A DNA stretch of 64,000 bases, taken from assembly GCA_041662585.1 (NCBI GenBank), contig JBAZSG010000001.1, forward strand, positions 66,381 to 130,380, written 5' to 3'. This document shows positions 1 through 64,000 of the stretch, piece by piece. The DNA comes from Patescibacteria group bacterium (GTDB lineage Bacteria; Patescibacteriota; Patescibacteriia; UBA1558; GWA2-36-10). Position numbers and translations under genes: made by a program. Position 1 is the stretch's first letter. Every line of letters begins with the position of its first letter. Under the pieces are notes generated by a model. The model made no database searches. It had not been told where the DNA came from and saw only the letters and a list, made by a program, of their open reading frames with translations.

Positions 1-1
1 A

Positions 2-499
2 GCCACCAATATCAACTGTGGTATTATCACCGATACCAATGGTTTTACCAATGCGGCCACAAACTACAAATGTCTATACGCTGCTTCTGAAATGATCAAG
101 CAAGGTGCACAAGTATATAGTATTATTAAAAATACTCTCAATAATAACAATGTATCCAATTTACGTATTTGGGGTCGTGCTCTAGAAAGATTGAGAAAAT
201 CTAGTAAGCACGATATTGTCTATACTTGGCTTAGTCAGGCTGATTTTAAAGAGTGTGAGGTAGATGAAAGAGCAACTGAAGGTATAGTCAATTTTTTGCA
301 CATCTTAAAAGATGCTAAAATATTAATGGTCTTGACTGAAATGCCAAATAATACCATCAAAGGCTCACTTCGTACTGTCTATGATATAGATCTTACCAAA
401 TTGGCTGGACTTTTTGGTGGAGGTGGTCACAAAAAAGCAGCTGGCTTCTCCTTGCCAGGTAGACTAGTTTATGATAAAAATAAATTGAAAATAATATAA
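2..499 (+). CDS. DHH/DHHA1-family phosphoesterase (NrnA-like oligoribonuclease/pAp phosphatase), C-terminal part; 5' end lies outside the window
   Basis: The frame is open from the window start. It contains a DTNGF (DHH motif III-like) and a GGGH DHHA1 motif near the C-terminus. Confidence 0.6.
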   Translation, partial: ATNINCGIITDTNGFTNAATNYKCLYAASEMIKQGAQVYSIIKNTLNNNNVSNLRIWGRALERLRKSSKHDIVYTWLSQADFKECEVDERATEGIVNFLHILKDAKILMVLTEMPNNTIKGSLRTVYDIDLTKLAGLFGGGGHKKAAGFSLPGRLVYDKNKLKII

Positions 500-505
500 A
501 AATAT

Positions 506-1078
506 ATGCTTATACCAACTGTGATAGAAAAAGTACCGGGCGGAGAAAGAGCCTACGATATTTATTCTCGTCTGCTAAAAGATAGAATAGTTTTTTTGGG
601 TGATGCTATTGATGATACGGTAGCCAATTTGGTCATTGCTCAATTACTTTTTCTAGATGCTCAAGACAACAAAAAGCCAATAAAGATGTATATCAATTGC
701 CCAGGAGGTTCAGTTACAGATGGCCTAGCCATATATGACACTATGCAACACATCAAAAGTCCAGTTTCTACTATTTGTGTGGGCCTAGCTGCTTCTATGG
801 CGGCTGTACTTTTATCTGGAGGTGAGGCTGGACAAAGATTTGCTCTACCAAATTCAGAAATATTAATTCATCAAGTTATGGGTGGTGCTAGTGGCCAAGC
901 TAGTGATATAAAAATAAAAGCTGAACAAATTTTGAAATTAAAAGATAGATTAAATAAAATACTCCAAGTTCATACTGGTCAAAAAATAAGCAAACTTGAA
1001 AAAGATACTGATCGCGATTATTATATGACAGCTTCTGAGGCACAGGAATATGGAGTTATAGATAAAATTATAAAATAA
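506..1078 (+). CDS. clpP: ATP-dependent Clp protease proteolytic subunit ClpP
   Basis: 190 aa. Catalytic Ser (GLAASMAA), His (ILIHQ) and Asp lie in the conserved ClpP core. There is a typical Gly-rich region. Confidence 0.95.
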
Positions 1079-1604
1079 TTTAAAAATTACTTTCCAATAT
1101 TTATAAAATGTGCTAATATATTTTTCAAGGTGAGTATTGGGGTTTTTCAACCCCTCTAAAATCACTCATCTCTAGACCATCAGTGTATAACATCAATTGA
1201 TAGTTGAAAGACTTCAAAAAATGTCATGCAATAAGCTGATGGTCTTTTAGTTATAAAATTAATCACTTTTTCATAAATATTATCCCTATAAATCACGACT
1301 CTGAGGCTCTTGATTTTTAATACGTATTATGTTATTATCAGCTTTGAGGAGAATAATATAGAAAGTCTATAATATAGTAAAAATCCTCAATAAATTTAAT
1401 AAAATTAATTTACTGTTTTGAACTTTTATTGAAGTTTTGTATTAGCCAAGCTATTTCTATTTCAAAATATTTCAAGGCTCATAAGCCAAATGACTATCAA
1501 AAATCAATTTCAAGTTATTCAAATAAACTATCAGCTTAGATAAGTTTTTTGCTTATTTGTCATTTTTCTAAAAGAAAAACAGTAAACTGGAAAGTTTACA
1601 CCTA

Positions 1605-3119
1605 ATGAATCTATTTGAAGTAATTCCCGCACTACTTATTGGTGCGATTATTGGTTTTTTTATAAAAAAACTATTTACTAGTCAAAGGGTAAATTCAGCT
1701 GAAAAAAAAGCTGAAATAATATTAAACAAAGCTAACCAAAAATCTAGTGATGTTCTTTTGGAAGCAAAAGATAAATCACTCAAGATTATTGAAGAAGCCA
1801 AAACCGAAGAAAGAGAACGTCGTAAAAGTCTAGCTGATTTAGAGGCTAGAGTAGCCAATAGAGAAAGTCTTTTTGACAAAAAATTAATGGAGTTGGAAGG
1901 AGATAAACAAGCAGTAGCCAATTCTAAACAACAATTAGAAAAAAATAAAGAAGAAATAAAAGAAATTCGTAAACAACAATTGGAGAAATTGGAAAAGGTT
2001 GCTGCGCTCAGTCAAGAAGAGGCCAAAGATGTTTTGATGAAAAATACTGAGGCTCGTATGAAGGACGAGCTACTCCATCTTATGCGCAAATTAGAAAATC
2101 AAAGCACAGAAGAAATGGAGGCCAAGGCCAAAGAAATCCTCTCTGGAGTAATAGAACGTTGTGCTGCCCCTCATACAGCCGAAACAACCACCACCTCTGT
2201 ATCTCTACCAAACGAAGAAATGAAAGGTAGAATCATTGGACGTGAAGGTAGAAATATAAAAGCTATAGAACAGCTCACTGGTGTAGAAATTATCATTGAT
2301 GATACCCCTGATACCATATTGGTATCAGCATTTAATCCTGTCAGACGTCATCTAGCCAAAAGAACTTTGGATAAATTGATGGTTGATGGCCGTATTCATC
2401 CAGGCAGAATAGAAGAAACTGTGGCTACTGCCAAAAAAGAGTTGGCTATGGATATAAAAAAGGCTGGAGAAGAAGCCGCTTACAAAGCAGGTATAGTGGG
2501 TCTAGATAGCAAACTATTGCAAATTCTTGGTCGTCTAAAATATAGAACTAGCTATGGTCAAAATCAATTACAACATGCTTTGGAAGTATCACATCTAGCT
2601 GGTCTTTTGGCTGCTGAGCTAAAGGCTGATGTCGGTGTTTGTAAAAAAGGTGGTCTTCTTCATGATTTGGGCAAAGCATTAGATCATGAAATAAAAGGGT
2701 CACATCCAGAAATTGGTTATGATCTGATGAAAAAATTTGGCTTACCAGAAGAAGTGGCTTATATGTCTATAGCTCACCATGAAAATCACCCTACTACACT
2801 GGAAGGTGTAATAGTAAAAATAGCTGATGCTATATCAGGCTCACGTCCGGGAGCTCGTCGCGATTCTTTTGAAGAATATATCCAGCGTCTAACTGAGCTC
2901 GAAGATACTGCCAAATCATTTGAAGGAGTAGAAAAAGCTTATGCTATACAAGCTGGTAGAGAAATAAGAGTATTTGTCTCACCAGATAAAATAGATGATT
3001 ATGCTAGTGAAAAATTGGCTAGAGACATAGCTAATAAAATAGAAAATGACCTCAAATACCCAGGCGAAATTAGGGTAACTATTATTAGAGAAAAGAGAAT
3101 AACTGAATATGCAAGATAA
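1605..3119 (+). CDS. rny: Ribonuclease Y (membrane-anchored endoribonuclease)
   Basis: N-terminal TM helix, coiled-coil, KH domain (GRIIGREGRNIKAIE) and HD domain (LLHDLGKA, HHENHP). Confidence 0.95.
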   Translation: MNLFEVIPALLIGAIIGFFIKKLFTSQRVNSAEKKAEIILNKANQKSSDVLLEAKDKSLKIIEEAKTEERERRKSLADLEARVANRESLFDKKLMELEGDKQAVANSKQQLEKNKEEIKEIRKQQLEKLEKVAALSQEEAKDVLMKNTEARMKDELLHLMRKLENQSTEEMEAKAKEILSGVIERCAAPHTAETTTTSVSLPNEEMKGRIIGREGRNIKAIEQLTGVEIIIDDTPDTILVSAFNPVRRHLAKRTLDKLMVDGRIHPGRIEETVATAKKELAMDIKKAGEEAAYKAGIVGLDSKLLQILGRLKYRTSYGQNQLQHALEVSHLAGLLAAELKADVGVCKKGGLLHDLGKALDHEIKGSHPEIGYDLMKKFGLPEEVAYMSIAHHENHPTTLEGVIVKIADAISGSRPGARRDSFEEYIQRLTELEDTAKSFEGVEKAYAIQAGREIRVFVSPDKIDDYASEKLARDIANKIENDLKYPGEIRVTIIREKRITEYAR

Positions 3120-3912
3120 TACTAAAATATTATTTTTTGGGGATATATCTGGAACACTTGGTAGGCAAGCTATCAAAAAAATGTCTCCCCTATGGAAAAA
3201 GAAATATCAAGCTGATATTGTCATTGCTAATGTCGAAAATCTAGCTCACAACAAAGGTATTACTCTCAAAACTATGGCCGAAATAGCTGAGGCTGGTGTT
3301 GAAATATTTACCGGTGGAAATCATATTTGGAAAAAATATGATCTAGATGATATGGCCAAAGAAACCGACTACAAAATAGCTGCTCCAGCCAATGATGATC
3401 GTTGTCCAAAAAAATATTTATACCAACTTACTGAAGTAAATAAAACTAAGCTAGCGGTGATAAATCTCAATGGTCAAACTTTTATGGATAATGAGACTAC
3501 ACTAAGTAATCCTTTTAAAAAAATTGATAGTCTGCTGAAGAAAATACCCAAAAATACAAATATCATAATAGATATGCATGCTGAAGCTACTAGTGACAAA
3601 AGAGCTTTGGGCTTATATCTAGATGGCCGAGTATCAGCAGTACTGGGAACTCATACTCATATTCCTACAGCTGATGCACAAATATTAGAGAAAGGTACTG
3701 GTTATTTGACTGATATTGGTATGGTAGGAGCTTATCCATCAGTACTTGGCGTCAGTAAAGAAATCATTATTGAAAAATTTTTAACTGAAACCAAAATCAG
3801 ACATGATTTACCAACAACTGGTCAAATTGAAGTAAATGCAGTATTATTAGAAATAGATAATAATACTCATAAGACTATCACCATAAAGTTACTTAGAGAA
3901 ATAATTAATTAA
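3109..3912 (+). CDS. ymdB: YmdB-family metallophosphoesterase (2',3'-cNMP phosphodiesterase)
   Basis: Overlaps the rny stop by 11 nt, matching the conserved rny-ymdB pair. Contains the GDISG, GNH and HTH metallophosphoesterase motifs. Confidence 0.85.
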   Translation: MQDNTKILFFGDISGTLGRQAIKKMSPLWKKKYQADIVIANVENLAHNKGITLKTMAEIAEAGVEIFTGGNHIWKKYDLDDMAKETDYKIAAPANDDRCPKKYLYQLTEVNKTKLAVINLNGQTFMDNETTLSNPFKKIDSLLKKIPKNTNIIIDMHAEATSDKRALGLYLDGRVSAVLGTHTHIPTADAQILEKGTGYLTDIGMVGAYPSVLGVSKEIIIEKFLTETKIRHDLPTTGQIEVNAVLLEIDNNTHKTITIKLLREIIN

Positions 3913-3919
3913 CATAACT

Positions 3920-4198
3920 ATGAACAAAGCTCAGCTCATAGAAACAGTCGCTATCAAGGCTGGTATCAGCAAAAAAGAGACTGAGGATGTCATCCAAGCC
4001 TTTGAAGACTTGGTAATCGAAAGATTAAGGGGAGGAAAAGAAGTAACCTTGACTGGTTTTGGTACTTTTTCAGCTAGAGAAAGACACGCTCGCATGGGTG
4101 TCAATCCTAGAAATCCAAAAGAACGGATTGAAATACCTAAGGTAGTAGTACCAAAATTTAAAGCTGGTAAAACTCTAAAAGACTCTCTAAAAAAATAA
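3920..4198 (+). CDS. hup: DNA-binding protein HU
   Basis: 92 aa, HU/IHF fold, GFGTFSARERHARMGVNPRNPKE arm motif. Confidence 0.9.
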   Translation: MNKAQLIETVAIKAGISKKETEDVIQAFEDLVIERLRGGKEVTLTGFGTFSARERHARMGVNPRNPKERIEIPKVVVPKFKAGKTLKDSLKK

Positions 4199-4204
4199 GT
4201 CCTC

Positions 4205-4870
4205 ATGGAACTAAAATTGCAAGATATAAAAAAAGATCAGCGGATCAATTCTTTTATAGACCAAACGGATAAATATCTCCGTTCTTTAGGTTATACAGAT
4301 CATGGTCGTCGTCATTTGGATATTGTCAGTGATCGTTCAAAAATGATAGCCAGTAAACTTGGCCTCAATGCCACCGATCAAGAAATAGCTGCCATAGCTG
4401 GTTGGTGTCATGATATGGGAAATTTTTTGGGTCGTACTCAACATCATTATTGGGGAGGATTATTATTTTCTCAATGCTATATAAACCAAGCTAATCCTAT
4501 CCAAGTAGCTAGAATAATCCAAGCCATAGTTTCTCATGATAAAGATGAATTAAAAATAGTAGATAAAATCACAGCTTGCCTAATTATAGCTGACAAGTCT
4601 GACGTTCATCGCAATAGAGTCATAACAAAAAATATAAAAGAAATAAAAGCTGATATCCATGATAGAGTAAACTACGCTGTAACTGATAATAATCTTAAAA
4701 TGGATAAACAAAAAAAGACTATTACCTTGTCTTTGACTCTAGATACAAAATTTACTAATATTATGGATTATTTTTCCATTTTTGTAGAACGCATGAACTA
4801 CTGTCAAAAGGCCGCTGAATATTTGCAATATGATTTTAACCTACAAATAAACAATGTCAAATTTGCTTAA
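4205..4870 (+). CDS. HD-domain phosphohydrolase
   Basis: HGRRHLDIV and CHDMGN HD motifs. Confidence 0.6.
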   Translation: MELKLQDIKKDQRINSFIDQTDKYLRSLGYTDHGRRHLDIVSDRSKMIASKLGLNATDQEIAAIAGWCHDMGNFLGRTQHHYWGGLLFSQCYINQANPIQVARIIQAIVSHDKDELKIVDKITACLIIADKSDVHRNRVITKNIKEIKADIHDRVNYAVTDNNLKMDKQKKTITLSLTLDTKFTNIMDYFSIFVERMNYCQKAAEYLQYDFNLQINNVKFA

Positions 4871-5685
4871 TTTTCCAACAAAATCAAAGCATTCTTAGGC
4901 CCTACAGTCAGGGCTTTTTCTTTATCCCAATCAGCAATAGCCTCCATCAGATTTGTTTCTGTATAGACAAAATCAGCGCCATTTCTAGTACCAGGGTCAT
5001 TGGTGATGAATTTGTCATCTACAAAGCCTTTGATAACTAGCATATGATACTTTGGACCATCACCAGTAAAATTGGGATTTATCAATATATGCCCATTGGC
5101 TGGTACTATTACTGGAAAACCTTCTCGTAAAAGATTTCTTATCTTGGTGGCTGTCAAATTTGGTATCACACTTACATTATAGCCAAAATATCCTTTGGCC
5201 AATTGTCCTGTCTCCTCTATTGTAATATCATAATTGCCTTCCATAAATTTTTCTTGCCAAGCAACCATATCAATAAAAATATTTTCAACTGCCTCTTTGC
5301 TAGGCATGTTTTTATTTTGATAATAATAATCAACCATCAACAAACTGGCTTCTTCACAAGCATCTTGAAAAGGCTGATCCCAATTGGCCGTTGGTGCCTG
5401 TGATGTAAAAGGTACAGCCAGGTTAATACTATTAATTTCTGGTTTTACTGGTATCACCGGTACTTCTGGGACAGGTACCTCTACTTCTTCTTGGGGTAAT
5501 ATTTCATCCTCTTTAATAATCTCTTCCATAAACAAATCTACATCAATATTTTTATCTACAAACTCTTGATGTTCTTTGGCAATCGGCATATCTACTTTTA
5601 TGCTACGAGGATGTCTGACCTCGTATATTTTCCATACCCCAGATAAAATAACAATTATTATAATAACAAAAATATATTTTTTCAT
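4867..5685 (-). CDS. Membrane-anchored secreted protein, possible papain-like (peptidase C39-like) domain
   Basis: N-terminal TM segment, Pro/Glu linker, Q...C..S..M..YYY pattern (QDACEEASLLMVDYYY). Confidence 0.4.
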   Translation of the reverse strand: MKKYIFVIIIIVILSGVWKIYEVRHPRSIKVDMPIAKEHQEFVDKNIDVDLFMEEIIKEDEILPQEEVEVPVPEVPVIPVKPEINSINLAVPFTSQAPTANWDQPFQDACEEASLLMVDYYYQNKNMPSKEAVENIFIDMVAWQEKFMEGNYDITIEETGQLAKGYFGYNVSVIPNLTATKIRNLLREGFPVIVPANGHILINPNFTGDGPKYHMLVIKGFVDDKFITNDPGTRNGADFVYTETNLMEAIADWDKEKALTVGPKNALILLEN

Positions 5686-5774
5686 GCTAATATATTATCA
5701 TAAATATCTATAATTGACCAAAAAAAAGAAAAGGATCAACAAATTGTTGATCCCGATATCTATGTTCTAGCAAG

Positions 5775-5960
5775 CTAATTAAAGCCCGCTGGAAAGTCTG
5801 TGGGTATGCCCGTATTGGCTAATTGATTTGTAGCTTCATTCATAAATGAAAGAAGTGTAGTGAGAATCTGTATCGCTAGATCAAAGAGCTCTGGGGCAAA
5901 TATCTTGAACAATATAAGCAGAAAAATGATATTAAAGAATCCGTAGATTGCTTTAAACAT
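5775..5960 (-). CDS. Small hydrophobic protein (61 aa)
   Basis: ORF followed on the minus strand by a 10-bp hairpin (ggatcaacaa/ttgttgatcc, 5730-5757) plus a T-run. No clear SD. Confidence 0.3.
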   Translation of the reverse strand: MFKAIYGFFNIIFLLILFKIFAPELFDLAIQILTTLLSFMNEATNQLANTGIPTDFPAGFN

Positions 5961-6173
5961 ATGTTTTTACTTAATTGCAAAGCCTAGGGAGAATACTCTA
6001 TTTGGGATATTCGACACATCCCTAGACATATGTTGTCCAAGAAATTCTCTTTAGGACACTAGGTAAGATTGTTCCCACCCAAAGTCCTAAAGAGAATTTT
6101 TATTTAATGAACTGCTCACACTTTTCTTATATCACGTAAAACAGCTATAGTCAATACTCCTATACAAAACTAT

Positions 6174-7688
6174 TTAATCAAAAATTTTAGCTCTATATTG
6201 CAAAGCCTCTAGTATGTGTTTATCAGCTATATTATCTCTATCCTCTAAATCAGCTATTGTTCTAGCTACTTTTAAGATTTTAAAATATGCCCGTGCTGAA
6301 AGATTAAGATTTTTACTGGCCTGAGACAATATAGCACTACCAGAATCTGAGACAGCACATATTTTGCGTATTAATTTGTTATCTATATCATCATTTAAAT
6401 TAAAATTATAACTTTGAAATCTCTGCCTTTGAATTTGCCGAGCTCTTGCTATACGACTAGCGATTTGAGCAGAAGATTCTAAAGTAAAATTATTGGCTAT
6501 CAAATCATGATTATCAACTTTGTCCAACAAAAGATGCAAATCTATTCTATCCAATACTGGACCAGACAATCTTTTTTGATAATTTTTAATATCATTACTA
6601 CTACACTGACAGACCCTGTCTTTATCCGTCAAAAAACCACAAGGACAAGGATTGGCTGTAGCGAGTAATATAAAATTGGCCGGAAAGTTTAAACTGCCTT
6701 TTACTCTAGAAACTGTAATTACTTTATCTTCTAAAGGCTGTCTTAAAGCTTCTAGTACTTGCCGCGGAAATTCTAATATTTCATCCAAAAACAAAACATT
6801 GTTGTGAGCCAAAGAAATCTCTCCTGGTTTTGGCCAAGAACCTCCACCAATAATAGATGACACTGAGGCACTGTGGTGAGGACTTCTGACAATACGATTA
6901 TCTATGATGGGTTTATCTTCCGATAACAACCCAGCTAAGCTATAAATTTTACTAGTTTCTAATGCTTCTTGTGATGTAACCTCTGGTAAAATAGATAAGA
7001 AAGCTTTGGCCAAAAGTGTTTTACCAGCCCCTGGTGGTCCAACCATCAAGACATTGTGTCCACCAGCCGCTGCAATTTCTAAAACTCGCTTGGCCTGAGC
7101 CTGCCCTTTAATATCAGCCATATCTACTAAATTATTCGTCTTGCTAGCTACAAAATTACCAAATACAACGGGCTTTATTGTTGTTTTATTGGATAGATGT
7201 TCTGCTAATTCAAATAAATTTTTCACTGGAAAAACATTGATACCTTCTACTACTGAAGCTTCTTTTGTACTAGTGGCTGGTAAAAATACTTTTTTAAAAC
7301 CCATTTCTTTTAGACTAGCCACCATCACCAATACTCCTGGTATAGCTTTGAGATCTCCATTTAGAGATAATTCCCCAATAAAAGCCGCATCATGCTCTAC
7401 TTCTTTCAAATCTCCATTGGCTACCAATATAGCGATAGCAATTGGTAAATCATAAGCTCCTCCTTCTTTTCGGATTTGAGCTGGAGCCAAATTGATAACT
7501 ACTTTTTGCCTAGGAAAAGAAAAACCACTATTTTCAATAGCTGCCCAAACTCTTTCTTTGGCTTCAGAGACTGCTGCATCTGGTAAACCAACTATAATAA
7601 TTTTGGGCAAATGCCTACTTAAATTAGCTTCTAACTCTACCAAAACACCATTTAGTCCATATGGTGCGATGCTATAAATTTTTTTCAT
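6174..7688 (-). CDS. comM: Mg-chelatase-like AAA+ ATPase ComM/YifB
   Basis: ChlI N-terminal domain, Walker A GPPGAGKT, C-terminal Mg_chelatase_C. Start placed at the internal Met (MKKIYSIAPYG). The upstream 34 codons of the ORF track are probably not translated. Confidence 0.85.
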   Translation of the reverse strand: MKKIYSIAPYGLNGVLVELEANLSRHLPKIIIVGLPDAAVSEAKERVWAAIENSGFSFPRQKVVINLAPAQIRKEGGAYDLPIAIAILVANGDLKEVEHDAAFIGELSLNGDLKAIPGVLVMVASLKEMGFKKVFLPATSTKEASVVEGINVFPVKNLFELAEHLSNKTTIKPVVFGNFVASKTNNLVDMADIKGQAQAKRVLEIAAAGGHNVLMVGPPGAGKTLLAKAFLSILPEVTSQEALETSKIYSLAGLLSEDKPIIDNRIVRSPHHSASVSSIIGGGSWPKPGEISLAHNNVLFLDEILEFPRQVLEALRQPLEDKVITVSRVKGSLNFPANFILLATANPCPCGFLTDKDRVCQCSSNDIKNYQKRLSGPVLDRIDLHLLLDKVDNHDLIANNFTLESSAQIASRIARARQIQRQRFQSYNFNLNDDIDNKLIRKICAVSDSGSAILSQASKNLNLSARAYFKILKVARTIADLEDRDNIADKHILEALQYRAKIFD

Positions 7689-7833
7689 ATAAAATAAAAT
7701 CACTTTTCTACCCGAGAAAAGCGATTTAAAAGCTGTCTTGATTTGAGCCCCCGCTAAAATCAAAACAAAAACTAACCTATGCCGTCCCAAAAAGGACTGC
7801 TCTACAAAACCGCTTTTCTCGGTTGATGATATC

Positions 7834-8277
7834 TTAGTCTTGTCTCAAATTTTTGTCAATAGTTTTTTTATAAAGCCACTCATACCATAATAGCCAAACC
7901 ACTCCTATAGATATATAAATGTCTGATAAATTAAATATAGTAAAATATTTTATGTTTATAAAATCTATCACTCCTCCATATTGTATTCTATCCAACAAAT
8001 TGGAAACAGCCCCAATAATTACCAAACCCCAAGGCCAAATCAAAATATTTTTTTTCTGCCAATCTCTTTTCCAAAACCAAAACAATACTAGTAATATTAA
8101 TATTATAATTGGATAAAGTACCAAATAGGTCATGGGCAAAGAAAAGGCTATAGCTTGATTGATATGTAAATCAAAAAAACCACCCCAAAATTCTGAAGAT
8201 GGATTTTTTAAAGCATAGATTTTGGTAAATCTATCTAAAATAAATAATATTAAAACACTAACAAAATATTTGGACAT
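7834..8277 (-). CDS. lspA: Lipoprotein signal peptidase (signal peptidase II)
   Basis: Four TM segments, LDRxTK-like and FNLSD (FNxAD) motifs. Confidence 0.85.
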   Translation of the reverse strand: MSKYFVSVLILFILDRFTKIYALKNPSSEFWGGFFDLHINQAIAFSLPMTYLVLYPIIILILLVLFWFWKRDWQKKNILIWPWGLVIIGAVSNLLDRIQYGGVIDFINIKYFTIFNLSDIYISIGVVWLLWYEWLYKKTIDKNLRQD

Positions 8278-8637
8278 TTACAATGATTTTTCCTTGCATT
8301 TCATACAAGATGTGGCTGAAGGAAAGGCTTTTAAACGATCGGGATTGATGGGGCCACCACATTTTTCACAAATACCATACTTGCCTTCTTCAATTTTTTT
8401 CAAAGCTTTATTGGCATTATAAAGAGAAATTTCTAAGGTTTTCTCCATAGATAAATTTTTTTCAAACATAGCTACTTCAGCAGCATTTTCATCATCTTTA
8501 TCTCCCAAATCAACAAATTTGGCATCATAATCATTTTCTGCTACCTGATCAGTTGAACTCGCCAATTCTTTTTTTAATTCATCTCTTCTAGCCTCTAAGT
8601 CTGCTTTTATTTCTTCAATAAATTTTGTATTCATTTT
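8278..8637 (-). CDS. DksA/TraR-family C4 zinc-finger protein
   Basis: Coiled-coil followed by CEKCGGPI...SCMKCK. Start taken at the internal Met (MKMNTKF). Confidence 0.65.
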   Translation of the reverse strand, partial: KMNTKFIEEIKADLEARRDELKKELASSTDQVAENDYDAKFVDLGDKDDENAAEVAMFEKNLSMEKTLEISLYNANKALKKIEEGKYGICEKCGGPINPDRLKAFPSATSCMKCKEKSL

Positions 8638-9297
8638 CATAAATTTGTTTTTAAAACCTTGTCTAAAATACCTATACATACTAGCAAAAAACCCCCAATA
8701 AATCAAGATACTGGAGCAAATAAAAAAGACGTACTTCTGTGGCACGCAAGTTTTGTTTTGTTGCTAGTGGGTACGCCTTTTGGCGTTTTGATAAAATAAT
8801 TTGTGTTAACTTTTTTTAAGTTAAAATTGGTGACAAATATTGTTTTGTCAAAACGTTATTTTGATTCCCATCTTGATTTAGGGATGCTCATTTTACCATT
8901 CTATGGCACTGAGCTCCTCATATAGGAGAGAACTAGGCATTAAAAATTAACGCTCAATTCTCTCCTATAGAAAGGCTAGTCCTTTTTATTTTTTGTTTTT
9001 GTTTTACTAAGTGGAAATGATCAAGGCATTTCCCATTTTTTTGATAAAACAGTAAAATGAAAAGGGTTAAATACTAGTATTTAAACTAATATGCAATCCT
9101 TTTGAAAATTTATGTCATAGAACTACTTATCAACATATTAAGTATATCATATAATAAGCCTTCTGTCAATGCAATATATTAGCTAATATTAGATAAAAAA
9201 AGAATATATTTAAATCATTCTTTTCTTTTATGTCAAATTATATTCTAATATGTTAACAACTTATCCACACCGTACTAATTCACTCAGGAGAATAACT

Positions 9298-10611
9298 TTA
9301 AAAACAAATATTTAGCCCCGAAATAGTACCAGTAGCATAAGAAAGCATTTTCAATTCTTCTATATTTTCACTACTTAGATAATCTTTAATTTGACCATCT
9401 ACCAGCTTGCTATTCCTCAAATACACCAAATCTCCTATTTTAGCATCTATATTGCCTAGGCAATCCTGTAAAAAATCACCCAAATAGTAATTATAAGACG
9501 TTAATTCTGCTATTAATGCTTGTTTGTTGGATAAATAATGTTTGTCTCCAATATCCCAAATAAACAAATCATCAATTTGTAATATTTTTTGACCATTAAT
9601 TTGATGTTCTATAACGTTTTGTTGCTCGGCAGCCACTAATTCGGTATAAGCTGTACCATCAGACAAAACTCGAGACACTTCTTCTAGAGAAAGAGTGTTT
9701 ATAAAATCCAAAATATTATCTTGCCAGCTCTTATCACTAGCCAAAATCCAGCCATCATCTTTTTGCCAGACTATAGCATCCTGCAAAACTCTATCTTTTA
9801 TAACCTGTTTATCTAAATTATAATATGGCAAAGAGTCAAACAATGATTTTAACAAACTATCTATAATTTCTTCACTTAGATTGTCTGCCAATTGACTATT
9901 GAAAGCAAAAACAAAATCAAATTCTTTTGGCATTAAAAATTCTTTTATATTTTTAATCTCTGAGGTTCTCTCTTCTAGTAAACTAAGCTTATTTTTTCCT
10001 TTAGCTAAGGTTTGCCAATTGACTAATACTCTATTTCCAACAAAAGCTGGCTCTACAATATCTATCAAATCACTCAAAAAACTTGGAGCTTGGCCTTTGT
10101 GCCAATAAATACTGACTCCGGTGTCAAAATATTCAATTTGTTCTGGCCTGGCTTCCAAATAATCAATTACTTTTCCTCTATTGATAAGCAAAATGTTCTT
10201 TTCTGGACTATAGGCCCTAAAATCCAAATTTTTGTTGGTCATTCCCATCAAAAATGACTTTGGTAATCTAGAAAATTTTAATAAATAATTATCATTGGCT
10301 GGATTGGCATCAGTTTGAAACCAAATTATTTCTTGTAAGTTCAAAAAATTGCCTTCTAATATATTTTCCAATTCTACAATCCGTTCTTGAGCGATATTTT
10401 TATTAAATACTTGATCAGCAAAGACTTTTTTACTAGTAAAATGATAATAAAAAGAAACATCGTCTGGTAAATAACTAATTAACTTCTGTTTTTCGTCGTT
10501 TGGCCAAAAAACTAGCAAAGACATTATCAAAATAACCAAAACAACAGTAGCAACAATTATTTTGTTGTCTGTTTTGTGATCTTTTTTTTGTACTAGTTTT
10601 AGAAAATCCAC
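9298..10611 (-). CDS. Hypothetical membrane-anchored protein (437 aa)
   Basis: Long ORF with an N-terminal TM helix. No recognisable domain. Confidence 0.55.
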   Translation of the reverse strand: MDFLKLVQKKDHKTDNKIIVATVVLVILIMSLLVFWPNDEKQKLISYLPDDVSFYYHFTSKKVFADQVFNKNIAQERIVELENILEGNFLNLQEIIWFQTDANPANDNYLLKFSRLPKSFLMGMTNKNLDFRAYSPEKNILLINRGKVIDYLEARPEQIEYFDTGVSIYWHKGQAPSFLSDLIDIVEPAFVGNRVLVNWQTLAKGKNKLSLLEERTSEIKNIKEFLMPKEFDFVFAFNSQLADNLSEEIIDSLLKSLFDSLPYYNLDKQVIKDRVLQDAIVWQKDDGWILASDKSWQDNILDFINTLSLEEVSRVLSDGTAYTELVAAEQQNVIEHQINGQKILQIDDLFIWDIGDKHYLSNKQALIAELTSYNYYLGDFLQDCLGNIDAKIGDLVYLRNSKLVDGQIKDYLSSENIEELKMLSYATGTISGLNICF

Positions 10612-10646
10612 AGAATAATTTTATTTATCTTCTAAATACTAAAAAA

Positions 10647-12851
10647 TTATTTTCTGAAAAATCTTGGTTTTTTGGATTCTGGCTTATGGCTTGTTTCTGC
10701 TTTAAAGCCTTCTGGTTTTGGTAAAAAATCTTTCATGGAAAGACTGACTCTGCCTTTTTCTTTATCTACTTCAACAACTTTGACTTTGACAGTGTCGCCT
10801 ACTTTTATTTTGTCGGTTACTTTGTTGACCCTTTCGTGAGCAATTTGAGAAATATGTACCATACCATCTTTGCCTGGGCTAAGCTCTACAATAGCACCAA
10901 TTTCTGTACCTTTGTTTCTATCAGTAACTATTTTTAATACTTTGCCTTCGTATATTTCACCAACTTCAATTTCTTTGACTATACTTTCAATCCATTCCTT
11001 AGCTTTTTTACCACCTTCTCCTTCAACAGCAGTAATCATAACCAATCCGTCTTGTTCAATATCAATACTAACACCACAAGCATCAATAATTTCGTTGATG
11101 ATTTTACCACCAGAGCCAATGACATCTCTAATTTTCTCTGGATCAATATGTAAAGTAATAATACGAGGTGCATATTTAGACAATTCTGAACGAACCTGAG
11201 GAATAGCTTTGCTCATAACAGCCAAAATCTTTTCACGAGCAATTTTAGCTTTGTCTAAAGTCTCACCAACTACTTTATAAGCAATGCCCCCCAATTTTAT
11301 ATCAAGCTGAATAGCAGTAATACCATCTCTAGTACCAGCTACTTTAAAATCCATATGTCCAGCATGGTCTTCAATGCCTTGAATATCAGTAAGTACTTTA
11401 TAATTATTTTTATCATTATCATCTACTACTAATCCCATAGCAATACCAGCTACTGGCTTGGAAATAGGAACCCCAGCATCCATCAAAGACAAAGTAGAAC
11501 CACAAATAGAAGCCTGAGATGATGATCCATTTGAACCCATGACCTCAGATACAACACGAATAGTATACGGAAAATCCTCATCTTTTGGTAATACTGGAAG
11601 CAAAGCTTTTTCAGCTAGAGCACCGTGACCAATTTCTCTCCGACCAGGACCACGCAGTGGCTTTACTTCACCCACAGAATAACCTGGAAAGTTATAATGA
11701 TGCATATATTTTTTGGTGCCAGCCAATTCCATACTATCCAAAGTCTGTTCGTCTCCCGGAGAGCCAAGAGTAACAACTGATAATACTTGCGTTTCACCAC
11801 GAGCAAACAAAGCACTGCCATGTGTACGTGGAAGTAAGCCTACTTCTGCTTCCAATAATCTGATTTCATCAAATTTTCTATTGTCAGGACGCTTACCATC
11901 TTGTAAAACCAATTTCTTAAAGGCTTTTGTAAGAGCTTCGTCAATCATAGCTAGCCCCATAGCTCTCATATCTTTGGAAACTTCACTGTCTTCTTTGAGA
12001 ACTTCATTTACTTTTTCAGTAAGCTCATCAATAGAAGTTTTCATTTTTGATTTGTCAGGATTAAAACAATCGTTTAAATTATTTTGTGCCAAAACTTTTT
12101 CTACTTTATTTTTGACTATATTTATAATAGTTTGTTTTTCCTCATCTAGACCAGCTTCTTGTTTTTGTTTGCCTTCTTTTTTGATAATATCTTCAATAAA
12201 ATCAACGATTTCTGCTATATATTTGCCAGCCAAATTTATAGCTGCAAAAACATCTGATTCTAGTACTTCTTTGGCACCAGCTTCAATCATAATTATTTCA
12301 TCTTTAGAGCCAGCTACAAAAAGATCCAAATCACTTTTTACTTTGTCCTCAACACTAGGATTGATTGCTATCTGTCCATCAATCCTACCCAACTGTACGC
12401 CAGCCAATGGTCCTTTCCAAGGAATATAAGAAATACCCAAAGCTATAGAAGTAGCTATCAGACTAGGAAAAGTAGGATCATTGATACCATCATATGATAA
12501 AACAGTCACCACTACTTGAATATCATTTCTATCACTTTCACTAAAAAGTGGTCTAATAGAACGATCAATCAAACGACCAGTAAGTATAGCTTCGTCAGTG
12601 GCGCGACCTTCTCTTTTGATAAATCTAGAACCTTTTATTTTGCCAGAAGCATACATTCTTTCCTCATAATCAACCATCAAAGGAAAATAATCTATACCAT
12701 CTCTAGGTTTGCCAGAAGTGACTACTGTAGCCAAGACTACAGTCTCACCATAGCTAACAGTACAAGCTCCATGAGCCTGTTTGGCTAGTTTGCCTAGCTC
12801 TACTTTGAGCTCTCTACCAGCAACCTCTGTTTTAAATTGTTTAATACCCAT
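10647..12851 (-). CDS. pnp: Polyribonucleotide nucleotidyltransferase (PNPase)
   Basis: 734 aa with two RNase PH domains, KH and a C-terminal S1 domain. The N-terminus reads MGIKQFKTEVAGRELKVE... Confidence 0.97.
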   Translation of the reverse strand: MGIKQFKTEVAGRELKVELGKLAKQAHGACTVSYGETVVLATVVTSGKPRDGIDYFPLMVDYEERMYASGKIKGSRFIKREGRATDEAILTGRLIDRSIRPLFSESDRNDIQVVVTVLSYDGINDPTFPSLIATSIALGISYIPWKGPLAGVQLGRIDGQIAINPSVEDKVKSDLDLFVAGSKDEIIMIEAGAKEVLESDVFAAINLAGKYIAEIVDFIEDIIKKEGKQKQEAGLDEEKQTIINIVKNKVEKVLAQNNLNDCFNPDKSKMKTSIDELTEKVNEVLKEDSEVSKDMRAMGLAMIDEALTKAFKKLVLQDGKRPDNRKFDEIRLLEAEVGLLPRTHGSALFARGETQVLSVVTLGSPGDEQTLDSMELAGTKKYMHHYNFPGYSVGEVKPLRGPGRREIGHGALAEKALLPVLPKDEDFPYTIRVVSEVMGSNGSSSQASICGSTLSLMDAGVPISKPVAGIAMGLVVDDNDKNNYKVLTDIQGIEDHAGHMDFKVAGTRDGITAIQLDIKLGGIAYKVVGETLDKAKIAREKILAVMSKAIPQVRSELSKYAPRIITLHIDPEKIRDVIGSGGKIINEIIDACGVSIDIEQDGLVMITAVEGEGGKKAKEWIESIVKEIEVGEIYEGKVLKIVTDRNKGTEIGAIVELSPGKDGMVHISQIAHERVNKVTDKIKVGDTVKVKVVEVDKEKGRVSLSMKDFLPKPEGFKAETSHKPESKKPRFFRK

Positions 12852-12960
12852 ATTTTTGCTCCTTTCTTAAATTGTCGTCGAGCTGATATGGCAAATTTTA
12901 GACTATTAGCTAGCTAGCAATCTAATACTTACCTACCAACCCTCAACTGTTAATTAATAT

Positions 12961-13008
12961 TTTATTTAAAACCCCGAACCTGAGCCTCTAGGGCAATTGA
13001 TTCGGGGC
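12961..13008 (-). terminator. rpsO-pnp intergenic hairpin (intrinsic terminator or RNase III-type processing site)
   Basis: A 7-bp GC stem ccccgaa/ttcgggg lies 18 nt after the rpsO stop and is followed by a T-run on the minus strand. Confidence 0.6.
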
Positions 13009-13025
13009 TTAATAATTTGTTTATT

Positions 13026-13385
13026 TTATTCTTGTTCCTCCTCCTCTTCTTCTTCCTCTTTTGTCTCTTCTGCTTTAAGTAGTTCAATTGGTTCTTCTAT
13101 ATCAAGCCTTTCTTTTTTGGCTATTTTTAGTTTTAAGATTTTTACTAATTTTAGAAACCTTTTTTCGTCCTCTCGTTCTAAATAACGAAGTAATTTGTGA
13201 CGAAGAGCTACTTTTGCTAAAAGACCACGTCTTGAAGAAAAATCTTTTTTGTGTTCACGAAGGTGGTTGGTCAATTCTTTGATTTCTTCGGTAAGAATAG
13301 CAATCTGCACTTCAGATGAACCAGTGTCATTTTTGTGAGTCTTAAACTTTTCAATAAGCCTCTGTTTCTTTTTTTTGTCTAACAT
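13026..13385 (-). CDS. rpsO: 30S ribosomal protein S15 with a C-terminal acidic extension
   Basis: GSSEVQIAILTEEIKELTNHLREHKKDFSSRRGLL S15 core. An extra ~30 aa ends in EEEEEEEEQE. An AAAGGA RBS is present. Confidence 0.92.
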   Translation of the reverse strand: MLDKKKKQRLIEKFKTHKNDTGSSEVQIAILTEEIKELTNHLREHKKDFSSRRGLLAKVALRHKLLRYLEREDEKRFLKLVKILKLKIAKKERLDIEEPIELLKAEETKEEEEEEEEQE

Positions 13386-13565
13386 AATTTATCCTTTCCA
13401 ATCCCGAATCCGAGCTAAGCCTCAATTAGACCTCTGTCAGGCCAAGCCAAGTATTGGGAAATTAATTAAATACGGACTTATATTAACACTTTTATATCTA
13501 AAAGTCAATACTGAAGTCTATAAAGCCATACTTACATTTGTGTCGTTTTATGTTAAAATATAAGT

Positions 13566-14342
13566 ATGTTAAAATATAAAAATCATTTAAAATCTATCAA
13601 ATTACAAACCTCTACTATAAAAAGCTATCTCTGGCATATAGATCAGTTTTTAAGCTGGCTTGATAAAGCAGAATTGACTGATAATAAACTAAAAGAATAT
13701 TTTCAATATTTATTGAAAAAATATAAACGTATAAATACCATTAATCTTCGCCTAAAAATAATAAATAATTACTTAAAGTTTTTAAATACTCCATTTCATA
13801 TTGATCTTCTCCCTAATGAAACTACCGGTATTAAAATATTAACTGCTCAAGAGCTTGATAAATTTTTAGAAAACCCTAATAAGTATAAGAATCTAATCGG
13901 ACTTAGAGATAAAGCTATTTTAGAATTACTTTACTCCTCTGGACTCAAAGTAGGGCAACTAGTAAAATTGAAAATATCTCAAATAGATGCTATAAAACAA
14001 GAAATATTTATAACTAAAAATAATTTTATAAAAATAAATCCTAGTACTTGGCTGTATTTAAAAAAATATTTAGACAAAAGAAATGATACTATAGATTATC
14101 TGTTTATAAATTTTGATAGATCAAACAAATCTGACAATAGATCATTAAGTATCCGCTCTGTTGAAAGGCTCATAAATAAATATGCCAAAAATATAAATCC
14201 CTCTGTAAATATAAATCCCCAAATATTAAGAAACACTCTGGCACACAGATTAAAATCTGAAGGTGCCCAAAGTGAACATATAAAATCAGCTCTACATTTT
14301 AAAACAAAAATAGCTGCTCAAAATTATTTAAATAAAATATAA
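13566..14342 (+). CDS. Tyrosine site-specific recombinase (XerD/integrase family, short form)
   Basis: N-terminal SAM-like domain, then box I LRDKAILELLYSSGLKVGQL, a LAHRL HxxR-type motif, and a C-terminal QNY catalytic Tyr. Confidence 0.7.
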   Translation: MLKYKNHLKSIKLQTSTIKSYLWHIDQFLSWLDKAELTDNKLKEYFQYLLKKYKRINTINLRLKIINNYLKFLNTPFHIDLLPNETTGIKILTAQELDKFLENPNKYKNLIGLRDKAILELLYSSGLKVGQLVKLKISQIDAIKQEIFITKNNFIKINPSTWLYLKKYLDKRNDTIDYLFINFDRSNKSDNRSLSIRSVERLINKYAKNINPSVNINPQILRNTLAHRLKSEGAQSEHIKSALHFKTKIAAQNYLNKI

Positions 14343-14351
14343 AAATTATTT

Positions 14352-14759
14352 TTATGGTATTAATTCGCTCCAAGTACAATTTGACATATCCTTGGTACAA
14401 GAATATCTAACCTTTCTAGTAGATTGTGTAGTAGAGGCTGTGGCTTCTATCAATGAGATACAAGAAGCTCCTTCACAAAAATTTTCAATAAATTGACGTT
14501 CAACTTCCACCCCATTTATTAAAAAATTATCAAAAATATAATTATTTGGTTCTTTTTTTAGTTGCATCAAAGCTTCTTGAACTCCAGTTTCAGCAGCATA
14601 AAAAGTATGGGTAGCATCTATAAAAGAATTTAAACTATTTTTCATATTTACAGATATTAAAGATAATGATAAAGATATTGACAACATAGTAGTGGTTACA
14701 AATATAGCAGCTATCAAAGTTGCAGCTCCGTCTTTTTGTTTTAAAAAATTTATAATCAT
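14352..14759 (-). CDS. PilX-like minor pilin
   Basis: PilX_N-like N-terminus (TLIAAIFVTT...TFYAAETGVQEA). Last gene of the pilus operon. Confidence 0.5.
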   Translation of the reverse strand: MIINFLKQKDGAATLIAAIFVTTTMLSISLSLSLISVNMKNSLNSFIDATHTFYAAETGVQEALMQLKKEPNNYIFDNFLINGVEVERQFIENFCEGASCISLIEATASTTQSTRKVRYSCTKDMSNCTWSELIP

Positions 14760-14760
14760 A

Positions 14761-15297
14761 TTATCTGATACTAAGAAAAGTAGAAAAATCTCTTTGATAA
14801 TAAGAATAATCTTTTTCTACTGTGCCTGAAGTTAGCCTAAAGCTTATCTGAATACCTTGATTACTAATACCTCGATAATCATCAACAGCTATTAAAGATA
14901 AATTTGATACTGACACATTAGAATTATTCAATATTATTGGACTTAAAGTAGATTGATCTGGAAAACCAGAGCCAATATCTTGTCCCTCACGATAAACCAT
15001 GTCGTCTCCTAAGACTTCGATACTAAAACGCATATCTGGTAATTGATAAAAATGAAATTGTTCGGGTGCCGGACTCACATCTACAATAGTATTTGTATTA
15101 TGCAATCTATTGGTAAGATAATGAACTATAAATCTAGCATTGTGATTTACATCATTTATAGCTATAAAATGTCGACGCGCTTTAAAAACAGATAATACTA
15201 AACTTGATATTATAATCATTAAAAGAGTAGCGATAAGCAAATAGATTATAGTTTCTACCAAAGTAAATCCTTTTTTATTTATCTGAAAAATTTTCAT
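14761..15297 (-). CDS. Prepilin-type minor pilin/pseudopilin
   Basis: Class III signal KKG|FTLVETIIYLLI. Confidence 0.8.
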   Translation of the reverse strand: MKIFQINKKGFTLVETIIYLLIATLLMIIISSLVLSVFKARRHFIAINDVNHNARFIVHYLTNRLHNTNTIVDVSPAPEQFHFYQLPDMRFSIEVLGDDMVYREGQDIGSGFPDQSTLSPIILNNSNVSVSNLSLIAVDDYRGISNQGIQISFRLTSGTVEKDYSYYQRDFSTFLSIR

Positions 15298-15298
15298 T

Positions 15299-17230
15299 TT
15301 ATAAATTTTCTGAATAAGAAATAATAACTTCCTCCAAAGTTGGTGTTTGTAAATCAGCTTGACTATCTAAAAAAAGTTTATATCTAATATATTTATCAAA
15401 AGCGTGATTAGTATAGTTTATATATTCTCCATTGGCTTCTGTATAATAACTAGTGCTTGTTCCGTCTGGCCCTTTAAAGTCCCAAGGTCCTCCAGAATTA
15501 TCACTAGTTGCAATTTGAAAACGTATATCAGTATCAAGTGGTTCGTTGCCTTCCCAAGAAATCCAGTTGTAAGAGCTAGTAGCCGTACCAGCATCAAAAG
15601 TTGATGATTCTAATATTCCAGCTGTAGAATAATCACAATCTGTTATTTCGGTAGATATAATAAAAAATTCCCCAATATTACTAGAAGTTGCTGCATAAAT
15701 CATAGAACAATTGGCCGACATGCCTAAAACATATCCTTCTAAATCAAAACCAAACTCTTTAAAAATATTACTAGGATCAGTGATATTTAAAACATTTAAT
15801 TCTTCGTCTAAAAAATTAGTACCCAAAAGAGCATAAGGTCCTACCAAAGAAAAAGAATGAACTGTCTCATTGACTTCGTATGATCCTAAAAAGTTTGGAT
15901 TAGCTGGTTCATTTACATCTAATACGAAAAATTCTGGTCCCCCACCATTGTTTTGAGTTGATATATATCCTTTATTACCTCGAACAAAAACATCTGTACC
16001 TTTTAAAGACCCTGGTAAATCATATATCCCTATTATATTTAAATCTGCTGGATTAGTAACATTTACTATTTGAAATTCAGCTGAGCTATCTAAAGTAGCC
16101 AAATAAACATAAGAATCTGAAAAAAATAATTGATCCAACTCAGCCGCTATGTTCAATGAATCAAGAAGTTGAATATTTGAAGGATCTAATATACTCAAAG
16201 AATAAAAATCAGCTCCTTGTACTATATAAGCTTCCGTACCAGATATTGCTAAATCCAGTGAATCATCATTGCTCGGTAAATCATAAGAATTAAAAATATA
16301 GGGACTACTTAGATTATTTATATTTATTATTTGAAGTTCGGCTACATTATCTCCTGTGGCCAAATAAGCATAATCTCCAGACACTCTTATACTATTAACT
16401 GAAGACCCAATATCTAAAGATGATATTTTAAATACATTGTAAGGATCACTAACATCTAATATATAAAGCTCGTCTCCTGAAGGATTATTTTCTGTAATCA
16501 AATAAGCAATCCCATCTTTTTCTAAAACATCATTATCATCAAAATTTGATGGAGTATCATAATTATCAGTAGTAGTGGTATTGCTCCAATCTATATATCC
16601 AAGTTGTAAGCTAACTACACCAGCAGTCGATACATCTACACCTGCATTTTTAGAAAAAAACTTGGTTTCATCAAACCAATTAACCTGTCCGTCTCCACCA
16701 ACCCAATCTGTTTGTAACCAACGACTAGCTTGCCATCTATGCAAATATGTTTCCATATTTTCTTGTTGAGCATTACCAGATTTACTATTCCATGATACAT
16801 TAATAGTTATTTTTTTTGTATCTACATCGATATAACCTCCAGATAATACTATATCACCATAAGCTTGTCCGTTGGTATAATTTTCTCTATAAACATCTGA
16901 TACTGTAATAGTTCTAGTGTAAAAATTATCCAAAAGCTGACCACCTGAACTCGCAACCCATTTGTTAGCTACTAAATTAATAGAATAATCACCAGCGGCT
17001 AAAGTACTCCAATCCAATAATCTAACAGCTTCCATAGATTCAATGGTATAAAAAAGAGCTTTAGTTTTTTCTTCATTTATATACCTTAACTTATTATTTG
17101 ATACACTTATAGCAAATACCAAAACAATCATAGTAGCTATAAAAGATATAGTTATTAATAGTTCTATCATGGAGAATCCTTCAATATTTTTTCGCAAATA
17201 TAAACCAAATTGTTTTTTTATATTCTTCAT
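15299..17230 (-). CDS. Large pilin-like protein with LVIVD beta-propeller repeats (putative pilus tip adhesin)
   Basis: Prepilin signal NIEG|FSMIELLITISF. About 600 aa of repeated D(V/L)S(D/N)P...Y segments typical of LVIVD repeats. Confidence 0.7.
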   Translation of the reverse strand: MKNIKKQFGLYLRKNIEGFSMIELLITISFIATMIVLVFAISVSNNKLRYINEEKTKALFYTIESMEAVRLLDWSTLAAGDYSINLVANKWVASSGGQLLDNFYTRTITVSDVYRENYTNGQAYGDIVLSGGYIDVDTKKITINVSWNSKSGNAQQENMETYLHRWQASRWLQTDWVGGDGQVNWFDETKFFSKNAGVDVSTAGVVSLQLGYIDWSNTTTTDNYDTPSNFDDNDVLEKDGIAYLITENNPSGDELYILDVSDPYNVFKISSLDIGSSVNSIRVSGDYAYLATGDNVAELQIININNLSSPYIFNSYDLPSNDDSLDLAISGTEAYIVQGADFYSLSILDPSNIQLLDSLNIAAELDQLFFSDSYVYLATLDSSAEFQIVNVTNPADLNIIGIYDLPGSLKGTDVFVRGNKGYISTQNNGGGPEFFVLDVNEPANPNFLGSYEVNETVHSFSLVGPYALLGTNFLDEELNVLNITDPSNIFKEFGFDLEGYVLGMSANCSMIYAATSSNIGEFFIISTEITDCDYSTAGILESSTFDAGTATSSYNWISWEGNEPLDTDIRFQIATSDNSGGPWDFKGPDGTSTSYYTEANGEYINYTNHAFDKYIRYKLFLDSQADLQTPTLEEVIISYSENL

Positions 17231-17233
17231 AAA

Positions 17234-17710
17234 CTAATTAACTTGCCCAGAACTTTTAACTTCTATATTTTTATTATAACTATTGTCAATACTCAATATT
17301 ATAGATATTGTCCCTGTATTATTTGCTTCTCCATCAAATTTGGAAAATATTACATCTGGTCCATAAACACCGAAAGCATCTGAAAAAATTGTTTCTGAAT
17401 TTTGAATTTCTATACCATTTAAAATCCATGTTTTATTGTTAACATCAGATTGATCATATGTGTCTCCTGAAAAAATAGTATAGCTTGAAGTAGTAAAATG
17501 CATACCCCATGAATTACTACCAGCAGCAGCTGTAGCTAATTGTTGAGTCCTAACCAAAGCACTTTTTATTGTGTCATGAGTATCAATAAGCAATATTTTT
17601 TTATGCCAAGTTTTATAACCATTAAAACCCATAGAAATAATCAAAGATGTGACTGATATAACTATCAATAACTCAATCATACTCAATCCTCTTTGATTTT
17701 TTATAAACAT
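17234..17710 (-). CDS. Prepilin-type pilin (FimT/GspH-like)
   Basis: QRG|LSMIELLIVISV N-terminal methylation motif. Confidence 0.75.
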   Translation of the reverse strand: MFIKNQRGLSMIELLIVISVTSLIISMGFNGYKTWHKKILLIDTHDTIKSALVRTQQLATAAAGSNSWGMHFTTSSYTIFSGDTYDQSDVNNKTWILNGIEIQNSETIFSDAFGVYGPDVIFSKFDGEANNTGTISIILSIDNSYNKNIEVKSSGQVN

Positions 17711-17715
17711 AAAAA

Positions 17716-18993
17716 TTATTCGGCAAAAGAATTGGTTAATTCATACATTGGGCCAATGACAGACACAGCAATAAAACCAACAGCTACACCAACTATGACC
17801 AGTAAAACTGGTTCTAATATTGTAGAAAGATTATCTAAAACATTATTTACTCTATTTTCATAAAATTCAAAAATCTTGGCTAGTATTTCTTCCAGCTGTC
17901 CAGTAGACTCACCAACTTGTATCAATTGTACAGTCAGTGATGGGAAAAGGTTTGGTCTTTTGGCCATAGAGGCTTGTAAAGATGTGCCTTTTTCCAATTC
18001 CTTGGCGATAATAGCCACTTCTTTTTGGTATCTAGTGTTGGACAGAGTTTTGGATACTATCTCCATAGATTGGACAATAGGTAATCCAGCTGCCAAAAGA
18101 GCATTGAGATTACCAGCAAAACGAGTAAGCTCTAATTCTCTACTGAGCTTTCCCAAAAAAGGTGTTTTTAATATAAAAGTATGCAAAGCCAATTTTGGAC
18201 GAGCTTTAGAAAATATAAATTTGATTAAAATCAACAACCCAATAAAACCACCAATGGAAAAGTGCCAATAATTTCTCACGACAAAATTGATACCCGATAC
18301 AGCTCTCAAAATAAAAGGAAGTTTTACTCCTCCTGATTCAAATAAATCTATCAACTGAGGAAATATAACTAAGGCCAAAAAACCACTCACAATAATCAAA
18401 GCGATAATTACAATAACTGGATACATCATAGCCCCAACTACCTTGCTACGCAATTCTTTTTGTCTTTTTATGATATCGGCCAAATGACCAAAAGTATCAG
18501 CCAACATACCTGTATTTTCTCCTACTTCAACAGTAGCAACAACCATACTAGGAAAAACCTTGGGATAGTGTTTTAAGCCGGTAGATAAAGTTTGACCATT
18601 TTCAATATGTTCACACAAATAGTCTAATATGTCTTTAAAATATTTGTTTTTAATCTCATTTTTAATAGTCTTGAGAGCTGGAGTAATAGATAATCCAGCG
18701 CGAAGCATAGTAGACATATTGTCCATAAAAAGCATCTTATCGGTCAAAGATACTTTATTAAAAATACCAATATCTTTTGTATGGACAGGCTTTATTTCTT
18801 TTTTGACTGGTGCACCAGATGATTCTATTTTTTTATTATTTTTTGATACTTTTGAAGATTTTTTTGGTGCTCTATATAATTGAAATGAAGACATCTGAGA
18901 CTTTGTCTTGGTCAATTCACCATCACCACTAAGTTTGTTTACATCAAACTTAGAAGAGTTGTTTGTTTTTTTACTATCATCAATATATTTCAT
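17716..18993 (-). CDS. pilC: Type IV pilus assembly platform protein PilC (GspF family)
   Basis: Two T2SSF repeats (GxxLS...FP motifs) and three TM segments. Confidence 0.9.
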   Translation of the reverse strand: MKYIDDSKKTNNSSKFDVNKLSGDGELTKTKSQMSSFQLYRAPKKSSKVSKNNKKIESSGAPVKKEIKPVHTKDIGIFNKVSLTDKMLFMDNMSTMLRAGLSITPALKTIKNEIKNKYFKDILDYLCEHIENGQTLSTGLKHYPKVFPSMVVATVEVGENTGMLADTFGHLADIIKRQKELRSKVVGAMMYPVIVIIALIIVSGFLALVIFPQLIDLFESGGVKLPFILRAVSGINFVVRNYWHFSIGGFIGLLILIKFIFSKARPKLALHTFILKTPFLGKLSRELELTRFAGNLNALLAAGLPIVQSMEIVSKTLSNTRYQKEVAIIAKELEKGTSLQASMAKRPNLFPSLTVQLIQVGESTGQLEEILAKIFEFYENRVNNVLDNLSTILEPVLLVIVGVAVGFIAVSVIGPMYELTNSFAE

Positions 18994-18995
18994 AT

Positions 18996-20726
18996 CTATT
19001 CTCTTTTAATACGCAATACTTCTTCTATAGTGGTCATGCCCAAAAGGACTTTTTGCATACCATCTTCAAAAATTGTAATCATACCATGTTCTTTAGCTGC
19101 ATTTTCTATATCAACTGAAGAGGCGTTTCTAATAATACAATCTTGAACTTTTTTATCATTTTCCAATAACTCCAAAACAGCAATTCTTTTGCTGTAGCCA
19201 GATCCATTGCAACGAGAACAACCCTTGCCTTTATAAAAGGTAAGATCAGCGAAAGAATGTAATCTACTTTCTACCAATTTTAATTCTTTAAACCTCTCAA
19301 ACATATCTTCAAGGTTGAATTCATGGCTCAAACTACTTAATTGATCTTTGTTTAATTTAAAACTCTCAATACAATTTAAACAAATACGTCTTACTAATCT
19401 TTGAGCAATTACTAAATTGAGGGTAGAAGCTACCAAAAATGACTCTACTCCCATATCCAACAATCTGGGTGGTGCGCCCGAAGCATTGTTGGTATGTAGA
19501 GTTGATAAAACCAAATGACCTGTAAGTCCAGCCCTGACCGCAATTTGTGCTGTATCGTTGTCACGAATCTCTCCAATCATGATAATATCTGGATCCTGAC
19601 GAAGTAAGGCTCTAAGACCACCAGCAAAATCATAACCTGCTTTGTCATTTATTTGTGTTTGATTTACGCGATGCACTCCATACTCTATTGGATCCTCAAT
19701 AGTAGAGATATTGACTTCTTCAGTATTCAAAATATTTAAAACCGAATAAAGAGTGGTGGTTTTACCCGATCCAGTAGGTCCAACTACTAGTATCATGCCA
19801 AAAGGCTTTTTTATCTGTCTGAGCATTATTTCTTGATTGTGGTCAAGAAATCCCAAATCTTCTAAACTCAGGTTTTGAGCATCGTCAGTCATCAGACGCA
19901 TTACTATCTTTTCACCATAAAAAGCAGGTAAAACTGAAACTCGGACTGACTCTTCCTCGTCTTCTATTTTAAAAGAAAAACGTCCATCCTGAGGCACACG
20001 ATGTTCATCAATACGAAGATTAGACAAAATTTTTATACGAGCTATTAAAGCATCATGGATACTTGATGGTAATTCTACTACATCATGAAGATCACCATCT
20101 ACCCTAAATCTAATAACCACTGCATCTGGTAATGCCTCAATATGGATATCTGAAGCTTGCTCAAAAAGAGCTGATTCTAAAATAGCATCAATAATTTTGA
20201 TAATTGGAATTTCAACTTCAGTTGGCTTACCATCTACTTTTAAAATCTTGCTATCCAATATTTGATTGAGCTCTTCTTGAATATCTTTTTGATAAAGACG
20301 AGAAGCAAAAAGAAAATTTTTATAACTAGTCATAAAAATCTCAATCTTCTTTTTGCTAGCTTTTTTAACTAAAGCTACTTTTTCTTTACTATTAGGATTT
20401 ACAAAAGCTACCTTAAGTTTGCCTTTTTCCAAGGCAAAAGGAATTGCCTTGGCCTTACGAGATGTTTTTTCATCAATAATATTTAATACTGCGTGATCTA
20501 ATTTTCTCTTGCGTAAATTTATAAAAGGTACCTTTAAATAGTCACTAATCAATTCATGCAAATAATTAGGATTTAAAAATCCTCTCTCCGTAAGAACTTC
20601 TTCTATACCACGACGACGACGATGAGCGTTGTCTTCTGCTTCTTTCCAGTCATTTTCTTTAATGACTTTGGCGTCAAAAAGTATCTTTTTTAATGAATCT
20701 TGAGATATTGGTAAATGAGATGACAT
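18996..20726 (-). CDS. pilB: Type IV pilus assembly ATPase PilB (GspE family)
   Basis: GSPII_E N-domain, Walker A GPTGSGKTT, Asp and His boxes, and a C-terminal tetra-Cys motif. Confidence 0.93.
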   Translation of the reverse strand: MSSHLPISQDSLKKILFDAKVIKENDWKEAEDNAHRRRRGIEEVLTERGFLNPNYLHELISDYLKVPFINLRKRKLDHAVLNIIDEKTSRKAKAIPFALEKGKLKVAFVNPNSKEKVALVKKASKKKIEIFMTSYKNFLFASRLYQKDIQEELNQILDSKILKVDGKPTEVEIPIIKIIDAILESALFEQASDIHIEALPDAVVIRFRVDGDLHDVVELPSSIHDALIARIKILSNLRIDEHRVPQDGRFSFKIEDEEESVRVSVLPAFYGEKIVMRLMTDDAQNLSLEDLGFLDHNQEIMLRQIKKPFGMILVVGPTGSGKTTTLYSVLNILNTEEVNISTIEDPIEYGVHRVNQTQINDKAGYDFAGGLRALLRQDPDIIMIGEIRDNDTAQIAVRAGLTGHLVLSTLHTNNASGAPPRLLDMGVESFLVASTLNLVIAQRLVRRICLNCIESFKLNKDQLSSLSHEFNLEDMFERFKELKLVESRLHSFADLTFYKGKGCSRCNGSGYSKRIAVLELLENDKKVQDCIIRNASSVDIENAAKEHGMITIFEDGMQKVLLGMTTIEEVLRIKRE

Positions 20727-20802
20727 ATTTAGATAAAATAATAACTTACTTACTTATTAATATGCTAAGTATAAACTAATTATAACAGAAATAGCCCATC
20801 TA

Positions 20803-20840
20803 GACAAAATAAAAAGACACTTGATAATTCAAGTGTCTTT
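20803..20840 (-). terminator. Intrinsic terminator after the ybaK-like gene
   Basis: 12-bp stem aaagacacttga/tcaagtgtcttt with a 4-nt loop and flanking T/A runs. Confidence 0.6.
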
Positions 20841-20850
20841 AAAAATAAAT

Positions 20851-21456
20851 TTATCTCTTAATTACTCTTTTTTTAGTTGGCTTTTTCTTAATACTCTTCT
20901 TACTTGTCTTTTTTTTCTTATTTACTTTCTTTTTAACGCTTGCTTGTTTTTTGATTTTTTTCTTTATTCCAAAAGTATCTATAAGTGCATTTTCCAAACT
21001 AATAAAATCTTTGACTGCCATTTCTACTGAATGATTAAAACTATCTGAAGAAAAAACCGCTGTTTTTATATTGGCTATTTTTTTGTCTATTATCACTGGC
21101 AATTTATATAAAGAACCAAAAGCAGCTATAGAATCATTTTTGACTTTTAATACTTCCCTAGCCAATTTTTCACCTGGAATTTTGATAAGCTTGATTTGTT
21201 TCTGTTGAGCTTTGCTCAAAACTTTTTTTAGCTTCTCCATATCAAGATTTTGATCAGCTGGTAATAAAACCATATAATAATCCTTATCTGCTTTTACCAA
21301 AAGTGACTTAGCAATTTCTTCCATTTTCTTTTTCATGGTATTAGCTGCATCAATAGCAGTATAAATAGTCTTGTGTTCTAACAAGTCATGTTTTATACCG
21401 GCCTTCTCTAAATATTTAATAGTTTTAACTGGTAGCTTTCTTTTTTTGACTGACAT
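20851..21456 (-). CDS. YbaK/ProX-type aminoacyl-tRNA deacylase domain protein with a Lys-rich C-terminal tail
   Basis: YbaK-like core (LLPADQ...IKIPGEKLA...IAAFG) followed by a K-rich tail of about 40 aa. Confidence 0.6.
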   Translation of the reverse strand: MSVKKRKLPVKTIKYLEKAGIKHDLLEHKTIYTAIDAANTMKKKMEEIAKSLLVKADKDYYMVLLPADQNLDMEKLKKVLSKAQQKQIKLIKIPGEKLAREVLKVKNDSIAAFGSLYKLPVIIDKKIANIKTAVFSSDSFNHSVEMAVKDFISLENALIDTFGIKKKIKKQASVKKKVNKKKKTSKKSIKKKPTKKRVIKR

Positions 21457-21504
21457 ATATTTTTATTAAAATCAATATTTATATCCAAATTATAGCATTT
21501 TTAA

Positions 21505-21545
21505 TACAAAAATAAAAACACCTTGTTAGGTGTTTTTATTTTATA
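21505..21545. terminator. Bidirectional intrinsic terminator after copA
   Basis: aaaacacc-ttgtta-ggtgtttt hairpin with A/T runs on both sides. Confidence 0.6.
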
Positions 21546-21553
21546 CTGATTGG

Positions 21554-23716
21554 CTACAATTTAATACGCCTAATTCTAAGACTATTGGTTACAACTGAAA
21601 CACTAGAAAAGCTCATTGCAGCAGCTGCAATCATTGGATTTAAAAATCCAAAAGCCGCCAATGGTATAGCAATTACATTGTAAGCAAAGGCCCAAAATAA
21701 ATTTTGCTTAATAGTGGTAAATGTTTTTTTTGATAAAGCAATCGCTGAAATAACTTTGCGTGGATCGCTATTCATCAGCACTATATTACCACTTTCCATA
21801 GCAATATCAGTGCCCCCACCAATAGCAATACCCAAATCTGCCAATGTCAAAGCTGGAGCATCATTTATACCATCCCCTACAAAAGCCACTATCTTGCCTT
21901 TTTCTTTAAGTTTTCGGATATGCTCTACTTTTTGATCTGGCAACACCTCAGCTATTACTTTTTTTATACCCAATTCTCTAGCAATAGCCTGAGCTGTCAA
22001 TTTGTGATCACCAGTCAACATATATACTTCACTTATTTTTTGAAGTTGGGCTATAGCCTCTTTAGAGGAAGACCTGATAACATCGGCAACTGCTATGACA
22101 CCCATTACTTTTTTATCTTTTATAAAATAAATGGGCGTTTTGGCTTCACTAGCATATTTTTCAAAAGCAACTTTGTAATTTGCACTCTCTACTACTTGCA
22201 AATCTTTTAATAATTCCCTATTACCGAGATACATTTCTTGATTGTCAATCAAGCCTTTGATACCCTTGCCTTTTATCGCTTCTACTTTGGTGGCATTCTT
22301 TAATGCTAAATTATTATCTTTAGCATACTTTATAAAAGCATTGGCCAAAGAATGCTCGCTGCTAGCCTCCAAAGAGCAAGCCAGGATCATAAGCTGTTTA
22401 GATGATAATGTATCATCAAGAGTATTGATATCAGTTATAGCTGGCTTTCCTTCAGTCAAAGTGCCAGTTTTATCAAAAACCACTACATTTACTTTATGAG
22501 CTATTTCTAAACTTTGAGAATCCTTGATAAGAATACCATTGGCTGCTCCCTTACCAGATCCCACCATAATAGCTGTCGGCGTAGCAAGACCCAAGGCACA
22601 AGGACAGGCTATTACTATCACTGCTACTGCATTGATAAGACTGAGCTCAAAGCCAACTCCCAATAACCAATACCAAATCGCAAAAGTAATAATAGCTATA
22701 CCAATAGCTGCTGGCACAAAAATACTAGATACTTTATCAGCCAATTTTTGTATTGGAGCTTTTGATGCTTGAGCATCTTCTACCAGTTTGATTATCTGAG
22801 CCAAAACTGTGTCTTCTCCTATCTTATTAACTTTTACTTTTATGACACCTTGATTGTTGATAGTTGCTCCATAAACCAAGCTACCCTGTTTTTTGTCTAC
22901 TGGAATACTTTCACCAGTCAACATTGATTCATCAACAGAGGTCTCGCCTTCTACTATCTCACCATCTAAAGGAATTTTTTCACCCGGCTTGACCAATACT
23001 ATATCACCCAGCTTGATGTCTTTGATATCTTTTTTTTGTTCTTGATTGTCAATCAATATAGTAGCTTGTTTTACTCCCAAAGATAACAATTGTTTGATGG
23101 CTGTAGAAGCTCTGCCTTTACTTTTTTCTTCTAAATATTTACCCAGTAATATCAAAGTAATAATCACTGCCGCTGTTTCAAAATAAACATGAGTATCAAT
23201 GAACATTGCGTACAAACTATAAAAATAAGCTGCTAGTGTACCGATTGAAATCAGTGTATCCATATTTGATTTGAATTGCTTGAGTTGCAAAATCATACCC
23301 TTGTGAAACTGCCAACCAATCACAAAAACTACTATAAATGCCAAATCATGCATTATCCAGGTTTCCAAACTAACATCAAAAAAATTAATACCAAAGTTTG
23401 GTTTATAAAACATGGTCACAAGCAAAGGCAAAGTGAGGATAAGTGCCCAAACAAACTTACGATAAGATTTTTGAGTCAACTTCAAATCTGCTGTTTGATC
23501 GCTATCATCTATTACCTTATAATCACCTGCTTTGGAAATTACTGCTTCTATTTCACTTCTACTTATTTTTTGACTATCAAACTCTACTTTGGCTTGATTA
23601 TTGGCATAGTTTACACTAGCACTTTTTATACCTGGACTTTTTTTTATAGTCTTTTCAATATTTAAAGCACAAGAAGCGCAATGCATACCTGCTATTTTTA
23701 AATTTATATTTTCCAT
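21554..23716 (-). CDS. copA: Copper-translocating P1B-type ATPase
   Basis: N-terminal HMA (GMHCASC), CPC motif, [15 protein letters not shown]. Confidence 0.95.
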
Positions 23717-23727
23717 ATATTTTTATA

Positions 23728-25062
23728 TTATTCTACAATAAATTTACCACGAACCATACCCATCCCACAAGAAAAATTAATAGTACCAGATTCTTGTGGA
23801 GTAAATTCTATTATATTTTCCCCACTATGAATATCTTCAGCAATACCCAAGTCTGGGACAATAATACTATTGGTACAACCAGATGCTTTGGTGCCATCAA
23901 TTATCCATTTAACAGGTACACTTTTTTTTAATTTAAAAGCACTAGGAGTATAGCCACTAGAATCAACAATCATTTTAATTTCTTGAGCGTTGGCAGAACC
24001 AACAATACTGCTTACTGCCTCTTGGCTAGACCAAAAATTTATATCAATACCTTGAATAGCTAATCCAGAAGACATAGTATAAAAAGCAAAAAATAATACT
24101 ACAAAGCCAATGGCTTTTTGTATTATCACTGTCTTCATATTTTTAAATTTAGTAGTAGCTACTCCCAATCCTAGTAACACTGGAGAAGTGCCTAGGGCAA
24201 AAAGAAATAAAGTAAGAGCTCCAGTCATAAAATCTCCAGAGGCCATAGCAAAAAGTTGCATGCTCTGAGTAAAGCCACAAGGTAAAAAGAAAGTAAAGGC
24301 TCCCAAAATAGTTGGTGCCATAGCATGTTCTGATTCTTGCAGTTTTTTCCAAGCACCCATACTACGCTTTGGCATTCGAATACCCAAAGTGGTAAGAGAT
24401 GGTACAAATCCCAAAATATTTAAAGCTAGCCACAATAAAACTAGGGCAATAAAAACCGTAAACCAACTCATAAATACATCTGAGATATTAAACCAAGAAC
24501 CTATCATCCCTAATATACCTCCTAGAATAAAAAAGGCTGCCAAACGTCCAAAGTGAAATAATAAGTGTGGCTTTAAATTGCGCTCATAAAAAGTACCTCG
24601 GGCTTGATATTTAGCAGCAAAAGACATAACCACTGCCCCCACTACTACTAAACAACTAGACAAAGAGGCTACAATACCAATAATAAAAGCTGCGCCATAA
24701 TTTATATCACTGATATCGGCTTGTATCCAGTCTAATAAACCTATCCATCTTAAATATCTATAAATAAGATACAACCCCAAAACCAATAACCCAGCATAAA
24801 ACCATTGCTCAGCTGATGCTTGTGGTTTTTTGTTTTTTATTGGTTCCAGAGAAGCTTGATAACCCAGCTCTTCTATTTTTCTAATTATTTCTTTGATGGG
24901 CAATTGTTCTCCATCATGGCCAAGCTCAGCTTTGCCATGCAAATGACTAATTTTTATATATTTAATACTCTCTATTTCTTCTAATGAGTCTTTGATTAAC
25001 ATCTCACAAGAAGTACAAGTCATGCCTGAAATATATATAGACTTACATTGTTTATTATTCAT
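23728..25062 (-). CDS. HMA-domain-fused polytopic permease (TauE/DsbD-like) with a C-terminal cupredoxin-like beta-sandwich
   Basis: N-terminal GMTCTSC HMA, about 8 TM segments with conserved Cys (SSCLVV, LPCGF), C-terminal Cys/Met-containing domain. Confidence 0.55.
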   Translation of the reverse strand: MNNKQCKSIYISGMTCTSCEMLIKDSLEEIESIKYIKISHLHGKAELGHDGEQLPIKEIIRKIEELGYQASLEPIKNKKPQASAEQWFYAGLLVLGLYLIYRYLRWIGLLDWIQADISDINYGAAFIIGIVASLSSCLVVVGAVVMSFAAKYQARGTFYERNLKPHLLFHFGRLAAFFILGGILGMIGSWFNISDVFMSWFTVFIALVLLWLALNILGFVPSLTTLGIRMPKRSMGAWKKLQESEHAMAPTILGAFTFFLPCGFTQSMQLFAMASGDFMTGALTLFLFALGTSPVLLGLGVATTKFKNMKTVIIQKAIGFVVLFFAFYTMSSGLAIQGIDINFWSSQEAVSSIVGSANAQEIKMIVDSSGYTPSAFKLKKSVPVKWIIDGTKASGCTNSIIVPDLGIAEDIHSGENIIEFTPQESGTINFSCGMGMVRGKFIVE

Positions 25063-25071
25063 TTTTTTAAA

Positions 25072-25620
25072 TTAATGATCAATTTTGCACAATAACGGAT
25101 TTTGAATTTTTTTGGCTATTAAATAAGTAGAAAACAAAAGCATAAATACTCCCAATATACCAAATTCTAAACCTCCAAAAGGTAAGATGCCAATAAAAGA
25201 TGTCGTAGCGGCCAAACCAAATATAGAGGATAAAACTAGTGACCCACAAGAAGCACAACCGACACCAAGAAATCCCAATATCATACCCATCAGGCCTACT
25301 CCTGTATTTTTTTCCAAACTTATTCTTCTCTTAACATAGAAAATCATCATTACAATATTTATAGCCGACAAAAAAGATAATATAATAACCAAGATTAGTG
25401 AGCTACTAGTGAAAGTACTCTGGGGGTCCCTTAGTAAAAACCAAAACATCTTTATTTTTATCAAGCCAGAAAAAGCTGCTAGCAATTGGTATCTAGCTAT
25501 TAAAAAACTAGCCAAAAAAAATGCCAAAGCTATAATAAAAAATAAAATAACATAACTTGGTTTTTTGAAAACATCTTTAAAAGATTTATTTATTTCTATT
25601 ATATTTTTATTTTCCCCCAT
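25072..25620 (-). CDS. Hypothetical polytopic membrane protein (GCASCGS motif)
   Basis: ORF with 4-5 predicted TM helices. Confidence 0.45.
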   Translation of the reverse strand: MGENKNIIEINKSFKDVFKKPSYVILFFIIALAFFLASFLIARYQLLAAFSGLIKIKMFWFLLRDPQSTFTSSSLILVIILSFLSAINIVMMIFYVKRRISLEKNTGVGLMGMILGFLGVGCASCGSLVLSSIFGLAATTSFIGILPFGGLEFGILGVFMLLFSTYLIAKKIQNPLLCKIDH

Positions 25621-25810
25621 AAAAATTTATTAAATTATTTAGTGATATTATATTTTTTTAAATCATAACATCCTAAACAAATATTATCAATCAATCTCAA
25701 CAAATCCTTTTTTAATAGCCATTTTTAGTGCAAATATATTTTTATATATATCAAAAAAACCTTAATCAATTATATTTATAATAATATAAAACTAAGGCTT
25801 AGATTATAAG

Positions 25811-26188
25811 CTAATAAATCTTTGGATGAAGAATTCCGTTGCTAAATAAAAAAGTAAATTTATAAAACAATTTGAAACCACCGTATCTATCTCGAAGTAA
25901 AAAATAATTGCTAAGTATGTCAAATTTAATATACAAAAATATAATAACAGCCAGTATAAAATTTATTCCCCATAAATTTATACCCACCTCAGATAACATA
26001 TATTGTAAATCATACCCTACATGTTCTGAAAAACTATAAGCGCCCATATTGCAACATTCCATAGCTGGCATTGTATTGTCATGGGTATTATTAAAATCTG
26101 AACTAGTAAAAAAACATCCCAAAACAAATAAATTTGCCAAAGCTATAAATAAAGAGAAAATTATTATTTTATTTTTTACCAATTTCAT
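25811..26188 (-). CDS. Hypothetical membrane protein
   Basis: Hydrophobic ORF with a signal-anchor. Confidence 0.35.
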   Translation of the reverse strand: MKLVKNKIIIFSLFIALANLFVLGCFFTSSDFNNTHDNTMPAMECCNMGAYSFSEHVGYDLQYMLSEVGINLWGINFILAVIIFLYIKFDILSNYFLLRDRYGGFKLFYKFTFLFSNGILHPKIY

Positions 26189-26282
26189 AAGTATCTATAT
26201 TATACCTTATATAATGCTTTTGTAAATAAAGCCAAAATATATGATATAATATAAGCAATAAAAAAATTAATCACAAAACAAA

Positions 26283-26771
26283 ATGAAAGATAAACTAAAA
26301 TATTCAAAAGGTCTGCTAAGAATAATATTGGGTTGGATATTTTTGTGGGCTTTTTGGGACAAGGTTTTTGGTCTAGGCTTTGCTACTGAAGCTGACAAAT
26401 CTTGGCTAAATGGTACCTCTCCTACTAGTGGGTTTTTAAAATTTTCTACTAGTGGTCCTTTTGCTGATATATTTCAGTCTATGGCTGGTAACCCACTAAT
26501 AGATTGGCTATTTATGTTGGGGTTATTGTTGTTGGGTTCGGCTTTGATACTTGGTATTGCCAGTAAGCTTACTACTATTGGTGGTTCTATTATGCTTGCT
26601 TTGATGTATTTGGCAGCTATACCACCAGAACATAACCCTTTGGTAGATGAACATATAATCTATATCTTGATCTTATTTGGTTTTTATATAGATGAGACTA
26701 ACCACAGTCTTGGTTTTGGTAAGAAATGGGAAAAATGTAAATTGGTCAAAAAATATCCTATTCTACAATAA
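26283..26771 (+). CDS. DoxX-family membrane protein
   Basis: LLRIILGWIFLWAFWDK DoxX signature. An extended -10 (tgatataat) lies upstream. Confidence 0.7.
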   Translation: MKDKLKYSKGLLRIILGWIFLWAFWDKVFGLGFATEADKSWLNGTSPTSGFLKFSTSGPFADIFQSMAGNPLIDWLFMLGLLLLGSALILGIASKLTTIGGSIMLALMYLAAIPPEHNPLVDEHIIYILILFGFYIDETNHSLGFGKKWEKCKLVKKYPILQ

Positions 26772-26812
26772 CTACCAAAAAACACCTCAGCTAGAGGTGT
26801 TTTTTGAAGGTT

Positions 26813-27256
26813 TTATTTTTCTAAATTGTTATTAGCAAACCCGTGTCTCATTCCAAAACCTTTGTGCATCCCCATGCCCATACCTAGTTCTGGTAGACCA
26901 AGCTCATCTTTTAATGTTTGAGCTGCCTCAAAATCACCTTCTTGCATATATTTATGCATTTGTACAAATTGGTCAAAATTATCTTGGTTGATAAAATCAG
27001 TAATTCTAGGAATACTATCAGTAGCTTCTTTCCAAGTATTATAGTCTCCGTTTTCTATAGCTGTTTGGATAGCATCATGATATTGTTCCATAGCTTGATG
27101 ATGTTCTTCCATGGTGGCTAGCCTTTCTGGATCTATATTTCTAGCTCCAGTGGATTGCCCATACAAACCATGAGCTGATGCGATGGAAGATACTACTAAA
27201 GTGGTAATAACCAAGCCCAAAAATCCACTCAGTAAATAAAACTTACTTTTCTTCAT
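26813..27256 (-). CDS. Secreted Met/His-rich protein (putative periplasmic metal-binding)
   Basis: Signal peptide, HH...HxxM pairs, C-terminal MGMGMHKGFGMRHG. Confidence 0.5.
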   Translation of the reverse strand: MKKSKFYLLSGFLGLVITTLVVSSIASAHGLYGQSTGARNIDPERLATMEEHHQAMEQYHDAIQTAIENGDYNTWKEATDSIPRITDFINQDNFDQFVQMHKYMQEGDFEAAQTLKDELGLPELGMGMGMHKGFGMRHGFANNNLEK

Positions 27257-27300
27257 AATTTATTGTTAGGTTTATTAGCTAAAAGCGATCGATCTGCTTT

Positions 27301-28071
27301 CTATCTATTAATACGAACCGGCAAAAAATTTCTTTCATCTATCATTCTATGAGGTGACTCATATCTTTCTTGTAGCCAATGCATACCACGCATTGGTAAA
27401 AGAATGTGCATTTCAAAATTTTGACTATCTAGCTTTTGACCAATAATGCGAATCGGCTGTCCAATCTTTAGATTTAAAAAATTGGGCGTAGTAGTATTAA
27501 AATGTTTGATCATCCAAATATTACCTTGCATATCTTCAATTTCTATATATTCATCTTCAATAGCCCTGACCACTCCCCCCAAAAGACCATCATCAACACG
27601 AGACCATATATGTTGTCTCCTATTGATCACTTCATTATAAAAAAATGCTCTCTGGGCTACTATATTATCTATTGCCTGAGCCATCCCAAAATTGTAAAAA
27701 AATGTGCCTAGCAATATATTGATACCCAAGCCAGCTAAAAATATTTTACTCAAAGAAAATCTATAACCATTTTTTGTATGTCTAAAATTATAATAAGTAA
27801 CTAAGATCAAAATCCCCAAAAACATCAACCAAAAATATGGTAAAGTCAAAAATATAAATTCTAATAAACTACCACTGATACGACTATATACATCCCAGTC
27901 ATTGTCTATCAACATATACAAAATAACTGAAAAAGCTAAACTACTAATAATCAATGAAATGCTAGCCAAACACCAAACTATATAGTTTTTAAGCAAAAAT
28001 TGCCAACGTGGTTTTGGTTTTGTATCTTTTATTTTATCCAATATTTCTTGGGTAATATTTGTTTCACTCAT
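27301..28071 (-). CDS. Membrane protein, putative anti-sigma factor
   Basis: Lies immediately downstream of the ECF sigma gene with a 4-nt gap. Multi-TM. Confidence 0.45.
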   Translation of the reverse strand: MSETNITQEILDKIKDTKPKPRWQFLLKNYIVWCLASISLIISSLAFSVILYMLIDNDWDVYSRISGSLLEFIFLTLPYFWLMFLGILILVTYYNFRHTKNGYRFSLSKIFLAGLGINILLGTFFYNFGMAQAIDNIVAQRAFFYNEVINRRQHIWSRVDDGLLGGVVRAIEDEYIEIEDMQGNIWMIKHFNTTTPNFLNLKIGQPIRIIGQKLDSQNFEMHILLPMRGMHWLQERYESPHRMIDERNFLPVRINR

Positions 28072-28075
28072 ATAT

Positions 28076-28657
28076 CTATAATTTAATATCTTGCTCTTCT
28101 ATTTTTTGTAAAAATTGCTTCTTGGCTCGGCTAATCAAAGTAGCGATGGTACCCATTGGTTTTTTCAAAATATCCGAGATTTCTTTGTATTCTTTTTCTT
28201 CCAAAAATTTTAAAACCAATACTTCTCTATACTTTAAATCCAAACTATCTAATACTTTATTAATATTAACTCGTAAATATTTATTATCTAGTTCTTTGCT
28301 AATATCTGCTCTACTTATTATATTGTTTAATATTGACTCACTATCATAGCTGATTTCTTGAGGTCTGACTTGTTTTTTACGATAATTATCAATAACTTCG
28401 TTGTGAGCAATACGATAAATCCAAGAAGAAAATTTGAGATCTTTATCAAAGCTATTTATATTTTGATAAGTTTTTATAAAGACTTCTTGTAAAACATCCT
28501 CAATATCTTCTTTGGCAAGACCAGCAATACGCTTTATATACCGACTAAGTTTTGCTTCATATCTTCTAATCAAATACAAAAAATTGTCTTGTTTTTCCAA
28601 GGTAAGTTTGACCAATTCTGCGTCTGACAAATTATCCCAATTATTAATATCTGGCAT
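28076..28657 (-). CDS. ECF (sigma-70 family) RNA polymerase sigma factor
   Basis: Region 2 (FIKTYQNINSF...WIYRIAHNEVIDNYRKK) and region 4 (YREVLVLKFLEEKEYKEIS). Confidence 0.88.
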   Translation of the reverse strand: MPDINNWDNLSDAELVKLTLEKQDNFLYLIRRYEAKLSRYIKRIAGLAKEDIEDVLQEVFIKTYQNINSFDKDLKFSSWIYRIAHNEVIDNYRKKQVRPQEISYDSESILNNIISRADISKELDNKYLRVNINKVLDSLDLKYREVLVLKFLEEKEYKEISDILKKPMGTIATLISRAKKQFLQKIEEQDIKL

Positions 28658-28770
28658 ATTAGCTATGTCTTAGGTATAATACGTATTAATAGCTCATTTA
28701 TTTCATTATAGCAAGTTTGATTTTTTACTCAAATAACATTAAAATTAGTACATTAAACTAAACAAAAACT

Positions 28771-29502
28771 ATGGCTTTAAAATTTAGAACACCTTTTATA
28801 AATATTGGTTTCAAAACCCCCACTATAGACGAACAAACTGCCTATGCTAAAACTAGGCAGGTTATTAATGGACCATATACTAGAATATATTTGATACGTC
28901 ATTGTCATCCAGATTATACTCTAAAAGAAACACTAGGAGATGAAAAAATGCCCTTGTCTGATATAGGTCTAAAACAAAGAAAAGTACTTTATAAAAAATT
29001 AAAACAAATAAACATAGAAAAAATATATATCTCCGAGTTTGTCAGAGCGAGAGAAACAGCTGAAGACTATGCCAAAAAACAAAACAAAAGAATATATGTT
29101 GATAAAAGACTAAATGAAATTGACTGGACAGAATGGTATAAAATAAAATATTTCCGTATGTCAGAAAAAACTCGTATAAAAAAAATAAAAGCCTACAAAC
29201 ATATGGATCTAGAAATGAATAAATTACAAGAAAAATCTAGACGTCTTCTAGCTGATATCTACAAAAAAAATAAAGGAAAAAGAGTAGGCCTGTTTTGTCA
29301 TGGAAATTTGATAAGATCCATAGTAACTAGCATTTTAAATACCGATGTCATTGGTTTTTTGTCTATGGAAATATATCAATCTTCTATTACAAAATTGGTA
29401 ATTGATCGCGATGGTTATATAAAAATAAATTATATCAATAATATCTGCCATCTACCTCACAAGCCCAATGAAGACTTATTTTTGGCCGCTCTCAATCAAT
29501 AA
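28771..29502 (+). CDS. Histidine phosphatase (phosphoglycerate mutase-like) family protein
   Basis: IRH...RARETAE motifs. Confidence 0.55.
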   Translation: MALKFRTPFINIGFKTPTIDEQTAYAKTRQVINGPYTRIYLIRHCHPDYTLKETLGDEKMPLSDIGLKQRKVLYKKLKQINIEKIYISEFVRARETAEDYAKKQNKRIYVDKRLNEIDWTEWYKIKYFRMSEKTRIKKIKAYKHMDLEMNKLQEKSRRLLADIYKKNKGKRVGLFCHGNLIRSIVTSILNTDVIGFLSMEIYQSSITKLVIDRDGYIKINYINNICHLPHKPNEDLFLAALNQ

Positions 29503-29552
29503 AAATAATAAAACTAAAAAACTCCCGTATCATATGCGAGAGTTTTTTAAAC

Positions 29553-30479
29553 TTAGTAATTATGATATTCTCTTAAAACTTCTTTCAAATCACTAGCTTT
29601 TACTTTGATAATTTTATTCGAATCTATATTATTTAACCTTACCTGAGCAGCTACTTCATCCAATATATCAATAGCCTTATCAGGAAAAGCCCTATCTTTT
29701 ATTTTGGCCGTACCCTCTACTATTTGTTTTATAATATCACTGCCAATAGATACTTTATGATAATCCTCATAGCCCTTCTTCAGTGCCTCTAACATTTTTA
29801 TAGTAGTATTTTTATCTGGCTCTTCCATCAAATAGCCTTCAAATCTTCTAGTTAAAGTTTTATCTGGTTCTATATATTTTTTATACTCCTCTACTGTAGT
29901 GGTGCCAATCATTTGTAATTCACCCCTAGCTAAAGGAGCTTTGATAATATCATCGGCGTCAATAGAACCTTCGGTTCCTCCAGCTTGGACTATGGTATGA
30001 ATTTCATCCATAAATACTATAATACGCTTATTCATAGCAATAACATTATCAATCAGCTCTTTAAACCTTTTTTCAAAATCTCCTCTATACTTAGTACCCG
30101 CCAATACTGATGAAATATCAATTTTTAAAATTACTTTATCTGCTAAATTTTTAGGAACCTTACCTTTAGCTATGGCTAGGGCCAAGCCTTCGGCTATAGC
30201 TGTTTTACCAATACCAGCTCTACCAAATATAATAATATTGTTTTTTCTACGTCTTGATAATACTTGTATAACTTTTCTGATTTCTTTATCTCGACCTACT
30301 ACCGGATCCAATTTTCCTTCTCTAGCCAAAGCAGTTAGGTCTAAAGAAAAATTGTTTATAAAATTGGCAGAACCAAGATTGTGTTCTGTTTTATTATGTT
30401 TATTTTTGCCACGTAACAAATAAAACGCGGCTAAAATCAATATTAATATACTTAGAGCTAGAGGATAATCTAAAATCAT
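29553..30479 (-). CDS. Membrane-anchored AAA+ ATPase resembling the ClpA/ClpB D1 module only
   Basis: N-terminal TM helix, then LTALAREGKLDPVVGRDKEIRKVIQVLSRRRKNN, a variant Walker A GRAGIGKT, and a Walker B IIVFMDEIH. There is no N-domain and no D2. Confidence 0.65.
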   Translation of the reverse strand: MILDYPLALSILILILAAFYLLRGKNKHNKTEHNLGSANFINNFSLDLTALAREGKLDPVVGRDKEIRKVIQVLSRRRKNNIIIFGRAGIGKTAIAEGLALAIAKGKVPKNLADKVILKIDISSVLAGTKYRGDFEKRFKELIDNVIAMNKRIIVFMDEIHTIVQAGGTEGSIDADDIIKAPLARGELQMIGTTTVEEYKKYIEPDKTLTRRFEGYLMEEPDKNTTIKMLEALKKGYEDYHKVSIGSDIIKQIVEGTAKIKDRAFPDKAIDILDEVAAQVRLNNIDSNKIIKVKASDLKEVLREYHNY

Positions 30480-30481
30480 AA

Positions 30482-32581
30482 TTATAACCTATCGTAACTA
30501 TTAATTGATGGATTAATAGTTATCGTAAGCGTTTCTGTATCTGCACCAACAGAATTAAGAGCTGTTATTTCAACAGCATATGTACCAACTACACTGGCTG
30601 TACCGACGATTACGCCAGTTGATGTATCAAATGATAAGCCAGTTGGTAAATTACTTATTCTAAAATTAGTAGGGTTATTGGTAGCTGTAATAGTATATCT
30701 AAAACTACTTCCAACTGTAGCATTGACAGTTAATGGACTAGTTATTTCTGGTGCTGGTCCTCCTATAATTTCATTACATGGGATTTCGGTGATTGGCAAA
30801 GTCAAAAAAGTATCAGCATAGGGAGTACCATTAGTGTCATAATAATATATATTTGGCATATAATCTGTATAAGTTGTTTCTGGCAAACAGAGGGAATGTG
30901 TAATGCCTTGGGATTGTATATTTATTATACGTTCTGGAATTATTGCATGATTTTCATCATCAAAAACTTCTAAAGCAAATGGTGCACCTGGTTGATATTG
31001 TTGAGCAATATTAGAACTAAAATAATCATTAGTGTTCAAGTTTAGACCTCCAAATGGATAACCATAAGGGTTAAAATTAGCTATAAAATATATCTCCGGA
31101 TTGCTAATGCCGTCTGAATCTACTGGAATATTAACACTAGCATCATCAATACTACCGATATCTAGTTTATTAGCCAAAAGTTGATTACATGGTAAAGTGG
31201 TAGCTTTGTTGGTTAATAAACTATCAAAGTAGGGAGTACCATTGGTGTCATAATAATATAAAATATAATCACCCTCATTAATTAATGTCTCTGGTAAACA
31301 AAGAGTATGGATAGTTCCTTCAGATTGTATGTTTATTATACGCTCTGGAACCAGTGTTCCTACGTCACTACCAAAACTCAAAGCAAGTGGCGCACCTGGT
31401 TGATATTGTTGACCAATATTAGAACTAAAATAATTATTGCTACTCAAATTTAATTGTCCGAATGGATAACCATAAGGGGTAAAATTAGTCATAAAATATA
31501 TCTCGGGATCATTGATGCCGTCTGAATAAACTGGAATATTAACACTAGCATCATCAATACTACCAATATCTAGTTTATTAGCCAAAAGTTGATTACATGG
31601 TAAAGTGGTAGCTTTGTTGGTTAATAAACTATCAAAGTAGGGAGTACCATTGGTGTCATAATAATATAAAATATAATCACCCTCATTAATTAATGTCTCT
31701 GGTAAACAAAGAGTATGGATAGTTCCTTCAGATTGTATGTTTATTATACGCTCTGGAACCAGTGTTCCTACGTCACTACCAAAACTCAAAGCAAGTGGCG
31801 CACCTGGTTGATATTGTTGACCAATATTAGAACTAAAATAATTATTGCTACTCAAATTTAATTGTCCGAATGGATAACCATAAGGGGTAAAATTAGTCAT
31901 AAAATATATCTCGGGATCATTGATGCCGTCTGAATAAACTGGAATATTAACACTAGCATCATCAATACTACCAATATCTAGTTTATTAGCCAAAAGTTGA
32001 TTACATGGTAAAGTGGTAGCTTTGTTGGTTAATAAACTATCAAAGTATGGAGTACCATTGGTGTCATAATAGTATTTATTTGGAAAATAATCAGTATAGG
32101 TTGTCTCTGGTAAACAAAGAGTATGGATAGTTCCTTGAGATTGTACATTTATTATACGACTTGGGATTACTTCTCCTCCATTATCTGCCCAAAGTTGTAG
32201 AGCTAATGGAACGGTTGAAGTGGAATATTGAATATCCATTGGATCATATCCTCCACTTAAACTTAAATGGCCCAAAGATAAATTATCAGCTATAAACTCT
32301 ACACTAGGGTTGCTAATGCCGTCTGAATAAACTGGAATATTTACTGCAGCATCTTCAATACTTTTTAATACTAATGGACCTGTTTTTAAAATAGTTTCTC
32401 CAATTATGACAGGACCATTGACTGGACCACTAATTCTACTAACGGAAAAAGCCATAGCCATAAAATTAAGTCCTAACATAAATGAAGATACTATTAGTAA
32501 AGAAAGGGCTATCTGTTGCCCAGTAATTACCTTACTAACTATAGAAGTTTTATTTTGCACTTGCGTTTTTACTTGTTTCAT
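30482..32581 (-). CDS. Repeat-rich cell-surface protein with a C-terminal Ig-like (He_PIG-type) domain
   Basis: N-terminal signal-anchor, four ~136-aa repeats (CNQLLANKLDIGSIDDASVNIPVYSDGI...), C-terminal TGLSFDTSTGVIVGTA motif. Confidence 0.7.
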   Translation of the reverse strand: MKQVKTQVQNKTSIVSKVITGQQIALSLLIVSSFMLGLNFMAMAFSVSRISGPVNGPVIIGETILKTGPLVLKSIEDAAVNIPVYSDGISNPSVEFIADNLSLGHLSLSGGYDPMDIQYSTSTVPLALQLWADNGGEVIPSRIINVQSQGTIHTLCLPETTYTDYFPNKYYYDTNGTPYFDSLLTNKATTLPCNQLLANKLDIGSIDDASVNIPVYSDGINDPEIYFMTNFTPYGYPFGQLNLSSNNYFSSNIGQQYQPGAPLALSFGSDVGTLVPERIINIQSEGTIHTLCLPETLINEGDYILYYYDTNGTPYFDSLLTNKATTLPCNQLLANKLDIGSIDDASVNIPVYSDGINDPEIYFMTNFTPYGYPFGQLNLSSNNYFSSNIGQQYQPGAPLALSFGSDVGTLVPERIINIQSEGTIHTLCLPETLINEGDYILYYYDTNGTPYFDSLLTNKATTLPCNQLLANKLDIGSIDDASVNIPVDSDGISNPEIYFIANFNPYGYPFGGLNLNTNDYFSSNIAQQYQPGAPFALEVFDDENHAIIPERIINIQSQGITHSLCLPETTYTDYMPNIYYYDTNGTPYADTFLTLPITEIPCNEIIGGPAPEITSPLTVNATVGSSFRYTITATNNPTNFRISNLPTGLSFDTSTGVIVGTASVVGTYAVEITALNSVGADTETLTITINPSINSYDRL
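31141..32046. repeat. Tandem direct repeat, 408-bp unit, about 2.2 near-identical copies inside the surface-protein gene
   Basis: The string catcatcaatactacc(g/a)atatctagtttattagcc recurs at 31141, 31549 and 31957 with a nearly identical intervening sequence. Confidence 0.85.
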
Positions 32582-32664
32582 AACTTATTAATCTTTAAAA
32601 ATTTATTATTATATATAAATATTAATTGTTATTATTATACCATAAAAATAAAAAAATAAAAAAT

Positions 32665-32693
32665 TTGACAGTCAAAAATAATCAGCGTATAAT
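32665..32693 (+). promoter_or_regulatory. Consensus sigma-70 promoter (TTGACA-17-TATAAT)
   Basis: ttgaca gtcaaaaataatcagcg tataat. The -35 sits inside the palindrome tttgacagtcaaa. Confidence 0.6.
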
Positions 32694-32703
32694 ATCTATT
32701 AAT

Positions 32704-32775
32704 ATGCTGAAAAGAATTATTCAACATAAAAAACACCACAAAGATTACTACTTAAAATTTTTAAAAAATATATAA
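32704..32775 (+). other. Candidate leader peptide ORF (MLKRIIQHKKHHKDYYLKFLKNI, 23 aa)
   Basis: The ATG lies about 4 nt from the predicted TSS. The TAA stop directly abuts the terminator stem. Confidence 0.3.
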
Positions 32776-32803
32776 GTCGTTCCGAAAGGAACGATTTTTT
32801 TAT
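32776..32803 (+). terminator. Intrinsic terminator/attenuator in the leader of the AsnRS-core gene
   Basis: gtcgttcc-gaaa-ggaacgat followed by ttttttta, 25 nt upstream of the ATG at 32828. Confidence 0.55.
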
Positions 32804-32827
32804 AAACTAATAATTAAATAAAAACCT

Positions 32828-33832
32828 ATGGACAAAGCAAAAACAGCCCGCCTTGAGGGCTTCGTACTCAAGGAAGCTGAAGATTTTTTTCGCAAGCAGG
32901 GTTTTATCCCTTTATTTCCACCCAAAATTGTCAGAGCCTCTGGCGCTTGTGAAAATATAAATACTCTTTTTGAAGTCAGTGTTGATAAAAATCATAAATG
33001 GTTTGATAGGAATTCTTACCTTTCACAAACTGGTCAGCTCTATCTTGAAGCTATGGTACCAGAACTCAAAAAAGTCTATTGTGTAGGACCATCATTTAGA
33101 GCTGAGCCCAAAATAGACTCCCGACATTTAACAGAATTTACTATGTTGGAAATTGAATTTGCTGGTAACTTTGAAGATCTCTTAGCCTATGAAGAAACAC
33201 TTATTCATCATGTAGCCAAAAAAGTAGTGCAACATCCCAAAGTCAAAGAGGATTTTGGCTTGAGTGACCAAGACATACAACGCTTAAATAAATGTCCAAA
33301 TAAATTCCAGCGCTTTACCTATGATCAGGCCATTACCAAGCTTCAAGAAATTGGTGAAGCTATAAAATGGGGAGATGACATAAATAGTAATAGAGAAAAA
33401 TTGCTTCTAGCTACGGTTGATAATCAACCGTTTTTTATTACCCACTATCCTGACCCGATGTATGAAGAACATAAAAATATTGAAGTAGAAAAATTCTTCA
33501 ATATGCTACCATCAAAAGACAATCCTGGTCGTGTACTCAGTTCTGATCTTATATTACCCTTTGGTGGTGAAGCGGTGGGAGCAGCTGCTCGTGTACATAT
33601 ATTGGATGAATTGGTAAAACGTTTAAAAAATTCCAAAATGTATAAACGCCTACAAGAAAAAGGCGGTGATATCAGTGATTTTGAATGGTATATAAATCAT
33701 ATAGAAAAAAATGGAGCTGTACCGCATGCTGGTTGTGGTTTTGGCATGTCCAGAATACTACAGTATATTAGTGGCAAAACAGACATTACTGAAGCAGTCA
33801 CTTTTCCTTCTAATAAAGGCCTTTTGATATAA
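32828..33832 (+). CDS. AsnRS-like class II catalytic core without an anticodon-binding domain (putative archaeal-type asparagine synthetase A-like paralog)
   Basis: 334 aa. QTGQLYLEA, motif 2 GPSFRAEPKIDSRHLTEFTMLEIE, motif 3 GCGFGMSRIL. No N-terminal OB fold. Confidence 0.65.
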   Translation: MDKAKTARLEGFVLKEAEDFFRKQGFIPLFPPKIVRASGACENINTLFEVSVDKNHKWFDRNSYLSQTGQLYLEAMVPELKKVYCVGPSFRAEPKIDSRHLTEFTMLEIEFAGNFEDLLAYEETLIHHVAKKVVQHPKVKEDFGLSDQDIQRLNKCPNKFQRFTYDQAITKLQEIGEAIKWGDDINSNREKLLLATVDNQPFFITHYPDPMYEEHKNIEVEKFFNMLPSKDNPGRVLSSDLILPFGGEAVGAAARVHILDELVKRLKNSKMYKRLQEKGGDISDFEWYINHIEKNGAVPHAGCGFGMSRILQYISGKTDITEAVTFPSNKGLLI

Positions 33833-33973
33833 TAAATAAAGTGGATAGACCATTGTCCATCCACTGACTCTCAAACACAAACATCAGTAGTAAACAAATT
33901 TTATATCAATAAGAAAACCGCCACCCGTAGCTTTATGCGAAGGGTGGCGGTCCACGCTTTTGGCCAATAATGT

Positions 33974-34192
33974 CTAGCACGAACACGGCACATCACTGAG
34001 TGTCAGGTGCTCGGAAACCTTATTAAGGGTTTCGATATCAATGCCTAGTTGCCCAGCGGCCAAACTAGGGCTCAAGGGATAATCACGGCGACCACACTGA
34101 CAGATAATGAAATACCAGCCATAGATGCTTGATTTTTCCACTCTGGCTTTGGAGTGGCAAACTTGGCACACAATAGTTTTGTTGTTAGACAT
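33974..34192 (-). CDS. Small zinc-ribbon protein (72 aa) in a GC-enriched patch
   Basis: CQVC...CQCG...CSC. Perfect AAGGAGG RBS. Followed on the minus strand by the ccgccaccc/gggtggcgg hairpin plus a T-run. Confidence 0.5.
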   Translation of the reverse strand: MSNNKTIVCQVCHSKARVEKSSIYGWYFIICQCGRRDYPLSPSLAAGQLGIDIETLNKVSEHLTLSDVPCSC

Positions 34193-34423
34193 GGCTTTCC
34201 TCCTTGATGAAATGAACTTGAAATTTGTACAAAAAAACTGATCCTTTACGGAGATCAGTGCTTTTGCTTTTATCTAAATTTAATTTATATAACAAGAATG
34301 CCTAATCTCCTCGATCAGTTAACAACAAAAACAAAATAGAAATTTTATTTATAATCGGCATATATTATATATTATAATATCTAAAAAATTTGTCAATATA
34401 TAAAAATCAAACCCATCGCTTTT

Positions 34424-35128
34424 TCAACGATGGGTTTTTAAGTCAACGACTGCTTGCCTGACTCTATGTCCAATCACTTTTCTGACATGACGATCTGACA
34501 TATCTAGGTCAGAAAAATTAATCGGTTTACCGATAGTAATAGTTCCTCTATGACCAGAAGAAATTCCGCGATAGCTGAAACCAACGGCGATTGGCATGAT
34601 GGGCTGAATGCCTTCTAAGAGTATAGGGATTACGAAGTTTGGCTGAGCCAAACGGATAGTCTCAGCTACACCAGGTACACAGGGACCAACCTCCCCTGTC
34701 CTACTACGAGTAGCCTCAAAGAAAAGAACCACATTGCCAGTTTTTAAGGCTCTAACAAATAATCTGATTTGAGCCTTAATAGTATGGTGACCACTTTTTC
34801 TGGCGACAGGTATATTCTTTAAGAGATTGAAAAGGTGTTTCCACACCTTGTGGGTCAAAAAATTCTTTCTGTCTGGTGTATTCCAAGAAATACGTCTAGG
34901 GCAAAACAATATCTCCCACCAACTCAAGGTAGCGATTCCAATTAAAAAGGAATCAATTAGTGTGAGATGATTAGCTACATAAAGTACTCTAGTATCGTGG
35001 GGCAGGTTTTCTCGGCCGATTATCTCAACCTTGTTTCGAACACGGAAAATCCAAATACTCCACAACCATCCAACGATCAAAACTATATGGCTAAGTCTGC
35101 CATAAAACCACTTTTTTATGCTGCTCAT
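34424..35128 (-). CDS. Lysophospholipid (1-acyl-sn-glycerol-3-phosphate) acyltransferase family protein
   Basis: NHLTLIDS (HX4D) and FFEATRSRTGE motifs. Start set at MSSIKKW, which is preceded by an AAAGGAGG RBS. Confidence 0.7.
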   Translation of the reverse strand: MSSIKKWFYGRLSHIVLIVGWLWSIWIFRVRNKVEIIGRENLPHDTRVLYVANHLTLIDSFLIGIATLSWWEILFCPRRISWNTPDRKNFLTHKVWKHLFNLLKNIPVARKSGHHTIKAQIRLFVRALKTGNVVLFFEATRSRTGEVGPCVPGVAETIRLAQPNFVIPILLEGIQPIMPIAVGFSYRGISSGHRGTITIGKPINFSDLDMSDRHVRKVIGHRVRQAVVDLKTHR

Positions 35129-35299
35129 AGCAGACCTCCTTTCATGGTCATTGTATTTAAATAACACTATACTAACTAAATAGACTACTACACAAAAACC
35201 TTCTTGTCAAAATAGCTATTATTTATAAAATTGTAAATTTATAAAAAATATTGTATGCTACAGGCTCTTAAAGCCTATATAAAATATCTATATTAAAAC

Positions 35300-35866
35300 A
35301 TGAATTTTTTTAAACAATTCTTATCAAGTCCACTAGAAACAGGTGCTATTAAATCTTCTTCAAAAAATTTATCTAAGCTGATTACCAATCAAAGTGATTT
35401 GTCCAAAAAAAAATGTATCGTAGAGCTTGGCTCAGGTAAAGGAGTATTCACCAAAGAAATATTAAATAAAATATCTCCTAAGTGTATATTTTTTTGTTTA
35501 GAAATTAATCCTCAATTTGTTATTGAGACCAAAAAAAACTGTCCCAAGGCCATAGTCTATAATACCTCTGCCAAAAATATTAAGAAATATTTACTAAAAC
35601 ACAAACAAATAAGCTGTGACTGTATTATATCTGGATTACCTTGGTCATCTTTTAATAAAAAAGTACAAGAGACTTTATTAGATGAAATATATACTTCACT
35701 TGAAGATAATGGCGAATTTTTAACTTTTGCCTATCTTCAAGGACTATTACTTCCAAATGGAATTAGATTTCAAAAATTGTTGAAAAATAAATTTAAGCGA
35801 GTGAAAAAAACAAAAATAATCTGGAAAAATTTACCACCGGCCTTAGTATATTATTGTAAAAAATAA
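35300..35866 (+). CDS. Class I SAM-dependent methyltransferase (phospholipid/rRNA N-methyltransferase-like)
   Basis: VELGSGKGVFTKEIL motif I. Confidence 0.55.
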   Translation: MNFFKQFLSSPLETGAIKSSSKNLSKLITNQSDLSKKKCIVELGSGKGVFTKEILNKISPKCIFFCLEINPQFVIETKKNCPKAIVYNTSAKNIKKYLLKHKQISCDCIISGLPWSSFNKKVQETLLDEIYTSLEDNGEFLTFAYLQGLLLPNGIRFQKLLKNKFKRVKKTKIIWKNLPPALVYYCKK

Positions 35867-35898
35867 AATTTATATTATAATATAGCAAAAAAAAAAAT

Positions 35899-35918
35899 AA
35901 GAATTTTTTAAAATTCTT
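35899..35918. terminator. Perfect palindrome aagaatttt-tt-aaaattctt (bidirectional terminator-like)
   Basis: 9-bp inverted repeat with A/T runs on both sides. Confidence 0.45.
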
Positions 35919-36039
35919 ATTTTTTCTTTTTCTTGTTTGCCTTTGCTTCAAGCATAAGTCTTTTAATCTCTAGTCTTTTGGGAGTTTTTTTAGAACTAGA
36001 TTTTTGTGCTCTACCTGCAGCGTGTCTTCTTTTTGCCAT
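35917..36039 (-). CDS. Unannotated 40-aa highly basic ORF (MAKRRHAAGRAQKSSSKKTPKRLEIKRLMLEAKANKKKKK)
   Basis: AAAGG lies 9 nt upstream of the ATG. Below the 60-aa ORF-track cut-off. Confidence 0.2.
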   Translation of the reverse strand: MAKRRHAAGRAQKSSSKKTPKRLEIKRLMLEAKANKKKKK

Positions 36040-36116
36040 AATAAATAACCTTTAATGTTAATATAAAATATATTAACATTTTGAGCAATAAAAATCAAGA
36101 CCTTAAGCTACTATAA

Positions 36117-36689
36117 TTATTCAATAATTTGTACATTTGAAGGCAAACTTTGACGTATAATATCCAAATCTTGTCTTGATGTCTGATTACCAGACAAATT
36201 TAATATTTTTAAATTTTGCAAATTACCCAATTCGTATGGCAAACCAGTAAGCTGATTATTAGCTAAATTAAGTTCTATTAAATTACTCAATTGCCCAATT
36301 TCAGCTGGCACTCCTGTCATCTTATTGTTGGAAGCATTCAAAACCTGCAATCTTTGCAATTGATTGATTTGAGATGGTAAGGCTCCTGTTAATTGATTGT
36401 TTGATACATCCAGTTTTAACAAATTTGTTTTTTTAAAAACTGATTGATCTACTTGTTGTAAACCTTGACCACTTAAATCGAGACTATCTTTATTACTAAT
36501 ATCGACATTTATATCTTCTTGTTCTATTTTTTGTTCAGTATTTGTAGTGTTCTCGACAAGATTGTCTATTGATGTTTTATCAAAACTACAACTTGCGCCC
36601 ATTAGTAAAAAAATTGCTAAAACTAATAATATATTTTTCATAAATTTATAATTATTCAAATAAAATAGATATTTCCAAGGCATCATCAT
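36117..36689 (-). CDS. Secreted leucine-rich-repeat (LRR) protein
   Basis: Signal peptide followed by about six LxxLxLxxNxLTGxLP repeats. Confidence 0.8.
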   Translation of the reverse strand: MMMPWKYLFYLNNYKFMKNILLVLAIFLLMGASCSFDKTSIDNLVENTTNTEQKIEQEDINVDISNKDSLDLSGQGLQQVDQSVFKKTNLLKLDVSNNQLTGALPSQINQLQRLQVLNASNNKMTGVPAEIGQLSNLIELNLANNQLTGLPYELGNLQNLKILNLSGNQTSRQDLDIIRQSLPSNVQIIE

Positions 36690-37302
36690 ACTCTGGTAAA
36701 CCAGAAGGGTTGTCTTTTTGCAAAATCAAAGCTCCATTATTTTTATAACTAGGCTTTTCAAATTCTAGAGTAGCTTCAAATGGTACAAAATCTTCAGTCA
36801 TCCAATCATCTTTGGCTTGAGCTATTCCTTGAGCAATGATTAATCCATCCCAATTTACTAGAAATATTGGGAAACTAGCTTCAAAAAACCAAGTGCCTCT
36901 AGCTTGGCCAGTAATAGTTAAAGGGCTAGAAATATAATCGCCAGCATGCACTGAATCTAAAATTATTAAATCTTGTTTGGCCAGCTCTTCACTATCTATA
37001 ATTTCTTCGGTAGCTATGTTTTCTTCAGTATTTATGATTTGCTTCATCACACATTGATTATTATCCGAACAATGACAACTAAATGATGGTAGAGCCAAAG
37101 ATATATCTATTTGCCCAATTTTTATAGGCTTTTTGCTCCAACAACCACCCAAAAGACCACCGGTGATTTTTTGACAGTCAACATCTTGTTGACAATATTT
37201 GCTGCCTCCAAAACTAAAAGAAGTAAAAAATATTATATAACCTACTAATAAAATTAGTACTATAAATAAACTAATGACCCAAAAAAACTTTGTTGCTCTC
37301 AT
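36652..37302 (-). CDS. Membrane-anchored protein with a novel 6-Cys domain and a C-terminal Gmad2-like Ig domain
   Basis: TM, then FTSFSFGGSKYCQQDVDCQKITGG..GCWSKKPIKIG...C.C..NQC, then GQARGTWFFEASFPIFLVNWDG. Confidence 0.55.
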   Translation of the reverse strand: MRATKFFWVISLFIVLILLVGYIIFFTSFSFGGSKYCQQDVDCQKITGGLLGGCWSKKPIKIGQIDISLALPSFSCHCSDNNQCVMKQIINTEENIATEEIIDSEELAKQDLIILDSVHAGDYISSPLTITGQARGTWFFEASFPIFLVNWDGLIIAQGIAQAKDDWMTEDFVPFEATLEFEKPSYKNNGALILQKDNPSGLPEYDDALEISILFE

Positions 37303-37628
37303 AAAATTATTACCGATAATATTATTATAAACATAATTACAGCATATAAAAAATTAAAAGCTAAAATTTGTAAGGCTCTTTTGATATTGTGTTGAATAAT
37401 CAAATAAATGGGATATCCAAAAACCAAAAGCCCACAAACGGCTGCTGAAAAAACTAACAAAAAAAGCATAAGCGCTATACCCCAAATTTCTGGTGCGTTT
37501 TCCACTTGATTATTACCCATCAAGCGAAAAAATAGAGCAACCAAAGAACAATATATGGCCACCCCAAGTGTTTGTAAAAAACCAATCCAACCAGCAGACA
37601 TTTTATCCAAATTCATAAAATTACTCAT
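37299..37628 (-). CDS. Small polytopic membrane protein
   Basis: Three TM helices. ATGA overlap with the downstream gene. Confidence 0.45.
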   Translation of the reverse strand: MSNFMNLDKMSAGWIGFLQTLGVAIYCSLVALFFRLMGNNQVENAPEIWGIALMLFLLVFSAAVCGLLVFGYPIYLIIQHNIKRALQILAFNFLYAVIMFIIILSVIIL

Positions 37629-37713
37629 TTAGTATTAATATCTTTATTATAGCACTATAAAGCCTTTTACAACAAACAAAAAATCACCATAAAAGATGAT
37701 TTTTTGAAAAAAT

Positions 37714-39165
37714 TTATTGAGCCAATTCTACAGACGGTTCTACTGCTGGCACAGCACTTAGTATATCAACAGGCATTGGTTCTGGTTCTACCATCCTCTG
37801 ATCAAAAATATCTTTGGCCAATGGCACTACTACATTTTGTTTATAAAAATATTCTGCTTCACTTGGTAATTCAATAATAGGAAACACTAAAGCTGGAACT
37901 AATAATTCACTACTTACATTATTGGTATATTGCCAAGTCTGCATATAAGCAAGGTGAGGGGTGCCCAATTCTATCTCCACTACTTTTACTCCTGCTTGTT
38001 CTGGAAAATAATAATAATAATTTCCACCTCTAGCTGCCAATTTTAGTATTTTATCTATGTCCGTTTCCATATCATAAAGAGAGCTTTGATATTTTTGACT
38101 AGTCAAATTCCACATACTACTTACTTTCTTGTATCTCAAATTGATAGCTACTCTAATACCCTGTGCGCCACCCCATTCTTCATAAGAATTTTTACCATCA
38201 ACTATCAAAGGATATACAACTGTGGCCACATCAGGAATCATAAAGCCCTCCATATTAGCTAACCTAAGATAATTTTCTTTCCAAGAATTATCTACTTCTG
38301 GAGTACCATATGTAGCGATACTAATATTATGCTCTTCTAAAAATTTATTGGCCATATTAATAAGCTGATCATCACTAGGAATATCTTCCATCTTTATCGG
38401 TTCTTGTGGATAGTCTATGCCCATTGGCCATTTTTCCCAGTTTTCATTAATGGAAATCATGCCCTCATACAAATCAACATTGACTGCATAACCAAAATTT
38501 TTGTCTTCATAGATACTAAAATTTCTTATTTTTAAATTATCTAGAGAATTTAAATCAAAATTATCAAAATTTAAACCTTGCAAAATATTGGCCACATCTT
38601 TTTGTGAATCAAGACCTTTTATCCTTTTTAAAACAGTCATCTGTGCATTATCAACAGAAAAGTCTTCCCCTTTATAAACATACTTATAAACTATTGGTTG
38701 TGGAGCAATCTTCATATCCATAGCTACTGTAGAGCCCATACCACCACCCCCACCACCAAGACCAGCGACCATGGTGTTTTCCTGAGTGCCCCCATTTTGA
38801 GCCAATAATGGCCCAAAAGCTTGTCTGCCCAATCCTTTAACTTGTAAATTAAAATCCACATTGGCCGTTTTAATATTTTCATCCTTAGATAATGTAGGAA
38901 TAAGGATTAGCAAAACAAGAGCCAAAGAGCCAAACACATAAATTAATTTGTTCATAATATTATAATTAGATTGTTTATTATTGTTTTCAGAAAACTTTTC
39001 CAATAGTTCTCTGCGTAATTTAATTTGAAAATCTTTATCAAATTTTATATCCGGTTTAGATATTAAAAGTTTTTCGATGATATCTATCAACTGTGACTCA
39101 TATTTTTTGAGACTACTGTCAATAATATATAAATCTTCTAAAATATTTTTTATATCTTCTTTCAT
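37714..39165 (-). CDS. Single-pass membrane protein, putative anti-sigma factor with a large extracytoplasmic domain
   Basis: Directly downstream of the ECF sigma. Cytoplasmic N-domain, one TM, Gly-rich linker. Confidence 0.45.
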   Translation of the reverse strand: MKEDIKNILEDLYIIDSSLKKYESQLIDIIEKLLISKPDIKFDKDFQIKLRRELLEKFSENNNKQSNYNIMNKLIYVFGSLALVLLILIPTLSKDENIKTANVDFNLQVKGLGRQAFGPLLAQNGGTQENTMVAGLGGGGGGMGSTVAMDMKIAPQPIVYKYVYKGEDFSVDNAQMTVLKRIKGLDSQKDVANILQGLNFDNFDLNSLDNLKIRNFSIYEDKNFGYAVNVDLYEGMISINENWEKWPMGIDYPQEPIKMEDIPSDDQLINMANKFLEEHNISIATYGTPEVDNSWKENYLRLANMEGFMIPDVATVVYPLIVDGKNSYEEWGGAQGIRVAINLRYKKVSSMWNLTSQKYQSSLYDMETDIDKILKLAARGGNYYYYFPEQAGVKVVEIELGTPHLAYMQTWQYTNNVSSELLVPALVFPIIELPSEAEYFYKQNVVVPLAKDIFDQRMVEPEPMPVDILSAVPAVEPSVELAQ

Positions 39166-39170
39166 ATTTT

Positions 39171-39731
39171 TTAATTAATCAACATAGTAAATAATACTAT
39201 CAAGCTAGCTAGAGACAATTTAAGTTCTTTGATGCTTCTAGAAAAAATCATTTTGCAATTGGCTTCTGACTTACCGACTATTTCTGAAATTTCTTTGTAT
39301 GACAATTGTTGCCAAACCCTTAAAACAATTATTTCTCTCTGCGTATCACTAAGCCTGTTCAGTTTATCTTTAATTTCTGATATTTGAGCTGCCCTATCTA
39401 AATCATCGTCGGCTGTGATAGAAAACGAAACATCAGAAATTTCCTCTATGTCTTGAAAATTTTTGTTGGTTCTATAATGATCAATCACTGTATTTCTAGC
39501 AATACGATAAAGCCAAGAACTAAAACTACCTTTGCGACTATCAAATTTTACTAAATTATTTAAAGCTTTATAAAAAGTCTCCGCTACCAAGTCTTCGGTA
39601 TTTTCTTTATGACTTATTTTATAGTACACAAAACTATATATTTTTTTAAAATATCTATCATATAATTGTCCAAAAGCTTGGCCGTCGCCAGCCTGACAAG
39701 CAGAAATTAAGCTTAAATCGTCATTTTCCAT
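39171..39731 (-). CDS. ECF sigma factor
   Basis: Region 2 (YFKKIYSFVYYK...WLYRIARNTVIDHYR) and region 4 (QREIIVLRVWQQLSYKEISEIVG). Start taken at MENDD. Confidence 0.85.
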   Translation of the reverse strand: MENDDLSLISACQAGDGQAFGQLYDRYFKKIYSFVYYKISHKENTEDLVAETFYKALNNLVKFDSRKGSFSSWLYRIARNTVIDHYRTNKNFQDIEEISDVSFSITADDDLDRAAQISEIKDKLNRLSDTQREIIVLRVWQQLSYKEISEIVGKSEANCKMIFSRSIKELKLSLASLIVLFTMLIN

Positions 39732-39984
39732 GGATTTTTCTCTTCTCACTATATTATAACGAATAAATACAAAAAAAGTAACAAAAAACATTTCTCTTAA
39801 ACAAAAAATGTTTTTATTTTTTAGTTTATTCTTGTTTGACCTTCAAAAAATAACTATAAAACAATTATTAGTAAAATGACCCCCAATATAAATATTGAAA
39901 ACAGTATTGTTTCCCATTGACCAAAAAAATAAAGATATCAGAGAACAATAAATAATTACCCTATTAAACCTCGCTAATGATTAT

Positions 39985-40878
39985 CTAGGTGCCACCACAA
40001 TCAGCAGCACTAATATGAATATGGGTAGGAGGATCAGACGGTGGATGATACAAATAATTTCCGTGACAAGACACAACAATATTTCTAATAACAGACCTCT
40101 GACTATTGCTTAAGTGGGTACTTCGTAAATCAGCAGCATAAGATCCGTCCATATTTTTGGCCGGTCCGCCATAATGACAAGAGTTTTTAGTATGCACACA
40201 AGTAGCATCGGTCCAATTATCTCGGCAAGTAGCCAAACCACCCACATCCTGACTAATAGAAGTAATAATCAAGTCACTAGGATCTAAAACATGGCTATTA
40301 TTTACACCCTGCATCAAACAAGTAAGCAAATCTTCTAAAGCCGGCGAAGCATCAAAGCATTGCTGACTATTTATGCCACTAGTAATAATGCCACCGCAAC
40401 TACCACCACAAGAAATGCCCCCCTCCCAAGCTGAAGTACAACCCACTCCATTATTAGCCGGCGCCTGGTTGGCATTTAATATCGCGCCACATGATCCAGC
40501 TGCCTCCAAACGAATTTCTTCCATATTAACATTTAAAATATCTTCAATAAAAAACTTAACTATAATATTACTACCAAAGGCCAAGATAATAGCAAAAACA
40601 GTATTGATCATAATAGATTTGCCTGCATTAACTCTTTCCATATTACCACCCGAAATAATCCAACGAGTACCGCCCCAGACAAAATAGAGCAAGGCCACAG
40701 CTCCCATTGCTCCTAGTAATATCACTATAAAATCATAAAGAACTGTAGCAATATCCGCAAATCCACAATTACCACATTGCACGCAGGTCAAACCATCTAA
40801 AAGTCTCGCCTGAGAAATACTGGGTAGTGCCCAAAATAAAAGGCTGAAAGAAAATATAACAATGATTTTTTTGGCCAT
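39985..40878 (-). CDS. Cys-rich secreted/membrane protein (signal peptide + two hydrophobic helices + Cys-rich C-domain)
   Basis: The signal peptide is followed by a CVQCGNCGF motif and then the two hydrophobic helices. The C-domain carries more than 15 further Cys and a Gly-rich stretch. Confidence 0.45.
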   Translation of the reverse strand: MAKKIIVIFSFSLLFWALPSISQARLLDGLTCVQCGNCGFADIATVLYDFIVILLGAMGAVALLYFVWGGTRWIISGGNMERVNAGKSIMINTVFAIILAFGSNIIVKFFIEDILNVNMEEIRLEAAGSCGAILNANQAPANNGVGCTSAWEGGISCGGSCGGIITSGINSQQCFDASPALEDLLTCLMQGVNNSHVLDPSDLIITSISQDVGGLATCRDNWTDATCVHTKNSCHYGGPAKNMDGSYAADLRSTHLSNSQRSVIRNIVVSCHGNYLYHPPSDPPTHIHISAADCGGT

Positions 40879-40909
40879 AGTTGCCTTTCTTACTGATAAG
40901 TAATTATTT

Positions 40910-41902
40910 TTACAACAAACTGCTCGCCACTAGTAAATATATAGTCACACTCATCAAATCTTGAATAATAGTAGCAATTGGTCCACTGGCATTGGCTGGA
41001 TCTAAACTCAAACGACTGAAAGCATAAGGTATGAAAAGTCCAGTAATAATAGAAGATAAAATAGCCAAAAACATAGCCACACCCAAAACAAAAGCTATCA
41101 TAGCATCACTATAAACAACCCAAGTGATTCCCCAGACAGTCAAACTAATTATCACTCCAATAAGCAAAATTATTTTCAACTGACGCCATATATAAACTAA
41201 AAAATTTATTTTGGAATGGATAGCCAAATCTCTAATAATAAAAAATCCAACCTGTGTACCCACAGCACTAGCCATATAAACAACCAGTGGTATAAAAGCG
41301 GCTAATATTATGTTGGCTGCCAAAATATTTTCAAAAAGCCCAATAACCCGAGCAGCTAAAAGACCCCCCAAAAGCCCAATGATGAGCCAAGGTAAACGAT
41401 GTTTTAAGGAAACAAGTAATGGTAAACTAGTAACATCATCAATATTGACCGAGACATGATTTGGGACACCAGCAAAATGAGAAATATCTTCCTGAGCTTC
41501 AGAATAAATAATTCGCAAAATATCGTCACTCAATACCACACCCAAAAATTTATTTTCTTTATCCACGACTGGTATAGCCTTGATATTATGTTTTAAAGCT
41601 AGATAAGCCACTCTTTCTTGACTGGTGTGTGGATGAGCTATTACTAAATCTTTGATCATAACCTCGTCAACTCTTTTGTTCTTGGGCTGACGAAAAATTT
41701 CCTTAATCGAAATAACACCATTTAAAACACCATTCTTACCCAAGACATAAACATAATTTATTGACTGGATATTTCTAGTATTAATCAGCAAATATTTTTC
41801 CAAAGATCCAATGGTACTATCTGATAAAGTAGTAGGTACACTGTCAGTCATCAAACTGCCAGCGCTAGACTTGGGAAATGAAGTAGTGGATTTTTCTTTC
41901 AT
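40910..41902 (-). CDS. mgtE: Magnesium transporter MgtE (CBS pair + MgtE membrane domain)
   Basis: Two CBS domains followed by the 5-TM MgtE domain. Confidence 0.8.
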   Translation of the reverse strand: MKEKSTTSFPKSSAGSLMTDSVPTTLSDSTIGSLEKYLLINTRNIQSINYVYVLGKNGVLNGVISIKEIFRQPKNKRVDEVMIKDLVIAHPHTSQERVAYLALKHNIKAIPVVDKENKFLGVVLSDDILRIIYSEAQEDISHFAGVPNHVSVNIDDVTSLPLLVSLKHRLPWLIIGLLGGLLAARVIGLFENILAANIILAAFIPLVVYMASAVGTQVGFFIIRDLAIHSKINFLVYIWRQLKIILLIGVIISLTVWGITWVVYSDAMIAFVLGVAMFLAILSSIITGLFIPYAFSRLSLDPANASGPIATIIQDLMSVTIYLLVASSLL

Positions 41903-42095
41903 TTTTTTTAAAAAATAATCTACCTATATTTTACTCTATTTTCTATTATTTAAAAAGGATTATAAAAAATGCCATGTTTTATAAAAAAATAGCCCACTAA
42001 AATCTCTGACTATAACCATTGACAGATGTTTAGAATGTGTTAATTTATAAGGACAAAAGGTCGTCTCAAACCTTAATTACTTAACAAATAAATAT

Positions 42096-43421
42096 ATGAT
42101 AAAATCTATAAAAACTATCCTAATTTTAGCTCTTTTCCTATTGCCTTTTGGTATTGGAAAATTCCATACCCAAGTAGCCGAAGCTAACACTACGATGTGT
42201 TTTGTCGAAGGCGAAGTGGCTGAAGGGTTCCAATATGCTTCCACTGTAGTGGAAGTGCATCAAGGACTCAAAAAAAATGGCACAGCTGTAAATCCTGGTC
42301 GATCTATCCCAACTCAGGGTTTAGTTTACGAAGCCGCCCAAAGTGAAAGCAGCTTTTTCAGTCTAGGCTTTAATGGCTCAATAATTGTGGAATTTACCAA
42401 TCCAATATTTAATGGCAGTGGCAATGACTTAAAACTTACCGAAGACACCTGGGGCTCATACCCACTAGAGAAAGCTGATGTCTTTGTCTCTCAAGACAAT
42501 GCTACTTGGCACTTTTTAGGAACTGCCAATAATACCAACCACATCAATATTCACACTGTCAGCGAATTTGACCTAGGAACATTGACCTGGGCCAAATATG
42601 TAAAAATTGTTGATGTAACTGATCCGGCTCCACTACCAGCTGACGGCGATGGCTATGATCTAAATGCGGTAGAAGCTTTGTACTCTGGCGTTTTGTGTAA
42701 TCCATCAATCACTATCGACAAAGAAGCAACACTATCTTTGCCTTATGAAGTTTATGTCGGAGAAAATGTAAACTACACTTATGAAATTACCAATAATGGT
42801 AATGTACCGTTGGTTATAGACAGCTTAATCGATGATAAATGTGGCACTCCTACTTTTATGAGTGGAGACAACGGCAATAATCTTTTAGATATTAATGAAA
42901 TTTGGAGTTATGCCTGCTCTATGGAATTAACTCAAACTACTGAAAACATTGCTACAATCACTGCTCATGATAATTTTGGAACACCAGTAAGTGCCAGTGA
43001 TTCTGTCACAGTAGCTGTCAAAGGTCCAGAATGTACATTGACCCAAGGTTATTGGAAAACTCATTCTACTAATGGACCAGCTCCAGTTGATTCAGATTGG
43101 AATGGGCTAGAAAATACTACTTTTTATTCCAGCGGACAAACATACTACCAAGTCCTTTGGACAGCACCCCAGGGCAATGCTTATTATCAATTAGCTCACC
43201 AATTTATTGCCGCTACACTAAATGGTCTGACACCACAGATATACCCAGCTTGGGAAGCTGCCCACAATTTACTAAATATAAACTCTCCTGAAAATTTAGC
43301 AACATCAAAAGGCAAACCATCTGAAGCTTATAAAATTTTAAAACAACAGTTTATCACTTTAGCTGGAGAGCTAGGAGCCTACAATGAAGGCCTTACTGGT
43401 CCCGGACATTGTTCTCAATAA
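42096..43421 (+). CDS. Secreted DUF11-repeat protein
   Basis: Signal peptide. DUF11-like segment (YTYEITNNGNVPL). Confidence 0.55.
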   Translation: MIKSIKTILILALFLLPFGIGKFHTQVAEANTTMCFVEGEVAEGFQYASTVVEVHQGLKKNGTAVNPGRSIPTQGLVYEAAQSESSFFSLGFNGSIIVEFTNPIFNGSGNDLKLTEDTWGSYPLEKADVFVSQDNATWHFLGTANNTNHINIHTVSEFDLGTLTWAKYVKIVDVTDPAPLPADGDGYDLNAVEALYSGVLCNPSITIDKEATLSLPYEVYVGENVNYTYEITNNGNVPLVIDSLIDDKCGTPTFMSGDNGNNLLDINEIWSYACSMELTQTTENIATITAHDNFGTPVSASDSVTVAVKGPECTLTQGYWKTHSTNGPAPVDSDWNGLENTTFYSSGQTYYQVLWTAPQGNAYYQLAHQFIAATLNGLTPQIYPAWEAAHNLLNINSPENLATSKGKPSEAYKILKQQFITLAGELGAYNEGLTGPGHCSQ

Positions 43422-43476
43422 ACTCTATCAATTAAAAAAACACGCTCTGGTTAAGAACGTGTTTTTTATATACATT

Positions 43477-43941
43477 TTATTGTTGAATTTTTTTTACTAA
43501 ATCCATCATAGAAGGACTACCTTTTAAAAGCGATTTTTTCAAATTTGCTGTTTGCTTGGCAATATTTTGATTCTTATCAACTTTCATTACAAAGCCCATG
43601 ATAGTAATATCCTCACCTACTTTTTTTACCATCTGACCAAAATCATAAAATTGAATATATTCTCCATTTTTATGTTTGATTCTATATAAAGTTTCATAAA
43701 AATCTTTTTTCCCAGTCAAATGATCACGCATAGCCTGCATAGCCGGTTCATAATCATCAGGCTGCAAAAGCTTGGTAAAATCTTGATAATGATTAAAATC
43801 CGAACTATCATAGCCCAGCATATCGGTTTTGGCATCGCTAAAAAATACTTCCCCTGACGGCAAATTCATTTGCCACCAAGCCATTTTTCCTTCCAAAAAA
43901 GCTTGGTCCAATTTTTCCAAGGTTAACTGTTTGTTAATCAT
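43477..43941 (-). CDS. Stand-alone PAS-domain protein
   Basis: PAS_3-like fold pattern (WWQMNL...YDS...E...YR.KHKNGEYI). Confidence 0.45.
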   Translation of the reverse strand: MINKQLTLEKLDQAFLEGKMAWWQMNLPSGEVFFSDAKTDMLGYDSSDFNHYQDFTKLLQPDDYEPAMQAMRDHLTGKKDFYETLYRIKHKNGEYIQFYDFGQMVKKVGEDITIMGFVMKVDKNQNIAKQTANLKKSLLKGSPSMMDLVKKIQQ

Positions 43942-43975
43942 AATTATATTGTAATAACTATTTAACTACGCTGTC

Positions 43976-44440
43976 TTATAAAGCCTCAACATTACCGGCA
44001 TTGGGACTGAGATCCTGTGGATCTGGACAATCACCGTCTAAATTGGCTTGAGCATTACAAAGTGTGCCATCGATTCTTTTACACATAGGCGTTTCTGTGC
44101 CCACTCCTTCTACTTGACCACCAGTTATAGCACAATAAACCTGAGCATCATTTTCATAGCCAGTGATTTTCAAACCACCAACTGGACATTCACCACGCAG
44201 TAGTGCCCACTCTTCGCACTGTCGATTGTCTTCAAATAAACATACACCGTATTGACCTTTTTTATTGTTTCTCATTTCCAAACGACCCCCTTTTTCAAGA
44301 CAATTAGCTGAAGCCGGGTTAGCTATGGTTATATTGGACTCACCTGTAGCTGGCCGATCTAGGGCTTGGGGTTTTTTATTTTGATAAATCTGACAACCAG
44401 CTAAGAAGAAAATAGCTGTAATTAATAAAATTTTTTTCAT
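43976..44440 (-). CDS. DUF333-domain lipoprotein
   Basis: LAGC lipobox. NPASANCLEKGGRLE...GVCLFEDNRQCEEWALLRGEC. Confidence 0.65.
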   Translation of the reverse strand: MKKILLITAIFFLAGCQIYQNKKPQALDRPATGESNITIANPASANCLEKGGRLEMRNNKKGQYGVCLFEDNRQCEEWALLRGECPVGGLKITGYENDAQVYCAITGGQVEGVGTETPMCKRIDGTLCNAQANLDGDCPDPQDLSPNAGNVEAL

Positions 44441-44471
44441 ACTTTATTTTTAACCATAATGTCTTTCATAT

Positions 44472-44759
44472 TCATAATACATAATAAGAATAAATAAAAG
44501 CTAATATTAAAGTTACCAAAAATAATATTAAAAGTGCTATCTTTGTACTTCGTAACCATTTTACAGTCTCAAAATTTTTCCTTAAAAATTCTCTTACCAA
44601 TAACCCCAATAATAAAAACCAAGCCAAAACACCTATCCCAAAAAACTGTTGAAATGGACTTGAATCATTTTTCTTTTCAAATGATAAAAAAATGCCTAAA
44701 ATAAATAAAATTATAATATAAAAAAATTTTTTAATAAGACTTATCTTTCTGCCATGCAT
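44472..44759 (-). CDS. Small membrane protein
   Basis: Three TM segments. Confidence 0.35.
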   Translation of the reverse strand: MHGRKISLIKKFFYIIILFILGIFLSFEKKNDSSPFQQFFGIGVLAWFLLLGLLVREFLRKNFETVKWLRSTKIALLILFLVTLILAFIYSYYVL

Positions 44760-44826
44760 ATTATTCTATCCCAATATTTTATATTATAACACCTATTTTA
44801 AATTATATAAATAATTGTTAATAATT

Positions 44827-45297
44827 TTATTTTAGATAGGGCTCCAAAAATTTTTCTTCTTTTCTGTGAATATGCTCAAGTAAATACCAAGGCACAGCTA
44901 AAATTATTGATAAAATAAAAGGCAAGGCGCGGGAAATTTCCACAGAAATTATGGTAAAAAACATCCAAAAGACTGGATGGCCAATTATCAACCAACTAAC
45001 AAAAATTATAGTACGCCTCTTGGGAATCCATTGAGGTATTTTTTGCTGAGCTACTAATTCGCGCAGCTTTTTATTTAATGCATGCCCCTTGGCAAACTTA
45101 CTAAAATATATCAAAGGAAGCGAGAAAAAACAAATAAAGGCCACTGCTACAAATAATCCCCAAATTTTGTCTCTAAAAGTGAAAGTAACAATAAAAATCG
45201 TCTGTAAAATTACCAGCATTCTATCCAAACGTCTATCATACAACCAAAGACTTTTTATTGAATCATTGGCTGGATTGTATATTTTACTTTGTTCCAT
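44827..45297 (-). CDS. Polytopic membrane protein
   Basis: 4 TM. The conserved extended -10 promoter lies 6 nt upstream of the ATG, implying a leaderless mRNA. Confidence 0.45.
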   Translation of the reverse strand: MEQSKIYNPANDSIKSLWLYDRRLDRMLVILQTIFIVTFTFRDKIWGLFVAVAFICFFSLPLIYFSKFAKGHALNKKLRELVAQQKIPQWIPKRRTIIFVSWLIIGHPVFWMFFTIISVEISRALPFILSIILAVPWYLLEHIHRKEEKFLEPYLK

Positions 45298-45341
45298 AGT
45301 TCAATTATACCACTTATTGTTTCAAACAAAAATTAGATATT

Positions 45342-46595
45342 TTAATTAATAAATTTAAAAGTTAAAATGATTTGTTCTAGACTATCAAACCATTCTTGAG
45401 CGACTGGGGAGGCCGTATTATTAATTAATTCATTATAAAATTTAGATTCTATATTATCCTGATCTATCCAAGTATCAAGACCTTCACCACAGACATTACC
45501 AAAATACTGATCCATACTGTCAACTATATCTTGAAATGGGCCACGAATAATAATATTTACTAAATAACCGTTATAATAAAATAATAACTCTCTATTAAAA
45601 GAGAGATCACATATTTCCCAACTTCTCAATCTAATAGAATCTCTAGCATTAACATTACCCAAATCAACCAATTTAATTGACTCTTCTAAAGGATGCCAAT
45701 CATAGCAAACACTTTTTACTTGTTCATTTTTTAAATATTCTATATTCTTTAAAGTTGTATTTTTATCCAAACAAGCAGCTATCTCTTCTGACATATCTGC
45801 TATTTTTTTTACATCAACTTGATAAGATAATTCTTCTGTACTATAAGTATAATCTTTAATATATTTCATCTTTGAAGGATAATTAAAACTAAAACCAACT
45901 TCTTCATTAATATAAGTTTGCCAATCGTTAGTATCTATCACTATATTCTCTAAAAATTTAAAAGTATTAATAATCTCTTCATTCAGAAATCCTTCCCGAT
46001 GGTTAATGACAGAGCTATATATATCTATAAGTTGACCATCTTGTATATAAAAATAATGTTTCACGGAATCCATGCCACTGGCTACTTCAAAAACCATAAA
46101 CTTTTTATTTGCGATTTCTATTTCTTTTTTCCATTCATTGGAGTACCCTGATGGAGCATCTTTTTCTAAAAAACCGTTTTTTGCCCAATTATAAAAATCA
46201 AAATATCTATTATCTAAACTACCTGCGACTACAATCCGAATTGAATTTTGTCCTCCCATATCATCAGGTGGGTTACCTACAAAATTTCTAGTAAGTAATA
46301 ATTGGTTACCGCTATATTCTATTTTATAAGTGTTTGGATATTCTAATGAATAACCATGTTGTTCATTTGTGTAAGTTAACCAATCCTGATGATTATCTTT
46401 CTCTATTATTTCTGCTTCTTTTCCTTTAACATCAATAACTTTAGCAACTAATTGTTTGACCTGATTTAATGTATTAAATATCTCCATTTCCTTCCATACA
46501 AATATCCCTAAAATAAATAATGACCCTAGTACACCCCCGATGATCGTCACCACTATTATATCATTAAATCCTTTTTTGTTTTTAAATAATTTCAT
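45342..46595 (-). CDS. Hypothetical membrane-anchored protein (417 aa)
   Basis: Signal-anchor. No recognised domain. Confidence 0.5.
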   Translation of the reverse strand: MKLFKNKKGFNDIIVVTIIGGVLGSLFILGIFVWKEMEIFNTLNQVKQLVAKVIDVKGKEAEIIEKDNHQDWLTYTNEQHGYSLEYPNTYKIEYSGNQLLLTRNFVGNPPDDMGGQNSIRIVVAGSLDNRYFDFYNWAKNGFLEKDAPSGYSNEWKKEIEIANKKFMVFEVASGMDSVKHYFYIQDGQLIDIYSSVINHREGFLNEEIINTFKFLENIVIDTNDWQTYINEEVGFSFNYPSKMKYIKDYTYSTEELSYQVDVKKIADMSEEIAACLDKNTTLKNIEYLKNEQVKSVCYDWHPLEESIKLVDLGNVNARDSIRLRSWEICDLSFNRELLFYYNGYLVNIIIRGPFQDIVDSMDQYFGNVCGEGLDTWIDQDNIESKFYNELINNTASPVAQEWFDSLEQIILTFKFIN

Positions 46596-46605
46596 AATTT
46601 TTAAT

Positions 46606-47352
46606 TTAAATTTTAATAATTTCTAAAGATAAACTCTCTAGTGGCAGACCTTGATACTGTTTTTTGCTAATCTCTTTATTCTCACCCAAAATATTTACCT
46701 GTAAATCAGCTTGTTCAACTATGCTAATATAATCATCCTTTAAAAGCGCTCCACCAACACAACCAGCTATTAAGTCTTCGTTGTTTCTTTGGTCTTCGGA
46801 TAATTCTTCTAGTAAAACAATATCCGAAATATACATTTTGCCTCCGGTTTTTAAAACCCTATACGCTTCTTGAAATACTTTTAATTTGTCAGGTGCTAAG
46901 TTGATAACACAATTGCTGATTATAACATCTATAGAATTATCAGCTATGGGTAAATTTTCAATTTCTCCCCATCTAAACTCTGTATTTTTATAACTATATT
47001 TTTCAGCCAATGTTTTGGCTTTATCAATCATCTCCTCTGTCATATCTACCCCAATCACCTTGCCGGTATCGCCAACTTTTTTAGCCGCCAAAAAAGCATC
47101 AAAGCCAGCACCGCAACCCAAATCCAAAACAGTATCCCCAACTTTTATTTTACTAATAGCAATGGGATTGCCACAACCCAAACCAAGGTTGGCTTCTGGT
47201 GCAACCGATATCTGCTCGTCAGAATAACCAATACTTTTGGAAATTACTTCACTGTTATCTGAACTACAACTGCACTGACAACCACAGCTGAGCTTGGTGG
47301 CTATATTGGCATAACTTTTTTTAACAACTTGTTTTATTTTATCGGCTTTCAT
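46606..47352 (-). CDS. ArsM/UbiE-family SAM-dependent methyltransferase (arsenite methyltransferase-like)
   Basis: N-terminal Cys cluster, [11 protein letters not shown] motif I, further Cys at GCVGGA. Confidence 0.7.
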
Positions 47353-47458
47353 AATAAAATTATAATTCTATTATCTTTGAAGGTCAAATAAAGCAAGGGC
47401 GTTGATAATAACAAAATGATAAATAGCATTTACTAGGACCTTTTGCTATAATTACCTC

Positions 47459-49303
47459 ATGACCAAAGTGAAAGAAAAGAAAAAAAATTTTCTCGCCCTA
47501 ATAATCTTGACTGTGGGATTGATCGCTCTGGCTTTTATTGTATTTGACTGGTTAATTACCAAAAATCCCACTCCAATCACCAATCCAGCCATTGAAACAC
47601 GAAATTGTCTTGATACTAGTGCCAAGTATTTGGATCCCAGCATTCCGATTGAAGACAGGATAACCGATTTGCTTGGCCGTATGACTGAGGCAGAAAAAAT
47701 CGGTCAATTGGGCTTGGTGGAAAAAAACAGCCTGATTAAAACACAACATATCGCTGATTACCACTTGGGTGCACTACTGAGCGGAGCAGGAGCAAAACCA
47801 AAACCAAATACGCCAGAAGCTTGGCTAAAAATGGTAGAAAATTTTGATGCCGCTACCTTAAATACCTGTCTAAAAATTCCCCTACTCTATGGCGTAGATG
47901 CCAACCATGGTCATGCCAATGTTCCAGGTGCAGTAGTTTTCCCACACGCCATTGGTCTAGGAGCAGCCAACGATACCGAACTAATCCGAAGAGTAGCACA
48001 GGCGACCAGAGAAGAGTTGCTGGCAACCGGCATTCGTTGGACTTTTGGCCCAGATCTGGATGTGACTAGAGACCTACGCTGGGGCAGAACTTATGAAACC
48101 TTTGGAAGTAATGCTCAAACAGTGACCGAACTAGGACGCGCTTATTTAAACGGCTTACAAAATCCCAATAGTGCTTGGCCAATGGTTTTGGGTACAGCCA
48201 AACACTATATCGGAACAGGTGCCATGACTTGGGGAACTTCAATTAATAGCAATTTTAAAATTGACCAAGGTGACAGTCAAATAAGCGAAGCTGAGTTGCG
48301 ATACACTCATTTACCACCATTTCAAGCGGCAATTGATGAAGGTGCCTTGAGTGTCATGGCCGGCTTAAATAAATGGCAAGGAAAAAATATGGCTACCCAA
48401 CGCTATCTATTGACCGATGTGCTAAAAAAAGAATTGGACTTTAAAGGTTTTGTAGTCTCTGATTGGTACGGCGTTTATGAAATTTCTAACAGCAAATATA
48501 AATCCCTGGTCACAGCAATAAATGCTGGGGTTGATATGATCATGTTACCGTTTGATTACCAACAATTTACCACAGACCTTCAAAAAGCTCTTCAAAACCA
48601 TGATATTAGCCAAACGCGACTAGATGATGCCGTCAGTAGAATTTTGCGAGCCAAATTTAGTTTGGGACTTTTTGATCAAAAGCCGACAAAAGTTGACCTT
48701 TCAATACTTGGCTCTTCAGTTCACCGTGAGTTGGCCAGAGAAGCTGTCCGTAAATCATTGGTAGAATTAAAAAACAAAAATAATACTTTGCCTCTAGCAA
48801 ATAATCTCCAGCGAATTGTAGTGGCTGGTTCGGCAGCTGATAATCTTGGTCAACAGATGGGTGCTTGGACTGTAGAATGGCAAGGTATCGACGGCAACTG
48901 GGTACCTGGTACTACTATTTTGTCGGGAATTAAACAGACTGTTTCAACTAATACGATAGTTGATTATAATCTCGAAGGAAAATTTACTAATACTGACGAC
49001 TTGGCTGATATAGGCATCGCCGTAGTTGGAGAAAAGCCTTACGCCGAAGGTTGGGGCGATAACCAATATCTAAAATTAAGTACCGAAGACCTAGTCAGAA
49101 TAAAAAGAGTCAAAGCTGCCAGTAAAAAATTGCTAGTAATTATTGTATCTGGTCGACCCTTGGACATTGGCACTGTAAGTAAAGATTGGGATGCAATCGT
49201 AGCTGCCTGGCTACCAGGTAGCGAAGGCTCTGGAGTAGCTGACGTGCTATTTGGTGATTATGATTTTGTCGGTCAACTGCCAGTTCCCTGGAATATAGAA
49301 TAA
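47459..49303 (+). CDS. Glycoside hydrolase family 3 (beta-glucosidase/beta-hexosaminidase-type), membrane-anchored
   Basis: KHYIGTG and VVSDWYG GH3 motifs. N-terminal TM. Confidence 0.88.
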   Translation: MTKVKEKKKNFLALIILTVGLIALAFIVFDWLITKNPTPITNPAIETRNCLDTSAKYLDPSIPIEDRITDLLGRMTEAEKIGQLGLVEKNSLIKTQHIADYHLGALLSGAGAKPKPNTPEAWLKMVENFDAATLNTCLKIPLLYGVDANHGHANVPGAVVFPHAIGLGAANDTELIRRVAQATREELLATGIRWTFGPDLDVTRDLRWGRTYETFGSNAQTVTELGRAYLNGLQNPNSAWPMVLGTAKHYIGTGAMTWGTSINSNFKIDQGDSQISEAELRYTHLPPFQAAIDEGALSVMAGLNKWQGKNMATQRYLLTDVLKKELDFKGFVVSDWYGVYEISNSKYKSLVTAINAGVDMIMLPFDYQQFTTDLQKALQNHDISQTRLDDAVSRILRAKFSLGLFDQKPTKVDLSILGSSVHRELAREAVRKSLVELKNKNNTLPLANNLQRIVVAGSAADNLGQQMGAWTVEWQGIDGNWVPGTTILSGIKQTVSTNTIVDYNLEGKFTNTDDLADIGIAVVGEKPYAEGWGDNQYLKLSTEDLVRIKRVKAASKKLLVIIVSGRPLDIGTVSKDWDAIVAAWLPGSEGSGVADVLFGDYDFVGQLPVPWNIE

Positions 49304-49343
49304 ATCATTTTAGTGCTTAAATTTCATTTGATTTTTATAATCA

Positions 49344-49372
49344 AAAACTCGGACTTAAACCCGAGTTTTTAA
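49344..49372 (+). terminator. Intrinsic terminator after the GH3 gene
   Basis: aaaactcgg-acttaaa-cccgagtttt followed by a T-run. Confidence 0.7.
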
Positions 49373-49403
49373 ATGAAAAAATTAGAAAATTTAATTACTA
49401 AAA

Positions 49404-50063
49404 TCAATTTATAAATAAAAATGTGCCACTATTTTTATACTGAATATATAAACCATAAATGATTACTATTGCAACACTTATTAGTACTGCATAAAATACT
49501 TTTTTCCACAAACGCATATGAATAAAATTTAATAAACTAAAAATAAATAAAACAAATCCTGTTTGAAACATAAATTGATTAAACTCTATATACTCATAAA
49601 CTTTAGTTACTATCCCGTTAATCTCTACATGCTTATTAGTTATTAATAATGGTGTGGCACACATTACTAATCCAGAAGCAACAATAGCCGGTTTTTTATA
49701 TTTTTCTAAATGAAACTTAACGATTATTTTCTTCGTTAAGTACGATATAAAAATAGCGATAATATACCAAAATATAATATCAATAACTATATTAAGAGGA
49801 ATCACTTCTGTCTTGTATGGCTGAGTAAGATAAAACATTCCTGGCGCCCTATCTGAATTATCTTCTACAATCTTAGAAAAATCCAAAGGAAACCCTGTCA
49901 CTCTAAGGCAACCGCTTCCTATTAAAGGCGGCTGGTTACAGCTAACAACTATAGTGCCCACTGCCATCAGTAGCACGAAAGTTAAAAATAATTTTCCTAC
50001 AGTGGGTTTAAAAAAATCTTTCCAATTCATATTTTTAATATTTAATTTATTATAATACAGCAA
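49404..50063 (-). CDS. Polytopic membrane protein
   Basis: About 5 TM. Confidence 0.45.
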   Translation of the reverse strand: MLYYNKLNIKNMNWKDFFKPTVGKLFLTFVLLMAVGTIVVSCNQPPLIGSGCLRVTGFPLDFSKIVEDNSDRAPGMFYLTQPYKTEVIPLNIVIDIIFWYIIAIFISYLTKKIIVKFHLEKYKKPAIVASGLVMCATPLLITNKHVEINGIVTKVYEYIEFNQFMFQTGFVLFIFSLLNFIHMRLWKKVFYAVLISVAIVIIYGLYIQYKNSGTFLFIN

Positions 50064-50652
50064 ACATATTATCTACAGCATAAACTGAAAATATATAAGT
50101 CAACCACAATAACACCAAAAACACAGGAATGGCTATACTGATAATAGCAACAAAATTTTGTCTTTTTTTCATCTTTACTAAAAACACAAACAACAAAATA
50201 AATAATATAATACCTGCTGGCACATAAATTGTAGATGGTGATGATACAAGTGGTCTAGATGGTCCTCTAAGAGTAAGCCCCTCATAAAGATTATGAACAT
50301 TAGTTAAAAAATAACCCCCCAGAGCCTCATCTCCTGAAAATTGAATATCAGCACTTATTAAATCATTTGCCTTAATTGGATATTTATCATATTCATCTTT
50401 TGTTAATATAAGATCTCCGTCTTTATATATTGGCCCATTCTGATCATCGCATTCCAAACTATTTTTATCAAAATTTATTCTTACTAAGTAATAGCTAGAT
50501 TCCCTGTCAAATTTAGTCTGTTTTATCAAATCAGAGACTGACTGAACCGACCCTTTAAATGTACAAATAGGAGCTGGCATAGCTGGCACAGCAAAGCTTT
50601 TATTTGTAAAAAATAAACTTACTAATAATAAAGTTAATAATAATTTTTTCAT
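50050..50652 (-). CDS. Secreted protein with a C-terminal membrane anchor
   Basis: Signal peptide and two C-terminal TM helices. Confidence 0.45.
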   Translation of the reverse strand: MKKLLLTLLLVSLFFTNKSFAVPAMPAPICTFKGSVQSVSDLIKQTKFDRESSYYLVRINFDKNSLECDDQNGPIYKDGDLILTKDEYDKYPIKANDLISADIQFSGDEALGGYFLTNVHNLYEGLTLRGPSRPLVSSPSTIYVPAGIILFILLFVFLVKMKKRQNFVAIISIAIPVFLVLLWLTYIFSVYAVDNMFAVL

Positions 50653-50771
50653 AATTTTAAGTTAAAATAGTAACTATTTAATTATATCACTTATTGCTTC
50701 AAACAAAAAACTACCCTGAGTATACTCAAATAGGTAATTTTTTACTAATAGATGCTATAAATTTAAATTTT

Positions 50772-51338
50772 TTAATATTCAAAACAATCAGGAATCATTG
50801 AAGCTGGAAAATCATAATCTTCAATAAGAGAACAAGAAATCATGCCATTGCCATCAAAAACCAATTGCCACTCACCATTTACTTTACTTGCTAAAAATAT
50901 ACCACCTTCACCAATACCATCCCGACCGAACTTAACGCCACCTCTGGCATAATTTTTGGTCTGCTGATTAACTGTCACTCTTACCTCAGCTTGATCTTTT
51001 TGATATTTTTTAACAAACAATTGTTTTATTTTATCGCTGATGTCTTCTGATTCACTTTTGGGCTGACATTCCCCACGAAAATAGCTCCATTCTTCACATT
51101 CTGAATCATCTACAAAAACACAAATACCATTTTGACTACCATCTGACGAGCTTCTAATTTCCAAGCGACCACCTTGTTGCTCACAATAAACCGAAGCTGG
51201 ATTTGCCAAACCGGCTTTATTGCTGGTATCACTATTATTTGTATTGGTTTCTTCGTTTTTATTGCTTGGGCTAGTTTGACTTAAACAGCCGGCCATTACC
51301 AAAGGAATGAAGAATAAAAGAAAAATAGTTTTTTTCAT
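50772..51338 (-). CDS. DUF333-domain lipoprotein (paralog of 43976..44440)
   Basis: MAGC lipobox. NPASVYCEQQGGRLE...GICVFVDDSECEEWSYFRGEC. Confidence 0.65.
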   Translation of the reverse strand: MKKTIFLLFFIPLVMAGCLSQTSPSNKNEETNTNNSDTSNKAGLANPASVYCEQQGGRLEIRSSSDGSQNGICVFVDDSECEEWSYFRGECQPKSESEDISDKIKQLFVKKYQKDQAEVRVTVNQQTKNYARGGVKFGRDGIGEGGIFLASKVNGEWQLVFDGNGMISCSLIEDYDFPASMIPDCFEY

Positions 51339-51417
51339 ATGTTTTTATTGTTACTTACCTATATTATACTACGAAATTATAATAAAATGGTAACAATACA
51401 AGATGTAAATAAATCAA

Positions 51418-52821
51418 TTATTTTAGATGTTGCTGACGGACTTGATTATTTAATTTTTTTAAACTATTGCTTATTTTTACTGGAAATTCATATTCCTGTT
51501 TAATATCTAAATATTTTTTTGGTAATTTATTTAATTCTTTTGAAAAATAGCTTCGAAGTACTTTTATATGAGGTAGTTTTTTAATTAATTTACCTTTTAT
51601 AATATAGGGAAGTAATAATGGCTTACCAAGCTTTTTTTCTCCTTCTAGACCAATGGTATCACTCTTAATTTGGCCATTACTAAAATATTTACGATATACA
51701 TTTTTTAAACCAGGATATGATTCTTTTCCAGGTGTCAATTTGGCCATATATTTTGTTTCAAATTTAAATACTAGCTGTGAAATTTTATAAACAGTTTCTA
51801 ATTTAGGAGCATCTGCAACTGTTAAGCCTTCTGTGGCAATAATAAACACATCAGCTGGTACATTTTTATTCATCATTTCCTTAATTTTATATTCATCTAA
51901 ATTACTAGCCAAATTTATTTTAATATAATTTAATCCAGCTTTATCTAACATTCGACGAGCAATAACAGCACCCTTATATAAATCACCACTATCAATTGTA
52001 ATTGAGGTTAATCTCTTTCCGTTTTTTTCCATTTCTTTGGCCATGAGTATAGCATTTTCAATACCAGGAATTAAATCATAAGTATCAACCATAACACTTG
52101 TATTTAAAAATCTATCGCCATATTCAACTAGTTTCATCATAGCTGTCAATTCTTCATCATATGATTTGATAAAAGCATGATAACCAATAAGAGCGGTCGA
52201 TATTTCTTTGCCTGGAATATTATACTTTCTAAAAAAGGCCGGTGCCCCTATAGTAGAGCCAACAATATAACTTGATCGAGCACATTTCATAGATGACTCC
52301 CAACTATGTGCTCGCATTCCCCAAGGACCAATTAATATTTTTGGCTTGGCAGAAATAACACATCGTGCAGCTTTAGTTGAAAAAATAGTATTACTAGTTA
52401 AAATATTCATTAACATCATAGTCAAAAGATTACATTCAATAAGTGGTGCGCTGATTCGTACAACTGGTTCTTTTTGAAAAAAAATTGATCCTTCTGGCAT
52501 AGCATAAACATCACCAGAAAATTTGAAATTTTTTAAATATTTTGCAAAGGCAGGTGTCAGTAATTTATTTTTTTGAAGATATTTAATTTCGTCCTCAGTA
52601 TAGTGCCAATTAATTATGTCATTAATTATTTCCTCCAGACCAGTAAAAACTAAAAAATTACGATGAGGTGGCATTTCCCTAATTACTAGATCAAAAGTAG
52701 CCCAATATTTATTCATACCATCTTCTAACCAAATTGAACTAACACTAAAAATTTGTGGTAACTCATACAGAACTTTATCAGCTTCAGTGAATAAAAATGA
52801 TTTAGTTTTTCGTTGTTTCAT
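51418..52821 (-). CDS. pncB: Nicotinate phosphoribosyltransferase family protein
   Basis: 467 aa with the VDTYD motif and a NAPRTase N-domain. Confidence 0.8.
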   Translation of the reverse strand: MKQRKTKSFLFTEADKVLYELPQIFSVSSIWLEDGMNKYWATFDLVIREMPPHRNFLVFTGLEEIINDIINWHYTEDEIKYLQKNKLLTPAFAKYLKNFKFSGDVYAMPEGSIFFQKEPVVRISAPLIECNLLTMMLMNILTSNTIFSTKAARCVISAKPKILIGPWGMRAHSWESSMKCARSSYIVGSTIGAPAFFRKYNIPGKEISTALIGYHAFIKSYDEELTAMMKLVEYGDRFLNTSVMVDTYDLIPGIENAILMAKEMEKNGKRLTSITIDSGDLYKGAVIARRMLDKAGLNYIKINLASNLDEYKIKEMMNKNVPADVFIIATEGLTVADAPKLETVYKISQLVFKFETKYMAKLTPGKESYPGLKNVYRKYFSNGQIKSDTIGLEGEKKLGKPLLLPYIIKGKLIKKLPHIKVLRSYFSKELNKLPKKYLDIKQEYEFPVKISNSLKKLNNQVRQQHLK

Positions 52822-53026
52822 AAGTATGATCTTAATTCAAGTTTTAATATATTTATTATATCACTTATTTTTTCAAACAAAAAATAAGCTAGAATTAGCT
52901 TATTTTCCAAATAATTTTAGAAATATTTCTTCTGGACCAAGATCATATCCAGAAAGTAAACCCATTGATAATAACAATAAAAATATAAAAATCAAAACCA
53001 ATATTATAGTTAATAGTTTCATATTT

Positions 53027-54058
53027 TTAATAGCCACCAACCACACAAATTCCTCTATTTGTAGCTTCGTCTAATGGATTTTCAATAGTTTCTCCGTCTA
53101 CTATATAAACATTTGTACCTTCACCAGTTGTTAAATCTATATCAACCTCCGCTTCATAATTACCTGAGGACATATCTCTATACATCTTAACAACTGCTGT
53201 CTTTAAATCATCATCAGCCAAAGAACAGGACAAAAGACCATTGTTTGGTAAATCTTCTTCCGTTTTACATACACCATTTTCCATTGCTACCACCCTCATT
53301 TCTAATTGTTCCCCAGTTAAAGGGTGCATAAAATTACAAGAAAATCCGACATTACACTGCTCTAAATTATTGGCAAAATCAACATAACAATTGGATTGTT
53401 CTGTAATATCTAAGTCTGCAATTTCTTCACTTGAAATTTCCTCTTCTGCCTCAACATCAATTCTAGCTAAATCACCATTGGTAATTCCTAGTGATAAAAA
53501 TCTCATAATCTGATAAGCAGAGGGACCATCTGGCATATAATATCTTTTATTATTGTCTGGATTTATATACCATGCCTCACCATTTGTTTCTACTTGTAAA
53601 AGTATTTTACCTTTTAATCTATTTGCTAAATTTAAATCATAAGATAAATTACCAGCTCCTAGAGGATTATAATTTGCTTTTACTTCTGTGCCATCATCAT
53701 AGCCATCGTTGTCTGTATCACTATTATATTTATCTGTTCCCAAACCATCTTCTAATTTGTCACATAGGCCATCGTTGTCTGAATCTAAACATTCAAACCT
53801 ATCTTCAAAACCTATTGGTATTTTATTTATATCACTATTACTAACACCCAATCCCAAATCTCTCATCATCCCATAAGCAGCATCACCATCTTTCATATAC
53901 ATTCTTTGACCATCTTCTGGTTTTACATACCAAGCTTCGCCATTGGCTTCTACTTGTAAAAGAATTTTTCCTCTCAATCTTATTTCTGCTGGAGAGGCTT
54001 GAGATAATATTGGTAATACCAATATTATCAAACTAAAGGTTAATAATAATTTTTTCAT
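53027..54058 (-). CDS. Secreted protein with two ~100-aa repeats and thrombospondin type-3-like Asp-rich Ca-binding repeats
   Basis: Signal peptide, duplicated GKILLQVE.NGEAWY...R.YM.DG module, DSDNDGLCDKLEDGLGTDKYNSDTDNDGYDDGTE. Confidence 0.55.
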   Translation of the reverse strand: MKKLLLTFSLIILVLPILSQASPAEIRLRGKILLQVEANGEAWYVKPEDGQRMYMKDGDAAYGMMRDLGLGVSNSDINKIPIGFEDRFECLDSDNDGLCDKLEDGLGTDKYNSDTDNDGYDDGTEVKANYNPLGAGNLSYDLNLANRLKGKILLQVETNGEAWYINPDNNKRYYMPDGPSAYQIMRFLSLGITNGDLARIDVEAEEEISSEEIADLDITEQSNCYVDFANNLEQCNVGFSCNFMHPLTGEQLEMRVVAMENGVCKTEEDLPNNGLLSCSLADDDLKTAVVKMYRDMSSGNYEAEVDIDLTTGEGTNVYIVDGETIENPLDEATNRGICVVGGY

Positions 54059-54326
54059 AATTTTATTTTAAATTTTAATATGTTTATTATACCACTTCTT
54101 TTTTCAAACAAAAAACCATTCCTTTTGAAATGATTCTTTAATGGGAATTATTTTCTAATTTTAGAATGTTGGAACTAGATATTGACAAAATGACTAATTT
54201 CTATTACTTTAATATATTCAAAAATCTAACTTTTGAATAAGTTCATTGACATCACCACCTGCCTAGAAATAGTGCAGATAAAACCACAAAGATCCGTAGT
54301 ATAGGATCAGTAAAAGGAGAAAGGCC

Positions 54327-55655
54327 ATGAAGGAAGTGTTTGTCACTGATCTAATCAACAACGGATCCCTCAATACCGAGGTCCAGTTGCAAGGTTGGAT
54401 CAAGAATCGCCGACACCACGGAAAACTCGTTTTTCTTGATGTCTGTGATTCCACTGGTATCATCCAGGTTGTCATAAACCGCGAAACAATTGATGAGGAC
54501 AGTTTCAATCTGGCAAAGAAAGCCAACCTCGAAACCTCTGTCAACATCAGGGGCACCCTGATCAACGGCAGTGGCAAGAGCCAACTCGACAGGGAGATCG
54601 TCGTACATGAGTTCAACATCATCGGAGAGGCAGAATCCATCTCGCCTGCTATCCGAGCGGATGATATTGACATCTCTAATCCTGGAAATGCTGATCACCT
54701 ACTGAAAAACCGCCACCTCTACATCCGCAATCCGCAGATCATCGCGGTCATGATTTTCAGGCACAGGATCATGCATTTCATCCGTGAGTGGTTCGTGAAG
54801 AACCGCTACATTGAAATCACAGCTCCGGTCCTGACCATGCTACCGCTCTACTCGGATGGCAGTGTCCTGCCTGTCGACATCAAAGGTGAGAAAGCCTACC
54901 TCACTCAGTGCGTGGGATTTTATTTGGAAGCTTCTGTTCATGCTCTGGAACGCGTCTACAACATGGGACCGTCTTTCAGAGGAGAAGAGAGCAGGAGTCT
55001 CCGACACCTGATGGAATACTGGCACATCAAAGGAGAGGCTGCCTTCGCCGATTTGGAAGATGCTATCCACACCGTGGAAAGCATCTTTAGTGAAACGGTG
55101 GAATTCTGCGAAAGGGAATGCCAAGATATCTTTGCTACCCTGGGCACTGAAATTCACACTGAAGGCAAGCTCATTCCATTCCCTCGCATCAGCTACCGCG
55201 AAGCCGGCGAGATGCTGAAAGCTGCCGGACTGCCTTTCGAGTTTGGTACTAGTCTTAGTACTACCGACGAGGAATTCCTGGCGGCGCAGTTCGACCGACC
55301 ATTCTGGGTTGTCGGCATTCCCCGCAAGATCGAACCATTCCCCTACGTCATTGACCCTGACGATCCTGAAATCACTAGAACAGCCGATCTCATCGCTTCC
55401 CGAGGATTCGGAGAGCTTCTCGGCGTCGCTGAGAAAATTTCCAACCTCGAAAGCCTTGACGAGAGACTCCGTGAAAAAGGCAAAGCTGGAGACGAAAACC
55501 ACGAATGGCTACGGGACATCAGAAAATACGGCTGTGTCCCGCACATTGGTTTTGGCATGGGTGTTGAACGTCTGCTCAGGTGGCTTCTAGACATCAGGCA
55601 CGTTCGTGATACTATGCCATTTCCACGAATCTTCCGTCGTAGAATTTACCCATAA
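54327..55655 (+). CDS. asnS: Asparaginyl-tRNA synthetase-like class IIb aaRS (about 50% GC, foreign composition)
   Basis: N-terminal OB-fold anticodon-binding domain, motif 2 GPSFRGEESRSLRHLMEYWHIKGE, motif 3 GFGMGVERLL. AAGGAG RBS 7 nt upstream. Confidence 0.8.
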   Translation: MKEVFVTDLINNGSLNTEVQLQGWIKNRRHHGKLVFLDVCDSTGIIQVVINRETIDEDSFNLAKKANLETSVNIRGTLINGSGKSQLDREIVVHEFNIIGEAESISPAIRADDIDISNPGNADHLLKNRHLYIRNPQIIAVMIFRHRIMHFIREWFVKNRYIEITAPVLTMLPLYSDGSVLPVDIKGEKAYLTQCVGFYLEASVHALERVYNMGPSFRGEESRSLRHLMEYWHIKGEAAFADLEDAIHTVESIFSETVEFCERECQDIFATLGTEIHTEGKLIPFPRISYREAGEMLKAAGLPFEFGTSLSTTDEEFLAAQFDRPFWVVGIPRKIEPFPYVIDPDDPEITRTADLIASRGFGELLGVAEKISNLESLDERLREKGKAGDENHEWLRDIRKYGCVPHIGFGMGVERLLRWLLDIRHVRDTMPFPRIFRRRIYP

Positions 55656-55676
55656 AAATAGAAAGAGGTAACAACC

Positions 55677-56984
55677 GTGAAAAGAATACTAATCGGCAAT
55701 CTCCAACAGATGCCTAGTGGCCAGATGGTCACCATCTGTGGCTGGTTGCATTCTCTGCGCAAGCAGAAGAATATGATCTTCGCAGTGGTCAGAGACTATA
55801 CTGGTCTTGTCCAGTTGTCCTACTTCCGCGGTGACAACCAGTTGAATATCGAGAAAGCCCTCGAACAGCTTACTGTCGAATCAGCAATCATCGTCACCGG
55901 TGAACTGCTGACCAATGAAGCGGTCAAGCTCGGTGGCAAGGAAATCAAGCCAGAGACAATCAAGATCGTCTCGCTGGCCGAATCTCCCCTGCCGCTTTCG
56001 GACAAATCGCCCTTGGACACTCGTCTGGACTGGCGTTTCCTCGACCTTCGCAAGGAGAAACAACAACTCATTATGCGAGTCCAGACTGTTGCCGAACATG
56101 CCATGCGCCTGTTCTGGCAACAAGAAGGATTCGTCGAGATACACTCTCCCAAACTGATGGGAAGCTCCAGCGAATCCGGCAGTGAACTGTTCCGTCTGCC
56201 CTACTTCGGCGGCGAAGCCTTCTTGGCCCAGTCACCTCAGTTTTTCAAGCAGATGGCTATGGCTGCCGGCCTAGAACGCGTTTTCGAGATTGGTCCGGTG
56301 TTCCGAGCCAACAAGTCCCACACTGTCCGCCATGACACGGAATTTACCAGCGTGGATGTCGAGTTCTCCTGGATCGAGTCCCATCACGAAGTGATGGAGC
56401 TCGAGGAAAGGTGGCTTTGTTTCGTCATTGCCTACATCAAGGACAAACTTGGTGAGCAGATCACCAATCTCTTCGGTGTTGAAGTGGTTGTTCCTCAACT
56501 TCCTTTCCCTAGAGTGACGATGGTCGAAGCTCAGAACATCGTCGCTCAACGAGGTCATATTTGCGAACGCAAAGATGACCTCGACCCCGAAGGCGAAAGG
56601 CAACTCAGCTCCTACATCATGGGGAAGTTCGGACACCAAATGGTGTTCGTAACTGACTACCCCACCGAAGTTAGACCTTTCTATCACATGAGGCCGACAC
56701 ACAACCCCGAACTGACCAACAGCTTCGACCTTCTGTGGAAGGGGCTCGAAGTCACCACTGGGGCTCAGCGAGAACATCGTTACGATGTCCTGCGTCAACA
56801 AGCCGTCGACAAGGGTCTCGAACTGGAACCCATCCGATTCTATCTGGACTTCTTCCGCTACGGCATGCCGCCGCACGGAGGATACGGTTTCGGTCTCACC
56901 CGTATGCTTATGGTACTCCTCGGACTATCCAATGTCCGCGAGGTCACCTACGTATATCGTGGTGTCAACAGACTGACTCCCTAA
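55677..56984 (+). CDS. aspS: Aspartyl-tRNA synthetase, archaeal/eukaryal short type (about 50% GC)
   Basis: OB fold, QSPQFFKQ AspRS signature, GPVFRANKSHTVRHDTEFT, GGYGFGLTRM. Confidence 0.8.
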   Translation: MKRILIGNLQQMPSGQMVTICGWLHSLRKQKNMIFAVVRDYTGLVQLSYFRGDNQLNIEKALEQLTVESAIIVTGELLTNEAVKLGGKEIKPETIKIVSLAESPLPLSDKSPLDTRLDWRFLDLRKEKQQLIMRVQTVAEHAMRLFWQQEGFVEIHSPKLMGSSSESGSELFRLPYFGGEAFLAQSPQFFKQMAMAAGLERVFEIGPVFRANKSHTVRHDTEFTSVDVEFSWIESHHEVMELEERWLCFVIAYIKDKLGEQITNLFGVEVVVPQLPFPRVTMVEAQNIVAQRGHICERKDDLDPEGERQLSSYIMGKFGHQMVFVTDYPTEVRPFYHMRPTHNPELTNSFDLLWKGLEVTTGAQREHRYDVLRQQAVDKGLELEPIRFYLDFFRYGMPPHGGYGFGLTRMLMVLLGLSNVREVTYVYRGVNRLTP

Positions 56985-57001
56985 CATAGGAGACACGACC
57001 C

Positions 57002-57046
57002 AAGAGGGGCCTAGCATCATTTGCCGGGCCCCTCTTCTTTTTTTAT
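57002..57046 (+). terminator. GC-rich intrinsic terminator after aspS
   Basis: aagaggggcc...ggcccctctt followed by a T-run. Confidence 0.75.
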
Positions 57047-57050
57047 AAAC

Positions 57051-57800
57051 TTATAATTCTGATATAGCGTGAAATTTATTTTCTTTTTTCAACTTATGTT
57101 TAAAGTATTTTCCATCTTTCCAATATATTTTGTATACATTAGCAAATTTCCTAGAACTAATAATTCTAAACATGCCATCAACTATTTCAATTGCGGCACA
57201 ATTTTCTGCAGCTAGAGCAAAACCAGAAATTTTTTTCATCCTTTCTTTTATATCAATTTGTCTATCCTTCTCAAAATCATAATGAGGAGAAAATAAAGCA
57301 TTGACTATACCTAAGCCCGAGACAGTTATATATGGGACTTTTTTATTAGTAAATTTTTTTGCATCACTCTGACCATATTTAAACCAACAAATAGCGCCAG
57401 CACTCAAACCAGAAAGAACTATCCCTTTACTATACGCTTCTATAAGTAGCCTATCTACTCCAAATTTTCGCCAAGTTTTCATCATCTTTAAAGTGTTGCC
57501 TCCTCCTACATATATAACGTCCGCATTGAGAATTTTATTTTTCAATTCTTTTTTTGTATATTTATTTTTTATTAAAAGCAAAGATGAAACTTTAGCTCCT
57601 AATTTTCCCCCAAAATAATTATTAATTACATCTATATACCCTTGAGCGTCTGAACTAGCAGTAGGAATAAAAAGCAAATTTGGACTCTTTTTGCCCGAGA
57701 GCTTGATAACCTCTTTATCTATTGCTAATGTCTCTATTTTATAGCCAGGTCGGCCTATTTCTCCACCACCGATAGCTATTATTTTTTTTGTCTTTTCCAT
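57051..57800 (-). CDS. Peptidase S51 family (dipeptidase E/cyanophycinase-like)
   Basis: IGGG...LFIPTAS...YVGGGNT...SGLSAGA. Host-like AT-rich composition. Confidence 0.7.
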   Translation of the reverse strand: MEKTKKIIAIGGGEIGRPGYKIETLAIDKEVIKLSGKKSPNLLFIPTASSDAQGYIDVINNYFGGKLGAKVSSLLLIKNKYTKKELKNKILNADVIYVGGGNTLKMMKTWRKFGVDRLLIEAYSKGIVLSGLSAGAICWFKYGQSDAKKFTNKKVPYITVSGLGIVNALFSPHYDFEKDRQIDIKERMKKISGFALAAENCAAIEIVDGMFRIISSRKFANVYKIYWKDGKYFKHKLKKENKFHAISEL

Positions 57801-57947
57801 AAAAAAATTATAGCAAAAAATCGCTATTATTCAAATATGTAACTATAAAGCCTAAAACTTTACAAAATGTAACAATCATGATAATTATAGTAATAATTAA
57901 AAAAATTTTAATGTACCTTGAAACCTTCATCATTTAGGAGGGATACC

Positions 57948-58970
57948 ATGTCTGAAGCCAGAGACAACATAGAGCACGGCCTCACTATCACCAAAAGAGA
58001 GCTGGCTAAACGTGATGAAATTCTCGCCTACCTGCCCGAAATCATCATAGACGCGCATGCTCACGCCGGACTTGAAGAGCAGGTCGGTCAGATTGACCCC
58101 AGAACCATGCAGCACATGATGACGACATTCCCCTTCTTCAGTCTAGAAGACTCGGCCCGAATGAACAGCCTATTCTTTACGGGAAAACTGGTGCATACCT
58201 TGCGCTTTGCCATCCCGTGGAGAGGCATAGATCATCGGTCTGCTAACCAGTACCTGCTGAAAAACAGTCCACCCTCAGATAGGGTTGCCCTTTGTGGCAT
58301 CCCTGATGACCCGGACTATACAATAAACCAATTGTGCAGAAAAAAATACTGCGCACTAAAAATGTATGTCAGATACTTTGAACCCCCGGCAACCAGAATA
58401 TACGAATTTTTTCTGCCTGAGATACTGGAAGAAGCGCAAGTTCTGGACATTCCAATAATACTGCATCTGCCGGCTATGATCACCAAGTGTATTGATGATT
58501 TGGATAGGTGCTTATCGGACTTTCCCAAGCTACGGGTAGTGCTAGCTCACCTGGGCCTACCTCATCTACCCATACCAGGATTAGCAGAAGCTTACGATCA
58601 ATTCGCGAGCTACCCTCAAGTGTCCATGGATACGGCAATGATCCCTTCCAAAGAAGTGGTCGCTCTGGCTCTAAAAGCTTTCGGCCACGATCGAATAATG
58701 TACGGTTCCGATCAACCTCTGAACATACTAAGGCAAGTCGTCTATCACCACCCTGAAAAGGGAGAAAGAATAGTGACGCATCGTCGCTACCACTGGAGTG
58801 ATTCACTAGAACACGAACAATACGGCCACCTGGCTGTTGGTGCCGTGCACTCGCATTGGCAATGCTTAGAATCTCTGCTGGAAGGAATCAAACAAATATT
58901 CCCCAGCTCCGAAGCTGAAGCGCGTCGCAATATATTCTGCGCTAATGCGCGGAAAATGTTCGACTTCTAA
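57948..58970 (+). CDS. Amidohydrolase-2 (TIM-barrel metal-dependent hydrolase) family protein (about 50% GC)
   Basis: IIDAHAHAG, VLAHLG, MYGSDQP motifs. AGGAGG RBS. Start taken at MSEARD. Confidence 0.7.
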   Translation: MSEARDNIEHGLTITKRELAKRDEILAYLPEIIIDAHAHAGLEEQVGQIDPRTMQHMMTTFPFFSLEDSARMNSLFFTGKLVHTLRFAIPWRGIDHRSANQYLLKNSPPSDRVALCGIPDDPDYTINQLCRKKYCALKMYVRYFEPPATRIYEFFLPEILEEAQVLDIPIILHLPAMITKCIDDLDRCLSDFPKLRVVLAHLGLPHLPIPGLAEAYDQFASYPQVSMDTAMIPSKEVVALALKAFGHDRIMYGSDQPLNILRQVVYHHPEKGERIVTHRRYHWSDSLEHEQYGHLAVGAVHSHWQCLESLLEGIKQIFPSSEAEARRNIFCANARKMFDF

Positions 58971-58982
58971 ACACGGTACGGT

Positions 58983-59023
58983 AAGGGGGATTCGCCTAAA
59001 AATGAACCCCCCTTGTTTTATTA
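58983..59023 (+). terminator. Intrinsic terminator after the amidohydrolase gene
   Basis: aaggggg...ccccctt plus a T-run. Confidence 0.7.
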
Positions 59024-59065
59024 TTAAAATTCTACAATTTTTTGTAACTCGTACTGTCAAAAAAA

Positions 59066-59101
59066 CAAAAACAAGTTTATAAAAATATAAACTTGTTTTT
59101 G
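59066..59101. repeat. Perfect 16-bp-arm palindrome (caaaaacaagtttata-aaaa-tataaacttgtttttg)
   Basis: Seen directly. It occupies the same position as the terminator hairpins of the other cassettes. Confidence 0.8.
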
Positions 59102-59133
59102 TTGGAATCCTCTGTGGAATAAATTCCGAACCT
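59102..59133 (-). repeat. Degenerate tRNA-His 3'-end copy (fragment E)
   Basis: The minus-strand reading AAGGTTCGGAATTTATTCCACAGAGGATTCCA aligns with the tRNA-His T-arm and acceptor 3' half. Confidence 0.5.
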
Positions 59134-59137
59134 TTTG

Positions 59138-59494
59138 TTATCGTTTGTTATAAAATAAATAAATTGGAAGTACTATATCAAATATGATTATTGCTAAAAA
59201 TATTTTGTTTTTTAAAATATTTTTTTTATACATCTTATAATATAATATTGCTATTATAACGAAAGAAACGATTAGTATGGGGATGCCCCAAATTAAATAT
59301 CCTAACCAAGCCCAAAATATGCCGTCATCAGAATTTCCTCTCAACATATTAAGAAGTCCTGCTAAAACGAAATACTTACCTACGAAATACGTACCTACAA
59401 TAACTGGCAGTACAAAAAGGATAAGAAGCCCCCGTAAACCATTAAATTTTTTTGCTGGTCCTAAATTTTTATCAACCTGATTTAATTCTTTCAT
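59138..59494 (-). CDS. Small polytopic membrane protein
   Basis: 3 TM. Confidence 0.45.
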   Translation of the reverse strand: MKELNQVDKNLGPAKKFNGLRGLLILFVLPVIVGTYFVGKYFVLAGLLNMLRGNSDDGIFWAWLGYLIWGIPILIVSFVIIAILYYKMYKKNILKNKIFLAIIIFDIVLPIYLFYNKR

Positions 59495-59503
59495 AATTTT
59501 ATT

Positions 59504-59767
59504 TTAATCTTCTAATAATTCTATTTGTTGGCATTGATTATTATCACAATAACAAGCAAAGGGCTGTGGTAAATATAAAATATCTATACCACCAATTTTT
59601 ATTGGTTTCCTACTCCAACATCCTGATAAAATACCTCCACTGATTTTTTTACAATCTAAATCCTGGCTACAATTTTTACTACCTCCAAAACTAAAAGATG
59701 TAAACAACCATATGTAAATAAATATGCCAATTAAAATTATGATTAAAATCAATAGAATCTTTTTCAT
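59504..59767 (-). CDS. Membrane-anchored 6-Cys domain protein (paralog of the N-domain of 36652..37302)
   Basis: FTSFSFGGSKNCSQDLDCKKISGGILSGCWSRKPIKIG...C.C.NNQC, about 65% identical to the 37-kb copy. Confidence 0.55.
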   Translation of the reverse strand: MKKILLILIIILIGIFIYIWLFTSFSFGGSKNCSQDLDCKKISGGILSGCWSRKPIKIGGIDILYLPQPFACYCDNNQCQQIELLED

Positions 59768-59826
59768 AATATAATTATACCACCTATTTTTAAAACAAAA
59801 AACTAGCTATTATTAGCTAATTCTCT

Positions 59827-59888
59827 GATGGATCCCTTATAGCCTGCCTGCCGGCAGGCAGGGACGAATTCAGAACCCTAGATTGGAG
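59827..59888 (-). repeat. Degenerate tRNA-His 3'-end copy (fragment C) interrupted by a 20-bp GC palindrome cctgcctgccggcaggcagg
   Basis: gatgg..ccctt...gaattcagaaccctagattgg, with the palindrome at 59843..59862. Confidence 0.6.
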
Positions 59889-59908
59889 CAAGTTGCAACA
59901 CAGTATTC

Positions 59909-60997
59909 CTAACTTATCTTTTTAACCACACCGTTATCAGCATCTACTTCTATTTTATCGCCATTCTTAAAAATTTTAGTAGCCTCTTTTGTATCAATTA
60001 TACAAGGAATTTTTAACTCACGAGATACTATAGCAGCATGAGAAAGCATGCCACCTTGATCTGCTACAATAGCTGAAGCTTTTTTACACAATGGTAGCCA
60101 ATCAGGACTGGTAGACTCGGCAATTAAAATATCACCTTTCTTCATTTGTTTATCCATCAATTTTACTTTTTTTATATCATAAAACATAGGAGCAATTATG
60201 GCTCTGCCAACTACTTTGCCCTTAAAAGCTGTTCTGCCTTTTAATATTGTTGTTTTGGAAGCCAAGGTGAAGTTTTTATAAAGTTCTAAAGACTGTTTAT
60301 AAGAAAAAGTTTTGATACTATTATTTTGATTTATGGCGCTATAACATTTTTTTCTTTGTTCAATTAAATTTTTAGGAATTTTTTTACCATCAAAAATATT
60401 TAATATTTCATTTGAATATAGGAATCTTCCATCATAATCATATTTCAAAAAATATTTCAATAAATTTTCAAAAACACCCCCTTTAAAAAAATAGTTGTTT
60501 AGTAATTCTCTGCCGTGAAATTTAAACTTGGCTGCTTGAAGTAGATTATTTTTAACTGTTTTAGCTTTATTTTTATCTAAAGAATCTAAATCTATTTCTT
60601 GATAAGGAAATTCGACAAAACCATAATAATACCAAAACTGGGCTAAAAAATTTCTAATTTTTATAAATTCTCTCCTGTTTAATATTTCGGGTGTTTTGTT
60701 ATATTTAGATATTATTTCTTTATTTGCTTTATTAACATAATCTTTAAAATCTTTTAAATATCTTTTAAATCTTGCTTCATTTCCATACAAACACAACCCT
60801 TCTTTAGAAAAATACTTCAAATTATTTTTACTAATAAAAGTATAATAATCTTTATCTTTATGTATAACTAACATCCCCTTGCCCAAAGAACTTGTTAATA
60901 AAAACTCACTATGAAGACAGGTAATAATACCCTTAGTAACAAAAAATCTCACAAAATTATTTGGTGTTATCTTGATTAATTCTATATCCTTTTTCAT
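59909..60997 (-). CDS. Protein with a C-terminal PEP-utilising-enzyme mobile (phosphohistidine swivel) domain and an uncharacterised N-domain
   Basis: C-terminal GGMLSHAAIVSRELKIPCIID...VDADNGVVKKIS. Confidence 0.65.
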   Translation of the reverse strand: MKKDIELIKITPNNFVRFFVTKGIITCLHSEFLLTSSLGKGMLVIHKDKDYYTFISKNNLKYFSKEGLCLYGNEARFKRYLKDFKDYVNKANKEIISKYNKTPEILNRREFIKIRNFLAQFWYYYGFVEFPYQEIDLDSLDKNKAKTVKNNLLQAAKFKFHGRELLNNYFFKGGVFENLLKYFLKYDYDGRFLYSNEILNIFDGKKIPKNLIEQRKKCYSAINQNNSIKTFSYKQSLELYKNFTLASKTTILKGRTAFKGKVVGRAIIAPMFYDIKKVKLMDKQMKKGDILIAESTSPDWLPLCKKASAIVADQGGMLSHAAIVSRELKIPCIIDTKEATKIFKNGDKIEVDADNGVVKKIS

Positions 60998-61077
60998 TAT
61001 TTTAATTCAAATTTTAATATATTAATTATACCACTTATTTTTAAAACAAAAAACGAGCTAAAATTAGCTCACTTTTT

Positions 61078-61120
61078 GATGGGGTCCCTTGTGGGAGGAA
61101 TTCCGAACCCTAGACTGGTC
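61078..61120 (-). repeat. Degenerate tRNA-His 3'-end copy (fragment A)
   Basis: The minus-strand reading TAGGGTTCGGAATTCCTCCCACAAGGGACCCCATC compares with the tRNA-His sequence GAGGGTTCAATTCCCTCTGGGCACCCCATC. Confidence 0.65.
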
Positions 61121-61138
61121 AAAATTACAAAATAGTTA

Positions 61139-61357
61139 TTAGCTTAATTTTTTAACTTTTAAATAATCATATATAGCCGCTACTGTAAAAATTATCTGTA
61201 AAATTATAAAAATTATATCATCAATATAAATACTATACATTTCTAAACATAAACCTCCTAAAATATAATATATATCTTGGCTCTTTCTTCTTTTTGTTAT
61301 GATACCAATAGAAATTAGTAGAATGCCTAAGGCGCCGATGATTTTAAATATGTCCAT
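61139..61357 (-). CDS. Small membrane protein (72 aa)
   Basis: Two TM. Preceded by TTGACC-17-TATAAT with the ATG 6 nt after the -10 (leaderless). Confidence 0.45.
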   Translation of the reverse strand: MDIFKIIGALGILLISIGIITKRRKSQDIYYILGGLCLEMYSIYIDDIIFIILQIIFTVAAIYDYLKVKKLS

Positions 61358-61363
61358 AAAATA

Positions 61364-61392
61364 ATTATAATTCTATTCCCATTTTGGGTCAA
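61364..61392 (-). promoter_or_regulatory. Near-consensus sigma-70 promoter (TTGACC-17-TATAAT) for the leaderless small gene
   Basis: The minus strand reads tttgacc caaaatgggaatagaat tataat. Confidence 0.55.
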
Positions 61393-61424
61393 ACAAAAAA
61401 CAAGCTAAGATTAGCTCACTTTTT

Positions 61425-61470
61425 GATGGAGTCCCTTGTGGGATGAATTCAGAACCCTAGATTGGGGTAA
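61425..61470 (-). repeat. Degenerate tRNA-His 3'-end copy (fragment B)
   Basis: gatggagtcccttgtgggatgaattcagaaccctagattgggg. Confidence 0.65.
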
Positions 61471-61487
61471 ATTACAATATAATATTC

Positions 61488-62936
61488 CTAATTTAACTTT
61501 TTAACTACACCATTATCAGCGTCTACTTCTACTTTATCACCATCTTTTAATACTTGTGTGGCTATTTTGGTGCCAATAATACAAGGTATGCCTAATTCAC
61601 GTGATACTATAGCAGCGTGACAAGTAATTCCTCCTTCATCAGTTATAATAGCAGCTGCTTTTTTCATAGCTGGAGCCATCTCTGGACGAGTCATAGAAGA
61701 AACTAATATATCGCCCTCATCCATATTGATCATATCGTGAATTTTTAAAATAATTTTAACAACACCCTGAGCTTTCCCTTTAGAAGCAACCACTCCTTTT
61801 AACTCTTCTGTTACGCCTTTTTTATTTTGATAAAAATCCAAAAGTTCTTTAACAGTTTTACCAGATATAATTTCATAAGAATTTGGAGTCTGAATACAAA
61901 CACACATTTCTTTTCTGCCTTCTAACTCTTCTTTATCAATTTTTTTAGCTAAAACTTTACGAAATTCTGAATAAACTGAGTAGGTTAATAAATCAAAAGG
62001 GACTTTTGTGCGTTTTTCAACCTCGCGTAAAAACTTAAATTGATAATAATTAGCCATTAAAACATACTTTTTTCTAGTGTCCTGAATACCAAAAAATTCA
62101 TCCATCATATCTATCAGCGAAAGATTCCACTTAGATAGTTTTAATTCTTTAATTAACCCTTCTCTTTCCTTTAGAATGCTTTCTCTAGTTTTAGATGGTG
62201 TGTGATCTATGAGTTTTTTAAAATCCTGATAAATTATTTTGGAAAAATCATCAACTGTTAGATAATTTCCTTTAGCATAATTATTTTGAATATAGAAATA
62301 CTTAGCTGAATGCTGTTCTAATTTATCTAGTGGTATTTTTTTGCCGTCTTTTAAGTATTGTAGTAATTTTTCTCTATCCACCTGTTCTTCTTCAATGAAA
62401 GAAATGTGTTTGGTGGTTATTAATTTAGGAAATATCTCATTAAATCTGTTTCCTAGTATTTTTTCAAACTCAGGAATAATATAACGGTCAGCGTGCATAG
62501 ATACCGCATCACCCAAAGTCATAAAATAAGTAAATTGTTCTAAATATGCCTCGTAAAAACTATCATATAATAATGCTAGTTCTTCATCATTTAATTTTTC
62601 TAAATTTATCTTATCTACTTTATCAATAACTGATTCAAAATCATTTATTTTCTTATACCAATCGTTTTGTATTTTTTTTAAATAATTTTTATCTTTTTTT
62701 AAATTATCTAAAAATAAATTACGTACCCTATCTAAGTCATTATCATTCCAATACCAGTGAACATAATCATTAGTAACAAAAAAGAGAGTTATGGTACTAG
62801 AATCACCATATATCTTTTTCATAGGAAAACCAGTTTGTCCTACTGGAAAGAAAGTGTGTAATACACCGTGAAAGCCTTTATATGTCCAGGTAGATTGGTC
62901 TATCTTATACTTACTTATAATTTCTTCTACTTTCAT
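61488..62936 (-). CDS. Paralogous protein with a C-terminal PEP-utilising-enzyme mobile domain (482 aa)
   Basis: C-terminal GGITCHAAIVSRELGIPCIIG...VDADNGVVKKLN. Preceded by an extended -10 ttggtataat 9 nt from the ATG. Confidence 0.65.
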   Translation of the reverse strand: MKVEEIISKYKIDQSTWTYKGFHGVLHTFFPVGQTGFPMKKIYGDSSTITLFFVTNDYVHWYWNDNDLDRVRNLFLDNLKKDKNYLKKIQNDWYKKINDFESVIDKVDKINLEKLNDEELALLYDSFYEAYLEQFTYFMTLGDAVSMHADRYIIPEFEKILGNRFNEIFPKLITTKHISFIEEEQVDREKLLQYLKDGKKIPLDKLEQHSAKYFYIQNNYAKGNYLTVDDFSKIIYQDFKKLIDHTPSKTRESILKEREGLIKELKLSKWNLSLIDMMDEFFGIQDTRKKYVLMANYYQFKFLREVEKRTKVPFDLLTYSVYSEFRKVLAKKIDKEELEGRKEMCVCIQTPNSYEIISGKTVKELLDFYQNKKGVTEELKGVVASKGKAQGVVKIILKIHDMINMDEGDILVSSMTRPEMAPAMKKAAAIITDEGGITCHAAIVSRELGIPCIIGTKIATQVLKDGDKVEVDADNGVVKKLN

Positions 62937-62984
62937 AAATAAATTATACCAAATTATATTTTAGTTCGATACCCCATTAGGGCG

Positions 62985-63013
62985 TATCAAAAAATAAGCT
63001 AACCTTAGCTTAT
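62985..63013 (-). terminator. Hairpin ataagcta/tagcttat + T-run immediately 3' of tRNA-His
   Basis: 8-bp stem flanked by T-runs on both strands. Confidence 0.55.
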
Positions 63014-63020
63014 TTTTTGA

Positions 63021-63096
63021 TGGGGTGCCCAGAGGGAATTGAACCCTCATTAGCGGTACCACAAACCGCTGTGTTAACCATTACACCATGGGCACC
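63021..63096 (-). tRNA. tRNA-His (anticodon GTG) with encoded G-1 and CCA
   Basis: Hand-folded cloverleaf. G-1:C73 pair, D-stem GTGT/ACAC, anticodon loop TTGTGGT, T-arm GAGGG-TTCAATT-CCCTC, 3' CCA. Confidence 0.88.
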
Positions 63097-63110
63097 ATAT
63101 GAATAAATAT

Positions 63111-63185
63111 GGTGCTCCCAGTAGGAATCGAACCTACATCTACGGCTTAGAAGGCCGCTGTTCTATCCGTTGAACTATAGGAGCA
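63111..63185 (-). tRNA. tRNA-Arg (anticodon TCT) with encoded CCA
   Basis: Acceptor GCTCCTA/TGGGAGC, anticodon loop CTTCTAA, T-loop TTCGATT. Confidence 0.88.
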
Positions 63186-63236
63186 GGATATATAAAACAT
63201 TGCAAACTATAGCAGAAAATAATACTTTAGTCAATG

Positions 63237-64000
63237 CTATGAAACCCTAAGACCTGATTGTTCTCGCCACAAAGCTGCATAAAGTCCACCTTGTTTTATC
63301 AGAGTATCATGTCGGCCAGACTCTACTATCTTTCCTTTTTCCAAAACATATATTTTCTTGGCATGAGCTATAGTTGACAAGCGATGAGCCACCAAAATAC
63401 TAATCATATTGCTATGAACTTTTTCAATACTCTTAATAGTTTCGGTAATTTCCTTTTCTGTTAATGAATCTAAGCTAGAAGTAGCTTCGTCAAATATCAA
63501 TATATCTGGATTTCTAAGCAAAGCCCTAGCAATGGCTAGTCTTTGTTTTTCTCCTCCCGACAATTTGAGTCCCCCTTCACCAATTTTGGTATCCAAACCA
63601 TCTCCCCCTCTACTTATAATACTGTTGGCTGAAGCCTGAGCCATGACTTTGAGACACTCTTCTTCACTGGCTCCGGGGCTAACAAATAATAAATTGTCCC
63701 TAATAGTTCCTGAAAAAAGTTGTGTTTCTTGAGATACCAAACCAATTCTTTTTCTGAGCTTTTCATTTACTACATCATATATACTAGTCTGATTGTTTAA
63801 TATAATATGCCCACTAGTAGCTTTGTATAATTTAACTAATAATTTTATAAGAGTGGTTTTACCAGAGCCACTTGGTCCCACAAAAGCTACTGATTCTCCA
63901 GCTGAAATATCTAAATTTATATTATACAAAGCTTGCTCAGCGTCTGGTCGGTATGAAAAATTAACATCTTTAAAACTTATATTTTTTATATCCCCGATAG
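63237..64000 (-). CDS. ABC exporter ATP-binding domain, MsbA/ABCB-like (C-terminal part of a gene extending beyond the window end)
   Basis: Walker A GPSGSGKTT, signature LSGGEKQRLAIARAL, Walker B ILIFDEATSSLD, H-loop. The frame stays open upstream through ISFKDVNFSY to coordinate 64000. Confidence 0.85.
   Translation of the reverse strand, partial: IGDIKNISFKDVNFSYRPDAEQALYNINLDISAGESVAFVGPSGSGKTTLIKLLVKLYKATSGHIILNNQTSIYDVVNEKLRKRIGLVSQETQLFSGTIRDNLLFVSPGASEEECLKVMAQASANSIISRGGDGLDTKIGEGGLKLSGGEKQRLAIARALLRNPDILIFDEATSSLDSLTEKEITETIKSIEKVHSNMISILVAHRLSTIAHAKKIYVLEKGKIVESGRHDTLIKQGGLYAALWREQSGLRVS

Follow-up and report, generated by a model that had tools for sequence, protein, structure and literature searches.

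A 23-codon reading frame ending on an intrinsic terminator before an AsnRS-like gene of Patescibacteria: a predicted ribosome-dependent transcription attenuator

A complete transcription unit of about 100 nt stands directly in front of an AsnRS-like gene in a 64,000-nt stretch of a Patescibacteria genome (the window; all coordinates are positions in it, and its genome has about 32% GC). The unit is composed of a promoter, a reading frame of 23 codons and an intrinsic terminator, and no further unit of this kind was found when both strands of the window were scanned. What does such a unit do in front of this gene? It may control the gene, or it may be a small gene of its own. A sequence-only reading of the locus had proposed ribosome-mediated attenuation with an asparagine codon near the stop, or else an independent small RNA. 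We found no description of this leader, or of asparagine synthetase regulation in these bacteria (CPR), in the literature searched, and the leader family is absent from Rfam 15.

The coordinates of the features are collected in Table 1. The perfect TTGACA-17-TATAAT promoter, which had been called rare, was read in the sequence and is the single 12/12 consensus match in the 64 kb window. With one mismatch allowed, four matches were found against 1.6 expected, no strong enrichment of the class. The palindrome TTTGACAGTCAAA is present around the -35 hexamer as the sequence-only reading had it, but close relatives carry GCCAAA, ACCTAA or GCTTTT in its place, so it is probably incidental.

The leader ATG lies 10 nt past the -10 box, as had been proposed, and the same spacing was found in all 13 close relatives. 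The predicted 5' UTR is only about 2-4 nt long and has no Shine-Dalgarno (SD) sequence. SD sequences are near-absent in the window (4/60 ORFs of at least 120 aa), and at several genes TATAAT stands exactly 6 nt before the ATG, for example at 47352(-), 47459(+), 45297(-), 57800(-) and 62936(-), which marks these genes as true leaderless mRNAs. The leader has 10 nt where the clear leaderless genes of the genome have 6 nt, and given this spacing we assume, for the model below, that initiation takes place on a 2-4-nt leader.

The reading frame itself is present as it had been described. Its TAA, which had been placed beside a strong terminator, overlaps the first two pairs of the stem of a 10-bp hairpin with a T7 run. 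The hairpin alone folds at -12.7 kcal/mol; the leader RNA of about 104 nt has a folding z of -4.75 against shuffles, nearly all of it owed to this hairpin. The distance from the first base of UAA to the last U of the tract is 28 nt in the window. Among relatives the sequence of the stem varies and its pairing is retained. Hairpin-plus-T-run terminators are common 3' of genes in the window (19 plus-strand and 41 minus-strand cases).

The ATG of the structural gene, which had been placed 25 nt further on, is there, but the distance after the last T is 26 nt. The spacer between them contains -10-like hexamers. A candidate internal promoter in it was rejected, since its -35 positions fall in the hairpin and match at 2/6.

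Table 1. Features of the leader and the gene behind it, in window coordinates
Feature	Position	Strand	Remarks
-35 hexamer TTGACA	32665..32670	+	part of the sole 12/12 sigma-70 consensus match in the window
-10 hexamer TATAAT	32688..32693	+	17-nt spacer from -35
Predicted transcription start	32700..32702	+	inferred from the usual 7-8 nt between -10 box and start
Leader ORF, 23 codons and TAA, MLKRIIQHKKHHKDYYLKFLKNI	32704..32775	+	read directly; ORF at the same place in CPR relatives
U-rich then A-rich tract in the ORF, TTAAAATTTTT then AAAAAA	32752..32768	+	kept in close relatives
TAA of the leader ORF	32773..32775	+	
Intrinsic terminator	32774..32801	+	10-bp stem, GAAA loop, T7 run
5' arm of the stem, AAGTCGTTCC	32774..32783	+	
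GAAA loop	32784..32787	+	
3' arm of the stem	32788..32797	+	
T7 run	32795..32801	+	
Spacer, 26 nt, A/T-rich	32802..32827	+	without SD sequence or convincing promoter
Regulated gene, 334 aa, class IIb aaRS catalytic core	32828..33832	+	AsnRS-like, without anticodon-binding domain

The protein encoded behind the spacer, here called the paralog, was matched by Pfam tRNA-synt_2 at 1.4e-48. The NCBIfam asnS models gave 210-220 bits, under their cut-offs, and the model of archaeal AsnA (asparagine synthetase A) gave 111 bits; the best solved relative is the Pyrococcus AsnRS 1x54. Judged from these matches, the paralog may be an asparagine synthetase. Homologues are widespread in Patescibacteria and are labelled Patescibacteria, Parcubacteria, Komeilibacteria or Uhrbacteria. 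Inside the coding sequence of the paralog, at 33413-33431 on the plus strand, we also observed a terminator-like hairpin with a T-run (ACGGTTGATAATCAACCGT TTTTT), which could be chance or a further translation-dependent termination point.

Within the window the paralog has 30% identity to a divergent full-length AsnRS-like protein (54327-55655) and 26% identity to a non-discriminating AspRS of archaeal type (55710-56984). The two genes stand side by side, together with a gene at 57948-58970, in a GC-rich island at 54000-58000 with 42-46% GC inside the 32% GC genome. Two genes of the island carry strong SD sequences, in contrast to the remaining window, and the island may have been gained by horizontal transfer.

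For comparison we collected relatives of the paralog from genomes and metagenomes, together with contigs encoding close homologues. The promoter-ORF-terminator unit was found upstream of the paralog in dozens of Patescibacteria (CPR) genomes at 44-87% protein identity. In these loci a strong promoter (11-12/12 in most) is followed after 7-10 nt from the -10 box by the leader ATG, then by an ORF of 14-60 codons with one to three intrinsic terminators, and then by the paralog. A terminator was called in 43/47 distinct curated leaders.

The unit was searched for by an automated test, which took the best promoter upstream of a terminator and then the first ATG located 5-12 nt after the -10 box; the chance expectation came from dinucleotide-preserving shuffles. 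An ATG at the right distance was found in 35/51 CPR loci against 6.8 expected, and in 33/51, against 2.1 expected, its frame stayed open as far as the first terminator; the other two frames were open over the same spans in 4/35 and 13/35. Part of the open frame reflects the A-rich composition of the leaders, which also makes Lys their most enriched residue (20%), though the shuffles keep the dinucleotide content. Through the same pipeline the unit was found in 0/49 archaeal or other homologue loci, and only 3/49 of those had any terminator within 150 nt upstream. The genes flanking the unit vary between CPR loci, so leader and paralog travel together as one unit. Lack of conservation of the leader ORF in relatives, along with constitutive read-through, had been named as evidence against attenuation; the ORF is conserved far above chance. 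These comparisons indicate that the unit is a real control element, conserved across Patescibacteria before the AsnRS-like gene.

In related loci a 9-mer DnaA box stands directly against the -35 of the leader promoter, as TTATCCACA or TGTGGATAA and in either orientation. Boxes of at least 8/9 were revealed in 16/38 loci, where control windows had them in 2.4% (p = 2e-16), and most keep a fixed distance; in loci such as L086, L089, L013, L004, L057, L083, L006 and L096 the box ends 43-52 nt upstream of the leader ATG. The window has no such box, and the best match upstream of 32665 is 6/9. The distribution suggests DnaA-dependent control of the leader promoter in many CPR lineages.

The position of the leader stop relative to the terminator follows a rule: in none of the 43 leaders with a called terminator does the stop precede the first stem by more than 4 nt. 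It abuts or overlaps the stem base (0-3 nt) in 8 leaders, lies inside the hairpin, often in the loop (e.g. CCGTTAAAACGG), in 10, lies downstream of the first hairpin in 24, and stands at an offset of 4 nt in one; none has it further upstream. As control we took ordinary ORFs of at least 120 aa from the same CPR loci with a terminator nearby, of which only 12/85 (14%) obey the 4-nt rule, with a median distance of 33 nt. In the lineages with tandem terminators, the leader ORF crosses the first terminator and usually the second too. In L025, L110, L115 and L081 its stop and the paralog start share the sequence ATGA, and in group B it stops 4-17 nt before that start. Spacers of this length, or a stop overlapping the ATG, leave no room for a promoter of the paralog in those lineages.

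Two further arrangements were observed among the relatives. In L096 (1339-2493) the leader ORF crosses the terminator and is fused in frame with the paralog into one ORF of 384 aa. In L087 and L093 a second very short ORF (e.g. MATNSRLFFKKLI in L087) apparently crosses a third terminator between leader and paralog, pointing to leader ORFs in series in some lineages.

In E. coli, termination efficiency fell from about 90% to less than 10% when the distance of a stop codon to the terminator was cut from 28 to 5 bp; the translating ribosome prevents the hairpin from folding, and the effect is gone beyond about 27-30 nt (PMC4824070). The stop-terminator rule is thus what is expected if the leader ribosome is meant to disable the terminator. 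The occlusion of the terminator by a ribosome, which the sequence-only reading had proposed, gains strong comparative support, as the ORF, its promoter-proximal start and the overlap of stop and terminator are all conserved. We consider it fairly likely that the element is a near-leaderless, pyrBI-like, ribosome-dependent transcription attenuator without an antiterminator. From sequence alone we infer where transcription starts, that the leader is translated, that the polymerase pauses, which way the switch works and what drives it in the cell.

The proposed attenuator would work as follows. The very strong promoter would fire about 3 nt upstream of the AUG, with the polymerase starting near 32701, and a ribosome would bind the 5' AUG without SD, like at the leaderless genes of the genome. 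The U-rich tract at 32752-32762, a candidate pause site, probably makes the polymerase pause, so that the ribosome catches up. A closely following ribosome would still be at or before the UAA at 32773 while the polymerase transcribes 32774-32801; it would cover the 5' arm at 32774-32783, the hairpin would be blocked and the polymerase would proceed into the AsnRS-like gene. With no ribosome, or a lagging one, the hairpin would form and an RNA of about 100 nt would be released, the main product of the OFF state. In lineages whose leader stop is close to the paralog ATG or on it, re-initiation by this ribosome probably also serves the paralog, which lacks an SD. Active translation is thus predicted to switch the gene on. 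The most probable input is the overall state of translation, in initiation and elongation, and not asparagine as such; it could be general translation capacity, NTP-dependent pausing, or a factor that acts on group-specific RNA motifs. The switch may also be only a constitutive damper.

A wider form of this model, which we regard as rather unlikely, would make the unit a phylum-wide checkpoint of transcription-translation coupling, at which the AsnRS-like gene would be transcribed only if a pioneering 70S ribosome has loaded on the 5' end and stays with RNA polymerase through one to three terminators, and to which many lineages add a DnaA box. If true, it would tie an aaRS-derived enzyme to the state of translation and to replication initiation. 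The conserved N-terminal peptide, or the frame-independent RNA motifs, might in addition sense a metabolite.

The leaders also contain nucleotide motifs whose conservation does not follow the frame. TTAAAATTTTT is retained in 13/14 close relatives, L169 being the exception; some leaders translate it as L-K-F and others as V-K-I-F, but none in the frame that would make its TAA a stop. Another motif, the 9-mer AAAGGTCGA(A), was found in L101-L117, L025, L096 and L018 just before the terminator or about 30 nt before the paralog start; nothing in the window clearly corresponds to it. All three leader frames are used (2, 4 and 5 loci) with the ORF open throughout, a behaviour that marks the 9-mer as an RNA- or DNA-level element. 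That motifs are kept across different frames while the ORF stays open argues for selection on translation itself, not on peptide sequence. In the leader L012, also starting MLKKII, an inserted GC hairpin separates TTAAAA from TTTTTT precisely at their junction, and a hairpin abuts the motif in L003, L013, L005, L057 and L004 (z about -1.7 to -2.6); the TTAAAA/TTTTTT motif is probably a remnant of an upstream first terminator whose hairpin is gone in the window.

Such motifs hint at an extra RNA- or protein-level input outside the attenuator model, and they keep alive, as an additional layer, the idea of a structured RNA leader (riboswitch-like or protein-binding) in which the terminator is the expression platform and the ORF is secondary. 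Besides the frame-independent TTAAAATTTTT and AAAGGTCGA, hairpins stand before the U-rich motif in several lineages, and in the window a small 5' hairpin takes up the leader AUG, with a pairing probability of 0.98 that 1% of shuffles match. However, sequestration of the start codon as a general mechanism was rejected, since pairing of the AUG across the family was 0.42 vs 0.38 (p = 0.55). No Rfam family was found at gathering thresholds in the window and 20 related loci, or at permissive thresholds in three leaders; the matches were solely sub-threshold and driven by the terminator hairpin. No common aptamer-like core is seen across lineages, and in the window's subgroup the A/U-rich stretch from ATG to terminator has little fold of its own. 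The absence of an antiterminator, described below, also speaks against this explanation, and it leaves the maintained ORF and the stop-terminator rule unexplained. We consider it unlikely as the main function.

In the same subgroup we also tried a long-range helix of GGCAG at the 5' end with CUGCU before the U-tract. It was rejected: RNAfold does not predict it, most of its 5' arm would precede the expected start of transcription, and in the window it has a mismatch and A-U pairs alone.

The unit could also be an independent small gene, making an abundant RNA of about 100 nt or a small basic peptide, with the paralog expressed separately or by incidental read-through. Its own complete promoter and terminator fit this explanation, and terminated leader RNAs are reported to act in trans in other bacteria (PMC6614838). 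For a peptide speaks the codon periodicity of codons 2-10 (MLK-IIQHKK) in the window's subgroup, where pN/pS was 0.21 against 1.96 and 1.03 in the other frames in a small sample of 7 close relatives. This periodicity supports translation and hints at some constraint on the peptide, which could itself matter. Peptide selection as a family-wide feature was rejected, however, as it is confined to codons 2-10 of this subgroup. We found no frame-specific constraint in group C, peptide-level selection was likewise not seen in a group D pair, and six representative leader peptides gave no Pfam or NCBIfam match. The leader peptides of different lineages are unrelated and have no conserved residues at fixed stall-site distances, as looked for in a test for arrest peptides of the TnaC/SpeFL type, and their C-termini are often mere translated terminator (e.g. 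...RRGDFF, ...GWGFF). Against an RNA alone stands the reading frame, which is kept far above chance, even after frame-shifting changes. The unit is always attached to the paralog though the neighbours change; in many lineages the spacer is too short for a promoter, and in some the leader stop overlaps the paralog ATG. A small RNA of about 100 nt as the primary function, the alternative in the sequence-only reading, is not favoured by these observations, and we regard an independent gene as quite unlikely.

An asparagine-specific attenuator, in which a ribosome starved for Asn-tRNA stalls before the stop, masks the terminator and induces an asparagine-making enzyme, is very improbable: the window leader does have an AAT codon (32767-32769) two codons before its TAA, the downstream gene is AsnRS-like and possibly an asparagine synthetase, and the second, full-length AsnRS-like gene of the window would be a consumer of free Asn, but Asn is neither enriched in the leaders (5.4% of their residues; the paralog proteins have 4.2% and the two alternative frames 6.7-7.6%) nor conserved, with an Asn codon in the ribosome-protective window, placed to cover the 5' arm, in only 9/43 leaders, several leaders without any Asn, and the codon near the stop lost in the closest relatives (L001 ends ...FFQKT*, L081 continues ...FFQKIYIV).

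The alternative antiterminator fold, for which a search had been advised, was not found either. Each leader was folded from its start to the end of the terminator 5' arm; pairing of the arm with upstream sequence gained a mean of -1.0 kcal/mol (z = +0.2 vs shuffled upstream sequence), where the mean terminator energy across the leaders is -11.4 kcal/mol. Without an antiterminator, the element is not an attenuator of the trp/his type.

The favoured reading, a ribosome-dependent attenuator without antiterminator, has several known counterparts. UTP-sensitive transcription-translation coupling underlies the pyrBI and rph-pyrE attenuators of E. coli. The pyrBI leader (see the discussion of Roland et al. 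in PMC4824070) shares with the CPR unit a leader ORF reaching up to or through an intrinsic terminator just before the structural gene, the lack of an antiterminator helix, U-rich tracts before the terminator, and a read-through that needs a ribosome physically trailing the polymerase, which is predicted here. The CPR leader differs in being nearly leaderless and without SD, relatives have up to three tandem terminators per ORF, and the regulated gene is aaRS-like, not a pyrimidine gene, in the lineage Patescibacteria.

With the trp, his, leu, thr and pheA attenuators the unit shares a short leader ORF, a strong promoter and a terminator before a gene related to amino-acid metabolism. Unlike these, the CPR leader has no 2:3 antiterminator and no run of cognate codons, and its stop sits on the terminator, not upstream of segment 2, so that efficient translation would be expected to cause read-through, contrary to the classical logic. 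T-box leaders precede asnS and asnA in Firmicutes and are likewise terminator-ended leaders before Asn-tRNA-related genes. The CPR leader is much shorter, appears to be translated, and showed no Rfam T-box match, specifier loop or antiterminator.

Leaderless poly-Cys short ORFs of mycobacteria attenuate cysteine operons (bioRxiv 10.1101/834739). As predicted for the near-leaderless CPR ORF, each is a first cistron with an effect in cis on downstream genes through the position of the ribosome. However, their poly-Cys tract senses Cys, and they control translation through a duplex that sequesters the RBS, whereas the CPR leader has no cognate codon tract, its target is the terminator and the downstream gene has no SD. 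Ribosome-dependent attenuators are already known as a kind; what distinguishes the present one is the near-leaderless start, the absence of antiterminator and regulatory codons, the up to three terminators within one ORF, the SD-poor Patescibacteria as hosts and the aaRS-derived enzyme downstream. The stop-on-terminator rule of all 43 leaders is a natural counterpart of the distance-dependence engineered in E. coli.

Patescibacteria are mostly uncultured, and to our knowledge almost nothing is known of gene regulation in them. The leader provides a concrete, testable example of transcription-translation coupling on leaderless messages in this group. With this leader the AsnRS-like paralog stands out as a gene under tight control, driven from among the strongest promoters of the genome, which would argue for an important role of the enzyme.

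Upstream of the leader, and divergently transcribed, lies a gene for a surface-type He_PIG protein of 699 aa (30482-32581, minus strand). Inside this gene we observed a 408-bp tandem repeat (30963-32158, 2.9 copies, 93% identity), corresponding to repeated modules of 136 aa. The ORF of 308 aa at 29553-30479 on the minus strand was matched by the ClpB/ClpA models solely over their first AAA module, at about positions 140-400, and from this match it is read as a stand-alone or truncated Clp ATPase domain.

Follow-up and report, generated by a model that had tools for sequence, protein, structure and literature searches.

What does the catalytic core of an aminoacyl-tRNA synthetase do when the domain that reads tRNA is missing? 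Translation enzymes have classically been recruited into metabolism as stand-alone synthetase cores. To our knowledge, few such cores have a known function: AsnA/AS-AR, EpmA, HisZ, and Glu-Q-RS. The locus considered here encodes another stand-alone core. It lies in a 64,000-nucleotide stretch of DNA from a Patescibacteria genome (the window, to which all coordinates refer), at 32828..33832 on the forward strand, where a gene with an ATG start encodes a protein of 334 aa. A preliminary description of the sequence took this protein for an asparaginyl-tRNA synthetase (AsnRS) catalytic core without an anticodon-binding domain and proposed that it acts as an archaeal-type asparagine synthetase A.

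The first part of that description is confirmed: a conserved AsnRS-type catalytic core lacking the tRNA-reading domain is real. The sole Pfam match is the class II core PF00152 (E 1.4e-48; 166 bits against a gathering score of 25), of subclass IIb, which spans residues 6-329 and profile positions 21-307 of 308. The top NCBIfam match is the AsnRS model NF003037 (E 5.7e-65), aligned over model positions 134-445 of 451; since the match opens at model position 134, the protein starts where the catalytic domain starts. The OB-fold PF01336 is absent from the protein in the Pfam search. The AsnRS-type strings quoted earlier, QxGQLYLEA and FRAE..ID.RHL.EF.MLE.E, are present as QTGQLYLEA at residues 67-75 and FRAEPKIDSRHLTEFTMLEIE at residues 90-110, and the motif 3 stretch GCGFGMSRI occupies residues 302-310. 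Scores fall under both AsnRS cut-offs (NF003037, 220 vs 414 bits; TIGR00457, 210 vs 342.6). An AF2 model of the protein (pLDDT 89, pTM 0.89) has AsnRS 1X54 as its top Foldseek match, with a TMq of 0.80 and 33% identity. The gene itself looks native, with a GC3 of 0.27 where the rest of the window lies at ~0.2.

The truncation is not a product of gene calling. The 246 bp upstream of the ATG are AT-rich intergenic sequence with no OB-fold reading frame; their features are a promoter followed by a 23-codon ORF and a terminator. Homologues share the start site. A missed start or upstream exon is thereby ruled out, and the search for a full-length AsnRS with a missed upstream start, named beforehand as the outcome that would overturn the description, came out negative. 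A split enzyme with a separate OB-fold gene was also rejected: three anticodon domains compared by phmmer at maximum sensitivity with all six-frame ORFs of the window returned only the two full-length synthetases.

The protein belongs to a sizeable group. At E<=1e-10 there are 689 homologue clusters, of which the best 120 are all 320-380 aa long, 56-87% identical to it, and spread across Patescibacteria classes. A conservation of this extent far exceeds what chance would give. In a neighbor-joining (NJ) tree, built without bootstrap values and without AS-AR and AsnA sequences, about 70 representatives of stand-alone clusters group in a single clade next to full-length AsnRS, with the window protein nested inside. 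We name this group the T clade; it corresponds to no curated family. On this evidence it is a large uncharacterised group of AsnRS-derived stand-alone cores from Patescibacteria and some archaea, an independent AsnRS-derived lineage of hundreds of clusters. Relative to AsnRS, its signature comprises G43N, T97D, A223F, Y225N, loss of the FPR arginine, and an NSKMFKRL insertion (residues 268-276). The Ser-x-Thr of the AsnRS motif 2 loop becomes x-x-Asp (D97, 99% conserved), and KAFYM becomes KFFNM. The window protein has C41-E42-N43, D97, K222-F-F-N225-M, and the S269/M271 insertion, all 82-100% conserved in 69 other representatives. In databases, clade members go under the names "amino acid--tRNA ligase-related protein" or asparaginyl-tRNA synthetase. 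With 689 clusters, the clade is several times less common than the full-length enzyme of Patescibacteria (>4030 clusters).

The adenylation machinery is intact. The ATP, Mg, and Asn-pocket residues of AsnRS are retained: motif 1 P32, flipping-loop E42, Q67/Q70/L73/E74, motif 2 R91/E93/R99/H100, E108/E110, D240/E248, R255, and motif 3 R309; across motifs 1-3, P32, R91, and R309 show no variation among 60 members of the family. Contacts to Asn-AMP in human AsnRS come from the Glu of the flipping loop and from the Arg and Glu of motif 2 (PMC10831071); their counterparts E42, R91, and E93 are invariant in the family, as are Q67, Q70, E74, E108, and R255. The marks of an Asn-specific pocket are (near-)invariant: E108 in the H/M-x-E strand, R255 in the GxxxR strand, and L73, in that no Lys follows QSxQLY. 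Like AsnRS, the protein would be expected to bind ATP-Mg and an asparagine-like ligand and form an acyl-adenylate. The AsnRS-type pocket of the clade could also be a mere ancestral leftover.

The adenylate is probably not destined for tRNA. Identity of tRNA-Asn resides in the anticodon and G73 (PMC9976931), and the 334-aa protein is very probably tRNA-independent. A part in Asn-tRNA-Asn formation, as a minimal AsnRS with recognition limited to the acceptor stem or as a partner or subunit of the divergent full-length AsnRS-like enzyme or of GatCAB, strikes us as very unlikely. It would suit the only window protein with an orthodox Asn pocket and the company that its homologues keep. Among 53 species-level Patescibacteria loci, the commonest neighbors of the T gene are a MiaA-like gene (8/53) and gatB, just upstream (7/53), and translation genes such as TrpRS, ThrRS, MiaA, and TsaD, partly called by eye, are frequent. 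However, the small genomes of Patescibacteria are simply dense in translation genes. Clustering of the 890 neighbor proteins from these 53 loci yielded no conserved operon partner. The anticodon is the main Asn identity element, yet the anticodon-binding domain is absent; the motif 2 loop has lost its Ser/Thr and the FPR motif its Arg; and the clade is far rarer than the full-length enzyme and includes metabolic fusions.

Could the nucleophile be ammonia? The preliminary description favored asparagine synthetase activity. Such an enzyme would adenylate the beta-carboxyl of Asp, admit attack by NH3, and supply free Asn to the AsnRS-like enzyme encoded in the same window, as a second, AsnRS-derived invention of AsnA/AS-AR activity. 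Truncated class IIb cores that act as asparagine synthetases have precedent (PMC2821294; PMC9437257). Both AS-AR ("AsnRS2" of Pyrococcus abyssi, 3P8T) and the T protein are stand-alone class IIb cores without an anticodon-binding domain, a shared lack that makes tRNA-independent amide-forming chemistry likely. Every adenylation residue is kept while the tRNA-reading domain is missing, and a flipped aspartate could be anchored through its alpha-NH3+ and alpha-COO- by Glu108 and Arg255. The window carries a full-length AsnRS-like gene, and asnB and gatCAB were not found among its scanned ORFs. If this reading is true, the activity would have a second, convergent origin from a different synthetase.

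Profiles and fold argue against it. In the HMM comparison proposed at the outset, AsnRS scores best (220 bits), against 111 for AsnA and 14 for the amino acid:[carrier protein] ligase. For none of the archaeal AsnA models (PRK06462.1-1/-3/-4/-5) does the protein reach the cut-off, the four scores being 111/368, 72/309, 57/389, and 37/322 bits, and ten further T-clade members likewise fail the archaeal AsnA (AS-AR) models. Bacterial AsnA has a class II catalytic fold and also proceeds by adenylation followed by attack of a nitrogen nucleophile, but no aspartate-ammonia ligase model appears among the 20 NCBIfam matches of the T protein at E<=1. Bit scores are 158 for AsnRS 1X54, 100 for AspRS, and 33 (over 58 residues) for AS-AR 3P8T, and AS-AR is not among the top 50 Foldseek matches of the AF2 model. 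Nearest by sequence, profile, and fold is the catalytic domain of archaeal-type AsnRS (1X54, Pyrococcus horikoshii), with like motifs 1-3, Mg/ATP ligands, and Asn pocket. The T protein differs from it in lacking the N-terminal OB-fold domain and hinge, in its clade-specific insertions, and in the lost FPR arginine, and the T clade occurs in pyrimidine operons and fusions, not as a housekeeping synthetase. AS-A and AS-AR descend from AspRS (PMC9437257), whereas the T lineage, judged from its sequences, derives from AsnRS and not AspRS. By these comparisons the protein is outside the known archaeal AsnA (AS-AR) family, and its assignment there falls. The known AsnA enzymes keep the AspRS-type Lys and Asp, whereas the T protein has the AsnRS Leu/Glu pocket; the roles of these residues were reportedly set out by Berthet-Colominas in 1998.

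Genomic context does not favor asparagine synthesis either. Among 128 T loci, none has an AsnRS or other Asn-related gene adjoining, and de novo pyrimidine synthesis is the one functional context that recurs in the clade; asparagine synthesis leaves it unexplained. The full-length AsnRS-like gene (54327-55655) and the AspRS gene (55677-56984) do coexist with the T gene, and their composition is atypical, as had been described (GC3 0.57 and 0.63, respectively, vs ~0.2 for the remaining window). They are not foreign by descent: their best homologues are from Patescibacteria, and the gene pair is conserved in other Patescibacteria. Since the pair is of the usual Patescibacteria type with conserved synteny, a rewired Asn supply cannot be inferred from it, and this part of the preliminary description lapses. 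The pocket of the AsnRS-like enzyme is remodelled by E->K and R->K changes, which make the need of this enzyme for free Asn uncertain. Ammonia-dependent asparagine synthesis appears somewhat unlikely, though it stays a serious rival to the reading that we prefer.

Where the T clade recurs in a metabolic setting, that setting is pyrimidine synthesis. In at least 672 clusters from Patescibacteria, including Levyibacteriota, the T core is fused to an MGS domain (T+MGS) that is nearest to the allosteric domain of carbamoyl-phosphate synthase (CPS). Fusions that further include dihydroorotate dehydrogenase exist as well (T+MGS+DHO_dh, with or without PRTase). PyrD is encoded immediately 3' of T+MGS in 11/19 loci, and 13/17 T+MGS loci have some pyr gene; PyrB was not seen within 10 kb of T+MGS genes. 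Active-site residues are identical between the fused and solitary subclades. Solitary T proteins from the family of the window protein, 53-58% identical to it, are also encoded in pyr operons: one has the order pyrR-like, pyrB, pyrC, T (L053), two have pyrC, then T (L048 and L057), and one has pyrD, an intervening gene, pyrF, pyrE-like, T (L035). Linkage within 10 kb holds for 4-5 of 48 informative own-family loci; 44/48 have no pyr gene, and none is present in the 64-kb window. An amidohydrolase upstream of T+MGS was considered as a dihydroorotase and rejected: its HxH, HVHVDE, and GTDN motifs look cytosine deaminase-like by eye, and Pfam returns Amidohydro_1 only.

These fusions and operons point to the T clade as an undescribed enzyme that may supply the pyrimidine pathway. 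For the window protein, our preferred reading, which we hold tentatively and at a little below even chances, is an active ligase that forms an adenylate independently of tRNA and contributes to the making of dihydroorotate at the start of the UMP pathway. Descended from the catalytic domain of archaeal-type AsnRS, the enzyme would bind ATP-Mg and an asparagine-like ligand with a carboxamide or ureido group and convert it to an acyl-adenylate. A nitrogen nucleophile, in place of tRNA A76, would then attack the acyl-adenylate and form a C-N bond as in AsnA. Going by the gene linkages of the clade, this step would open de novo UMP synthesis: it would deliver dihydroorotate or its immediate precursor to PyrD, and CarAB and PyrB, perhaps PyrC as well, would be replaced or bypassed. 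We infer the pathway assignment of the window protein and the identity of its substrate and nucleophile, and likewise the signal sensed by the leader described below.

A bolder version, which we consider possible but somewhat unlikely, is that the T clade is an unrecognised pyrimidine enzyme, an AsnRS-derived, ATP-dependent dihydroorotate synthase in a four-enzyme UMP route with PyrD, PyrE, and PyrF. Such a route would take Patescibacteria to UMP without CarAB, PyrB, and PyrC. The candidate reaction would be L-asparagine + CO2/bicarbonate + ATP -> dihydroorotate + AMP + PPi, in which the N-carboxy group would be adenylated and the ring closed by the side-chain amide; alternatively, ATP could drive the cyclisation of an aspartate-derived ureide. 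Regulation might come from the recycled CPS allosteric domain in T+MGS and from a leader-peptide attenuator at the window gene.

Several considerations weigh against the pyrimidine reading, among them the lack of pyr genes in the window and in 44/48 own-family loci and the fact that Patescibacteria are generally described as poor in de novo nucleotide synthesis. Two more concern the dihydroorotate chemistry. Class II chemistry activates the alpha-carboxylate; dihydroorotate keeps the alpha-carboxylate free, and a dihydroorotate-forming reaction by the T protein would therefore need an altered binding mode. In addition, L053 has apparently active PyrB and PyrC ahead of T, whereas T+MGS operons are without both, and one single reaction hardly accounts for both operon types. 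Replacement by T of an inactive PyrC-like protein in L053 is ruled out because the DMHTHLR and DHAPH motifs are present. CarAB is the regulated entry to pyrimidine synthesis, and in pyr operons carAB or pyrAA/AB often stands after pyrB-pyrC. T takes this place in L053, and T+MGS bears a CPS-type MGS-like domain; however, the T protein combines a class II synthetase fold with adenylation and CarAB combines ATP-grasp with phosphorylation, and production of carbamoyl phosphate by T is unsupported.

If the pyrimidine link is functional, it would supply the opening steps that UMP synthesis seems to lack in many Patescibacteria, shift estimates of their dependence on hosts for nucleotides, and add a new reaction to one of biology's most conserved pathways. 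Whether the enzyme serves pyrimidine or asparagine synthesis, present annotation inflates AsnRS counts in metabolic reconstructions.

The region upstream of the window gene has the layout of an attenuator. A sigma-70-type promoter, TTGACA-17-TATAAT, lies at 32665..32693 on the forward strand and matches the consensus at 12/12 positions; a TTGAC..TAxxAT promoter occupies the same relative position in homologous loci L014-L019, L021, and L061. It is followed on the same strand by a 23-codon leader ORF (MLKRIIQHKKHHKDYYLKFLKNI; 32704..32775), whose stop codon abuts the 5' arm of an intrinsic-terminator-like hairpin with a T-run (32774..32804, forward strand). This putative attenuator has a 10 bp stem, a GAAA loop, and a folding energy of -12.8 kcal/mol, and its T-run lies 24-31 nt ahead of the T-gene start codon. 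Close relatives have in-frame leader counterparts (MLKxIIQHKK..LKFFQK), and more distant loci have two further leader-peptide families, unrelated by sequence.

The small ORF bears on a last alternative: Asn would be activated at its alpha-carboxylate and moved to an acceptor other than tRNA-Asn, or a signalling nucleotide such as Ap4A would be made. We judge this improbable. The acceptor might be a protein, as EF-P is for EpmA; other candidates are carrier proteins, small molecules, and the peptide encoded in the leader. The canonical Asn pocket, kept in a family conserved at 56-87% across Patescibacteria classes, would suit such a transfer, as would the conserved small ORF immediately upstream, and EpmA and Glu-Q-RS are precedents for acyl transfer to new acceptors (PMC2821294). 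Like the T protein, EpmA/GenX is a class IIb core that has shed the anticodon domain, and it has gained a new acceptor (PMC2821294), but it is a LysRS-derived EF-P beta-lysine ligase, and the T protein has an AsnRS parent. Matches to the EpmA/GenX model (34 vs 287 bits) and the amino acid:[carrier protein] ligase model (14 vs 357 bits) are negligible, and the 53 loci have no efp/epmB-like gene and no conserved acceptor or small carrier-protein gene beside T. The terminator stands between the small ORF and the gene, the peptides form three unrelated families, and the pyr fusions would go unexplained. The remark in the preliminary description that other aminoacyl-adenylate chemistry is possible was nonetheless an apt caveat.

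Returning to an enzyme that feeds dihydroorotate formation, the solitary T gene here is probably under translation-coupled attenuator control. A T-box or other known riboswitch in the leader was rejected, with no credible Rfam match at gathering score or E<=10 and six sub-threshold hits to unrelated families. An Asn-codon-rich leader was considered too: Asn occurs in the last six codons of ~12/21 leaders, read by eye, a frequency not clearly over AT-rich expectation, so we make no claim of attenuation by Asn-tRNA. The layout itself recurs. A hairpin with a T-run lies <=220 nt upstream of the gene in 42/46 homologous loci, and in 29 of these 42 an ATG ORF terminates within or close to the hairpin, at most 9 nt ahead of it and no further than 12 nt beyond the point where the T-run begins. 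We take the combination of promoter, leader ORF, and terminator to resemble the E. coli pyrBI/pyrE attenuators; the stem sequences vary between loci, and the architecture is kept.

The gene at 32828-33832 (+) starts with ATG and encodes a 334-aa protein with PF00152 as its sole Pfam domain (E 1.4e-48, residues 6-329). Its top NCBIfam model is AsnRS NF003037 (E 5.7e-65), matched over model positions 134-445 of 451; the N-terminus therefore falls exactly at the start of the AsnRS catalytic domain. This bears out the preliminary description of a stand-alone AsnRS core without an anticodon-binding domain, and the flanks speak against a missed upstream start or exon. The 246 bp separating the gene from its divergent upstream neighbor are AT-rich with no OB-fold coding, and three anticodon-binding domains used as queries at maximum sensitivity picked up no separate OB-fold gene anywhere in the 64 kb. 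A total of 689 proteins match at E<=1e-10; the top 120 are all 320-380 aa long and 56-87% identical, and they belong to Patescibacteria (e.g., Komeili-, Uhr-, Nealson-, Vogel- and Spechtbacteria), under the NCBI label "amino acid--tRNA ligase-related protein." The truncation is thus old and selected, and no annotation artefact. Composition is native, with a GC3 of 0.27 versus about 0.2 in neighboring genes.

Placement of the family favors an AsnRS origin. The preliminary description had proposed archaeal-type asparagine synthetase A (AS-AR, or archaeal AsnA), a family assignment that the profiles do not uphold: AsnRS NF003037 scores best, all four archaeal AsnA models in NCBIfam are missed (37-111 bits versus cut-offs of 309-389), and no bacterial AsnA model is matched. 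Against PDB sequences, Pyrococcus horikoshii AsnRS scores 158 bits and archaeal AspRS about 100, versus 33 bits over only 58 residues for the archaeal asparagine synthetase 3P8T. The top 50 PDB structures that Foldseek matches to a confident AlphaFold model (pLDDT 89, pTM 0.89; 60-sequence alignment as input) are AsnRS or AspRS catalytic domains without exception (first 1X54, TMq 0.80), and AS-AR and AsnA are missing from these 50. On these comparisons, the protein is much nearer to AsnRS than to AS-AR. A scan of 1.84 billion cluster representatives returned 3988 relatives, many of them 300-370 aa long, 33-53% identical, and interspersed among full-length AsnRS of the archaeal type. In a neighbor-joining tree of 150 catalytic domains that carries no support values and leaves out AS-AR sequences, about 70 stand-alone representatives group into a single clade, here called T, beside full-length AsnRS. 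The clade includes the Patescibacteria family, one Aenigmarchaeota protein, and one Bathyarchaeota protein; in ten of ten representatives AsnRS is the top score, and none reaches an AsnA cut-off. Published reviews derive AS-A and AS-AR from AspRS (PMC9437257), and T is therefore an independent, AsnRS-derived lineage.

We compared active sites column by column across 120 family members, 69 other T proteins, 38 full-length AsnRS, and 38 full-length Patescibacteria enzymes. T retains motif 1 P32, the flipping-loop E42, Q67/Q70/L73/E74 of QTGQLYLE, motif 2 R91/E93/R99/H100, E108, E110, the metal ligands D240/E248, R255, and motif 3 R309. We take E108 and R255, from the Thermus thermophilus AsnRS structure, to be the AsnRS-specific pair that replaces the Asp/Lys logic of AspRS. 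In human AsnRS, contacts to the asparagine moiety come from the flipping-loop Glu and those to the adenylate from Arg and Glu of motif 2 (PMC10831071). The adenylation site is intact, with an AsnRS-type pocket, and the enzyme looks capable of adenylate formation with an asparagine-like ligand. T departs from AsnRS elsewhere: EGG becomes ENx (G43N), S-x-T of the motif 2 loop becomes x-x-D (D97, 88-99%), KAFYM becomes KFFNM (A223F, Y225N, 91-100%), the C-terminal FPR lacks its arginine, and there is an extra insertion at 268-276 (NSKMFKRL). In yeast AspRS, Ser/Thr of the motif 2 loop contact the discriminator base. The identity elements of tRNA-Asn are the anticodon and G73 (PMC9976931). The parts of T that would read both are absent, which argues against tRNA charging. 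A role in Asn-tRNA formation seems very improbable. Fused and solitary T subclades have identical active-site residues.

No conserved partner gene stands beside the family of the window protein in 53 species-level genomes; the informative signal came from fusions and operons. Of these 53 loci, 7 have gatB upstream and 8 a convergent MiaA-like gene, and none has AsnRS or AspRS within 10 kb. Loci with gatB just 5' of T on the same strand (L001, L004, L020, L022-L025, L029, L064) come from Komeilibacteria-like genomes and one Uhrbacteria genome; the gene lists of L001 and L004 show a cluster of dCMP deaminase, dUTPase, DHFR, ThyA, and Tmk, then gatB.

Across the clade, T is repeatedly and independently linked to PyrD/E/F, to PyrR-PyrB-PyrC, and to a carbamoyl-phosphate synthase (CPS) regulatory domain. 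Fusions join T to an MGS-like domain, dihydroorotate dehydrogenase, and PRTase (P0183, P0268, P0165); downstream of P0183 come PyrE-like and PyrF genes. A metagenome scan with the fused subclade gave 79 loci, including 24 genes for T fused to the MGS-like domain (T+MGS). Of 19 loci with sufficient flank, 11 have PyrD immediately 3' on the same strand; PyrD, PyrE, or PyrF fall within 4 kb 3' in 9 of 13, and 13 of 17 have some pyr gene nearby; PyrB is near T+MGS in none of 17. Stand-alone T proteins from a further subclade are followed by PyrF-PyrE (L129, L142). At least 672 clusters make up the T+MGS family, which occurs in Patescibacteria, Levyibacteriota among them, and has some T+MGS+DHO_dh triple fusions. 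The fused MGS domain is nearest to the allosteric domain of CPS (2YVQ, human CPS1). At L098 5348-6988 (+), argininosuccinate synthase carries this CPS-type domain instead; in L081, T+MGS has ArgG and an ArgH-like lyase as flanking genes, and in L068 T is followed by adenylosuccinate synthetase. The pattern looks like redistribution of a missing CPS's regulatory domain among aspartate-using ligases. An Amidohydro_1 protein of 324-346 aa lies upstream of T or T+MGS in L072, L081, L088, L098, L105, and L128; its motifs HxH, HVHVDE, and GTDN are cytosine-deaminase-like, and its recurrence beside T/PyrD/E/F clusters points to co-location of salvage and de novo genes. Among relatives of the window protein within its family (53-58% identity), the order in L053 is PyrR-like, PyrB, PyrC, and T with 35-bp spacing ahead of T, PyrC precedes T in L048 and L057, and the Uhrbacteria locus L035 reads PyrD, one other gene, PyrF, PyrE-like, and T; the contig records of L053, L048, and L057 are labeled Zixiibacteriota.

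T may thus be a tRNA-independent ligase that would form an acyl-adenylate on an Asn- or Asp-type substrate for attack by a nitrogen, its product joining UMP synthesis at dihydroorotate or just before. In T+MGS operons it would be the sole enzyme able to feed PyrD, the upstream amidohydrolase resembling cytosine deaminase. A candidate reaction is asparagine + CO2 + ATP -> dihydroorotate, attractive because N-carboxy-asparagine is an isomer of carbamoyl-aspartate; TsaC is a precedent for carbamate adenylation. ATP-driven cyclization of an aspartate ureide or a CPS-like role would be alternatives. No proposed reaction fits both operon types neatly, because L053 has an apparently active PyrB and PyrC. 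No pyr gene occurs in the 64-kb window or in most loci of the family, and the window protein's pyrimidine link is by homology only; we therefore regard a contribution to UMP synthesis as plausible and stop short of calling it probable. A plain ammonia-dependent asparagine synthetase, compatible with the adenylation site and set against the missed AsnA cut-offs and the pyr operons, is unlikely, and transfer to another acceptor more so. Stand-alone class II cores are a kind already known; T adds a new, AsnRS-derived one, set apart by a signature of its own and a pathway association without precedent, and the literature searched contained nothing on this lineage.

The gene is solitary in the window, behind a perfect TTGACA-17-TATAAT promoter (32665-32693, +), a 23-codon leader ORF (32704-32775, +) whose stop abuts a hairpin, and that 10-bp hairpin with its T-run (32774-32804, +), about 25 nt before the start codon. 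A hairpin and T-run lie within 220 nt 5' of the gene in 42 of 46 homologous loci; 29 of these 42 also have an ATG ORF that terminates within or close to the hairpin, at most 9 nt ahead of it and at most 12 nt beyond the T-run start. The leader peptides fall into three unrelated families (MLKxIIQHKK..LKFFQK; ..KWK..FSNFIN; MAIRxK..GDGPQRA..NFDFxIPR), all of which stop in or near the terminator stem. Stem sequences vary between loci and the promoter-leader-terminator layout is conserved. The leader looks like a translation-coupled attenuator; it matches no Rfam family, and Asn-codon enrichment in the leader ORFs is not convincing.

The window also encodes a full-length AsnRS-like protein (54327-55655, +), below both AsnRS cut-offs (314 bits versus 414), and an orthodox archaeal-type AspRS (55677-56984; 479 bits versus a cut-off of 353). 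Their foreign composition, noted in the preliminary description, is real (GC3 0.57-0.63), but the AsnRS-like protein falls within a very large group of Patescibacteria homologues that PGAP names AsnRS, and the pair recurs in two other Patescibacteria contigs. Peptidase_S51 and Amidohydro_2 follow the pair in one of these contigs, and Amidohydro_2 lies upstream in the other; the window's order from AsnRS-like to Amidohydro_2 is repeated in a 75%-identical relative. GC3 is 0.51-0.63 across the AsnRS-like, AspRS, and Amidohydro_2 genes (54327-56984; 57918-58970) versus about 0.2 elsewhere, and the intervening Peptidase_S51 gene (57051-57800) is native-like at 0.22. The stretch looks like patchwise replacement, not an inserted island. 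Unexpectedly, the Patescibacteria-type full-length "AsnRS" (the window's and homologues P0272-P0390) has a remodeled amino-acid pocket: Lys replaces both the AsnRS-specific Glu and the Arg (each in 100% of 38 sequences), Gly stands for the second Gln of QSxQ, Asp for the flipping-loop Glu, and EPFPY for KAFYM; ATP-binding residues, motif 2, motif 3, and Mg ligands are retained. These enzymes may have an amino-acid specificity other than asparagine.

Several other genes of the window drew attention. Upstream of T, the gene at 30482-32581 (-) encodes a predicted surface protein of 699 aa with a C-terminal He_PIG Ig-like domain; it contains 2.9 copies of a 408-bp unit, 93% identical (30963-32158), and two of the 136-aa protein repeats are identical. 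Directly 3' of T and convergent with it, a 72-aa cysteine-rich ORF (33974-34192, -; CxxC...CxC, C-terminal CSC) has an atypical GC3 of 0.52 and no Pfam match, and the adjoining acyltransferase gene (34424-35167) is also shifted (GC3 0.38). Two neighboring genes, 59909-60997 (-) and 61488-62936 (-), each encode a C-terminal PEP-utilizing-enzyme mobile domain as the sole domain, following an N-terminal part with no Pfam assignment.

Follow-up and report, generated by a model that had tools for sequence, protein, structure and literature searches.

The 64,000 nucleotides of patescibacterial DNA analysed here (the window) contain two GC-rich segments embedded in AT-rich DNA, which correspond to the asnS-aspS operon usual in Patescibacteria and to a linked Amidohydro_2 gene. 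Our leading explanation, in which we have moderate confidence, is that a GC-richer lineage of the phylum supplied the genes, that the module has since been exchanged by recombination, and that its excess GC is still decaying. The genes would have entered a lineage of about 30% GC from a GC-richer member of its own phylum (xenologous transfer), with the resident copies most likely replaced. Together with an intervening pepE-like gene, they would then have acted as a module of about 5 kb, inherited and recombinationally exchanged among related AT-rich lineages, while the AT-biased mutation of the host would strip G+C from the imported genes (amelioration).

Sliding GC content reaches 0.46-0.55 at 54.35-57.05 kb and 0.44-0.52 at 57.95-59.0 kb, relative to 0.22-0.35 in the surroundings, and a GC scan of the window detected no further segment of this kind in the 64 kb. 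GC3 is 0.57 for asnS, 0.63 for aspS and 0.51 for the Amidohydro_2 gene (z = 6-9 relative to the 58 other ORFs of the window, at 0.236 ± 0.044 with a maximum of 0.379). The distribution is bimodal, not graded, with 58 ORFs at or below 0.38 and three at or above 0.51. GC1 of the three island genes is also elevated (z about 2.5), and GC2 is nearly unchanged (z about 1). The codon shift from background to island is global (TTC, 0.07 to 0.75; TAC, 0.09 to 0.78; ATC, 0.12 to 0.60; TTA, 0.35 to 0.02); in residue usage, Lys declines (9.6% to 4.3%) and Arg becomes more frequent (3.7% to 7.1%). The island thus stands out in the sliding GC and codon profiles suggested by a preliminary description of this DNA, whose claims of two GC-rich segments, a preference for G/C-ending codons and long shadow ORFs opposite the island genes all hold. 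Expression does not explain the island GC3, since those host genes that bacteria typically express at high levels are themselves AT3-rich (S15, GC3 0.25; ClpP, 0.20; PNPase, 0.21; RNase Y, 0.22).

Segment borders were defined as likelihood change points in composition, and each segment is a full transcription unit that runs from its promoter to its terminator. The first change point (54248) lies 79 bp 5' of the asnS ATG, at a -35-like TTGACA hexamer (54246-54251), followed on the forward strand by a -10-like AATAGT (54268-54273) and an AAGGAG ribosome-binding site (54314-54319). This upstream region (54148-54326, forward strand) is part of the module, homology with the related genome L164 starting at 54148. 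The second change point (57035) is the end of the hairpin of the predicted intrinsic terminator of the asnS-aspS operon (57002-57046, forward strand; inverted repeat I25), with stem AAGAGGGGCC/GGGCCCCTCTT followed by a T run and a fold energy of -26.1 kcal/mol (z = -4.6). The third (57937) is located 11 bp 5' of the amidohydrolase ATG, and the fourth (59013) marks the end of a terminator-like hairpin 3' of that gene (58975-59022, forward strand; AAGGGGG...CCCCCTT, then a T run), which is weaker (-16.1 kcal/mol, z = -1.6). Both hairpins were missed by a simple terminator scan because their loops exceed 8 nt; they bear out the GC-rich terminators reported for the two segment ends. The composition switch, said to occur within 25 bp of each start codon, does so for the amidohydrolase gene, but lies about 80 bp upstream for asnS. 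Since the borders take in non-coding parts (the -35-like box and the terminator ends), they count in favour of imported DNA.

The synthetase pair is complete, as originally described, according to Pfam, NCBIfam and structure matches. The asnS gene (54327-55655, forward strand; GC 0.50) encodes a 442-aa AsnRS-type class IIb enzyme with an OB anticodon-binding domain and a class II core (PF01336, PF00152), scoring 313.7 and 288.7 bits with the NCBIfam asnS models, under the cut-offs of 414 and 342.6. Among solved structures, the enzyme best matches P. horikoshii AsnRS (1x54, 278 bits), compared with 175 bits for any AspRS. The aspS gene (55677-56984, forward strand; GC 0.53) has a GTG start and encodes an AspRS of the short archaeal type (435 aa), which matches NCBIfam NF003483, a family named aspartate--tRNA(Asn) ligase, with 479 bits (cut-off 353). 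The public gene call begins at an ATG at 55710 (424 aa); the GTG start is supported by homologues of 434-435 aa, and an AAGAGG ribosome-binding site lies 5' of it. Best solved structures for this product are those of T. kodakarensis AspRS (3nel, 348.5 bits; 1b8a, 343.4 bits), with T. thermophilus AspRS2 (1n9w) at 256 bits. At the positions of T. kodakarensis Trp26 and Lys85, which we take to decide tRNA(Asn) acceptance, it carries His and Lys, respectively, a mixed signal. The two products would probably serve as the working AsnRS and AspRS of the cell. Bacteria with AsnRS and an archaeal-type AspRS have been described, with AspRS2 of Thermus thermophilus and Deinococcus radiodurans (PMC4206432, PMC1635274, PMC2330236) as examples; the present short AspRS of about 435 aa beside AsnRS resembles T. 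thermophilus AspRS2 as well as the T. kodakarensis enzyme. Unlike in those systems, asnS and aspS form an operon here, the archaeal-type enzyme may be the sole AspRS, and GatCAB was not seen within the 64-kb window. A third class IIb paralogue, of native composition, is found at 32828-33832 of the window.

The pepE-like peptidase S51 gene (57051-57800, reverse strand; 249 aa; PF03575, 143 bits), convergent with aspS, falls below the PepE and cyanophycinase equivalog models of NCBIfam. Described as a host-like gene between the two segments, it is indeed AT-rich (GC3 0.22), but not simply resident host DNA, as it is part of an exchanged module of high identity; its product is 95% identical in L164, within an unbroken block of 94.4% nucleotide identity. 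Pfam likewise confirms an amidohydrolase of the TIM-barrel family alongside the S51 peptidase. The forward-strand gene at 57948-58970 (GC 0.49) encodes a putative metal-dependent hydrolase of 340 aa (PF04909, 70.5 bits), for which sequence searches returned neither an NCBIfam family nor a homologue of solved structure. In L164, in L170 and in a further contig (P0002), its counterpart is preceded by a GC-rich SAM methyltransferase gene, which is absent from the window.

An assembly or binning artefact, with reads of a GC-rich organism joined chimerically into an AT-rich contig, would fit the abrupt composition switch, and conserved genes are spots where metagenome assemblers may jump between organisms. 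This reading is effectively refuted already. It would require four precise intergenic joins, with AT-rich DNA flanking the island and in its middle. Two public contigs, one of 702 kb in ENA assembled with MEGAHIT (L001) and one from the Logan assembly (L002), show 0 mismatches to the window, and two NCBI protein accessions are listed in the cluster records. The layout recurs in other samples, namely in L164 (SRR28219341), in L170 (JGI 3300038436) and in the P0122 contig (ERZ1426840). The identical block structure of the diverged relatives L164 and L170 rules out a chimera, and the block pattern is also seen in unrelated loci (e.g. L097, L047, L018). That the island is no contaminating contig end, as first proposed, agrees with the AT-rich DNA flanking and interrupting it and with the layout kept in relatives.

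Divergence along this region is mosaic. The module of about 5 kb, including the AT-rich pepE, is 91-96% identical between two genomes of the window's clade, compared with 58-67% protein identity for the genes adjoining it. Four-fold-site divergence between the window and L164 is 0.11 for asnS, 0.12 for aspS, 0.13 for pepE and 0.28 for the amidohydrolase gene, relative to at least 1.0 for the adjacent orf130 and rpiB, at about 30 four-fold sites only (Fisher p = 8.5e-8); tRNA-His, a single tRNA, differs at 15/75 positions. Between the window and L170, aspS diverges less than pepE (0.28 vs 0.64, p = 0.013) and so looks younger, which points to later exchange of the cassette. One relative (L165-167) has a pepE of 81% identity, but no asnS-aspS or amidohydrolase gene beside it. 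At least three more lineages of the clade carry a GC-rich aspS (L164, L170 and L168/L169), and GC-rich amidohydrolase and methyltransferase genes occur in L164 and L170.

A gradient in GC3 of aspS is apparent, from 0.76 in L168 through 0.72 in L170 and 0.69 in L164 to 0.63 in the window. When changes were polarised by branch with L168 as the outgroup, the window branch of aspS showed 30 GC->AT vs 2 AT->GC synonymous changes and 11 vs 2 non-synonymous ones. Corresponding numbers were 18 vs 5 for the amidohydrolase gene and 4 vs 0 for non-synonymous changes in AsnRS, and the two directions were balanced in pepE. Because synonymous changes in aspS run 30 vs 2, the island is losing GC toward host composition. 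This is reminiscent of amelioration, which Lawrence and Ochman reportedly described in 1997 (ref. 27 in PMC12455944) and by which acquired genes of atypical composition are said to decay toward that of the host: the atypical G+C, codon and amino-acid signature is confined to discrete transcription units, substitutions are directed toward host composition, and the genes are variably present among relatives. Unlike in that model, the island genes are essential translation enzymes of own-phylum type in their usual conserved neighbourhood, no mobility genes are found at the island, and discordance affects these genes in numerous lineages, nearly always in the GC-rich direction. Xenologous replacement, as raised in the preliminary description, is the best-supported mechanism given the decay on the window branch, the contrast between module and flanks and the relative L165-167 with none of the genes beside pepE, but it is not demonstrably very recent. 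The AsnRS:PepE divergence ratio is constant over three lineages (2.3:4.8 and 9:19 percent), as expected under vertical inheritance, and this counts against transfer. The island is also present across lineages with pepE four-fold divergence up to 0.64-0.76, by which point neutral decay would probably have removed most of the GC excess unless the cassette had been re-exchanged, which argues against simple transfer and decay.

At the level of the phylum, the genes are not foreign as had been claimed: protein searches found the closest homologues of all module genes in Patescibacteria, across which asnS-aspS with pepE and/or Amidohydro_2 is a conserved neighbourhood. The proposed donor search for each protein thus returned homologues, all of them patescibacterial, but no donor, the best matches outside the clade being at most 60% (AsnRS) and 65% (AspRS) identical; this counts against transfer. 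Contiguous clusters at native composition in GC-rich genomes (e.g. L003, and L012 with asnS-aspS-methyltransferase-amidohydrolase) indicate that a plausible donor arrangement exists. The event is also not unique, as further clade lineages carry GC-rich island genes and similar discordance recurs across the phylum. GC3 of asnS exceeds that of its neighbours by at least 0.20 in 21/97 independent patescibacterial loci vs 2.3% of 1107 other ORFs (odds ratio 10.8, p = 2e-11), and 1/97 loci lie at -0.15 or less; counted per 70%-identity clades, the numbers are 8/49 and none. Relative to its neighbours, pepE is consistently shifted toward AT, GC-rich hosts included; neither this nor the one-sided asnS excess is predicted by random transfer among lineages. 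Amino-acid composition of AsnRS over 98 loci tracks the GC3 of its own gene (t about -8), not that of the host (t about -0.5), a pattern more readily explained by imported DNA than by selection acting solely on synonymous codons. In pairwise identity, the two synthetases follow each other (Spearman 0.51) more closely than they follow the neighbouring pepE (0.20-0.25, only a weak correlation).

It is possible, though we regard it as somewhat unlikely, that inheritance was vertical and that a local force actively kept the G+C of these genes high as the rest of the genome drifted to AT, either GC-biased gene conversion at a recombination hotspot around the highly conserved asnS-aspS operon or selection on these genes. 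Such a force would agree with the recurrence of discordance at these genes in many independent clades, nearly always positive (21/97), with the order aspS > asnS ≥ amidohydrolase > background ≥ pepE repeated in unrelated lineages (e.g. L047, L013, L063, L008), with an AsnRS clade 78-95% identical that keeps GC3 near 0.6 at host background GC3 of 0.28 to 0.58, and with the slower divergence of aspS than pepE at four-fold sites. Evidence of recombination in the segment also favours it, as recombining bacterial genes have higher GC3 (Lassalle et al. 2015, PMC4450053) and the excess here is positive only. However, the island has sharp operon-level borders, pepE is AT-rich within the recombining block, and the window branch shows net GC loss, with decay at a roughly neutral rate (30 vs 2) and an AT->GC rate not above that of pepE. 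The bimodal GC3 of the window, the AT3-rich composition of other conserved or highly expressed genes, and a second archaeal-type AspRS paralogue that often adjoins the pair and is not GC-elevated (mean -0.03, n=21) also argue against maintained GC. In bacteria, reported gene-conversion effects are in the range of a few GC3 points, far smaller than the 30-40 points (0.3-0.4) seen here.

We consider it quite improbable that the pair is an auxiliary second set, with native AT-rich asnS/aspS or a GatCAB route elsewhere in the genome, for a purpose such as resistance to a natural AspRS/AsnRS inhibitor with pepE, methyltransferase and amidohydrolase as helpers. Inhibitor resistance is a well-documented driver of gene transfer for other synthetases, the present module itself moves between genomes, and the native-composition class IIb paralogue at 32828-33832 would suit such a set, as would the second archaeal-type AspRS (about 50% identity), of host-like or lower GC3, found at most 10 kb from the pair in 21 deduplicated loci of other Patescibacteria. 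Against this, no second full-length asnS or aspS occurs within the 64-kb window of the 702-kb contig, and the protein search returned no match at 76% to 90% identity and no second copy assignable to this contig. Moreover, the AsnRS family is near-universal in the collected loci and the only AsnRS type there, and the module proteins match no defence or resistance family.

Transfer within the phylum, our preferred reading, is in line with the horizontal transfer and xenologous replacement of aminoacyl-tRNA synthetase genes that Woese, Olsen, Ibba and Söll are said to have described in 2000 and that is reportedly well known for this enzyme class. Here too, class II genes appear exchanged between lineages, and the identity pattern of asnS/aspS correlates weakly with that of pepE. 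Unlike in those cases, the proposed exchange is within one phylum, deduced from composition and mosaic divergence with no clear cross-phylum tree jump, and two synthetases travel jointly as an operon. Searches for an integrase or transposase and for a viral carrier of the module found none, which counts against transfer; the one trace was in L171, where the tRNA-His 3' end is weakly repeated over 9 nt. The right flank of the module (59023-59132, no strand assigned) features a perfect 18-nt palindrome at 59064-59103 and, at 59096-59132, what resembles the degenerate remains of the 3' half of a tRNA. Homology with L164 stops at 59105, the exact site of the tRNA-His 3' end in L164. The tRNA-His(GTG) and tRNA-Arg(TCT) genes directly adjoin the amidohydrolase gene in L164 and L170; in the window they are located at 63021-63184 (reverse strand), with 3.9 kb of AT-rich genes in between.

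Sliding-window G+C reaches 0.46-0.55 at approximately 54.35-57.05 kb and rises a second time, to 0.44-0.52, at approximately 57.95-59.0 kb, relative to 0.22-0.35 in the surrounding DNA; no comparable GC-rich segment is found elsewhere within the 64-kb window. The first segment carries asnS (54327-55655) and aspS (55677-56984), the second an amidohydrolase gene (57948-58970), and a peptidase S51 gene (pepE, 57051-57800, minus strand) lies between them. G+C content at third codon positions (GC3) is 0.57, 0.63 and 0.51 for asnS, aspS and the amidohydrolase gene, respectively, i.e. 6-9 standard deviations over that of 58 background ORFs (0.236 ± 0.044, maximum 0.379; longest non-overlapping ORFs from a crude caller), and 0.22 for pepE. 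First codon positions are also enriched in G+C, second positions hardly. Between host and island, codon fractions change from 0.07 to 0.75 for TTC, from 0.09 to 0.78 for TAC and from 0.35 to 0.02 for TTA, and island proteins contain more Arg and less Lys than host proteins. Likelihood change points were located at position 54248, at a TTGACA hexamer 79 bp 5' of the asnS ATG; at 57035, the end of a G+C-rich hairpin and T run after aspS; at 57937, 11 bp ahead of the amidohydrolase ATG; and at 59013, the end of a second G+C-rich hairpin and T run. The first hairpin (-26.1 kcal/mol, z = -4.6) is stronger than the second (-16.1 kcal/mol, z = -1.6). Since the borders of the GC-rich blocks fall at the 5' change points and at the hairpin ends, each block corresponds to one transcription unit including its non-coding ends. 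The preliminary description had thus characterised a real island well: atypical G+C and codon usage with sharp borders is evident by all of these measures, and the GC-rich terminators it had noted at both segment ends coincide with the 3' change points. A switch within 25 bp of each start codon, as it had also proposed, applies to the amidohydrolase gene but not to asnS.

This pattern is not the product of a chimeric assembly. Two public contigs, one of 702 kb from ENA and one from Logan, encode the exact AsnRS-like protein and show 0 mismatches to the window over 19.7 and 11.6 kb, respectively. Moreover, GC-rich and AT-rich genes alternate in the same way in diverged relatives from other samples, i.e. 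on the contig of a relative represented by loci L164 and L171 (SRR28219341), in locus L170 (JGI 3300038436) and in loci L168 and L169. Identical independent assemblies and a layout common to diverged relatives rule out an assembly artefact, in agreement with the earlier view that this is not a contaminating contig end.

The asnS product combines an N-terminal OB anticodon-binding domain (PF01336) with the class IIb core (PF00152). AsnRS models outscore AspRS and LysRS models, and the closest solved structure is the AsnRS of Pyrococcus horikoshii (1x54, 278 bits; best AspRS, 175 bits), with whose class II motifs those of the asnS product align. Scores nevertheless lie below the curated equivalog cut-offs of NF003037 and TIGR00457 (313.7 vs 414 bits and 288.7 vs 342.6 bits, respectively), so that the family represents a divergent AsnRS type. 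Residues 192-201 (window 54900-54926) read LTQCVGFYLE, compared to LSQSAQLYLE in P. horikoshii AsnRS and QSPQ in AspRS enzymes. Seven of the nine residues of TQCVGFYLE (T193-G197, Y199 and E201) are invariant in 15 patescibacterial homologues, only F198 and L200 being variable, and this stretch may be the cause of the low scores of the family. The aspS product is a short archaeal-type AspRS of about 435 residues without the bacterial insertion domain, and possesses the QSPQ motif. It exceeds both curated cut-offs (NF003483, 479.2 vs 353 bits; TIGR00458, 406.9 vs 368.4 bits) and is matched end to end by Thermococcus kodakarensis AspRS (348 bits). A GTG start at 55677 is favoured by homologues of 434-435 residues and by an AAGAGG ribosome-binding site; the public call starts at an ATG at 55710 (424 aa). 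Non-discriminating AspRS enzymes feature His and Pro in place of Trp26 and Lys85 of the T. kodakarensis enzyme. At these two positions the signal is mixed, with His25 aligned to Trp26 (non-discriminating-like) and Lys84 to Lys85 (discriminating-like). No gatCAB genes were found in the 64-kb window.

The product of the intervening gene features an S51 domain (PF03575, 143 bits) and scores under the equivalog thresholds for PepE (36.1 vs 156) and cyanophycinase (40.2 vs 126.6); on sequence grounds it is best described as an S51 member of undefined specificity. The amidohydrolase belongs to the metal-dependent TIM-barrel hydrolases (PF04909, Amidohydro_2; 70.5 bits vs a gathering score of 26.4). 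No NCBIfam model reached its cut-off for this protein, the best being L-fucono-1,5-lactonase (E = 0.003), and no solved homologue was retrieved by sequence search. PADLOC gave no defence or resistance match to proteins of the approximately 5-kb module (54148-59105) formed by the island genes and pepE; its sole match was a generic methyltransferase in L164.

A third class IIb paralogue is encoded elsewhere in the window (32828-33832, plus strand; 334 aa). It consists of the catalytic core only, without an anticodon-binding domain, and is nearest to the catalytic domain of AsnRS (NCBIfam asnS, 220 bits; P. horikoshii AsnRS, 158 bits), with about 30% identity to both full-length enzymes. Its gene is of native AT-rich composition (GC3 0.27), and no copy was seen in the other 170 loci. 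The product could be an asparagine synthetase of the AsnA kind or some other enzyme derived from AsnRS. In the relative L165 (1179-1928), the position directly upstream of pepE is occupied by a PCMT-like methyltransferase gene (match to the protein-L-isoaspartate O-methyltransferase family), and a gene of the same family is found in the window at 46606-47352 (minus strand), 10 kb from pepE. With an Asp-specific peptidase family and the synthetases for Asp and Asn also present, the neighbourhood may have an aspartate/isoaspartate theme.

Homologues of the island genes are patescibacterial. Among the best 120 matches each of AsnRS, AspRS and PepE, all those with names derive from Patescibacteria, and the host itself is a patescibacterium by the source names of the exact proteins. 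All four window proteins were used to search 160 loci retrieved by AsnRS; nearly every locus has asnS and aspS in tandem, and an S51 peptidase and/or amidohydrolase gene was a common neighbour. The same layout, with asnS-aspS on the plus strand, the S51 gene on the minus strand and methyltransferase-amidohydrolase on the plus strand, is found on contig P0002 at 75% AsnRS identity. Judged indirectly, from the amino-acid composition of the protein (predictor with R = 0.82), asnS of this contig would also be of the GC type (approximately 0.50). In GC-rich genomes the cluster occurs with native composition, as in loci L003 and L012, the latter with contiguous asnS-aspS-methyltransferase-amidohydrolase genes. 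The cargo, previously considered foreign, is thus not foreign at the level of the phylum, its homologues being patescibacterial and its neighbourhood conserved; only its composition is. A donor from another phylum or from the archaea is rejected on the same evidence, the archaeal loci being 32-35% identical. No donor lineage was identified, the nearest homologues outside the window's clade among the best 120 being at most 60-65% identical. Identity matrices of the synthetases and PepE are weakly correlated, a comparison confounded by compositional attraction.

In L164 the start of the amidohydrolase gene is overlapped by a GC-rich SAM-methyltransferase gene (8820-9851). Its counterpart in L170 (2445-3425) immediately precedes the amidohydrolase gene, and the gene lists of P0002 also place a methyltransferase ahead of the amidohydrolase. 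In the window the methyltransferase gene is cleanly missing, with about 60 bp in its place (57888-57947). Other methyltransferase families adjoin aspS in L006, L047 and L012, and are GC-elevated in discordant loci.

Close relatives of the window, found by a PepE search and cluster look-up, show a mosaic of divergences (amino-acid identities to the window). In L164, identities are 95% for PepE, 98% for AsnRS, 95-96% for AspRS and 91% for the amidohydrolase, and the same islands are accompanied by the GC-rich methyltransferase gene and a GC-rich ORF of 639 aa. Locus L170, for which AsnRS is not available, combines GC-rich methyltransferase-amidohydrolase genes, an AT-rich pepE and an aspS fragment (PepE 88%, AspRS 95% over the C-terminal 177 aa, amidohydrolase 86%). 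The lineage of contig P0122, with loci L168 and L169 (amidohydrolase not available), shares 81% for PepE, 91% for AsnRS and 93% for AspRS. In loci L165-167, also with 81% PepE identity, pepE is flanked by other genes, with no asnS, aspS or amidohydrolase gene beside it. Four-fold-site divergence between the window and L164 is 0.11 for asnS, 0.12 for aspS, 0.13 for pepE and 0.28 for the amidohydrolase gene, compared to at least 1.0 in the flank (orf130 and the rpiB N-terminus, with about 30 four-fold sites only; 58-67% amino-acid identity; Fisher test against the module, p = 8.5e-8). Relative to L170, values are 0.28 for aspS, 0.64 for pepE and 0.56 for the amidohydrolase gene (aspS vs pepE, p = 0.013; asnS and flank not available). 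A genomic island may be recognised by its absence from some close relatives or by a likeness exceeding that of its flank; L165-167 illustrate the former, and 0.11-0.28 against at least 1.0 the latter. That the module, AT-rich pepE included, is far more alike than its surroundings and consists of parts of different age indicates that it was exchanged by recombination.

The GC-rich genes of this clade are losing G+C on the branch leading to the window. GC3 of aspS is 0.76 in L168, as in L169, 0.72 in L170, 0.69 in L164 and 0.63 in the window. With L168 as outgroup, synonymous changes in aspS on the window branch comprise 30 from GC to AT and 2 from AT to GC, and non-synonymous changes 11 and 2, respectively. 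Corresponding numbers are 18 and 5 for synonymous changes in the amidohydrolase gene, and 4 and 0 for non-synonymous changes in asnS (protein outgroups), with pepE changes balanced between the two directions. A loss of this size (about 0.11 per GC third position) could have arisen by neutral mutation biased toward A+T. For the branch to L164 the counts are 9 and 6, a near-balance that is probably inflated by parallel changes in the single outgroup and is not read as stationarity. As a further sign of mosaic ancestry, the tRNA-Arg(TCT) gene beyond the module is 100% identical between the window (63021-63184) and L164 (7474-7676), and the adjoining tRNA-His(GTG) differs at 15 of 75 positions, with some apparently paired stem changes.

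The asnS-aspS operon and linked hydrolase gene of the island are of a kind native to the lineage. Their most likely source is a GC-richer patescibacterium; relatives have exchanged them with one another as a module, and their composition is visibly approaching that of the host. In this scenario, such a donor would have supplied an asnS-aspS operon of the GC type together with the methyltransferase-amidohydrolase pair, possibly as one contiguous cluster as in L012. AT-rich genes would have been inserted later, the methyltransferase gene lost in the window, and the module then passed between related AT-rich lineages while its composition drifted toward that of the host. Expression-linked codon bias is rejected for this genome, as genes that are normally highly expressed (S15, ClpP, PNPase and RNase Y) are rich in A+T at third positions (GC3 0.20-0.25), and across loci C- and G-ending codons rise together. 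Selection at synonymous sites alone is disfavoured because the amino-acid composition of AsnRS tracks GC3 of its own gene and not that of the host (98 loci). These two observations, together with the GC-rich promoter-proximal and terminator sequences, favour import over codon selection.

Other observations argue against a simple recent transfer. The ratio of AsnRS to PepE divergence is constant in three lineages (2.3:4.8 and 9:19 percent), no donor is apparent (identity outside the clade of at most 60-65%), and mobility genes are lacking, with no integrase or transposase in or beside the module. The island also persists at pepE divergences by which neutral decay should have erased most of its G+C excess unless the cassette was re-exchanged, and the younger ages of aspS point to re-exchange. 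Repeats of the att type are limited to a 9-nt copy of the tRNA-His 3' end, TGGGGT(C/G)(A/C)C, in L171 and to degenerate tRNA-like remnants in the window. A tRNA-linked integrative element is therefore rejected as a general cause, since these repeats are short or degenerate, tRNA adjacency is confined to the window's clade and an integrase is missing; a phage or virus vector is likewise rejected, no relative being found among viral contigs. Two translation-essential enzymes appear to have been taken from a relative and remain visibly foreign, providing a dated, measurable case of how the composition that genes bring with them is lost after import into a reduced genome of the episymbiont type.

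Compositional discordance of this operon recurs across Patescibacteria, and almost only in one direction. GC3 of each gene was compared with the other ORFs of its locus, after removal of loci with AsnRS at least 95% identical. The mean GC3 excess is +0.086 for asnS (97 loci, 29% at +0.15 or more), +0.156 for aspS in tandem (80 loci, 47%) and +0.04 for the amidohydrolase gene (31 loci, 16%), compared to -0.07 for pepE (22 loci, 0%) and -0.03 for a second AspRS paralogue (21 loci, 5%). An excess of at least 0.20 was observed for asnS in 21 of 97 loci, versus 2.3% of 1107 background ORFs (odds ratio 10.8, p = 2e-11), and in AT-rich hosts in 12 of 44, versus 9 of 511 background ORFs. Only one locus has asnS at -0.15 or lower. 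Counted by clades at 70% identity, the corresponding figures are 8/49 for the excess and 0/49 for the deficit. G+C profiles of L097 and L047 display equally sharp blocks, with asnS-aspS, a methyltransferase gene and an amidohydrolase gene in L047 forming separate GC-rich blocks with AT-rich ORFs between them. In one AsnRS clade (78-95% identical), GC3 is about 0.6 throughout, over a range of host background GC3 from 0.28 to 0.58.

The second archaeal-type AspRS paralogue (about 50% identical) is located within 10 kb of the asnS-aspS pair in many Patescibacteria (e.g. L136 1726-3015, L099-L109, L039 8069-9343, L126, L128 and L046), with GC3 host-like or lower (0.52 in L046 vs a background of 0.81). 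This paralogue acts as an internal control: GC elevation does not extend to all synthetase genes. As a mirror image of the synthetase anomaly, pepE beside the synthetase pair (L010, L114, L017 and L049) is consistently AT-richer than its surroundings even in GC-rich hosts (GC3 of 0.34 vs 0.53 and 0.24 vs 0.46, for example; regression slope on host GC3, 0.56). Other GC3-rich outliers in AT-rich loci include genes for an archaeal-type ProRS with a radical-SAM gene (L018 3068-5836), HisRS (L074 8208-9470), a SufS-like aminotransferase with its neighbour (L021 10826-12552) and HflX (L073 8680-9945); two of about 13 such outliers are class II synthetases.

Random transfer would predict neither the one-sidedness of this pattern nor its specificity for particular genes, which leaves two options: a directional flow of genes from GC-rich into AT-rich lineages, or a process acting locally in favour of G+C (cf. 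PMC4450053). Our literature search found no paper describing one-sided discordance of asnS-aspS, and a study of horizontal gene transfer in groundwater Patescibacteria does not mention synthetases (PMC12455944). A bolder proposal, which we consider possible but doubtful, is that asnS-aspS, often with the methyltransferase and amidohydrolase genes and perhaps with other class II synthetase genes such as proS and hisS, is a phylum-wide compositional exception, kept or reset at high G+C by a directional process regardless of the host. Candidates are GC-biased conversion at a hotspot of recombination between species, and a recurrent rescue in one direction, whereby GC-richer lineages of larger population size supply alleles in place of mutationally degraded AT-type ones. 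On this view the window would exemplify a general and undescribed rule of genome evolution in ultra-small bacteria rather than a one-off transfer. By this survey, the operon would be atypical in composition in roughly one in five of the patescibacterial loci sampled, nearly always by being GC-rich. If genome-wide, this would imply either an unusually active directional flow of core translation genes among the Candidate Phyla Radiation (CPR) or a local GC-favouring force amid AT-biased mutation. Either option bears on how minimal genomes escape mutational decay, and on the trust placed in composition-based binning and detection of horizontal transfer for CPR genomes from metagenomes. Taken singly, the island belongs to a familiar class of events; what merits further study is the recurrent one-sided discordance.

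The flanks of the module feature repeated arrangements of their own. In the window, 3.9 kb of AT-rich genes missing from L164 and L170 (59096-63037) separate the amidohydrolase gene from the tRNA-His and tRNA-Arg genes. They encode proteins of 118 and 87 aa, a PEP-utilizer of 362 aa, a protein of 72 aa and a second, paralogous PEP-utilizer of 482 aa. A unit that combines a remnant resembling a tRNA 3' half with a hairpin and a TGGTATAAT promoter is repeated at 59096-59132, 59761-59845, 61012-61134, 61359-61481 and 62958-63037, so that the stretch looks like tandem duplication or accretion at the tRNA-His 3' end. On the contig of the L164 relative (L171, spans 1-2620 and 8286-8490), the GC-rich 639-aa ORF upstream of asnS, without a Pfam match, is bracketed by copies of both the left (1-98 vs 2381-2479, 82-84%) and the right (2265-2324 vs 8332-8392, 78-92%) flank of the module. 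The module has TGGGGTCAC on one side and the true tRNA-His 3' end, TGGGGTGCC, on the other. This arrangement looks like tandem cassettes with homologous ends, and no integrase was seen there.
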